A DNA stretch of 64,000 bases from the human T2T-CHM13v2.0 reference genome, Homo sapiens. The notes under the pieces are model-generated. The model saw only the letters and a list, made by a program, of their open reading frames with translations, had not been told where the DNA came from and did not search any database. Location of the stretch: assembly GCA_009914755.4 (NCBI GenBank), contig CP068257.2, positions 13,184,001 to 13,248,000 on the forward strand, written 5' to 3'. A program made the translations under genes and the position numbers. Positions 1-64,000 of this stretch are shown here, piece after piece; position 1 is the stretch's first letter, and each line of letters starts with the position of its first letter.

Positions 1-92
1 GTGATGGCAGATGCCTGTAATCCCAGCCACTGAGGAAGGCTGAGGCACGAGAATCGCTTGAACCCAGGAGGCGGAGGTTGTAGTGAGCCAAG
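1..92 (+). mobile_element. Alu fragment (internal portion), truncated by the window edge on the left and by deletion on the right
   Basis: Contains cctgtaatcccagc...gaggctgaggcaggagaatcgcttgaacccaggaggcggaggttgcagtgagcc, characteristic of the Alu right arm. Confidence 0.9.
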
Positions 93-1690
93 AAAATCTT
101 AGGCATCAGAATTTCAGAGAGTTTATAAAAGATGCCATATAAACTCTTTAATGGAATTTCAACTATTGTAAATTCTTAAGTAGTCGTAAAAAAAAACAGA
201 TTTCAATTTAAGGAAATTCTGCCCCAGATATTTTATTTACAGAAATTACAAAATCACAAGTTCCATCCCATTGCATTTTAAATACCACACTTTGTTTTAA
301 AATCTGAGGATCTGAGCAGGCTGAAGCCTGGTCTGGCCTATGGTCCCTGGGGTTGGAGAATTTGTGTGGCTATGCTTTCAAATCAACTGAAATGTGTCCC
401 TATCCTTGCTCTTCTCCTCTTACCCTGCCACTGCCAAAGTACTGGGCTCAGAATCCTGACTCTCCTTCCTTTCACTCCCTTCTCTAGGTCCTGCTGTGTT
501 CGCAGGAAGCTGTGGTCTGCAGCTGCTGTCCTGGACACAGGACAACTTGGTTAGGGCTTCAGCCCCTATCTGGACTCTAATTCCACCTTGGTGTGTTTAT
601 TGCAGCTTCGTGCATCCTTATCATTTTTCATCTGGTCTCTGGCAGGCAGAGTGTATGATGACTTCTCTGTCCCTCCTTGTCTTTAACTCAAATGATGATC
701 TTCTCTTTGGTGTTTTTTTTTTCCCCCGTTTTTCTCAGCTGTGCTGTTGTGAGAGTGCTTCATCACTGGAGCCTTCAGATGAACTAGGTGAGGGACTCTG
801 GGCCCCACAACCCTTCTCCCAGAGCTGTCTTGTGGCATCATTCAAGTCCTCTGGGTCAGGCAAGGGAGAGAGGCAGGAAGTTGGTAATTTCATTATTGAT
901 CAACTCGAATAGTTCTTCCCTTGATCTTGATTCCATTAAAATTGTCAATGGCCAAAATGGTACTCCTCTGGCCCTCATAGCAGGTAAAACAGAATCCTTT
1001 GGACGCATTCCTGACTTCCTGTCCTGTACAAGATTAATGTTAATATATCTCCCCTTATTGAGAGGCTACACAGATGACATCACCTTCAGTCAGTTCATAA
1101 CAAAGCCCTCCCGGGAACATCCAGGAGCTGTCCTTGTACACAGAGGACGGGATGCTTTAGGAGCCACTGCAATATCAGCCTGCCTTTTATTCAGCTTCAG
1201 GGCTAGCTTCACATTGATTAATGAGTTCATCTTTGTGGGGTGGAGTGCCACACAATGGTGCCTGGGTGGCTGAACCATGCCCACTTCTAGAGAACAGACA
1301 AGGGAGGATACCACTTCTGGTGGAGGCCCTCAGGGCACCTCCACAGTCTCTTCTCCACCCTCCCCACATGCCTTCCTCTGCCATTTAATGTTCAACTTTT
1401 CATGGTAGTCCAGTCACCACACAGAAGTATGCTACTGCTCACTAGTTGGAAAGATCTAAACTAGTCGAGTTTCAAAATAGGATGGCCAAGCTGCAACAAA
1501 GACTTCTGTTCTGAAATGGTTCCTGATCATGGAAGTTTTAACTCTACTATTTCACCTTTTGTCCAGGTAATAAATCCTTTCGAGAGCCTATAACATGTTA
1601 TGTTCACTTGGGCCAAATTATGAAAGGTAAATATTTGATGTGTTACAAAGAAAAAACTTAGACTAAGCTTTGCTTTGAGTGTACCTATTA

Positions 1691-2220
1691 TATTAGTCAG
1701 GGATCTACAGAAAAACAGAACCAACAAGATGTTTGTATAGATAGGTACATTCATTATAAGGAATTGGCCCAGGGATTATGGAAGCTAGTGAGTCCCAAGA
1801 TCTGCAGTCGGATAAGTAAACACCCAGGAGATCCAAGGTTAAGTTCCAGTCTGAGTCCAAAGGCCTGAGAACCGGGAAAGCCAATATTATATGCTACAGG
1901 TTCTAAACCCAAGAAGAGCCAATGTTACAATTCAAGTCTGAAGAATGGAAAGAGCAATATCCCAGATCAAAACAGTCAGACATAAGGAGTTCCCTCTTGC
2001 TCCTGGGAAGGTCAGGCCTTGTTCTATGTATGCCTTCAATTGATTGGGGTGGGACCACCAACATTGTGGAAAACAATCTGCTTTACTCAGTCCACCAATT
2101 CAAATGTCAGTCTCATCCAAAAACACCCTCACAGACACACCCAAAATAATGTCTGACCTAAAATCTACACACTCTGTGGCCTAGTCAAGTTGACACATAA
2201 AATGAATCATCATAGCTACC
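1691..2220 (+). mobile_element. Ancient interspersed repeat (LTR-like; family not confidently assigned)
   Basis: Begins tattagtcagggatctacagaaaaacagaacc... and ends ...cagtcaagttgacacataaaat. This matches a widely recurring human repeat consensus that I recognise but cannot name with certainty. Confidence 0.45.
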
Positions 2221-3824
2221 ATGTTTCCAGATTGAATGAGCCCTAAGCAGTAATAATTCTGCTCCATATTATACCTATTTGAGTGATATAGAAGGTGATT
2301 CTTTGCTCTTAAAAATGGCAGTTCTCAGGGTGAATATAGTACACATTTGTGTGCACAGCTTCAAATGGCACTAAGAAACCAGTAGCCACTATCAGTGGCA
2401 AAGGCTCCAGTGTGTAGCTGCAGTGGCATTTTGGAGAGCCTTATTTTGATTTGATATCTCAAAATAAGCCAACCAATTTCTTATAAAACTATTGCTACTT
2501 CTGTAACCCACAACTCTGTAAAAACTGTGATTGTTCCCCCAAAGATGTGCTTCACTTGGTATTTCAAGTCATATGATGGCAATCCCATTGAAAGTTCCAT
2601 AAAACAGTCACTTAGGTGTATTGCTCATACTCAGTCTACTCACTAGTCCAACCTATTCGACTTGAAACTCAGTAAATAATTGCAGACTTGTCATCCTGCC
2701 TTTATTTCCTTTATATCATTATTGTTAGCACAGATAAAAGGACTCAAAAATGGCACATAATAGGGAAGCTGAATATGTCTTAGAAGTCCCTTACACATCC
2801 GTAGGACAGAAAATAAACCTTACCATTGTTCAATTTGACCCACAATTAAATATCATCTTAAAAGCAAGATATATGTATTTCCCAGTGAAGACAGCAGGCT
2901 TCTTGATTTATTTTACTTATGAAAATAGACTAATGTAACATATGCTTCGGTGACAATTTATCATGGATATAGGTGGTAAAATATAACACTGAGTATTGGA
3001 GAAAGATTTGAAAAAATACTCCAGTATAGTAAAAATACTTAGTCCAGGAGCTTAAATAGGTTACCCCAGGCCTTTTCCCTAGTAAATATTTAAGGAATTC
3101 TATACCCTTGACACCGTATGGTAATCAGGAAGTGGAAGTCAACAACTTTAACTTATAAATATGAAAGGCATTGAGATGGAGGAACAGAAAAGGAAAAAAT
3201 CCTCTCTGGCATTGGTATTACTTGTATCATCATCAACAAGACAAGTTACAAACGTTTCATAGAAAGACAGCGGGAGGAAAAGGCTTTACAAAAGTATAAG
3301 TAAATAGGAACACACCGCTATCCATATAAATCCCCTCTTTCTTTAAAAAGTCCACTTCACCAAAAAAGCCACATTAGGCACCGATGGCCCAGTGCCTAGG
3401 GCCCACAATACTTAAGATGCTCATGAAAATGTCTTAATTTCTTTTACATAAAAAAAACTTTCATGTTAAAGAAAATATTTTACTATATAGTAACCTATTG
3501 TTATATTAACGTAATGATAAAACATAATTTTTAGGTTCCTTTTGTGTGTGGGTATGAGGTTAGGACCTATGAAGACAAAAGTGCCTGGGGCCCATAAAAG
3601 TCATAATATGGTCCTGTTCCTAGATTCATGTTTGTCTTATATGGCCCTATTTCTCTGGCCATAGCTGGCTAGAATAGGGATAGACCTTGACCTAAGTCAA
3701 GCCTATCAAATTCTGCCTCCTATGAGTTTAGAATTGAGATTTAAACTTGCTTGGTAGTGCTAGATAGTGTGTGAGGACCTATATCCTTTGAAGTAGTCAT
3801 GAGTAAAAAAGTGACAAAAGATCG

Positions 3825-4202
3825 TGTATTAGTCCATTCTTACATTGCTATAAAGAACTACCTGAGACTGGATAGTTTCTAAAGAAAAGAGGTTTAATTG
3901 ACTTACAGTTCCACATGCTGTATAGGAAGCATGGATGGGGAGGCCTCAGGAAATTTGCAATCATGGCAGAAGGTGAAGGGGAAGCAAACACATCTTCACA
4001 TGGCAACGAGACAGAGAGAGCTAAGGCAGAAGTGCTGCACACCATTAAACAACAAGATCTCATGAGCACTCACTATCACAAGAAAAGAAAGGGGAAAATC
4101 TGCCCCTATGCTCCAATCACCTCTCACCAGGTCCCTCCCCCACCACTGGGGATTACAATTCAACATGAGGTTTGGGTGGGGGCAGACAGCCAAACCATAT
4201 CA
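3825..4202 (-). mobile_element. ERVL-MaLR LTR of the THE1/MST group
   Basis: Reverse complement of the THE1 consensus ends: begins tgtattagtccattctt and ends ...gccaaaccatatca. Internal cctcaggaaatttgcaatcatggcagaaggtgaaggggaagcaa motif. Confidence 0.8.
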
Positions 4203-4435
4203 GACCATCTGCAAGAGAAAGAGAAGAATGAGAGAACCTGTGAGACAGAGAGAGAATGAGAGAGACTTGAGGCTGTGGCCTGAGATCCTGATGTTCTCCA
4301 GTCTCTGTATACTAAAGGTTGGTTATTCAAACTTTTAAAAATCTATGAGGTGTCCCAGTATCCTTCCATTCAATCAGAATTTTTGGCTAAGCTGTTTGAA
4401 ATTATTTTCTGCTAATTTTCATCCAAGAATACTGT

Positions 4436-4790
4436 ATTCGTTTGCTAGAGTTGCCACAATAAAGTATCATAAACATGGTGGCTTAAAGAACAGAAATGTG
4501 TTGTCTTCCAGTTCTGGAGGCTGGAAGTCTGAAATAACATCAGTAAGGTTGATTCCTTCTGAGGGCTGTGAGGGAAAGATCTGCTCCAGGCCACTGTCTT
4601 TGGCTTATAGACGGCCTTCCTCTACCTATGTCTCTTCACGTTGCCTTCCTTCTATACTTGCCCGTGACCAAATTTCCTGGTTTTGTAAGCACACCAGTCA
4701 GTGGATTAGGGCCCACCCACATGACCTCACTTTAGCATAATTACCTCTGTAAAGCCCTTTTCTCCAAATGAGGTCATAATCTAAAGCAAC
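4436..4790 (+). mobile_element. Old LTR-like repeat ('ctgctataacaaaatacca...cagaaatttatttctcacagttctggaggctgg' family); diverged copy
   Basis: Shares cacaataaagtatcataaacatggtggcttaaagaacagaaatgtgttgtcttccagttctggaggctggaagtc with the copies at 30340 and 53010. Confidence 0.45.
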
Positions 4791-7627
4791 AGAGGACAGG
4801 ACTTCAAATATAAATTAGTGCAGAAGTGTGGAGACGATCTAACCCAAAAAAAGTACTAACTAAAACAGGAGCACAAACATAGACTCAATTATAGCATGTT
4901 CATTTATTACTGTCATTAATACTTTTTTGATATATTTTTCTCATTTTTTGAATTTTAATTTTAAAAGGCATTTTCTATATTTCCTCTTCTTTCTCCTAAA
5001 CCTTAATAAATTACTTAAGATCTTAAGTTCCCCAAATATGACACAATATCCCATAATGGCAAAGAATATGGACTCTAGCATGAGACTGCCTGAGTTCAAA
5101 GCCTGCCTTTGTCATTACAGCATTCATAGGCAAGTTACTCAATCTCTTTATGTGTCAATTTCCATAACAGTAAAATGAAATAGAAAGAATATTTATCTCT
5201 TAGGGGTGTTATGAAGATTAAATAAATTGCTATATGTAAAGTGCCTGACAGACAGCAAGTTCCATCTGAGGGCTTGCTATTATTATTATAGAGCTCAAGC
5301 CTTTACTTGTGCATTGGTCTTTCTTTATGAAGTTTGCCCTTTAAGACAATCACAAGGCAAATCTCAACTGCTGACTGCCTTTTCTGGGTAGGGCCTAGTA
5401 GCACAGACTCATCTTAAGGCCTTATCTTGCCTGCATTTGCATATGCCACTGAGTTCCTCAGGACCACTGAGTATCTTTCTTCAATTTCCTCACCTGTGAA
5501 ATGGAGACAATAATGGTAACTACCATAAGGAGTTTGTTGTCGTAATTAAATGAGTTAATTTATGTAAAGTACTCAGTACATACTGTGTATACCCTTAATG
5601 TTTTGACCAGGTGGCAATCTCTGACACTGACCAGAGAGCCCAATGACATAGCACTGACTCTGATGAAGTTCATGGCCAGATCACTGCTCTACCCTACAGA
5701 GTCTTGTGAATTTGCAAATACTCTCTACTTTATTGGAGTTCATAGTCAGGATAAAAGCCCTAATTTTGACTTGCTTTGGTCTAATATAAACACCATTTAG
5801 TTTCTTTTTTTACTATTTCAAGTGTAATGTTTTTAATATTATAAGAACAATACTTGAGACATATGAATCTTAAATTTGTCATTTTAATTGTAAGTTAAGA
5901 GACAGAGATAGCCTGTATATAAAATATCCATAACCACATGCCATGCAATTAAATATTTCTGCACAACTGTTCCAAAAGAGTATTTTAGCCTTGCTCTACA
6001 GGGAGGGAAATGATGTACAAAGATTCATTTATATTTATACAGTATATAAAAATACTTGAAATTTGTTGGCCTCTCTTTGAGGAAGGGAATCTAATTCTCT
6101 TATAATTAAAAAGAAAACATTTCTCTCAGCTAGAGAAATTAATAGAATTTATAGATATTTAATAATTTGATAACCACTTTCTTCAAAGTCTCTATATATG
6201 TGGTATATAGAAAACAACAATTATCTAGAAAATATACAAAACAAGCTTCTATTTTATTTGCATTCCAGAACAAGCAAATTGATACCACAATATGTGTTGC
6301 CTATATTTTAGAACAAGAAAGAAATTTAGTTACACCTCTGATGAAGGAACAATTTGGAATTATATCATTGTAAAACTGGGGAAATCCAATACATAGAAGT
6401 AAGAACATTCCCCATAATGGTACTAATTACTGCACAGTATCCATAACCTTTAGAGCACTGAGCTTAACTCAAACAAAATAACAGATGGTGTTTCAGGGAA
6501 ACAAGCATTATATTGCCTTGGTTTTTCTTTTCATGTGCGACTGTTAGAGAAAATTATGTTGGGAGTTCACTGGGACCTAATTATATTTGGTCTTCTATTC
6601 TGAATTCTGAATTCCGTCTATCTCATTCCAAATAAATAGTATAATTATATTAATTTAACCCAAAATAAGATAGTACACTGATTAAATATCATATTAGAAA
6701 ACTTATTCTACATATCTGGCCAAACATTTTACCATCTGATAGGGTAAAAGAATAAGCTCTTCAAATGTGTATTTTATTTCAGATTACTGTTTATTTTTTT
6801 CATGCTTTAAGTTTGCATTTTGAAGTTAACCACTATGGGGGAATTCAGACAACAGCAGATGAAAATACTAGCTAGAATATTATACAAGTGGCATTTTCCT
6901 GTGTCAATTTGTATATGTATCACTTCCTGTAAATAAACAAACAAACAAAGCCTGGTTAAATCTAAAACAATAATTGAGACACTTGTAGGCAGACACACAT
7001 GTAGATGATCTCTCAAGAGAGTGATAGTATGATTTATATCCATCTTGTTAAACTTAAAAAATACATTCCTCTTGAGTATGACAACTTCACCTGCTGAGTT
7101 TTGAAAGGCGTGCTGACTCAACTTCACAGCTTTTAGTCTCTTCCTCCAGATGATCAATTAGATAGTTTTTCAACAGAAGACCAGCTAAAGGGCTGTTGTC
7201 TTCTGGAATGGTACCAAGCAGTCTCACTGCTGATCTAAATATCAGCTCAACGAGAACCGCCACAATGCAGATCTGTGTATCTACTTTACACCTATTCCGT
7301 GGCCTCCATTTTTTCACCTCTACTTCTATGAATATTCACTTACCCAGAAGAATTGGACATCAACTCATTAGTTACTGAATTAAACAGACCAATCCCTGAA
7401 TTTTGGAAAAAGACTGAAGTAAAATTTTACTGTATAATACATAGAACCCAACATATGGCAGACAACAAATGTAGAATGACCTACACTGCGTATTTGTTGC
7501 ATTAGCTACTACTGCTTAACTTACTATCTAGATTCCCCATCCTCCAATAAAATAGCTGGACTCATTTTAATCATCAATACCCTTGAGTAGAAACTGTAAA
7601 CTACTTGCTCTGATTGTTACTATATAG

Positions 7628-7966
<339 letters not shown>

Positions 7967-8851
7967 TGACCATTTTTTTTAATTGATCAATGATACTTGT
8001 TCTTTAAAGTCCAATCCCTGTTCAGATTCTTCCCTGCTTTGTTGTTCTATGAGTCTCTGCTGAAAATAATTGACAATCACGTACCTTTTGGTCTGACCAT
8101 CAAGACTGTGTTATAAGTGAGTTGATGTCTTTCTTGGTCATTTGGGCAGAGCCAAAGCATTCTTTCATTAAATAGTTCTTATGCTTTTTCAAGTAATGTT
8201 ACAAGGAAATTTCAGTGCCTAGAATAAGGACTAACACAAATATAACAAAATCTTACCTTAGCTGTAATGTGACTAACCCTCCTGGATATTATGCTTGGAA
8301 TCTCACAAATAAACTAGAAATACTTCATTCCTCACATCAGAATATATAGGGCCAGAATTTGGCTCATGTGATCAGACTGAAGATGAAATTTTCACTAAAC
8401 CATGAACTCTACTTGGCAATGGAAATGACACTTTTTTCAAAATGAATCACATCCTGAAAGCCATTGGTCCACACGCCCCACATCAGTATAAATCCTTGCA
8501 GAGTCTGGAGATTTATGTTTTCAGTTTGGCCTTTCTTTCGATTATTGGAGAGCTTTAATTTCTTTTCATTATTTTGGATTCCCTCATTTTTTTCCCTACT
8601 TCTAATTCTCTGCATACATCACACACCTGTATTTGTCTTTGATAATGGAAAAAAAGACTCATCACTTTTAATGCCCACTCAACATATCTTCATTATCTTG
8701 GGAATATCTTCACCAAAATATATTAAAAAGTCACTAGAGAAAAATGAATGCATATACAATGTATGAATATTGCTGGGCTAAATGGGTACCTCTATCTCAT
8801 TAGTCAGCATGGAGCCTCCTGGCTGCATGCCTACATTTCAAGCCCAGCCAG

Positions 8852-8878
8852 AAAAACAACAACAACAAAAACAACAAA
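8852..8878. repeat. (CAA)n microsatellite
   Basis: gaaaaacaacaacaacaaaaacaacaaatag. Confidence 0.7.
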
Positions 8879-11789
8879 TAGATTTGAGACATCCAAATGA
8901 AAAGAAATGGTCCTTTTTCTGATTGTGTTAACATTCTACTAGTTATTTATTCATTTATGTCTTTTTCTTAGTCTTCTGCAGCAGAATCAAGCAAATCCCA
9001 TTTGTTCCTTCACTCCGCCAATATTTATTGTATACCTTCTACATACCAGGAACTATTGTAGGCACTGGAAAAAAGAATGAACAAAATCAGTAGATCTCCT
9101 GTTTTCATAACATTTGCATTCTAGAGGAAGACCAGAGACAAACAAATAAATACACAATATGTCATACAGGTAGTAAGATCTAAGGAGAAAATAATAACAA
9201 GGGAGGGTGAGAACGAAACTGTGCTCCTGGACAGTGAGGATTCTATTACATCTAGGTGTTATTTGAGTGGGAACTTGAAAGGAAAATAAAGAAGAAAGTC
9301 ACGTAAGTATCTGGGAAAGTAGTATCCTTGACGGAAAACTGAATTTACAATAAAAGCCTTCATTTATACGATCTGATTGGCACTGGCTTGAGGGGAGCCA
9401 AGTTCATTCCATTTTCAAGTAAAGAATAAGTCAGAATTATATATCCTTTAAACCACTGTATACTTTTAGAAACTCTGCAAAAGTCCTCTGAAAATATTCT
9501 TCACTTAACCCTTACTCATACTTTGCTAAACTCTTCCAACTTTGCATTACACAATTGATAACTTTAAACTAACCTACAGTACTCTAAGTTTACTTTACAT
9601 TTTTTTAATCAATGGTGGGTACATTAGTGAGCATCCACCATCAGTGAGTACATTTTATTATACTTCCTAGTTGTTTGGTTACTTGCTAAGGAAATTTTCT
9701 GCAAGTTTGCAGACTGTGGGAATATAAGGAGCACAACGAGTAAGGCCAGATGTCCTCCCTCTTGTTTAAGAGCTTAGATTTCAAGTGACACTTGTATACT
9801 TTAAGTAGAGACTGCTGCTTTTCGTAGCGGTGTGAATGTTTGCTATACCAAGATGCTGTGATCGTTCAAAGTGAATGCAAATGCCTGTCCTCACAGGCAG
9901 TCTCTAAAGGCAATCTGATAAATGCATGTAGATGTTTGAACATAAACTGAAAGCAAGAGGAAAAGAGCACTTACCAAATGGAGTAGAATACCCAATGAAT
10001 AGAGTACAAGCCATTTTGTTCTTGGAGAGAAACAATATGACTCCTTTCTTTTGGGAAGTCTGTTTCTTTTCTTTAGGTCTGAGCCCATTAAATGATTCAA
10101 TTTATGTTTAGCACTTAGACAATAAACATTATATCCCTTTCCTCTCTGACTGTAAGACCAGAAGGAAGGTGGGAGAAAAAAAGCAAAGATTTCCCGAGGT
10201 TCACAGATACCTGAATTCAAATACAGAGAATATAAATGAGAAACAACACTTTTGTCACTGAATTTAACCTGCCTTTAAACCTGATAAAGTTGCAAATTCA
10301 ACATTGATTTTTCTCTAAAAATAAATAACTTATTTTGAGGAACAGCAGATGAATTTACACCCTATAGAAATAATTTAGGATGCTGGTTCCCTAAGGTTTT
10401 TCCCAAGACTAAGAAATATTGATCAAGAGCAACAGGAAAACTCCCCAGCAAAATAATGTGAGCAGTTTGAAATTTTGTTTTCATATTTTGCCTTTATTCT
10501 CAGTATCTCCTATAAGGAGCTTAGTTGTCACTTTGACATTTATTGTCTCAATATTCACATGTATAAAATAGTGAAGAGAAAAAGTATCATTTTTAATGAT
10601 TGACAGTAACAGGGTTTAGATAAAACTTCCAAGAGCTAAGTGGATTGTTGAAGGAATTAAACAGATAATTCATGCAAAAAATTCACAGATGTGGCTGAGA
10701 TAAAAAATTGTTTATTAGGTTTTATGCCTATATATTTTAGATAATCACCTTGATTTCTTCTTTGTTCTTCATGGAGAGATACAGGCTGAGTAATTTGTGT
10801 AACATATATTACCTATATGCTGCTTTTGGTACCATGATCTGTTTAATCAACATTTATGCTTGGTTGACTTTTCTTAATTAAAAAAGGAAGATTAACTTAG
10901 CTATTAATTTATGACCTAAAAGTATAAGCTTCCACCTTGCCAAACTACTATCTAGTGCTTGTAAATGACTGTGTGTTTCCATTTGACTGATTTTTAGTGA
11001 CAGCATGGCATAGTGACCTTAAAAGGGATAACATGGTGATAATGTACAATAATGATATATCGAATGTTTGGTGAAAAAAAAGTAGCATACATTAGTGCAT
11101 CCCTGCTATGATTAAACTATGTTACAAGTAAGACAAGGATCGAATGGAAACCAGAGAAAATATAGGCAGGTTAGTTTGTTGCCATCGTGGGAAGTTGGAT
11201 CCAAGTAGATTTAGCTTCAACTGAAATGTATTGGATGCCTACTATGCGCCAAGCAGTCTGCCAAGTTCTTTCATCTTTTTTATCTCCTTATATCTCATCA
11301 GTCCTGCGAGAAGATTATTATTATTCTCACTTCACCAACAAATACAAAAACAACTTTCAAAGAGCAGACTCGAGATTACACAGCTTCATGAGAAACTGAA
11401 ATGTAAGCCATGGTTTCTGATTTCTTTCACACATTCCCTACGTCATGTAATGCGTTAAAAAGAAATAAATATAACTAAAACACCTAATTAGTTCAACTAC
11501 CCCCATGGCTTAAATATATACATAATATATGCTATATTTAATACATAGAGCATCACTGTCATTAGTTATGAGACTTTCAGGAATTATGTCTTATGTATAC
11601 AAATGTATTATGTATATAGCAAACCTGGAAGTGAAAATGGGTAACAGCTGTAATAGGATTGTGGTGGAGAGATCCAGGATATACAACTGTGAAGTCTTTT
11701 TCTGAATTCTCCTTATCTACCTAGAAGTAGAAACTTTCAAAAGAATTCAACTATCATGAATACCCCTCTGAAGGAGTCTGACGCTACGA

Positions 11790-12075
11790 AAAGACCGCTT
11801 GCACCTGCATAAATAACACAATTTCTCCCACTTGTTCCCCTAAGAATCTATATGTCTTTCCTAAACATGTATGTTCTTCTCATCAAAGCCTTTTCTCTCT
11901 CCTTCACTTTTTCTTTTAAATTAGGCCTATAAGACCCTAACTTTAGCTATTTAGTGAGGCCACTTCTTTTGTGTGCTCCCGTATGCATATATAAATAAAC
12001 TTTAGTTTTTATTTCTCCTGCTAATCTGTCTTTTGTCAGTTTAATCTGCAGGCCTCCAAGCCAGGAACCAAAGTG
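11790..12075 (+). repeat. Unassigned interspersed repeat, copy A (LTR-like, carries an AATAAA signal); homologous to 18223-18530
   Basis: About 75-80% identity over ~280 bp with copy B, including ...tagc[t/c]atttagtgag(g)ccacttcttttgtg[t/c]gctccc...gtctgtcttttgtcag[t/g]ttaatctg. Confidence 0.5.
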
Positions 12076-12769
12076 AGTACAAGAATAGTTTTCCCTCCGC
12101 AACACTTTGGCAATGAAGATGGGATGGTTGGGACTCCCCAGTCACTCTGAAGGCTGCAGCTGAGATCTCAGGATCTCTTGACCAAGCCAGCAAAGGTAAA
12201 TTTCCTTGCTGATCTCTGCTCAGCATCCAGCTGAGTGCGTGCAGTAAGAACTTGTCTTTGTTCAAACAGGAAAAGTTCCCTGATCCTCTCACAGGGCATG
12301 TGATGGGGGTGTGGCTTGCTTCTTCGTGCCCCACTGCTCAAACCTCTAGGGAAACTTACAGACGGGCAGGCTGTGGGGCTCTGACTCCTCGGCAGTGTCT
12401 AGGGGTGGATGTTTACAGCTCCTGAAGCCTCAGTGGGCGTGTGTCAGAGGGTGCTTAGAGGTTTGCCGTCTATCCGTCTACGGGTGGCTTATGTTAACCA
12501 GCTCAATTAGACCCTCTACCTTGTCACAAGGACAGAGGGCTGTTTCCTGAGTTCTTGCCTTGGTGTAGTGGAAGAATTGGACCACACGTGGGCTTGGAGA
12601 ATGAGTGTAAAGTTTTATTGAGTGGAAGTAGCGTTCAGCTGATGGGGCAGCCAGAAATGAGATAGTCTTCCGCTGGAGTTGGGCCACTCAGCAGCCTGGG
12701 CTCTCCTCCGACTGCCCTGGCCAAACTCCGCCTCATCTGGTTGGCCCATGGCCTGCCGGCATCTGTTGG

Positions 12770-13495
12770 TGTGCTCCTCCGCCAGCGTGCTTCCCCGCCA
12801 GCATGGTCCCCGACAGGTGCTCCTCCGCCAGCGTGGTCCTCGGCTAGGTGCTCCTCTGCCAGCGTGCTCCCCCGCCAGATGCTCCTCTGCCAGCGGGGTC
12901 CTCAGTCAGGTGCTCCTCTGCCAGCGTGCTCCCCCGCCAGGTGCTCCTCTGCCAGCGTGATCCTCGGCCAGGTGCTCCTCCACCACTGTGCTCCCCCGCC
13001 AGCGTGCTCCTCTGTCAGGTGCTCCCCCGCCAGGTGCTCCTCTGCCAGCATGCTCCCCCGCCAGCATGCTCCTCTGCCAGGTGCTCCCCCACCAGGTGCT
13101 CCTCCTTCAGATGCTCCTCCAGCAGGTGCTCCCCCGCCAGCGTGCTCCTCCACCAGCGTGCTCCTCCTCCAGCGTGCTCCTCCACCAGGTGCTCCTCCAC
13201 CAGCGTGCTCCTCCACTGCTCCTCCGCCAGCGTGCTCATGCGCCAGGTGCTCCTTCGCCAGCGTGCTCCTCCGCCAGGTGCTCCTCCTCCAGGTGCTCCC
13301 CCACCAGCGTGCTCCTCCGCCAGGTGCTCCTCCACCAGCGTGCTCCTCCACTGCTCCTCCGCCAGCGTGCTCATCCGCCAGGTGCTCCTTTGCCAGCGTG
13401 CTCCTCCACTGCTCTTCTGCCAGCGTGCTCCTCCGCCAGGTGCTTCTCCGCTAGGTGCTCCTCTGCTAGGTGCTCCCCTGCTAGGTGCTCCCCTC
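12770..13495. repeat. GC/CpG-rich minisatellite with an alternating 15/16-bp unit (ccag[c]gtgctcctccg), about 47 copies
   Basis: Direct reading shows ccagcgtgctcctccgccaggtgctcctcc repeated with point variants. C-rich on the + strand and G-rich on the - strand. It generates the 237-275 aa Pro/Ala/Ser-rich and Gly/Ala-rich ORFs in the track. Confidence 0.92.
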
Positions 13496-14721
13496 GACGT
13501 CTTGTCCCCGTCCAGCTGCTTGTGTCTTCTTCCGCTGATGTGCTCCTCTCCACACCCGGCCGCCTGTGTGTCTGCCCGCTAGGGTCTCAGGTTTTTATAG
13601 GCTCAGGATGGGGGCATGGCAGGCCGGGGTGGTCTCGGAAAATGCAACATTTGGGTACAAAAGCAGGGGTGCCTGTCCTCACCCAGGTCCGTGGGAGTAG
13701 AGCCCTTGCCAGGGACCACACCGCACTTCCCTCTCCCCTTCAGTATCATTTAAAGGGACCATGGTCTTCCCTTCCCAGTACTACCATATCATTGTCTTTT
13801 CTTTACAATATTTAGATTAGCTGGAGAAAACACTTATGGGAAATAGTTATTTGGGTATTGTGACTTTTAGTTTGCGTTCTCTTGTTATAGATCCTTTTGC
13901 TCACAGGGATAGTCATTGTGCCCTGTTTGTCTTGTTTTGTGTCTTGAAAGCTTGGCTTGGATTTAGTAAGAGAGTTCTCTCTCTCTGGTTTTCTGCCTGC
14001 CAGGAGTACAGGTTGCCAAGTCTGTGCTAAGAGATGGCCAAACATCAGATTGGGATCCCAAGAATTTGTAGTTAGCTGGATAAAAATCTGGGTAGCCCGG
14101 GCATTCCATTTGTTGCTGGCATTCTATCCACCATTGCTAATTTTCAGCAGTTTCATCACAGAAAGACAGAGACTTAGAAGTGGTGTTTATAGAAGTGGCT
14201 TGAGAAACGACCTTAGATTCCAGGGGCTGTATGTTCTGCACCCTTTCTGGGAATGCCTCTTGTGTCCCCACTGTTAAGCCACAGAAAGTCTTACTACTTC
14301 TGAGTCGCATTTTGGAACAGGTATACCTTTGGAGATCCTAAATCATGAATGGCCAGATGACAGATCCTTTGATCTGAAAAAGCTTTTATATTTAAAAGGA
14401 TTTTTAGAGAGCTTCCCCCCTAAACAAATGACCTGTTTGTACCTATGGAAAAATCAAATTAAAAGAAGAAGAAGAGTATCATGGCTAGCCTAAAAGGATC
14501 CCTTGGCAAAATTAAATAGCAGAAATCACATTTACAACAAAAATTGAAATCCACACAGACCATAAACCCTTCCACTGACAGTTATTCTGTAGTTGTGCCA
14601 CAAGCCAGATGGCCCCCTGAAAAAAATTCTCCTCACCAACATAACAAATGGCCAGACCCTTTTCTAGGCCTTCCTGTAAATAATCAGAAGTTGGCTGATT
14701 TGGAGGCTGATATTCAGGGCC

Positions 14722-15052
14722 TGATATGGTTTGGTCCCCACTCAAATCTCAAGTTGAATTGAATATCCCAGAATTCCCACGTGTTTTGGGAGGGACCCAG
14801 AGGGAGGTAATTGAATCATGGGGGCCAGTTTTTCCCATGCCATTCTTGTGATAGTGAATAAGTCTCACAAGATCTGATAGTTTATCAGGGGTTTCTGCTT
14901 TTGCTTCTTCCTCATTTTCTCTTGCCACCACCATGTAAGAAGTACCTTTCACCTCCCGCCATGATTCTGAGGCCTCCCCAACCATGTGGAACTGTAAGTC
15001 CATTTAATCCTCTTTTTCTTCCCAGTCTTGGGTATGTCTTTATCAGCAGCAT
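14722..15052 (+). mobile_element. ERVL-MaLR LTR of the THE1/MST group
   Basis: Begins tgatatggtttggtccccactcaaatctcaagttgaattg...ggtaattgaatcatggggg and ends ...cccagtcttgggtatgtctttatcagcagc. Confidence 0.8.
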
Positions 15053-15649
15053 AAAAAAGGTCTGATACAGGGCCTGATGGGAGTTATTTTAGAAGCCTTC
15101 CCTCTGAAGTCTGCTTGGACTAACATGGAACTATGTATTCCGAAGGAGGGTCTCATCCCAAAACCTGTGTCAAACAATTGGCACATAGCTCTAAATCCAG
15201 AAGCCCTAGAACATAGAAATCTTTTGATTTCTACCTTAGTTAGAAGTCTTCTTCCTTAGATGTAAAGAAACAATTAAAAAAAAAATCAGGTATAAGCCAC
15301 AAAGTGTTGTGTCTTTAACAAAAGAGACTGCCTCAGAGAACCTTAGAAAGGACTGTGACAGATACTGTGTGGTACAGGCTTCTGATGACATCACTTAAAT
15401 AACTTTAAGATTATACCACTGACCTAAGTAAAAGAAAATTCAGAACTTATGGAGATGCTGATAGGTCATAAAACCACTAACCCAAGATCAAGCAAAACAA
15501 GAATTACATGAAATTGAATGAACTGATGAAAAATGATTATCATTTTGCTTGTGACTCTTGCTCAAAATATTGCTAGCTGTTTAGTATTCTGTTTTCTGGA
15601 TATAAGGAATCCCTTTCCTTTTCTCTCCAGCTATCTAGAAATCAAAACA

Positions 15650-16115
15650 ATTTAGTAGATTATATTCACAATAGCAAAGTCACAGAATCAACCTAAGTGT
15701 CTACCCTAAGTGGATGATTGAATAAAGAAAATATGTTATATATACACTATGAAATAGTATGCAGCCATATAAAAGAATGAAATCATGTCTATTGCAGCAA
15801 CATGGATGGAGATGTAGGCCATTATCCTAAGTGAAATAACTCAGAAACAGAAAATCAAATATTGTACATTCTCACGTATCAGTGGAAACTAAACAATGGG
15901 TACACATGAATGCACAGAAGGAAATAATAGACACTAGGAACTCCAAAAGTGAGGATGTTGGGAGAAGGCATGAGAAATGGAAAATTACCTGTTGGGTACA
16001 ATATTCATTATTCAGGTTCTGGGTACACTAGAAGCCCAAACCCCACCACTACACAATATATCTACGTAACAAACCTTCACATGTACCTCCTGAATTTAAA
16101 TTTATTTTTTTAATT
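15650..16115 (+). mobile_element. L1 3' end fragment (ORF2 C-terminus plus 3'UTR), older subfamily
   Basis: cacaatagcaaagtcacagaatcaacctaagtg...atgcagccatataaaagaatgaaatcatgtc...cctaagtgaaataactcagaaacagaaaatcaaata, as in L1 ORF2/3'UTR. Confidence 0.8.
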
Positions 16116-16377
16116 TAGTAGATTAAACTTTGTCAACAAAAATAAAGCATTTATCTTTTTCTCTCTACCTAATCCTGTCAGAAATTGGAGGATACTTTTG
16201 AGTATTTTTATTTTTCTGTAAATATAGTTATTTGCATAAATTTAATAATAATCTGTTCTCCTTGTAATAGAATGTCTTTGTTTTGTGCTGCTGTAATAGA
16301 ATATCTGAGACTGAGTAAAAGCAAAAATTTATTTCCTCACATTTCAGGAGGCTGTGAAGTCCAAGATCAAGGTTCTA

Positions 16378-16752
16378 TGTATTTGTTTGGTCTCACATTA
16401 CTATAAGGAAATACCCAAGATTGGGTAATTTGTAAAGGAAAGAGGTTTAATTGAATCACAGTTTATCATGGCTGGTGAGGCCTCAGGAAACTTACAATCA
16501 TGGTGGAAGGCAAAGGGGAAGGAAGGCACCTTCTTCATAAGGCAGCAGGAAGAAGTGCTGAGCAAAGGAGGAAAAGTCCCTTATAAAACCATCAGATAAG
16601 GAGAGAACTCACTCAGTATCACAAGAACAGCATGAAAGAAACCACACTCATGATTCAATTACCTACACCTGGTCTCTCCCTTGACACTTAGAGATTATGG
16701 GAAATATAATTCAAGATGAGATTTGAGTGGGGACACAAAGCCTAACCATATC
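16378..16752 (-). mobile_element. THE1/MST-type MaLR LTR. On the + strand it is immediately upstream of the antisense MaLR internal sequence at 16753-17928, so it is the 3' LTR of that element
   Basis: tgtatttgtttggtctcacattactataaggaaatacccaagattgg... ending ...gcctaaccatatca. Confidence 0.8.
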
Positions 16753-17928
16753 ATTCCACTCCTGACCCTTCCCAAATCTCATGTTTCATTCACATTTCAA
16801 AACCAATTATGCCTTCCCAACAGTCCCCCAAAGTCTTAATTCATTCCAGCATTAACCCAAAAGTCCAAGTTTAAAGTCTCATCTGAGAAAAGGCAAGTCT
16901 CTTCCACCTATGAGACTGTAAAATCAAAGCAAGTTAGTTGCTTCCTAGATACAATGGGAGTAAAGGCATTGGGTAAATACACCCATTCCAAATGGGAGAA
17001 ATTGGCCAGAATGAAAGGGCTACAGGCCCCATGGAAGTCCAAAATCCAGCAACACAGTAATTAAAGCTTAAAGCTCTAAAATGATCTCCTTTGACTCCAT
17101 GTCTCACATCCAAGTCATGCTGATGCAAGAGGTGGGCTCCCATGATCTTGGGCAGCTCTGTCCCTGTGGCTTTACAGGTTACAGCCCCCCTCCCAGCTGC
17201 TAGTACAGGCTGACATTGAGTGTCTGCAGCTTCTCCAGGTGCATGATGCAAGCTGTCAGTGGATCTGCCATTCTGGGGTCTGGAGGATGGTGGCTGTCTT
17301 CTCACAGTTCCACTAGGCAGTGCCCCCATGGGGACTCTGTGTGGGAGCTCCCATCCCACATTTCCCTTCTGCACTGCGCTAGCAGAGGTACTCCACAAGG
17401 GCTCCACCCCTGTGGCACACCTCTGCCTTGACATCCAGACGTTTCCATGCATCCTCTGAAAAATATAGGTGGGGGTTCCCAAACCTCCAAATGGTGGCTT
17501 CCATGCAGAGTTGACTTCTGTGCACCCCCAGGCCCAACTCTGCATGGAAGCCACCAAGGCTTGGGGCTTGCACCCTCTGAAGCAATGACCTGAGCTCTAT
17601 GTTGGTCCCTTTTAGCCAGGGCTAGTACACAGAGCACCAAGTTCTAAGACTGCACAAAGAAGCAAGGCCCTGGGCCTGGCCCAGGAAACCATTTATTCTT
17701 CTTAGGCCTCTGGGCCTGTGATGGGAGGGGCTGCCATGAAGTCTTCTGACATGCCCCAGAGACATTTTCCCCATTGCCTTGGCAATTCACATTTGGCCCC
17801 TTGTTACTTATGCAAATTTCTGCAGCTGGCTTGACTTTCTCCCTAGAAAATGAGTTTTTCTTTTTTGTCACATCATCAGACTGCAAATGTTTTAATCTTT
17901 TATGCTCTGCTCCTCTTTTAAACAAGAA
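16753..17928 (-). mobile_element. MaLR internal region (non-coding, THE1/MST-int-like), truncated
   Basis: About 85% identical to 31301-32480, the interior of the near-complete element. Track ORFs 16934..17557 and 17302..17640 lie here and are repeat-derived. Confidence 0.7.
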
Positions 17929-18222
17929 GGGAGCTGATTGGATCATGGGGGCATGAGATATGCTATTCTCATAATAATGAGTGAGTTCTCACAAGATCTG
18001 ATGATTTCATAAGTGTTTGAAGTTCCTTCTTCATTCTCTCTCCTGCCACCATGTGAAGAATTGAAGAAGGTTCTTGCTTCCCCTTTGCCTCCCACCATGA
18101 TTTTAAGTTCTCTAAGGCCTCCCCAGACATGTGGAACTGTGAGTCAATTAAAACTGTTTCCTGTATAAATTACCTAGTCTAGGACATTTCTTTATAGCAG
18201 TGTGAAAATGAACTACTGTTAC
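17929..18222 (+). mobile_element. THE1/MST-type LTR, 5'-truncated, inverted relative to the adjacent element
   Basis: ggatcatgggggcatgag...ctcacaagatctgatgatttcataag...catgtggaactgtgagtcaattaaaactgtttcctgtataaattacctagtct...agcagtgtgaaaatgaactactgttacaca. Confidence 0.7.
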
Positions 18223-18530
18223 ACACCTGCATACACATTATCATAAACTGTATTTCCCATATGTTCCTCCAAAATCCATTTGTCTTTCCTAAAGAAATTC
18301 ATGTTTTCTTCTCATAGAAGTCTTTTTATCTTCCTTCTCTTTTTAAACGAGGTACATAAACCTCTACCTTTAGCCATTTAGTGAGCCACTTCTTTTGTGC
18401 GCTCCCACATGCATATGAATCAACTTTCTGATTTTGTTTTCTCTTGCTAGTCTGTCTTTTGTCAGGTTAATCTGGGGGTCCCAACCACTGAACTTAAATA
18501 GGGAGAGGAAACTTTTACTTCCCAGACAAT
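18223..18530 (+). repeat. Unassigned interspersed repeat, copy B (homologous to 11790-12075)
   Basis: See copy A. The AATAAA position is mutated in this copy (atatgaatcaac). Confidence 0.5.
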
Positions 18531-19439
18531 GGTTGAGCATTTAGTTCTCAAAAAAAAGGCAGGGGACCAGCAGAATTAAAGAGAGCAAATAGATAATGAT
18601 GCCTGCTGAAGACAAAAAAGAAGTGGAACAAAGGAAAAATGTAGAAAGAGCAGAAGGTCAAGAGAAACATGGCATTCTTTAGTTGGTATTAAAACAAGCC
18701 TATAGACTAGACATTACATAAATAAATATGGCATAATAAAACTCAGTAAACTAAAGTCAACTCCTTATCTACATAGACCACTGAAAAAGTAAGAGTTGGA
18801 ATCAGAAGAACTTGTGTGACCCAAAACTATTTAGGAAATAGAATACTTATCTAATGGCTGTATTTAATTCCTTTCAAAAGGATAGAATGATAAAATTTAT
18901 TGTTTCCTACTGTTCCAACACGATCATTACAAAATTTTCTGTATAAACTGGAACTTTCAAATTTCATGCTCGAACTAAATCTGATATGAAGATGACTGTG
19001 GCCCCTTGGGAAGAATTATGATCCAACAATGAGAAGCCTTGGCCTTCATCTTTATGGTACATACATCATTCATTATAGATATCTATGTTTCATAATAGAC
19101 CTTGCCAGTATGAATTGTATTTCTAGCACTAGGCTGATAAAACTGACACCTCAGCCTTCCAAAGTGATATCTAAATATGGAATGCAGAGGCAATTATTGT
19201 GACCTATGGCTACAAACATAAACATTCCACATAACCCTCCACCACCACGACACCTACAAATGCACAAATTACCATGGATATGTCATTTCCTAAGGTTGAA
19301 TTATGGGCCAGCCTACCCACAGGACAAGAAGAAGCACCCTAAGATTAATTAATTTGCATAAATTCTGAGGTGTTTTCCTCCCAAAGTTTATGCCCACATT
19401 GGCCTTCCTGACTCACAGTTAAACCTCTCTTTGGGATAA

Positions 19440-20510
19440 AATAAGGCATGGGCAAAGCCTTCATAACTAAAACACCAAAAGCAATGGCAACAAAAGCCAA
19501 AATTGACAAATGGAATCTAATTAAATAAAGAGCTTCTGCACAGCAAAAAAAACTATCATCAGAGTGAACAGGCAACCTACAGAATGAGAGAATTTTTTTG
19601 CAATCTATCCATCTGAAAAAGGGCTAATATCCAGAATCTACAAAGAGCTTATACAAATTTACAAGGAAAAAAAACCCATCAAAAGGTGGGTGAAGGATAT
19701 GAACAGACACTTCTCAAAAGAAGATATTTATGCAGCCAACAAACATATAAAAAAAGCTCATTTTCACTGGTCATTAAAGAAATGCAAATCAAAACCACAA
19801 TGAGATACCATCTCACACCAGTTAGAATGGCGATCATTAAAAAAGTCAGGAAACAACAGATGCTGGAGAGGATGTGGAGAAATAGGAATGCTTTTACACT
19901 GTTGGTGGAAGCGTAAATTAGTTCAACCATTGTGGAAGACAGTATGGCAATTCCTCAAGGATCTAGAGCCAGAAATACAATTTGACCCAGCAATCCCATT
20001 ACTGGGTATATACCCAAAGGATTATAAAACATTCTACTATAAAGACACATGCACATGTATGTTTACTGCAGCACTATTCACAATAGCAAAGACTTGGAAC
20101 CAACCAAAATGCCAATCAATGATACACTGGATAAAGAAAATGTGGCACATATATACCATGGAATACCATGCAGCCATAAAAAAGGATGAGTTCATGTCCT
20201 TTGCAGAGACATGGATGAAACTGGAAACCATCATCCCCAGCAAACTAACACAGGAACAGAAAGCCAAACACTGCATGTTCTCACTCACAAGTGGGAGTTG
20301 AACAATGAGAACACATGGACACAGGGAGGGGAATATCACACACCGGGGCCTGTCAGGGGGTGGGGGCCTAGGGGAGGGGTAGCATTAGGAGAAATACCTA
20401 ATGTAGATGATGGGTTGGGATGCAGCAAACACCATAGCTCATGTATACCTATGTAACAAACCTGCATGTTCTGCACATGTACCCCAGAACTTAAAGTACA
20501 ATTAAAAAAA
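19440..20510 (+). mobile_element. L1 3' end (ORF2 C-terminal portion plus 3'UTR and poly-A tail)
   Basis: Encodes ...[26 protein letters not shown]...[17 protein letters not shown].... Ends ...cctatgtaacaaacctgcatgttctgcacatgtaccccagaacttaaagtacaattaaaaaaaa. Confidence 0.9.
19888..20301 (+). pseudogene. L1 ORF2 (reverse transcriptase) C-terminal remnant; not a host gene
   Basis: Track [49 protein letters not shown]...WIKKMWHIYTMEYHAAIKKDEFMSFAETWMKLETII matches the L1 ORF2p C-terminus. Confidence 0.85.
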
Positions 20511-20891
20511 ATACCTATCCTCAGATTGAATTATGCTGTAAATGTGAAAGAACCTGTCTCAGTGCTAGCTACATAGAACAACTTCAATAAATATTTGCTG
20601 AAAAAGTGAGCCATGCCTCCAAATAAACGCCCTAGACAATTACAGACAGAGCTAGCATATTACGACCACTTGATAACCACTGTTGATTGTACAATTATCT
20701 TTTCTACTCCTTCAAGCATATGGAGCAGCACAGAGCTTTGTCACCATTTTCTCCACTTATCCTGCCTAATTGCCTCATAAACTTTGCTCCATGAATAATC
20801 CTATATTAGTCTGGTATTTTCAATCACTTATTCTCCAGTGTCTTTCTCTCTCAGGCCAAAATATGGTTGGGGCTCTCACATACTTAAATGA

Positions 20892-21306
<415 letters not shown>

Positions 21307-22344
21307 ACTGAACTCATTTTAAACTGGCTTCTCCTTTACAACTACAAAAAATGTGGCAACTAAGGCTACTACAAGCTTCTTAGCTGCTCCTTTCAATAAA
21401 TGTGGTTCAAAATTCATATAACTTTATTTTTATTTTTGTTTAGTGATACTTGTCTTCCTGGAACTCACTTAGCTTCAATTACACAAAATCCTCCAAGTTT
21501 TCCTCTTTCTGATTTTTCTTTCTTAATCTGTTCTTCTAGTTCATTTTTCTCCTTTTCTTCATAATTCTTTCCTTGATTCCTTCCTTTTCTCAGTCTGCAT
21601 ATACTTTCCTTGAGTGATCTCAACCATCCTCACAGTTTTAATCTCACCTATGTCCCTAAATTTCTCTCTAACACTAGCTACTCTTCAGTCTTCCTATAAA
21701 ATATTTGCAGCTGTTCCTTGATAGGTACTCCACAGGAACTTCAAGCTCCACATGTTCAAAATGGAATGTTTCTTTAAATATTGTCATCCAGCAGTAATTT
21801 CAATTATGCTCATTACCAAACAATTCCCAAGATTTGTTCATTCTAAGTCATAAATATGTCTGGAATCTGTCTTTTCCCCTCAATCCCCACCACTCTCCCT
21901 GAGCTCATGTCTTGGACAGTTATGATACTGTAAATTTTATTCTCTTGGTTCCTCAATCTTCTCCTTGAATATGTCTCTCTGTTACTAACATAAGAACAAA
22001 ATAAAATCTTTTGCTTAGCTAATTCACTCAGACTTCTTCTAATCTTCTACCATGGCCACACGATTTATTCATTCATTCAAGAAATCTTTATTATAATTAC
22101 TTAATATGTGTTCTTGTAAATGGCAGAGATATAATGATGAATAAATGGTGGTCACTAAACTTGTGAAATTTACAACCTAGTAGAGAGGAAAAGCAAACAA
22201 AAAAGGTTACAAAAGTGGTAGATGCTATGTATTTAGGATATATATATTCAGTACAGCAGAGGCATTAGAGAATGAGTGGACGACTTTTCTGATTCTTAGG
22301 CCCACTGATGCCACACTGGACTCTTGAAAGAACAGAATGATGAG

Positions 22345-22920
22345 GAAGGGAAGAGTTTTTTTTCTCATCTTTTATTTTAGGCTCAGGGGATACATGTGCA
22401 GGTTTGTTACATGGGTATAATGTGTGTCATTGGAGTTTGGTATACAAATGATTTCATCACCCAGGTAGTGAGCATAGTACCTGATAGGTAGTTTTTTTAC
22501 CCTCACCATCCTCCCACCCTCAAGTAGGCCCTAGTGTCTATTGTTCTCATCTTTGTATCCATGTGTGCTCAATGTTTAGTTCCCACTTATAAGTGAGAAC
22601 ATGGGGTATGTGGTCTGCTGTTCTGCATTAATTTGCTTAGGATAATGGCCTCCAGCTTCATCCACGTTGCAGCAAGGACATTATTTCATTTTCTTTTGTG
22701 GTTGCATAGTATTCCATTGTGTATATGTACCACATTTTCTTCATAATCCACTATTGATGGGCATCTAGGTTAATCCCATGTCTTTGCGAATGTGAATAGT
22801 GCTGGCATGAACATATGGGTGCATGTGTCTTTCTGTTAGAGCGAGTTATATTCCTTTGGGTATATACCGGAAATCGGATTGCCAGGTCAATGGTAGATCT
22901 GTGTTAAGTTCTTTGAGAAA
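22345..22920 (-). mobile_element. L1 3' end fragment (antisense)
   Basis: tttattttaggctcaggggatacatgtgcaggtttgttacatgggtata...cccacttataagtgagaacatggggtatgtggtc... is the reverse complement of the L1 ORF2 3' end and 3'UTR. Confidence 0.85.
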
Positions 22921-24390
22921 CCCGAAAAGTGAGTTTTGAAAAGCCTTGTGCTCTAGATAAACCAAATTACTTAAGATTTCTTTTATTCTCTCTCTCCTTT
23001 AATATGTCGTATAACTACACATATTGCTCCTAATTAAAATGTCTCCTCTTTCAGACACCCAATTCACTCCTTCTAAGCCATCTCAAAAGTCATCTATCAT
23101 GCAGACCTTTTATGACTCTCCCAAAAACTAAATCATTCTCTTCTCTCTGATCCATAGCTTATTGGTAACTCTAATCTACACTGTAGTCATTTGCTTCCAC
23201 TTCAGTTATTTAGAGGGAGGAGTTATGTGTTTTCCATCTTCGCATCCTGATTTCTGGCAAATAACAACCAGAGTCTCCATTATCATCTGTTGAATGGTTA
23301 CAGCACACCAAGTGTTTGATGTACATTATCACTAATTTTCACAATAATCCTTAACTGTAAACATTATTATCATGCTTACATCTGACTAAGGGGCAGAGAG
23401 GCTGTGTTTACCTAGCTCAACACAGTTAGTAAGTGGTGAAGCTGAGTTTGAAATTTAGGTGTCAATCTCTCTCCAAAACCTATATATTCTTATTGATGAA
23501 CTACAGTATCATCCTAGTCGATAGTGAAGGAATGTTGAAAGGATAAATAGATAGATTCATGAATAAATCAGTGGTTGAGTACATGATCTTCTAGAGTTGA
23601 AATAATAAAATATTAGCACAAGCTCCATACCCATTAGCTTCTTCTCATATGTGAGATAATACTGAAACCCACAAAATTTTATTGTAGTCTTGCTGCGTAT
23701 ATCCTAATTGTCTGTCTTGATCTGCTTATGTCTTATATAGACATATACACAAAAATAATTGCTTTTTTAAATGAAAACTTCCATAAGATTCCACCTAGTA
23801 GAACATAAAATAATACAGCTGAACATATGTAATTACATTATGTAATTATGCTATGTAATGCCACATAAGGTATTATCAATAGATTAAGTGTTTTTGTCCA
23901 GATAGAAAACAATCTGATAAATAAAATGTGATTATTGCTGTCATTAGATATACTTTAGAAAGATATTTTCACTTGTTTCAGATCTTATACCTAATATCCT
24001 AAGTTATGTTGTAACTTCATCACATGTAATGTGTGATATATAAATACCCAAATAGGAATAGATCATATTTTGGTGTCATTTGGTGTTTATCTTGCCTGGA
24101 AATCCTAGAAACCAGAAACCAGAGGGTGACAGACAATTCTCAGTTTTGTGCATTTTGTATTAACTTTCATAAGCAAGTTCTATAATTTGCAACCTCATGA
24201 AGACAACAAAAAGTTGAGGCTGATTATGTCTACTAAATAGTTACCTTGGGCATACTTCTATAGTTAATGTCCAGTGAGATTTTAGTATTAACTTACTATG
24301 GCTTCCATATTCCTCAGCATACATTAAACTATGCTGCAGTAACACATCAACCCCTAATTCCAAGGATATGGTAGGTCAAATAATGATATC

Positions 24391-24744
24391 TGATATGACG
24401 TGGATGTTTGTCCCCTCCAAATTTCATGTTGAAGTTTGACCCCCAGTGTTGGAGGTGGGCCTAGTGGGAGATGTTCAGGTCATGGGAGCTGATACCTCAG
24501 GAATGGCTTGGTGTTGTCTTCATGGTAGTGAATGAGTTCTCACTCTACGAGTTCACGTGATGTACTGGCTCCCTCTTTGCCTTCCACCATGACTGTAAGC
24601 TTCCTGAGGCCTCACCACAAGCCAAACAGATGCACGTGCCATGCTTGCACAACCTACAGAAACATGAACCAAATAAAACCCTTTTCTTTATAAATTACCC
24701 AGTCTCAAGTATTCCTTTATAGCAATGCAGAATGGCTTAATATA
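24391..24744 (+). mobile_element. THE1/MST-group MaLR LTR
   Basis: tgatatgacgtggatgtttgtcccctccaaatttcatgttgaag...ggtcatgggagctga...cctcaccacaagccaaacagatg...ttctttataaattacccagtctcaagtattcctttatagcaatgcagaatggcttaata. Confidence 0.75.
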
Positions 24745-24745
24745 G

Positions 24746-25232
24746 TCTCCAATGGTGTCCATATCCTAATCTCAAGAACCTGTAACTATGTTACCTTATT
24801 TAGCAAGAGGGACTTTGCAGATTAAGTTAAGAATGTTGGAATGGGGAACTCTGCTGGATTATTTGGGTGGGTCCGAGTAATCACACAGGTCCTCATAAGA
24901 TGGAGGCAAGAAGGTCAGAGCGAGAGAAGAAAATGTGAAATTAGAAGTAGCAAACAGGGAGACAAGGAGAGGAAAACACAGATTTGAAGATGTTATGCTG
25001 TTAGCTTTGAAGATGAAGGAAGGGGCCACAAGCCAAGGAATACTGGTATCCTGTAGAAGTTGCAAAAAGCAAGGAAATAGATTCTCCCCAAGAGCATCTA
25101 GTAGCACTATACAGCTTTGACAACATCTTGATTTTAGAACTTCTCAATCCCACAACTATAAGATAATAAATTTGCTTTGTTTTAAGCCACTTAGTTCACG
25201 GTAATTTGTTATAGTAACAATAGGAAACTAAG
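24746..25232 (+). mobile_element. MSTA/MLT1-type MaLR LTR (5'-truncated), directly abutting the previous LTR
   Basis: gtccatatcctaatctcaagaacctgtaactatgttaccttatttagcaagagggactttgcagat...ggtgggtccgagtaatcacacaggtcctcataag...ataataaatttgctttgttttaagccacttagttcacggtaatttgttatagtaacaataggaaactaag. Confidence 0.8.
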
Positions 25233-28200
25233 ATAAAGGTCCTTAACATAAAAAAGAGTTACCACTTTAGACATGCCACATGTCCATCACTGGTCAGTGG
25301 CAGGGCTTTTCCTTATATAGTCACTTAAGAACTCAGGTAGACATAGATTCTACTATTTGAAAAGTCACTGGTCACCAGAGCAGGAAGAAGAAAGTATATG
25401 GAGAACTCAGACCCATTCTTCTATACTTCAGTCTAGATGGTAACACATGTCACTTCTGTTCATTATCAGTTGGCCAGAAAGTCATATAATCTTGCAAACT
25501 ACAGAGAGTTGACAAGTGTAACCTCCTATGAGCCTGAAGGGAAAGAAGAACTGGATTTTAATCAGCACTGAATTCGACATTTTAATATCTACCTTAGCCT
25601 CATACTAGGGAGTCCATGAAAATCTTGAGAAAAGGTGGAAAGAAATGTTTCTTACCTGATGGGTCTAGATTCCTCTCTTTCATAGTTCCAGATCTGCTCT
25701 TGTGTGCCAGTGTGTGTTGAAATGACCTGCTCCTTATGTTACCAGAGCCTATGTTGTTAACTACAGAGAATTCTCAGTATCTGAAATTCTTCACATTTAG
25801 ATGTCATGCAAAGAATATTAACTCTTTCTACAGCTCTAGTTATTGCAATGCAATACACAATCAATGAATTTGAAAAATTTGTTTCTCCAAAGTTGCAAAT
25901 ACAAATCATGCTGAGCCTTGCATCTCTTTATTTCTCAGTTTTATTGCTTTCTTTATCATATTTGATGCATACTTCAGAACAGCGGAAAGATATAACCCAC
26001 TTTTTCTTTTCATAGTTGACAGCAAAGTACAGGTAGGGCAAAATCTGAAAACAGCTCCCAACACAGTTGGACACCAACCCTGCTAGAGTACTCTAGAGAG
26101 GATGCTTAACCATGTCATGCAAATTTTTTGTAATTTTTTTGCATATGTACCTTACAATATTCACATTTGGCTGTAATGGCATAGTATATGTAATGAAATG
26201 TGATAGATAAGCAAAATCTTTTTAAATATTTCCATAAAAGAGAGACAATATTAAACTATTAACAACTGACCACTCTATGATACATGGACTCCTAAGACAG
26301 GCCCCATTGATCCCTGCCTCCTATATAATCTCATACCCTTGTGTGATATCTTTCCCTTGAGTATGCCCTGGACTTAATGACTTGTTTCTAATGAATTGAA
26401 TGTAACAAAAGTGATGGGATGTCATTTCAGTCCTTAAGTTGCAAAAGACTGACTTTCCTCTTCCTTGCAGATTCTCTCTCTCTTGCTGTTTTTGATGAAG
26501 CAGGCTGCTATGTAGAAGTGGCCAGGTGGCAAGAAACTGAGGTTAGCCTCTGGCCAACAGTCAGCAGGAAACTGAGGCCCTCTGACCAAGAGCCTGCAAG
26601 GAATTGAATTATGCCAACAACCAAGTGAGTGAGCTTGCAAGTGGATCTTTCCACAGTTGATCCTTAAAATTAGACCTCAGCCCCAGATGTCACAATGATT
26701 GTAGCCTGTGGAAGATCCTAAGCAGAAAACCCAATTAAGTTTTACCTACATTCCCAGCCCACAGAAACTGTGAGATACTCAGTATGCTGTTTTAAGTCAT
26801 TTAGTTTGGGGTAATTTATTACATAGCAGCATATAATTAAGACACTAGACATTTTATTTCTTCGGGATTTTTGTTTTTGTTTTTCTTTATTTTTTATGTT
26901 GTTCCAACATGTTTGCTTTTTCCTCTTCTAATAGGTTCAAGAATAGTGAGAAAAAGGAAAATTAAAGTGTTGGAGTAAATGGTTTTGGCAATAATAAAAT
27001 GTAGATTCAATTTTTTTGATATTTAAGAATGAAATTTTGTAAGAGATATTTATTTTTAAAGGGAGCTGCTCTAGAATCTAGACATTAATATGTCCCCAAA
27101 ATGTGTTTACAGATTTCTCCATTCACACACACAAAATCTAATTTCTACCTTAGTTTACAGAAATCCACCCTTTGTGTAAGGTGAGTTATACCTAACAGAA
27201 GTTTATCACTTTCTTATTAAAGAACTCTATGTCTTTGGTCTCTTCTTCCTAATGAATATCAACATTTGAGGAGAAAGATATATAATCAGGAGGGAAAAGT
27301 GATCTGAAATAAAGACTTGAATATTGTTATTAGATTTAGACTATGTTAAGATGAATTGCTCTCTCATGGAAAGACTCAATAACTTATGCCTAAGAATAAT
27401 ATAATAATCACAACGATAGCCATATTGTTGTTTTGAATTTGGGTAACAGAAGAACATAGATCTTTAAACTATTAGGCATATCTTTTCTGCTCAAAACAAT
27501 TTCTTTACATTTTATCCCTTTAAGTCCTTTAAAGCTTATCACACAGAAAAAATAACAGTCTGGGAGAGGAAGACTAAAGAAATCAACTTTCTTCAGAGCA
27601 CATATAGATTTATTGTAGCCAATTGATGACACTGCAAAACTGGCACAAAGGCAAATACTTAATAAATAAATGAAAATCAGAGTGGATCAGTTCAGTGCTG
27701 TATGTTTTGAACCGGGTCCTCAAAGGCAAGTCATCATCAGAAGAAAGAAAAATGCATTTAAGGAGCGTTAATTATTGTCTATCTCCAAGACCAAAATAAA
27801 AAAAGCTTAAAACTTTTAGACTGTTAAAAATCTACTATACTAGGATATTAAAGTATTTTAAAGAAAATGAGATTTATGCTTAATAAAAAAATTCCCATTA
27901 AACAGCAAACTATTAGAAGAGAAAATCATTCTGAATCTCTACACTTCTCAATCCAAATACAATGCCATGAGCTATAATTCAGTAAAAAGCTCTATATTTT
28001 GGATCCTGAAGCTTGACTCATAATTGAAAGGAAACCCTCCTAATTCATGATTGCTTGTCTCACGTACATTACAGAGTAACCTTTACTGTAGTTTCAAAGT
28101 TTAAGATTTTATTTACAGTAGTTTTTGCGAGGTCGTCAATTGACACAATGTAGTTGCTATTTGTGAAAGACAACAATTTGAACTGCAACTTGAAATCAAT

Positions 28201-30339
28201 TGGAAACCAGTCCAGTCTCTAGAGGACACTTGCAATATGCTTCACGGGGCTAACCCCATTAAGCATCAAATGCAGCTACAAACTCAGCACACTAAATGAA
28301 GCTTTTCTATTGCACAAGAGAATAACTTCACATGAATGACAATTTCTGTAATGCTTAGGCTTGACAAAATCTTTAACCTTAAGTGTAATACTAATCAAAA
28401 TAATTCCAGGAAATATTGTTTACACATTATCATCTGGAACTAGCTGGTAAGGATTGAGAAGTTTGTCAATAATTAGGTGCTCTGACTTTTATATAACTTA
28501 TAAGTAGAGTTGTCAACTCTAAAATCTGGGGAGTTTGGTAGCTCTGTTAAGTTGGGGAAAATGTAGATCCCCAGCCTCAGTATTCTCATCTCTAATATGG
28601 GAATTCTGGAACAAATGATCCTGTATCGATACACTATTGCTGTACAACAAATTAAGCTTAATGGATGAAGATAACCACTTATTATTTTGTTTCAACTCAG
28701 GGACTGGCTCAGCAGCTCTGCTGCTCTGGGCCATGCTCACCTGCTCTCAGCTGGGCTCACTCATGCATCTGCTATCAGCTGGCTGGTTAACTGTAGTTAG
28801 TTTATCTTGATGGCATCATTGGGGAAACTCAGCTCTCTTTCACTGGACTTCTCTTATATTTCTCCAGCAAACTGGAAAGGGTGTGTTCTCGTGGCAGGGG
28901 CAGGAGTCTACAAAAGAAAGCAGAAATGCAGAAACACATTTCAGGCTTCTGCTTGCATCAGTTCCACTAAAATCCCATTGTTCTCGTCATGTAGCCAACT
29001 TAGAATAAGAATGGGGAGGTCACTACCAAAGGGCATGAAATAGAAAGGCATGAGGCATGGAAAATTAGATCCATTAGTATAATCACCTTACAATAATCTT
29101 AAAGTTGCTTTTCTGCAGATAATTGTTTGAGTATAGGTTTTTTAAAAGAGGCATCCAACACAAAATACTGGAAAATATACTGTGAGTGAGGAGGGAATAT
29201 AAGAGAAAGAAAATCAACTACCTCTTCTCTGCCAATAAGTCTTTGTGTAATTAGATATGAAAGGCCCACACTTGAAAAAAGATCAGATATATTTTAATTA
29301 AAAGTGAGTACCTTACAACTGACTGATCTACTTTTCATGCATTTTTCTCTTAACATTTTTCTGTCAAAGTTTTTCAAAATATAATAACCAAGCAAGGAAA
29401 ATACAACAGATAACTATGTTTGATGAATGCCTGATTACATACATTCATTTTCACTTCTCATTCTCATTCGAGTAAGAGCAAAAGAAACATGAATGGGGAG
29501 AAAAGGGGAGTAATATAGTATTTTTAAAAAGAAAGAATATTAGGGGTTTTATTTTTACACATTTCCTTTAATGCCCATCAGAGACCCATTATAATATCGA
29601 AGGGCATCTTTTGTTCGGTGTAGTTGTACTGATAGATAATGAGGAGTAATCTGAACCAAGTACATTGCACTGTGATGTCATACCCAGGAACTGTTTTATA
29701 AACCACTACTAGATAAAAGACCTCTTCCCTTATTGACTTCTTCTTTTAGGACTCTAGAGGAACCCTATTAAATTTCATCTTCAAATTCTGCCCATAGACA
29801 GTCTTAAAATTCAAGGTTATAAGTCATATTCTTGACCACTGGTTAAATCACCCAGTAATAAAAATGCATTTCTTCCCTGTTTTGAAGGATAACCCTGAGA
29901 ACTAAGGTATGGTAAAGGACAAAGCTATGTAAGCACATATAAATCACAGTTATGTTTTTGCAGTAGGTCATGATATTTCTGCCTCCAACCCCTCTCTTCT
30001 TTTCCTCTGAGGTAGATTCTAAAACTTTGAACGAACACACTTACAGTGATGTTTATACATTTATACTTTACAAATCATTTAAAGTAATACAGTATTCAAC
30101 TCTATAATTCTAATTTTCTAATAATTCCTCAATTGAGTTAAAAGCTATGACCAATTTGACTAATGCATGAAAAATTAACTGACTTATCAGAGGTCACATC
30201 AATCAACCACTCTGCCAAGACAAGAAATCTCATAGTTTGGCTGTTGAAGCATTTATTTAACTAATATCCCTAGAGGAGTCAAGCTATAGCAGACCTTTAC
30301 ATATTCAAAATGTCTTGAAGGCTCATCTTTTAAAAGTTG

Positions 30340-30695
30340 TCTTAGTCTGTATGGGCTGCTATAACAAAATGTCATAAATGGGGTAGCTTATGAGCAACAG
30401 AAATTTATTTCTCATAGTTCTGAAGGCTGGGAAATCCAAGATCAAGGCACTGACAGATTTGTTGTCTAGTGTAGGCCCACTTTCTGGCTCATCAATGACA
30501 TCTTGCTATGCAGTCACACGGTGGATGGGGTAAGAAATCTCTCTCTGGCATCTTCTGGAAGAACTCTAATCCCATTTGTGAGGGTTCCTCCCCCAAGACC
30601 TAATCATTTCCCAAAGGCCCCACCTTCTAATACAATCACCTTGGGGGTGAGGATTTCAACATATTTGGACATAAATGTCAGACCATAACAAAAAT
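30340..30695 (+). mobile_element. Old LTR-like repeat (same family as 4436 and 53010)
   Basis: gggctgctataacaaaatgtcataaatggggtagcttatgagcaacagaaatttatttctcatagttctgaaggctgggaaatccaagatcaaggcac...caatcaccttgggggtgaggatttcaacatatttgg. Confidence 0.55.
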
Positions 30696-30941
30696 CATTT
30701 TATATTCTATGTCATAACGTGACCCTGTTAAGATAGCATAAAGGCATTTGGAATTTCTAATCTTTTATTCCCAGTCCACATGTAAACTGGCACAAGAGGA
30801 ATAAGCTGTAGGCTCATCCTGTGGTTTCAATAACCCATATCCCACTGCCATTTGTTCCAGCTTGGGAAACATGACCCTAAGCCAGTCTGTGCTGCACTGT
30901 TTGTATTATTCCAACAATCAAAGTTTCATTTTTTCTATATT

Positions 30942-33242
30942 TGTATCAGTCCATTTTCACACTGCTGATAAGGACATACCAGAGACTGGGAAGAAAAAGA
31001 GGATTAATTGGACTTACAGTTCCACATGGCTGGGAAGGCCTCAGAATCATGGTGGAAGGTGAAAGGAACCTCTTACACGGTGGTGGCAAGAGAAAATGTG
31101 AAGGAAGCAAAAGTGGAAACCCCCGATAAACCCGTCAGATCTCGTGAAACTCACTCACTATCACAAGAATAGCACAGGAAAGACCAGCCCCCATGATTCA
31201 ATTACCTCCCTGTGGGTCCCTCCCACAACACGTGGGAATTCTGGGAGATATAATTCAAGTTGAGATTTGGGTGGGGACACAGGCAGACCATATCATTCTG
31301 TATCATTCTGCCCCTGGCCCCTCCAAATCTCACGTCCTCACATCTCAAAACGAATCATGCCTTCCCAGCAGTCCCCCAAAGTCTTAACTCATTTCAGCAT
31401 TAACCCAGAAGTCCACAGTCCAAAGTCTCATCTGAGACAAGCAAATCCCTTCCATCTATGAGCCTGTAAAATCAAAAGCAAGCTAGTTACTTCCTAGATA
31501 CAATGGGGGTACAGGTATTGGGTAAATACAGCAATTCCAAGTGAGAGAAATTGGCCAGAACAAAGGGGTTACAGGGCCCCTGCTAGTCCAAAATCCAGCA
31601 GGGTAGTCAGATTTTAAAGCTTAAAAGTTACTTTTTTTGACTCCTGATCTCACATCCAGGTCATGCTGATGCAAGGGGTGGATTCCCATGGTGTTGGGCA
31701 GCTCTGCTCCTGTGTCTTTGCAGGGTACAGCCCCCCCTCCCAGCTGTTTTCATGGGCTGGTGTTTAGAGTTTGTTGCTTTTCTAGGCACATGGTGCAAGC
31801 CATCAGTAAATCTACCATTCTGGGGTCTGAAGGATGGTGGTCCTTTTCCCAGAGTTCCACTGGGCTGTGCCCTAGTAGGGACTCGGTGTGGGGGCTCCTA
31901 CCCCACATTTTCCTTCCACACTGCTCTAGCAGAGGTTCTCCATGAGGGCCCCACTCCTGCAGCAAACTTTTGCCTGGGCATCCAGGCATTTCCATACATC
32001 TTCTGAAATCTAGGTGAGGGTTCCTAAACCTCAATTTTTAACTTCTGTGCACGTGCAGGCTCAACACCACATGGAAGCTGCCAAGGCTTGGGGCTTCCAA
32101 CCACTGAAGCCACAGCCCGAGCTCTACATTGGCTCCTTTTCAACCATGGCTGGAGCAGTAGGAAAACAGGACACCAAGTCCCCAGGTTGCACACCTCATG
32201 GGCACCCTAGGCCTGGCCTGGCCTACAGAATCACTTTTTCCTCCTAGGCCTCTGGGCCTGTGATGAGAGGGACTGCCATGAAGGTCTCCGACATGACCTG
32301 GAGACATTTTCCTCATTATCTTGGGGATTAACATTAGGCTCCTGGCTCCTTATGCACATTTCTGCAGCTGGATTGAATTTCTCCCCAGAAAATGGGTTTT
32401 TCTTTTCTATCACATTGTCAGGCTGCAAATTTTCTGAACATTTATGCTCTACTTCCCTTATAAAACTGAATACCTTTAACAGTACCCAAGTCACCTCTTG
32501 AATGCTTTGCTGCTTAGAAATTTCTTCCATCAGATACCCTAAATCATCGTTCTTGAGTTTAAAGTTCCACAAATCCCTAGGGGAGGGGCAAAATGCCACC
32601 AGTCTGTTTGCTAAAACATAACAAGAGTCACCTTTGCTTCAGTTCCCAACAACTTCCTCATCTCCTCCTCTGAGACAGCCTCAGCCTGGACCTTATTGTC
32701 AATATCTCTATCAAGCTTTTGTTCAAAGCCATTCAACAAGTCTCTAGGAAGTTCCAAACTTTCCCACATTTTCCTGTCTTCTTCTGAGCCCTCCAAACTG
32801 TTTCAACCTCTGCCTGTTACCCAGTTCCAAAGTTGCTTCCACATTTTTGGGTATCTTCTCAGCAGTACCCCACTCTCAGTACCAATTTACTGTATTAGTC
32901 CATTTTCACACTGCTGATAAAGACATACCCAAGACTGGTAAGAAAAGGAGGTTTAATTGAATTTACAACTCCATGTGGCCGGGGAGGCCTCAGAATCATG
33001 GCAGGAGGTGAAATGCACTTCTTACATGGCAGCAGCAAGAGAAAATGAGGAAGAAGCAAAAGTGGAAACCCCTGATAAACCCATCAGATCTCGTGAGGCT
33101 TATTCACTATCATGGATAGCACGGGAAAGACCAGCTCCCATGATTCAATTACCGTCCCCTGGGTCCCTCCCACAACATGTGGGAATTCTGGGAGATACAA
33201 TTCAAGTTGAGATTTGAATGGGGACACAGCCAAACCATATCA
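30942..33242 (-). mobile_element. Near full-length ERVL-MaLR element (THE1/MST-like). Coordinates are + strand: 3' LTR 30942-31294, internal 31295-32890, 5' LTR 32891-33242
   Basis: Two same-orientation LTRs, both beginning tgtat[c/t]agtccattttcacactgctgataa[g/a]gacatacc and ending ...ccatatca, flank 1.6 kb of MaLR internal sequence. Total 2.3 kb, the canonical THE1 size. Confidence 0.8.
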
Positions 33243-36200
33243 ATGTTAAAACAAAATCCTAACATAATTTTTTGTCTTACATATTGAACTTGGAATTCCT
33301 GGCTTTTTATTTACTTGGAACTTCAAAAATTGTTATAGATATACCACTTTTTTTTTTCTGTCAGGACCTAATTCTTATTTTAAAAAGTTACATGATGTCA
33401 GTTTCAATTTCTCTTGAGATTTCACTTGGATAACACAGACTATCACAATTTTGCCTTTAATTCACTCTCTGGTGAATTGCTCTGCTCTATCATTAAGGTT
33501 TTGAGCCTACCTTTATAAAATGGGCACAAAAAGGAAGTAAAAATTATGGTTCTTACATTCACTTCTTATGCATGTAAGAAAGGATAGAAAGATAATTTGG
33601 AGCTATATTACAAAATGAGTCAGAATCTGCCTACTAGTTCTGGAGGTCTTTCACAAACTCTCAAATTCTTGGTAAAACACAGCACTCTTTTAAAATGTCA
33701 TGTTACATGGCCATTCACTGCCTATTATACTACTACACTCAAGCCCATGATTTCAGAAAGTCCCTGTCAAAAGGAGGTTCAGAGTGCAACTAGATTTTTA
33801 TAACTACCATTTAAATCATCAATATAGAATATGCTTCTTTGCTCTTAATTTACTTTTCATTTCTATTTGGTGGGGAGTTCATCATTAAAATCCTCCCTGG
33901 AAGGTTTGCAAAGATAGAACTTTGGTTGAGGATGGAGGCAGAGGCAGCACTGGCCAATCCAGACTGCAGGGATCACTTTACAGGTCTTGAGAAAAAATAG
34001 TGGTAGGAAGGGAAGTAAGCAGGAGAGAGGAATTAACTAAAGAGAAGTAAAACGTGTCTTGTTTAAACTAGTGGAAGCAATGAAAATTTAGCAGCCATTG
34101 TTTGTCTCTTTATTCCTTATTTATAAAACTAAAGAGTAAACTATATTTTTAGGTTAGGTTTTAATTTATGGGAAAGGGAAAGAAACCTAAAAGAAGCCCC
34201 CTGCTGGCCACTCTAATTTCTGCCCTATTTGCTCCTTAAAAAAAAATAAAAATAAAAATATCCTTACCTTTCCTATATTTTCCTACATTTAAGACATAAT
34301 TTAACCTTTTATTGTTAACTGAGATTTATCATTGTTATAAATGCAATATACAAATATAAATCCCTAAAGGCATTTCAGTAATTTGTCTTTTATGACAAGA
34401 AGAAAATCATCCTTTGAAAGATATGTATCTTGTTTTAAATTTGCATTTAAAAGTCTATCACTAGTAGATTAGTTTTGTTATTTTGCTCTTAATCTGAGCA
34501 CAAAATAAGTTTGTTTTGATTATCTCAAACTCTGGGAGGTCTTTAAAATTAAATAACAAATCCGAGTTTTATTCAAAATTATTTACAACAGTCTTTTGTC
34601 TTATTCTAGAAAATTAAGGGGACTACACATAGCAAAAATCCCGAGGCTGTGTTTGTTTCACGCTGTTACTTGAATCTATGATGAAATCATTTCCTAGGCT
34701 TATTCTTTAGAAAATAAAACTCCTTAGGGCAGACTGACCCGAGTTGCACAGGAATGTAAATAAAAATGATTATTTCTCTCTTTACATAAGACAAATATTT
34801 TACTACATTGTGTACTATAATAATCTTTCTCATGGCCAACACAGAAATATTAGCATCTACCAAATATGGTTAAATCCTCAAAGCCTACTTATAAAGCAAA
34901 AGCAGCACTGGAAATTGACATCACTTACATTTAGTCACATTTTCAAAAGAGCATGATTAATGAAACAGAAGTGTTCTCATGGAGCGTGTGCACCATGTGC
35001 TAGTGACAGTTATATCAGAACGAACTACATGTAGCATTTATCTTCCTTTTGCTCTGGTATCTCCCGAGTGAAACGCTTGGGTGTGTATGAAAAGCATAGG
35101 GAGAATGACAACTCATTTGGTATTGACTTGGCCTTTGTCCCAGCTCTCTCTTACATCATCAACCCCTTCCTCATCTCTGCTGTCACTGACTTTGAGAAAG
35201 CACATGGTTCAGCCATTTGACATCCTCTCTGTAAGACCAGGGATGAGTCTGCTATGCGTAGCTCTGTTTATTAAAACCTCAATTTTAAGAAGGTTACCAT
35301 TCTACATAAAACCCTTGACCTCTCAGAGTTAGTGGTATGAGCCTAAAAGTTGCCAGGACATGCTAAACTTTTCCTGAGAAAGAGTCCAGTCAACAATTTT
35401 ATGACAATCCTTCTGACCTGAGCTTTGCTTAATACCATCAAATAAGTCACAGGACAGTCAGGAGATTGGAAATGTATCACTTGATGAGGTTTTTCAGATT
35501 GATAACACGAGGGTAAGCAACTGTGTCATCCAGGAGGCTCCAAAGTCCAGGGTCCATTCAGGGCCAACTACAGCAGTGCCCCTTCCTAAGTCCAGGCCAT
35601 TCACACCAACCGAAGCCCAGCAGGGGGCAGCTTCCCAAAGCTAAATCTAAAAAGACCATAGCCAGCCCAGCTGAAAGTCCCAGGAAAAGGCAATGTTGCC
35701 TAACAGTCATGAGACAGCTGGAAAAGTCCCTGCACCTGACACACACTGTTACAGACAGTGCTGCCTCATAGACGTGTAGAAGGCACATCAGGGAGAGTGT
35801 CGGGGTCAGGCCAGAAACTTCACATTAAATCAGGGAGGATTTGTTTGGGGCTCACATTTAGACAGAGAACAAAGACTTCTCTGTCATTTTTGTAGTTTTG
35901 TTCATTTGTATTTGAAAATAGCAGTTCTCTCTCTGGCCTGACTGCATCCCTTTGATGGTAACTGAAGCTTTCCATTGCAGCGGTGCTCCTGACGGGGGCG
36001 ACATTGAACCTGCTCAGGGCTCAGGGCTCCTCTTCCCGGCTCTGTGGCCTCCCCGAACATGAGTAACACTATGGCCTGCAAAGATAGGACTTAATTGTCC
36101 TTAAAAGGAAAAATGCCTGCATGACCAGAGTTGGACCAAGCCAGAACAGGAGCCCCTGAGAAGTGCTAGGTACGTTTTTAACAGTTCCTGTTTACTTTCC

Positions 36201-37394
36201 ATAGGAGATTATGAGAAGAACACAAGAGCACATTTATAAGTAGTTTTCATGATTCATGTTATCACTGAAACCAGATGCTATTCTGAATCAAACAACCCTG
36301 AAGTGATGTGCAATTCTAATATCTGCTTAATTAATCAAAATATTCATTAATACGTAAGAAAACACATTCTGTTTGTGTTTTAGAGTACACATTTATCACA
36401 TGCTCATAAATACTTAAATACAGGAGGTATGCTTGGCAGATAAATTATTAACTTTTCAGAGATCTGCAGATTTTAGAAAGTTTTGGGGGGAAATTAAATT
36501 TTAATAAAACAGCATTTTACTTAATTACAGAAAAATCAAATAAAATTATTTTCTAGATTCTGAAAGAAAAACAAATAGATTATAAACTGTAAATGCCCTT
36601 TGTCTTATGATAACCTTGCTAGCTTTAGTAATTGTATAATATTATGAACCTTGGGAAACAGTGCAAAGCATCAAAAATCTTATATTTACATATATATTGA
36701 CTCTAATAAACCTATATCTGTATTAGTGTTTAATATTGATTAAAATTGCTTATAAGTTTATATTAATAGGAAATACATCCTGATTTAGTAGGATTTTAAT
36801 AACTACAATCATGTATTGCTTAACGATGGGAATATGTTCTGATAAATGCATCAGTAGGCAATTTCATCATGTGAACATCAATATCATGGTGTACTTACAC
36901 AAACCTAGATGGTATAGCCTACTGCTTCTAAACTACATACCTGTACAGCATGTTACTGTATGTAGATGACTGTAACACAATGGAAAGTATTTATGCATCT
37001 CAACATAGAAAAGATACGGTAAAAATATGGTATTATAATCTTATGGAACCATCATCATATATGCAGTCTATTCACTAAAATGTCATTTTGCGTGATAAGG
37101 GCATTTACTCCAATATTGCTTTATTAGATTGGCATCCTTGCTGACTCAAGACCCTTTCCTTATGTACTGATGACCACCTATTGATTCTCAGAAAGTCTTA
37201 TATTCTCACTCTTGTGCCACCCTCAGTTATTTCCCTCTGCCTTTCACAGCTAACTGTCCACTTCACACCACTAATCAACTGCTGTGAACTTGGCTTTTAC
37301 CTTGATCTCAGCTCTTCCAAAAGTCACCAATCATTTCCTAAATGCAAAATATAATGACCTTTTCCCTGTGTCCATCATACTTTGTATAACATTT

Positions 37395-37858
37395 GATATT
37401 GTAATGAGTTGAATTGAGTCCCTCTCGAAAAAGACAAGTTGAAATCCTAACCTTCAGTATCTCAGAATGTGACCTTATTTGGACACAGAGTTGTGGCAGA
37501 TGTAATTAGTGATGAAATGAGGTCATACTGGAGCAGAGTTAGCCCCTGATCCAATATTACTGGCATCCTTCTAAGAAGATGGCCATCTGAAAACATATAC
37601 ACAGAGAGGACACACTGTGACAATGAAGGCAGAGATTGGAATTAGGAAGTTGCAAGCCAAGGAGCATCACAGATTGCCAGGAAACCACCAGAGGTTAAGA
37701 AGGGGGCAAGGAAGAATCTCTCAGAAACGTAAGAGAGACTGTGGCCCTGGTGATGCCTTGATTTCAGACTTCTAGCCTCCAGAACTGTGATGTGATCAAT
37801 TTCTTTGATTTTAGGCAGTTTATGGTGCTTCATTATGGCAGCCCTAGGAAACTGATAG
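37395..37858 (+). mobile_element. MLT1/MST-type MaLR LTR
   Basis: cagaatgtgaccttatttggacacagagttgtggcagatgtaattagt...cagacttctagcctccagaactgtgatgtgatcaatttctttgattttaggcagtttatggtgcttcattatggcagccctaggaaactgatag. Confidence 0.7.
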
Positions 37859-38007
37859 TTACTACTGACCAAGGCTTTATTCTGCACTTACCACAATTTT
37901 TTAAATGCTCTTGTCCACAGGGTTCCATACACCATATTTTTCCAGAAGCCTGGCTACAGATTTCATAGGATCACAGGATTCTTTACTGCCTCTCATCTCC
38001 TATTTCC

Positions 38008-38303
38008 TTTTTTTTTTTCAACAGGATTTAACTCTGTGTTGCCCAGGCTGGAGTGCAGTGGCACAGTTATAGGTTCACTGCAGCCTCTCCATCTCCTGGG
38101 CTCAAGTGATCATTTTCCCTCAGGTGCCCAAGAAGCTAGAACTACAGGCGTGCATCACCACACCCAGCTAATTTTTATTTTTTCATACAGATAAGGTCTC
38201 GCTTTGTTGCCCAGGCTTGTCTCTAACTCCTGGCCTCAAGGGATCATCCTGCCTCAGCCTACCAAAGTGTTGGAGATACAGGCATGCACCAGCATGCCCA
38301 GCC
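38008..38303 (-). mobile_element. Alu (antisense, older subfamily)
   Basis: Poly-T, then ...tgttgcccaggctggagtgcagtggcacag...cctcagcctaccaaagtgttggagatacaggcatgcaccagcatgcccagcc. Confidence 0.9.
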
Positions 38304-39195
38304 TGATATTCCTTGAAATACCTCAAGCCATCCTGTAGTATCAACTACCACAAATATGTGAGGGCTGCTCCAGTTCATATCTACATCTTGAACCTCTCTA
38401 AGTCTCCATGGGTCAACCTCCTGTGTTTTCCTGCAGCACACCAAAGTGTGCTCAAAAAAGCAAATGAAAAAGAATACAAAACAGTTGATACTCACTTGCA
38501 AAATAAAACCAGATGCAGCTTTCTTTACAAATTGAGAAAGATGTTTTTTAAGCATAATGACTAGTGTTGGCAAATGAACTTGTCCCTCTCAAATATCATG
38601 TGAGACTTTGGTTTGATACAATTTTACTGGAGAGTTATTTAGCAATGTGAATCAAGTATTTAAGAATTGTTAATTCCTTTTGACCTAGTAATTTTACTCC
38701 TTAGGAATTATCCCAAGAAAATAATCAGACCTGCACCAAAGATTTATATATGGATACATATACAAAGCACATATTTGCATATAAGGACTACACCCACAGA
38801 TCCATAACCGTAAAGGCTCAAAGTTACTGACTGTTGGCTTTTAAACTTTTAAACTTTTAAACACAGATACATATCTCTGAGTCTAGTCTTTATATGCAAA
38901 TATATATGTTTTATATATGTATATTTTTTGAATCATTTTATGTGGTTTATATTTATTCAATTTTTATATGCTTGGTTTAGAAGCATATAAAATGTTCACT
39001 TTTCAGAAAACATTAGGAATTGGTTATATTTTAGAAAGAAACGTAGAATATCACATTTCAATTTGGACTAGCACTTTTCAAGCGGCTGGTAACCACATGT
39101 GGATAGTGGCTATCCTATCAGCATAGAGCTACACGAAGGGCATATGACTGCTTATTTTACTATGCTTGCAATTTCTGTAGCTTTGATTTTTTTTA

Positions 39196-39501
<306 letters not shown>

Positions 39502-54257: not shown

Positions 54258-55960
54258 AAGAAGAAGAAGAATTTGCAATTTGCTCCTCCTCTCTCGATTT
54301 GAGTTCCAGCTGGAATTTGAAAAAAAAATTATGGGTTCATAGGTTTGTTCGTGCTAAAAGGAATTTTAGGCACCATCTCATCGTGTCCCTACATCTTACA
54401 GATCTAGAAGCACTTGGGAAAAGTCTGGCAAATGCATAGTCTATGGCAGTTACCAGTGTAGCTAGATGGTTCTGGGCCACATCAGCATGGGAAGGCCAAT
54501 GAAATCACATAAACCTTAGCACCCAGATCTTCCAGGAATTGGGCCCTTCTTAAGGTCTTCTGTACTTCCAGGAAGTCTCAAGAGGAAAGCTCATGTGTAC
54601 TCAGAAATAAGCCCTGGCCTCTTTGTCCCTGGCCTCTTCCTCAAAGACCCCCTCACCAAGTCCCTGGTCTGGGTCCCTCTCTGAGAATAGTCCACCCTGA
54701 GTACCACTATCCTCTGTGGTCAGCTCTAGAGCTCCAAGGCTGAGGACACTAGTCCTCCTACAGGGGTGGAAGAGATAAGGGAGTGGGAGGAAGGGAAGGG
54801 AGGTGGAGAAAGAAAGGTATTGAAAAGCATAGGAAGAAAGCAGTCTTCCTCCAGCTTTCAAGCAGCACTTTGTTACTGGTGGGTCAGACATAACTTGGTG
54901 TTTTCGAATTTGGCTCTAAAATTAGGTCCAGATTTCAAATTTGTCCCTGCTACTTAGCATCTTTTTGATTTTTAGCAACATAGAAAACCTTTCTGAACTT
55001 GAATTTTTACTTTTTCCCTTCTTTAATATAATGGAAATGATAATTCTGTCCTCATAAAATTATTGTTAGCATTAAATGGAATACTGTATTGTTATACCAG
55101 TGACTGAGCAGAGTGCCAGAAGTTAGTAAGCACTCAACAAATGATATGGATATTATTATTTTCGTCTCCATTGTTCTCATCACTACTAGTTTAATTGTTC
55201 ATTGACATAGCTCCTTCAGCTTCTGCTCCTAACCCTGCTCTCAATTGTTTTCAATGGGAGTAACTCAGGCCAGCTGGAAGAAATCAATGCCTCCCCAACC
55301 TCTTTGTTTCCTACCCCCATTTCCAGATACCTGTATATAAAACTTCTTTTTTTCTCCGTTTCTTCACAAGACAGTTTGGGAACCAATTGGTACAAAGAGT
55401 TCCTTACAAAGCCATTTTTAACTCCATTAGCGGGTCAGCTAGGACATCCCAGCTGCTTTACTAGTAAAGTCCATCTGTCCTTCTGAAATAATGGCAGATG
55501 TAATTGCCACTTTTCATTACAGGAAAACAACAAATACACATTTTGGTAGCTTGATTTCCCCCAAAGGAGCTCTTGCCTTTCCAGTAATAGAGTTCTAGCT
55601 AGACACACGGTTGGCCGAAGACAATCCTTCCCACCTTCAACCATGCAGATGAGAGCAATACCCCAAAACTGAGCAGAGCAAGATGATGAAAAGAACCCCA
55701 AGCCAAAATAACTTTGTAATTATCCATCCAGTAACTCTGATAGGTCTGGACTGTTTCAACAACTATATTTAGACCTCTGTGTTCACCCTATAGCCTAAAT
55801 ACCAGGTGGTGTCGTTTCTAAACACTGCAAAGAGAAAGTTTTGTTTAGACATCAATGCAACCCCCAAAGACAATATTTAATTAAAATATTAATACTGGTC
55901 ATATGCCCACAAAGTAGCTGGGAAAGCAAGCACCCTTTCATTCCCAATATAGAAGCCTCA

Positions 55961-56270
<310 letters not shown>

Positions 56271-56334
56271 GAAGCCTCAAAGTTGGTATTGGAAAAGATT
56301 TCAAAGTTTCTAACACAGACAAATATTAAACATT

Positions 56335-56690
56335 CATGGTCACTGTTATGAACTGAATGCTTGTATCCCTCCAAAATTCATATGTTGAAACCCTAACTCC
56401 CAATTTTATGGCATTAGGAGGTGAGGGCAGAGCTACTATGATGGGAGTAATGACCTTATAAGAAGAGGAGACATCAGAGTTTGCTCTCTCTGCCACGTAA
56501 AAATGCAACAAGAAGACAGCCTTCTGCAAACCAGGAAGAGGGCCCTCATCAAGAACCAAATCTGTTGGCACCTTGACCTAGCACTTCATAGCCTCCAGAA
56601 CTATGAGAAATGAATGTCTGTTGTTTAAGCCAAACAGTCTATGTATTTTATTATAGCAGCGTGAGCTGACTAATATAGTCATCCTTAGCA
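56335..56690 (+). mobile_element. MLT1/MST-type MaLR LTR
   Basis: gaactgaatgcttgtatccctccaaaattcatatgttgaaaccctaactcccaattttatggcattaggaggtgagg...cttcatagcctccagaactatgagaaatgaatgtctgttgtttaagccaaacagtctatgtattttattatagcagcgtgagctgactaatat. Confidence 0.7.
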
Positions 56691-58467
56691 TCTAAACCTT
56701 CTATTAACTGAAGAAAGAAAAACCAACTCAAGGCAGGGAAACTTTATGCTTTATATAGACGGCAACTTTAAAGAGCAATTGTTTAAGTTACATTTTAATT
56801 GCAAATGGATGTATTCTAATTCATTCTCTGAGCAAATTATGGGTCTTCACATCAGATAAAGAAGCTCTATATGGAAAGAGGTAGAGAAAGTGCCCCAAAA
56901 CTTATTGGCCTCGTAGTCCCAACCACAGGCAAGAGAAATTATTAGCTCAGCTTTGGGGCAAGATTAGACAGCCCCACCTCAGTTCAGGTCACCTCCAATC
57001 TGATTTCCTAAGAAAGCTCACAGTATGCTAAGAACCTAGTCACACATCCAAGCCAATTTTGGGATTAGCCTAGACCTGTAGTCCAGACTGATAGCCTCGA
57101 TTTTATATTTTTGATGATATAGACGGTCAAATATACATAATTATTTTTTTATTATATTATATAACGTAATTATGTATACTTGACTATGTACATTTTATGA
57201 AATCAGAATCCATGGATTGTCCCCATAATGATTGTCCCTCCAGGGAATAAGTTTTAAGATTCAGATTAATCCATTTGGGGCATCTAAAAACGCTCAACAC
57301 CCTATTCTTTCACTCTACCCATGCTGGAATAAGACCAACTTCAAGATTCAGGACACATGGCTCCATGTAACCAGAGATCCCATGCCAAGGGACAGTAGGC
57401 AAAAATAGACACAGGTGGATATGTATGACTTCTTTCCATGAGCTTCCAGGCCTCCAAGGGACAAAATTCTTGATTTGGTGCCAAAATGTTCTATTTGTCT
57501 TATTAGAAAAAATTACTCAGTAAGGTGATATACCCCAGGAGGAGAGAACTGTTCTCACATTATCCAAATAATTATTTAAGTCTATACATTTTCACTGAGG
57601 GTTTTAATGATGAAATTATTAAGACGTTGTATGAGGTGAGCTGTCTTAGAAAAATTTGCTGCCTATTAATGGCTTTCCCATGCATTATTTTTGCTTTCAT
57701 GTCTTCTAAGTCTAAAAGCTTCTCCCACATTTCTTTAGATCATGGCTTATGTTTGATAATATTGTGAGATACATCTAATCTCCTGTTAACATTTGTATAA
57801 AGTGCATTTCCTATCTCTGCATGACATTGTTCTACCCTCTTTGAAGACATCAGCTTTGTGATAGGTGGCATTTGATATTGTGACTAACCTAACATCTACT
57901 GTACGAAGGGTAATAATACAATACTAACAGTTATTATACACTTATAATGTGCCAGGCACCTTCTAAGCTTATTTTGTTTTATAATTCAGTGTATAATATA
58001 TGTTAATTTTCATAACATCAAGGAATAGATAATTTCTTTATTTCCATTCTATGAACAAGGAAACTGAAATTAAACAACTCCGCCAGTAGCATGCCACTAG
58101 CAGGTCCAACATCCAAATCCAGAGATGATCCAGCATTATGATGCAAAATATACCAATGGCGCTATTCTCACTTAACAGAGACCATTTGGAAAGAAGTAAT
58201 AAAAGGATATGAACTGAACACAGTTACAGAATCACAGACTCCTAAGGCCAAAACGAACTTCAATATCCTCTAGTTTTTCTTGCCCAAAATATCAATCCAA
58301 GAAATTAACTGGTTACTTATTAAAAGTAGACAGCCAGGAAAAAGGAGAACTGAATATTTCAAAACAAATAGTCCAAATGGACAAACAAGCTCTGAACAGA
58401 GCCACTTTTAGAAGGAGGAGAGAGAACGTTAAGGCATTTATGAATAAAAGGCAGACTTCTTTAGAAG

Positions 58468-58690
58468 GAGTCGCCATATTGGCTCACTACAACTCCGCCT
58501 CCCGGGTTCAAGTGATTCTCCTGCTGGGATTACAGGCGCCCCCCACCACGCCCGGCTAGTTTTTGTATTTTTAGTAGAGACGGGGTTTCACCATGTTGGT
58601 CAGGCTGGTCTCAAACTCCTGACCTCGTGATCCGCCCGCCTCAGCCTCCCAAAGTGCTAGGATTACAGGCGTGAGCACGCGCCTGGCCAC
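58468..58690 (-). mobile_element. Alu fragment (antisense, lacking the poly-T head)
   Basis: ggctcactacaactccgcctcccgggttcaagtgattctcctgc...ggtttcaccatgttggtcaggctggtctcaaactcctgacctcgtgatccgcccgcctcagcctcccaaagtgctaggattacaggcgtgagc. Confidence 0.9.
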
Positions 58691-59109
58691 AAAATGCAGA
58701 CTTCTAAAGTAGAAGTCCAGCTTGGCCAGATAATAGACTCACTAGCATATAAACTGCTGGAAGCTAATGTAGGAGGTCAGGAAGGAATGATAAGGTTAGA
58801 GGAACCAAAGCCCAGAGAGGGTTTTTGTTTGGTTCTTTGGCAGCACTTAACTCTAGGAAGTGATGGGGAAATTCTAATTTCTGAGAATGTTTTTCAAAAG
58901 GATGACAGAGATTAGAGCTTCCAGTGAAGAAAATATTGCTGCAATCAAAGAAAGCAAAGTGCAATAAAGCCCTCAGGCCAGACGGAATTTATCTAAGTAT
59001 TCTGGAGAAAATAAGGTGTGAAACAGCAGAGACTGATGAGGACATATACTATGACCATTAAAATAACAGCTGTTCCTGAAGACTGTCCAATTTTTAACAC
59101 AGTATCTAT

Positions 59110-59143
59110 GGTTTTTTTTGTTTTTGTTTTGTTTTGTTTTGTT
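59110..59143. repeat. (GTTTT)n microsatellite
   Basis: ttttttttgtttttgttttgttttgttttgttt. Confidence 0.8.
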
Positions 59144-62100
59144 TAAAGGAAACCAAGAGAAATCCCAAGAATTCAGACAAATGAACTTTGTCTTGGTGCT
59201 CGGATACTGGTTGGGGGAAAAAGTCCGATGATTGTGCCAAGTAGAATCTGAGAATTGAAACTTGACAGGCCCCCATCAACTCTGCAGGAATAGAGATTTT
59301 TACCTCTCCAAGCTTAAAATTGATAATAAGTAATACAGAGATACACCATGCACTTGCCCTTTTAAAAAGTTTGAAAATGAAGAAACAAATGCTTTCTTGG
59401 ATCTGAAACTAGCTAGAGAAATTAGAATCATGTATAGTGTATGCTTAGGCCAAAGAGAAGAGATTAGCTATAGCACTCCTGGAATCTGATGTTGGAATGA
59501 AATGTAATTTCACCTGCATTTTTTAAATAATTAGGGAGTATGTGTGAGTCACAAGCAATTGACTCTCACATGATTGACACTCTGTGGGAGCAAGCAGTGA
59601 AAAAGAAATGGTGAGCACCTGATCCTATGATAATCATCACTAGCATTTATTGAATGGTTACTACGTGGCAGGCACACTGCTTAGTGTTTGACATCCATTA
59701 TCTCAATTATTCTCAGTCTGTGAGTGATGGTATAAACTACTTCAGAAACATCTGCTGTTTCAGAAAGAAAATGCTCTAAGGTGTAGGGCAGATTATCAGC
59801 CAGGGTCACAGTTCAGATGAGTTCCAAAGAAAGCTTATCTAAAATATTCTGATGAAAATGTGGCTTCCATTTAAAACCGAATGGGGGCCAAGAGAATTGT
59901 AAAGGAAACTCGAGGATGCAATCTATTCTCTGCCCCTCAATCCCTGAGCCAGCCAGGGATACTTATTTTCTCCTAAACCTAAAAATAGTCACGCTAACAT
60001 TGGTTTCAGACTCTCAGAATCACCAGCTCTGAGACTACAGAGATCTTCTCACTCTTTCCTATCTCCTGGTCCTTAAACCCGCTTCCTTACCTTGCTTCTG
60101 TGCCTTGCTAATTATAACTGCTTTTTGTTTGTTTGTTTCCTGATTCCTGTGGCTCAATCTGTGTTCCTAGGGCCTTCATCTGTGGTACCCACCTGGGATT
60201 TTAGACTCATGTGGGGGGTCTAAAGCTTTGGCTTAAGTTTAGTCTGAAACTCTCCTAGGCTTTGGTCCACAACCTCCTGCCACCCAACATGGTGCTGACA
60301 GGGAGGACAATCTGTAGCCCATGAAGATTAGAGCTATGCTATTAATCAATGATCTTTCCCAACTAAAATACTTAGTTCAGGGCTCTTCGCACAATGCTCA
60401 AAGTACTTTCTGTTCAATAAAGGCTTGTTGACTGTATTTACAACACATGCTGTACTATGAACTGCATACCAAAGTCCAAATTACAACATATAACCTCTAT
60501 GACAAGAACGAGTAAAAAAATAAAACCACAGCCTTGGAGGGATGCCAGATGATGCTGGACCCATGAAAAACTCCAGAGAGGAAACAAAAGGTACTGAACA
60601 GAAATGGAGTGCACACACCGTAACCTTGTTCTCTCATCTTTTGTGAACTATGACGGGTCACCTTTGCAAAATTATAAGCCTTTTGAGAGTAGGGTACAAT
60701 ACAGCTTCAACGGCAGGGTGCCTACAGTCCCCATCACTCCTCCTGCCACCAGGGAACTTGCAGGAAGGGAGCTTTCCTGTTAGCTTTCCTCCCTGGTAAA
60801 GCACTGACCACAGCCTTGAATGCCACAAAGCCACATTGGGAAAAATATGAAGTTTTGTCCTACCCACATTATATCTGGACAGATAGTTATTTAGAAAAGA
60901 ATCATTCTGCATTTTATGTATTATAACATTGGCTATACAGGATCTCTCTCTCTCATCACCCAAGTCTGGTTCCTTCCTAGTCTACATCTGCCTCTTGCTC
61001 CTCAAAGAGCTTACTTTTCCTCTCGGTTTCTTTAAGCAATAGCTCTCCTTACTATGTGGTGTGATGGTTAATTTTATGTGTCAGATTGGCTAGCCTGTAG
61101 TAACTAGTTATTCAAATATGAATCTAGGTATGGCCATAGAGATATTTTGTAGGTGAGTTTAATATCTATAATCATGGACTAACCTTTTAAAAAATCTATA
61201 ATCAGTTGACTTTAGGTAAAGGACATTATCCTCAACAATGTAGATGAGCCTCATTCAATCAGTTGAAAGGTTTAAGGGCAAAAATAAGTTTCCCTGAGGA
61301 AGAAATTCTGCTTCAAGATTGCAATATCAGCTCCTGCCTAAGAATTTTCAGCCTGCTGGCCTGCCCCGATCCTATAGATTTTGGACTTACCAGCCTCCAC
61401 AATTGCATACTGAAAGAAGTCTCTCTCCATACATAGGCATGCCTTGCTTAACAGAGGCACATTCTGAGAAATGCATCCTAAGGCAATTTCATCATTTTGT
61501 GAACATCATACAGTATACTTACACAAACATAAATGGTATAGCCTGCTACACCCCTGGGCTATATGGTATAGCTTATTGCTTTCAGGCTACAGACCGGTAC
61601 AGCATGTTACTGTATGGAATACTGTAGGCAATTGTAACATGATGGTAAGAATCTGTGTATCTAAGCCTAGAAAAGCTACAGTAAAAATGTGGTATTAAAA
61701 GACAAAAAAAAATTGTACTCCTGTAAAGGGCATTTACCATGAATGGAGCTTACAGAATGAGAAGTTACTTTGGGTGATTCAGTGAGTGAGTAGTGACTGA
61801 ATGTGAAGGCCGAGGATGTTACTGTATACTACTGTAGACTTTATCAACACTGTACACCAAGCTACACTATATTTATTTTTTTAATTCTTCAACAATAAAT
61901 TAATCTTCACTTACTGTAACCTTTTTATTTATAAGCTTTGTTTTTAACTTTTTGGCTATTTTGTAGGAACACTTAGCTTAAAACATAAACTCATTGTGCA
62001 ATTGTACAAAAATTCTTTCTTTATATCCTTATTCTACGAGCCATTTTCTATTTTTAATTTTTTTTTAAATTTTTGAACTTTTTTGTTAAAAACCAAGACA

Positions 62101-62256
62101 AAAACATACACATTAGCCTAGGTCTACACAGGATCAGGATTATCAAGATGTCACTAGACGATAGGAATTTTTTAGCTCCATTTTTACTTATGCAACTACT
62201 GTCATATAAGCGGGCCATCACTGACCAAAAACATGTTTATACAGCACATTAAAGTC

Positions 62257-62350
62257 TATTCATTTACTATCTTGGGGGTAAATTAGTGTTGCTGCTGGAA
62301 CCCTGACAATTTTCAAGTGAGGGAACGTGGAGAAATACAAATATATTTTT
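62257..62350 (+). repeat. Left arm of a ~90-bp inverted repeat flanking the AT-rich minisatellite
   Basis: cattaaagtctattcatttactatcttgggggtaaattagtgttgctgctggaaccctgacaattttcaagtgagggaacgtggagaaatac. Confidence 0.85.
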
Positions 62351-62424
62351 ATATGTTTTACACATAAAATATATAATAATTATACTTTTATTATTATATT
62401 ATATATATTTATCCTAAAATAGAT

Positions 62425-63290
62425 AAATGTTATATACATTTATGTTTTTATACATAAAATAAATATATGTTATATACATTTATGTTTTTATAAATAAAAT
62501 AAATATATGTTATATACATTTGTTTCTATAAAATAAATATGTTATATACATTTATGTTTTTATAAATTAAATATATGTTATATACATTGTGTTTTTATAA
62601 ATAAAATAAATATATGTTACATACTTTTTTTATAAATAAAATAAATATGTTATATACATTTATGTTTTTATAAATAAAATAAATATATGCTATATACATT
62701 TGTTTTTATAAATAAAATAAATGTTATATACATTTATGTTTTTATAAATAAAATAAATATGTGTTATATATTTATGTTTTTATAAAATAAATATGTGTTA
62801 TATATTTGTTTTTATAAATAAAATAAATATGTGTTATATATTCATGTTTTTATAAATAAAATAAATATGTGTTATATATTCATGTTTTTATAAATAAAAT
62901 AAATATGTGTTATACATGTTTTTATAAATAAAATAAATGTGTTATATATTTGTTTTTATAAATAAAATAAATATGTGTTATATATTTATGTTTTTATAAA
63001 ATAAATATGTGTTATATATTTATGTTTTTATAAGTAAAATTAATATGTGTTATATATTTATGTTTTTATAAATAAAATAAATACGTGTTATATATTTATG
63101 TTTTTATAAATAAAATAAATACGTGTTATATATTTATGTTTTTATAAATAAATACGTGTTATATATTTATGTTTTTATAAATAAAATAAATACGTGTTAT
63201 ATATTTATGTTTTTATAAATAAAATAAATATGTGTTATATATTTATGTTTTTATAAATAAAATAAATATATGTTATATATATTTATATAT
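62425..63290. repeat. AT-rich minisatellite, unit ~40 bp (gttatatacatttatgtttttataaataaaataaatatat), about 22 copies of 34-44 bp
   Basis: Direct reading shows the regular unit, for example 62429-62468 and 62469-62508 are near-identical 40-mers. Variants differ by small indels (missing aaataa, tg/ca swaps). Confidence 0.92.
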
Positions 63291-63292
63291 AT

Positions 63293-63378
63293 ATTTCAAT
63301 TTTCTCACTTGTAAATTGTCAGGGTTCCAGCAACAAAAATAATTTACCCTCCAGATTTCAAATGAATAGACTTTAATG
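63293..63378 (-). repeat. Right arm of the inverted repeat (reverse complement of 62257-62350 at about 85% identity)
   Basis: The reverse complement of atttcaattttctcacttgtaaattgtcagggttccagcaacaaaaataatttaccctccagatttcaaatgaatagactttaatg is cattaaagtctattcatttgaaatctggagggtaaatta-tttttgttgctggaaccctgacaattt-acaagtgag. Confidence 0.85.
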
Positions 63379-63766
63379 AAGGAACAATGGATAGAAGAGT
63401 TGGCAGGATTAAGGAAACAAAAAAGGGCAGGTTAGGCACCAGAGACTAGCAACAGAGGGAAGGCATTACCCCTCTAGAGCTGAAAGGGTAAGAGGAAGAA
63501 AGAATTTGCTGAAAGCTGGACCTTGGGTGGAGCCTCCTCACAGGACCTGTGGTCAGAGAGGGACACAGCTATCTCCAGACAGGCGGCACTGAAGCAGTGA
63601 GGGGGCAAGAAAGACTCTGATCTCCCTCTCCTCCTACTCTCCAATTTCTTGTCCAGTGAGTCAGGATTCAATTGGTAGAACCCAAACAGAGTTGGCTAGG
63701 AATAGAGCATGGCAAGGCAGAGAAGAGGAGAGAATGGGTCTTCCAGGGAGCGGGGTGTGGGGAGGG

Positions 63767-64000
63767 GAGCCACTTCGGGAAGCTGAGATGGGAGGATCGC
63801 TTAAGCTAAGAAGTTGGAGACCAGCCTGGGCAACATGGCAAAACCCCATTTCTACAAAAATATTTTATGAAATTAGCTGGGCATGGTGGCACGCACCTGT
63901 AGTCCCAGCTACTTGGGAGGCTAAGGTGGAAGGATCGCTTGAGCCTGTGGGAGGTCGAGGTGCAGTGAGCTGTGACTGCGTCACTGCACTCCAGCCTGAG
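63767..64000 (+). mobile_element. Alu (sense, older subfamily), 5'-truncated and cut by the window end
   Basis: cacttcgggaagctgagatgggaggatcgcttaagc...attagctgggcatggtggcacgcacctgtagtcccagctacttgggaggctaaggtggaaggatcgcttgagcc...cactgcactccagcctgag. Confidence 0.9.

What the first reader, a model, noticed from the sequence alone, without database searches (positions are those of the whole stretch)
62257..63378. A 0.9-kb AT-rich 40-bp minisatellite bracketed by ~90-bp inverted repeats (hairpin or MITE-like architecture)
Seen directly: about 22 tandem copies of a ~40-bp AT-rich unit lie between two ~90-bp arms that are reverse complements of each other at about 85% identity (62257-62350 versus 63293-63378). 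Both arms begin with cattaaagtctattcattt at their outer ends. The ordinary Alu, L1 and MaLR annotation does not explain this structure. Three readings are possible: (a) a non-autonomous DNA-transposon relic whose interior expanded into a satellite; (b) a stem-loop or cruciform-prone element; (c) an unstable, hypervariable locus that could stall replication forks. All three are inference.
Basis: seen in the sequence. Interest (0 to 1): 0.55.

Follow-up and report, generated by a model that had tools for sequence, protein, structure and literature searches.

The report
AT-rich minisatellite between inverted LTR ends
A 0.87-kb, 90% A+T minisatellite lies between two ~100-base inverted arms, but the arms are the tail ends of an old retrotransposon LTR made alike by a local copying event, not the ends of a DNA transposon, so the locus is an ordinary, probably length-variable, by-product of repeat decay.

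Summary
There are 23.7 tandem copies of a 38-40 bp unit (62415-63284, 90% A+T). They lie between inverted arms at 62247-62354 and 63275-63378. The arms are 88% identical over a 75-nt core (E 1e-22) and identical over the outer 19 nt.

The MITE reading does not hold. The left arm is the 3' end of an LTR (MaLR-type by my memory) whose 5' part lies at 61060-61431. A Tigger-like DNA transposon (61432-62254) splits that LTR. With the Tigger removed, the two parts align colinearly with an independent LTR copy in the window (p 0.003-0.015).

The right arm also matches that LTR end, and LTR similarity seems to continue about 50-120 nt beyond it (p 0.009-0.03). The arms resemble each other (85-88%) more than they resemble the other copy (65-68%). 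They stay identical 6 nt past the LTR end. Both carry CATTAAAG, which is best read as the last 8 nt of the Tigger.

Best model: a local inverted copying event (template switch or conversion) across a hairpin-prone AT tract that later expanded. Cruciform extrusion is unlikely with a 920-nt spacer. Hypervariability is plausible but untested. No Dfam or primate data were available.

The parts
61060..61431 (+). 5' part of an old LTR (MaLR-type; the name comes from my memory, not a database), ending at the TA 61430-61431
   Evidence: It is similar to an independent in-window copy, rc(1641-2260): score 91 against a null of 44+/-7, z 6.7. Its last 60 nt match a consensus recalled from memory with score 66 against a null maximum of 40.
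61432..62254 (+). Tigger-like (pogo-type) DNA transposon inserted into that LTR. Its last 8 nt (CATTAAAG, 62247-62254) form the outer tip of the left arm.
   Evidence: It shares 68% identity over 270 nt with a second copy at 36810-37038, E 2e-25. The LTR alignment scores best when the LTR is taken to resume at 62255. The family name and the 3'-end register rest on memory.
62247..62354 (+). Left arm. It consists of 8 nt of the Tigger end, the LTR 3' end (62255-62315) and about 39 nt past the LTR terminus (AGTGAG followed by AT-rich sequence).
   Evidence: Arm extent. Compared with the last 83 nt of LTR copy2 it scores 39/57, z 4.4, p 0.0025. In the Tigger-excised reconstruction it adds colinear score, p 0.003 and 0.015.
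62355..62414 (.). Degenerate AT-rich sequence related to the array unit (decayed units at the left edge of the array)
   Evidence: The stretch 62322-62428 aligns to the unit in both orientations, p about 0.02.
62415..63284 (+). AT-rich minisatellite of 23 units of 32-40 nt, all in one orientation. Each unit is an imperfect palindrome.
   Evidence: TRF result and unit map. Unit self-complementarity has p 0.008, and units 12=13 and 18=19=21 are identical. The array folds at z -3.3.
63275..63378 (-). Right arm, an inverted copy of 62247-62354. The LTR terminus lies at 63310 and CATTAAAG at the outer tip.
   Evidence: Arm extent. Compared with the last 83 nt of LTR copy2 it gives z 3.2, p 0.0095.
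63379..63500 (-). Possible continuation of a second, inverted LTR copy beyond the right arm (weak evidence)
   Evidence: Adding the 52-nt outer flank raises the colinear score against copy2 by 14 (p 0.009), and 120 nt raises it by 19 (p 0.028). The flank on its own is not significant, z 0.27.

Best explanation
The two arms are not transposon termini. They are the last ~60 nt of an old retrotransposon LTR together with a little flanking DNA, present in inverted orientation on either side of an AT-only tract.

The left copy belongs to an LTR that a Tigger-like DNA transposon later split. The right copy probably belongs to a second, tail-to-tail LTR remnant.

At some point a local inverted copying event made about 105 nt of the two sides nearly identical. 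The likely mechanism is replication template switching or gene conversion, nucleated by the self-complementary AT-rich tract. The left side was the donor. The copied tract ran outward through the LTR end and stopped 8 nt into the Tigger, where homology between the two sides ends. That explains why both arms start with CATTAAAG.

The arms have since diverged by about 12%. The AT-rich centre, whose 38-40 nt unit is itself an imperfect palindrome, has been amplified by slippage or unequal exchange to 23 units and is still turning over.

Shown: the repeat anatomy, the LTR identity of the arms, and the arms being each other's closest relatives. Inferred: the copying mechanism, its direction, its date, and ongoing instability. 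No cellular function is implied.
For: 1. LTR identity of the left arm.
- 61060-61431 is homologous to an independent LTR copy in the window (z 6.7).
- The left arm from 62255 aligns to that copy's last 83 nt (39/57, p 0.0025).
- After removing 61432-62254, one colinear alignment spans the junction. The gain is 20 (p 0.003) and 15 (p 0.015) against random window segments.
- The best resumption point is 62255.

2. The arms are sister copies.
- They are 85-88% identical to each other against 65-68% to copy2 (58/67 against 39/57, Fisher p 0.017).
- They share indels relative to copy2 and to the recalled consensus: GGGTAAATTA, GCTGG-AACCC and GAC-AATTT.
- They are identical for AGTGAG just past the LTR terminus.

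3. Outside the arms the two sides are much less alike.
- Identity is 32/47 just outside the arms.
- Over the wider flanks there is no significant alignment.
- Even so, the right outer flank extends the LTR alignment (p 0.009-0.03).

4. In the right copy CATTAAAG is an insertion relative to copy2, within about 10 nt of the position of the Tigger insertion in the left copy.

5. The unit is a quasi-palindrome (p 0.008), and multi-unit stretches fold better than shuffles (z -3.6 and -3.3). This gives a plausible fold-back nucleus.

6. Local template switching is documented to create or perfect inverted repeats in human DNA (PMC5453318).
Against: - The family names and one of the two LTR references come from my memory. 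The independent evidence rests on a single in-window copy, with p values of 0.003-0.03 rather than overwhelming ones.
- The arm-to-LTR alignments run through low-complexity TCTC/TATA sequence, so the register is uncertain by about 10 nt.
- The right flank alone is not detectably LTR (z 0.27). The choice between conversion of a pre-existing inverted pair and a de novo inverted duplication is therefore open.
- Reading CATTAAAG as the Tigger end rests on a 5/8 match in register to a remembered consensus, plus the score optimum.
- A 105-nt tract is longer than the tens of bases typical of the short template switches described in PMC5453318.
- No outgroup sequence was available to show the state before the event.
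Confidence: 0.6

Rival explanations
1. Two LTR copies of the same subfamily inserted independently, tail to tail, with no copying between them. The arms look alike only because they are the same part of the same subfamily. The AT-rich array simply grew in the gap.
For: Both arms match the LTR 3' end. The right outer flank extends the LTR alignment (p 0.009-0.03). MaLR-type LTRs are very abundant in primate genomes (established knowledge), so some chance pairs are expected.
Against: The arms are 85-88% identical, against 65-68% to the other in-window copy and 32/47 between the two sides just outside the arms. Identity continues past the LTR terminus (AGTGAG). The outer 19 nt are identical, including 8 nt that are best explained as the Tigger end on the left.
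Confidence: 0.13
2. De novo inverted duplication. Only the left LTR existed. A fold-back or template-switch event at the AT-rich tract wrote a new inverted copy of 62247-62354 on the far side, next to unrelated DNA. This is a sub-variant of the best explanation, listed separately because it predicts a different right flank. The best explanation's confidence of 0.6 covers a local inverted copying event in either form, so this 0.2 lies inside that 0.6 and is not additional to it.
For: The right flank alone shows no significant similarity to the LTR copy (z 0.27) or to the left upstream LTR (z -1.7). The arms are sister copies. Template switching can create inverted repeats de novo (PMC5453318).
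Against: The right outer 52-120 nt do add colinear LTR score (p 0.009-0.03). Under this model, the outer breakpoint falling 8 nt from the Tigger/LTR junction would be a coincidence.
Confidence: 0.2
3. The block 62247-63378 is a non-autonomous DNA transposon (MITE) with ~90-nt terminal inverted repeats, inserted at a TA or TTAA site, whose interior expanded into a minisatellite.
For: The inverted arms have identical 19-nt tips. TTAA/TA lies at both tips, so the joined flanks would read CATTAATG. A size and AT-rich interior of this kind are typical of MITEs. MITE-derived tandem arrays are known in other animals and plants (PMC6947457, table).
Against: The left arm is colinear with the split LTR. 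The TA/TTAA is a palindrome inside the inverted repeat, so it is a direct repeat automatically. The tips do not start with the CAG or CCC motifs usual for Tc1/pogo or piggyBac ends (established knowledge), and they are unlike the Tigger ends in the window. There is no second arm copy in 64 kb, none among the metagenome or viral contigs, and no MITE-derived miRNA family match in Rfam.
Confidence: 0.07

Closest known systems
Inverted repeats created or perfected by local replication template switching (Ripley model; four-point model of Loytynoja and Goldman, PMC5453318)
   Same: An inverted copy of adjacent sequence sits across a short self-complementary spacer. The arms are closer to each other than to anything else. 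The copied tract ends where homology ends.
   Different: The tract here is about 105 nt, whereas the described events are mostly tens of bases. The event is old (about 12% divergence) and no ancestral state was seen, so the mechanism is inferred.
AT-rich minisatellites of the rare fragile sites FRA16B (33 bp) and FRA10B (~42 bp, 91% A+T) (PMC9714581)
   Same: The unit length (38-40 bp), 90% A+T content, self-complementary units and variant-rich array are all similar. In vitro, 14 FRA16B units already stall forks according to that review.
   Different: This allele is 0.87 kb, whereas fragility is reported above about 5 kb. The motif is not (AT)n-like. The locus could not be placed on a chromosome. 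Single units fold no better than shuffles.
Palindromic AT-rich repeats (PATRR11, PATRR22 and others; from established knowledge)
   Same: An AT-rich centre is flanked by less AT-rich inverted arms.
   Different: PATRRs are near-perfect, spacer-less palindromes of several hundred bases. Here the arms are 80-88% identical and are separated by 920 nt of direct repeats.
MITEs with internal tandem repeats (for example Xstir in Xenopus, and the oyster and bivalve MITE-derived satellites listed in PMC6947457)
   Same: The outward architecture is the same: inverted arms around a tandem array.
   Different: The arms here are pieces of an LTR and its flank, not transposon termini, and there is no evidence of other copies.

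Membership tests
MITE / non-autonomous DNA transposon | Terminal inverted repeats at both ends | tested here: met
   The arms are 88% identical over 75 nt and their tips are identical over 19 nt. This feature alone does not establish membership.
MITE / non-autonomous DNA transposon | Target-site duplication flanking the inverted repeats | tested here: inconclusive
   Only TA/TTAA/TWA within the palindromic CATTAA..TTAATG tips is available. There is no 8-9 bp duplication: ATACAGCA against AAGGAACA matches 4/8.
MITE / non-autonomous DNA transposon | The arms are the element's own termini, independent of neighbouring repeats | tested here: not met
   The left arm continues the LTR split by the Tigger-like insertion.
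MITE / non-autonomous DNA transposon | Multiple dispersed copies in the genome | not testable with these tools
   There are none in the 64-kb window. The metagenome hits were chance matches in bacterial-like contigs, and the viral scan found none. No human genome or Dfam search was available.
MaLR-type LTR (identity of the arms) | Sequence similarity to other LTR copies, colinear, ending at the LTR terminus (...CTGACTAATACA) | tested here: met
   Against the in-window copy rc(1641-2260), the left arm has p 0.0025 and the right arm p 0.0095. The colinear reconstruction has p 0.003 and 0.015. The family name itself is from memory and was not checked against Dfam.
Template-switch or conversion-derived inverted repeat | The arms are more similar to each other than to other family members, and similarity extends beyond the repeat-family boundary | tested here: met
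   Arm-to-arm identity is 58/67 against 39/57 for arm to copy2, p 0.017. The arms share indels. AGTGAG lies past the LTR end on both arms.
Template-switch or conversion-derived inverted repeat | An ancestral or outgroup state lacking the copied tract | not testable with these tools
   No primate genomes were reachable. Non-coding ORFs of the locus are not in the protein collections.
Fragile-site-type AT-rich minisatellite (FRA16B/FRA10B class) | A 30-45 bp unit with about 90% A+T or more | tested here: met
   The period is 38 and the array is 90.4% A+T.
Fragile-site-type AT-rich minisatellite (FRA16B/FRA10B class) | Expansion to several kilobases, and mapping to 16q22 or 10q25 | tested here: not met
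   The size part is not met: this allele is 0.87 kb, against more than 5 kb reported for fragility (PMC9714581). The chromosomal position could not be determined, so the mapping part is untestable here.
PATRR | A near-perfect palindrome with no or a minimal spacer | tested here: not met
   Arm identity is 80-88%, and 920 nt of direct repeats lie between the arms.

The most novel reading that the evidence does not exclude
The locus may be a natural record of a mid-sized (~105 nt) replication template switch, nucleated by an AT-only quasi-palindromic tract between inverted LTR remnants. Its tract stopped 8 nt into a transposon because homology ended there. The same tract may still be a hypervariable, fork-stalling VNTR of the FRA16B/FRA10B class that could behave as an undescribed rare fragile site in people carrying expanded alleles.
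Probability: 0.1. Interest if true: 0.5.

Novelty: new member of a known kind. Interest (0 to 1): 0.25.

Why it matters
It matters mainly as a caution. An architecture of inverted arms around a tandem array looks like a MITE, but here it is assembled from pieces of resident repeats: an LTR end, a Tigger junction and an AT-rich tract. If the copying model is right, the locus is a tidy example of how hairpin-prone AT-rich DNA can promote inverted copying between nearby diverged repeats and then expand into a VNTR. Practically, a 0.9-kb, 90% A+T array of self-complementary units is likely to be length-polymorphic and hard to sequence or genotype. It would be a candidate site of replication difficulty only if much larger alleles exist.

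Tried and rejected
- Other arm copies. I searched the window with up to 3 mismatches and with blastn at word size 7. Only the two arms appeared, plus a non-extending 3-mismatch hit at 57573.
- Arm 18-mer in metagenome contigs. The 24 hits are all bare 18-mer matches in unrelated contigs. The viral contig scan gave 0. I did not scan genome contigs because the expected yield from bacterial assemblies was nil.
- Human or primate alleles through flanking ORFs. The exact look-ups and one homology search found nothing on record.
- Rfam at gathering and at E<=10 thresholds, to catch MITE-derived miRNA families. There were no matches.
- Arms as Tigger-related inverted repeats. There was no similarity (p 0.39-0.99 across the eight arm/end comparisons).
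- Full-text search for arm and unit strings. No papers matched.
- FRA10B motif. No paper I could read prints it, and two look-ups of the Loh 2018 paper failed, so identity with FRA10B is untested.
- Higher-order structure. The TRF period of 254 matches no better than period 38, so I rejected it.
- A larger ancient palindrome covering the whole LTR. I rejected this because the left upstream LTR and the right flank show no significant similarity.
- Naming the chromosomal locus from ORFs. I abandoned this because the long ORFs are repeat-derived.

Full report
**What is there.** The window looks human: it contains Alu pairs and an L1 ORF2-like fragment. TRF reports one array at 62415-63284 with period 38, 23.7 copies, 85% matches and score 988. 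Cutting it at the GTTATAT anchor gives 23 units of 32-40 nt plus a truncated 24th, all in one orientation. The array is 9.6% G+C.

The array is bracketed by an inverted repeat.
- Ungapped, the arms are 62247-62351 / 63274-63378 (105 nt, 78% complementary).
- Gapped, 62247-62354 / 63275-63378 gives 87/108.
- The core 62247-62321 / 63378-63304 is 88% identical over 75 nt, E 1.3e-22.
- The outer 19 nt are identical.
- The arms are 33-37% G+C against 9.7% for the interior, so the similarity is not an AT-rich artefact.

The left coordinate is off by 10 nt: the arm starts at 62247.

**The array.**
- Units 1-9 are a 40-nt type (…ATACATTT…ATATAT). Units 10-23 are a 38-nt type (…ATATTT…ATATGT).
- A CpG-bearing variant (…ATACGT) is confined to units 18-21. 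Units 12=13 and 18=19=21 are identical.
- Mean identity falls only from 0.88 between neighbours to 0.85 at distance 20.
- The TRF period of 254 matches no better than period 38, so there is no higher-order repeat.
- The unit is itself an imperfect palindrome (ATATTTATGTTTTTATAAATAAAATAAATAT; self-complementarity p 0.008 against shuffles).
- Single units fold no better than shuffles. Three units fold at -14.6 kcal/mol (z -3.6) and the whole array at -104.6 against -90.4±4.3 (z -3.3). Hairpin potential is real but modest.
- The ~90 nt between the left arm and the array resemble the unit in both orientations (p about 0.02). I read them as decayed units.

**What the arms are.** I first treated them as possible transposon termini. 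The tips read caTTAAagtct… on both sides, so a TA, TTAA or TWA duplication is formally possible. However, a palindromic tetramer inside an inverted repeat is automatically also a direct repeat, and no 8-9 bp duplication flanks the block.

The sequence to the left of the left arm (61432-62254) is a Tigger-like DNA transposon. It is 68% identical over 270 nt to a second copy at 36810-37038. The name Tigger7 is from my memory. The arms do not resemble its ends.

The sequence upstream of that transposon (61060-61431) is an LTR.
- It matches an independent copy on the minus strand at 1641-2260 (score 91 against 44±7, z 6.7).
- Its last 60 nt match a MaLR-type 3' consensus that I recalled from memory (score 66, null maximum 40). 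The in-window copy supports that recalled sequence: its 3' region reads ...GGTTCTGTTTTTCTGTAGATCCCTGACTAATATA, closely like the recalled ...GGTTCTGTTTCTCTGGAGAACCCTGACTAATACA.

The left arm, from 62255 onward, aligns to the last 83 nt of that independent copy and ends at the LTR terminus (39/57, z 4.4, p 0.0025). Neighbouring control segments do not.

When 61432-62254 is removed in silico, a single colinear alignment runs from the upstream LTR part through the left arm. The gain from adding the arm is 20 against the recalled consensus (p 0.003) and 15 against the in-window copy (p 0.015), judged against random window segments. The score is highest when the LTR is taken to resume at 62255.

So the left arm has three parts: the last 8 nt of the Tigger-like element (CATTAAAG), the LTR 3' end (62255-62315), and about 39 nt beyond it. 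This is incompatible with the arm being a free-standing terminal inverted repeat.

**How the two arms relate.** The right arm also matches the LTR end (46/71, z 3.2, p 0.0095). The two arms are closer to each other than to the other copy: 58/67 against 39/57, p 0.017. They share indels that the other copy and the recalled consensus lack. They remain identical for AGTGAG just past the LTR terminus.

Outside the arms the picture is different.
- The right flank alone is not detectably similar to the LTR copy (z 0.27) or to the left upstream LTR (z -1.7).
- Even so, adding the 52 or 120 nt next to the right arm extends the colinear LTR alignment (gain 14, p 0.009; gain 19, p 0.028).
- Just outside the arms the two sides are only 32/47 identical.
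- In the right copy CATTAAAG appears as an insertion relative to the independent LTR, within about 10 nt of where the Tigger sits in the left copy.

**Model.** The simplest account of all this runs as follows. Two LTR remnants lay tail to tail across a short AT-rich tract, and the left one already carried the Tigger. A local inverted copying event, either a replication template switch or gene conversion, then overwrote about 105 nt of the right side with the reverse complement of the left. It started in the self-complementary AT tract and ended 8 nt after homology is lost at the Tigger junction.

Local template switching is documented to create or perfect inverted repeats in human DNA (PMC5453318), although mostly over tens of bases. 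A purely de novo inverted duplication, with no pre-existing right LTR, is a close variant. It is favoured if the weak right-flank similarity is noise.

The arms differ at 9 of 75 core positions (K2P 0.13). At commonly used primate neutral rates this puts the event very roughly 30-60 Myr ago; this date is an inference. The identical neighbouring units show that the array has turned over far more recently.

**Structure-forming potential.** In a fold of the whole locus as single-stranded DNA, the arms pair in both the minimum-energy and the centroid structures. A construct of the 70-nt arm cores with a short loop gives -54.2 kcal/mol, z -14.7.

In duplex DNA, however, the recombinogenic effect of inverted repeats falls steeply with spacer length. 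It drops about 40-fold from a 12-bp to a 20-bp spacer for Alu pairs, and also falls with divergence. Only in long single-stranded regions do kilobase spacers and up to 25% divergence remain permissive (PMC10164571). Cruciform extrusion here is therefore unlikely. Fold-back after extensive resection cannot be excluded.

**Comparison with known AT-rich minisatellites.** The unit length and A+T content match the FRA16B/FRA10B class (33 bp and ~42 bp; 91% A+T for FRA10B). According to a review, 14 FRA16B units suffice to stall forks in vitro (PMC9714581). But fragility is reported for alleles above about 5 kb, this allele is 0.87 kb, and I could neither place the window on a chromosome nor find the FRA10B motif in print. 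PATRR membership fails because of the spacer and the arm identity.

**Limits.** No Dfam/RepeatMasker run, no human or primate genome search and no population data were available.
- The metagenome scan returned only chance matches.
- The viral scan, the exact protein look-ups and the homology search returned nothing.
- Rfam returned nothing.
- The family names are remembered, not looked up.
- The key LTR inference rests on one independent in-window copy, with p values of 0.003-0.03.
- The alignments pass through low-complexity sequence, so junction positions are good to about ±10 nt.

**Verdict.** The structure is real. It is explained by ordinary resident repeats plus a local inverted copying event and a minisatellite expansion, not by a new or relic DNA transposon. 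Interest is low to moderate.

Noticed in passing
window 12771-13491: A GC-rich minisatellite with a 15/31-bp unit (GTGCTCCTCCGCCAGC), about 47 copies and 78-80% matches. It produces long spurious ORFs (up to 275 aa) on both strands. Two minisatellites within 50 kb may hint at a minisatellite-rich, possibly subtelomeric, region.
   Followed up: partly
window 56000-56177 and 58493-58671: An inverted pair of Alu elements, about 88-90% complementary over 30-90-nt blocks and 2.3-2.5 kb apart. This inverted repeat is longer and more similar than the one under study.
   Followed up: no
window 36806-37085: A short (~280 nt) internally deleted copy of the same Tigger-like family as 61432-62254, with a TA at its 5' junction.
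   Followed up: partly
window 1641-2260 (minus strand): An independent copy of the LTR family that supplies the arms. Its 3' terminus (...CCCTGACTAATATA) lies at 1689. I used it as the in-window reference.
   Followed up: yes
window 62763-63010 (array units 10-16): The unit variants lie in mirror order (10=16, 11=15, 12=13; lengths 34, 36, 38, 38, 32, 36, 34) although all units have the same orientation. This is unexplained and may be chance.
   Followed up: no
window 63049-63195 (array units 18-21): A CpG-creating variant (ATACGT instead of ATATGT) is confined to four adjacent units, three of them identical. This marks a recent local expansion.
   Followed up: partly
window 62266-62268 versus 63357-63359: Three adjacent differences (ACT against GAA) lie just inside the identical 19-nt tips, and overall 6 of the 9 arm differences are transversions. 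This is unusual for neutral decay. It may reflect a multi-nucleotide event or an imperfect copy.
   Followed up: no
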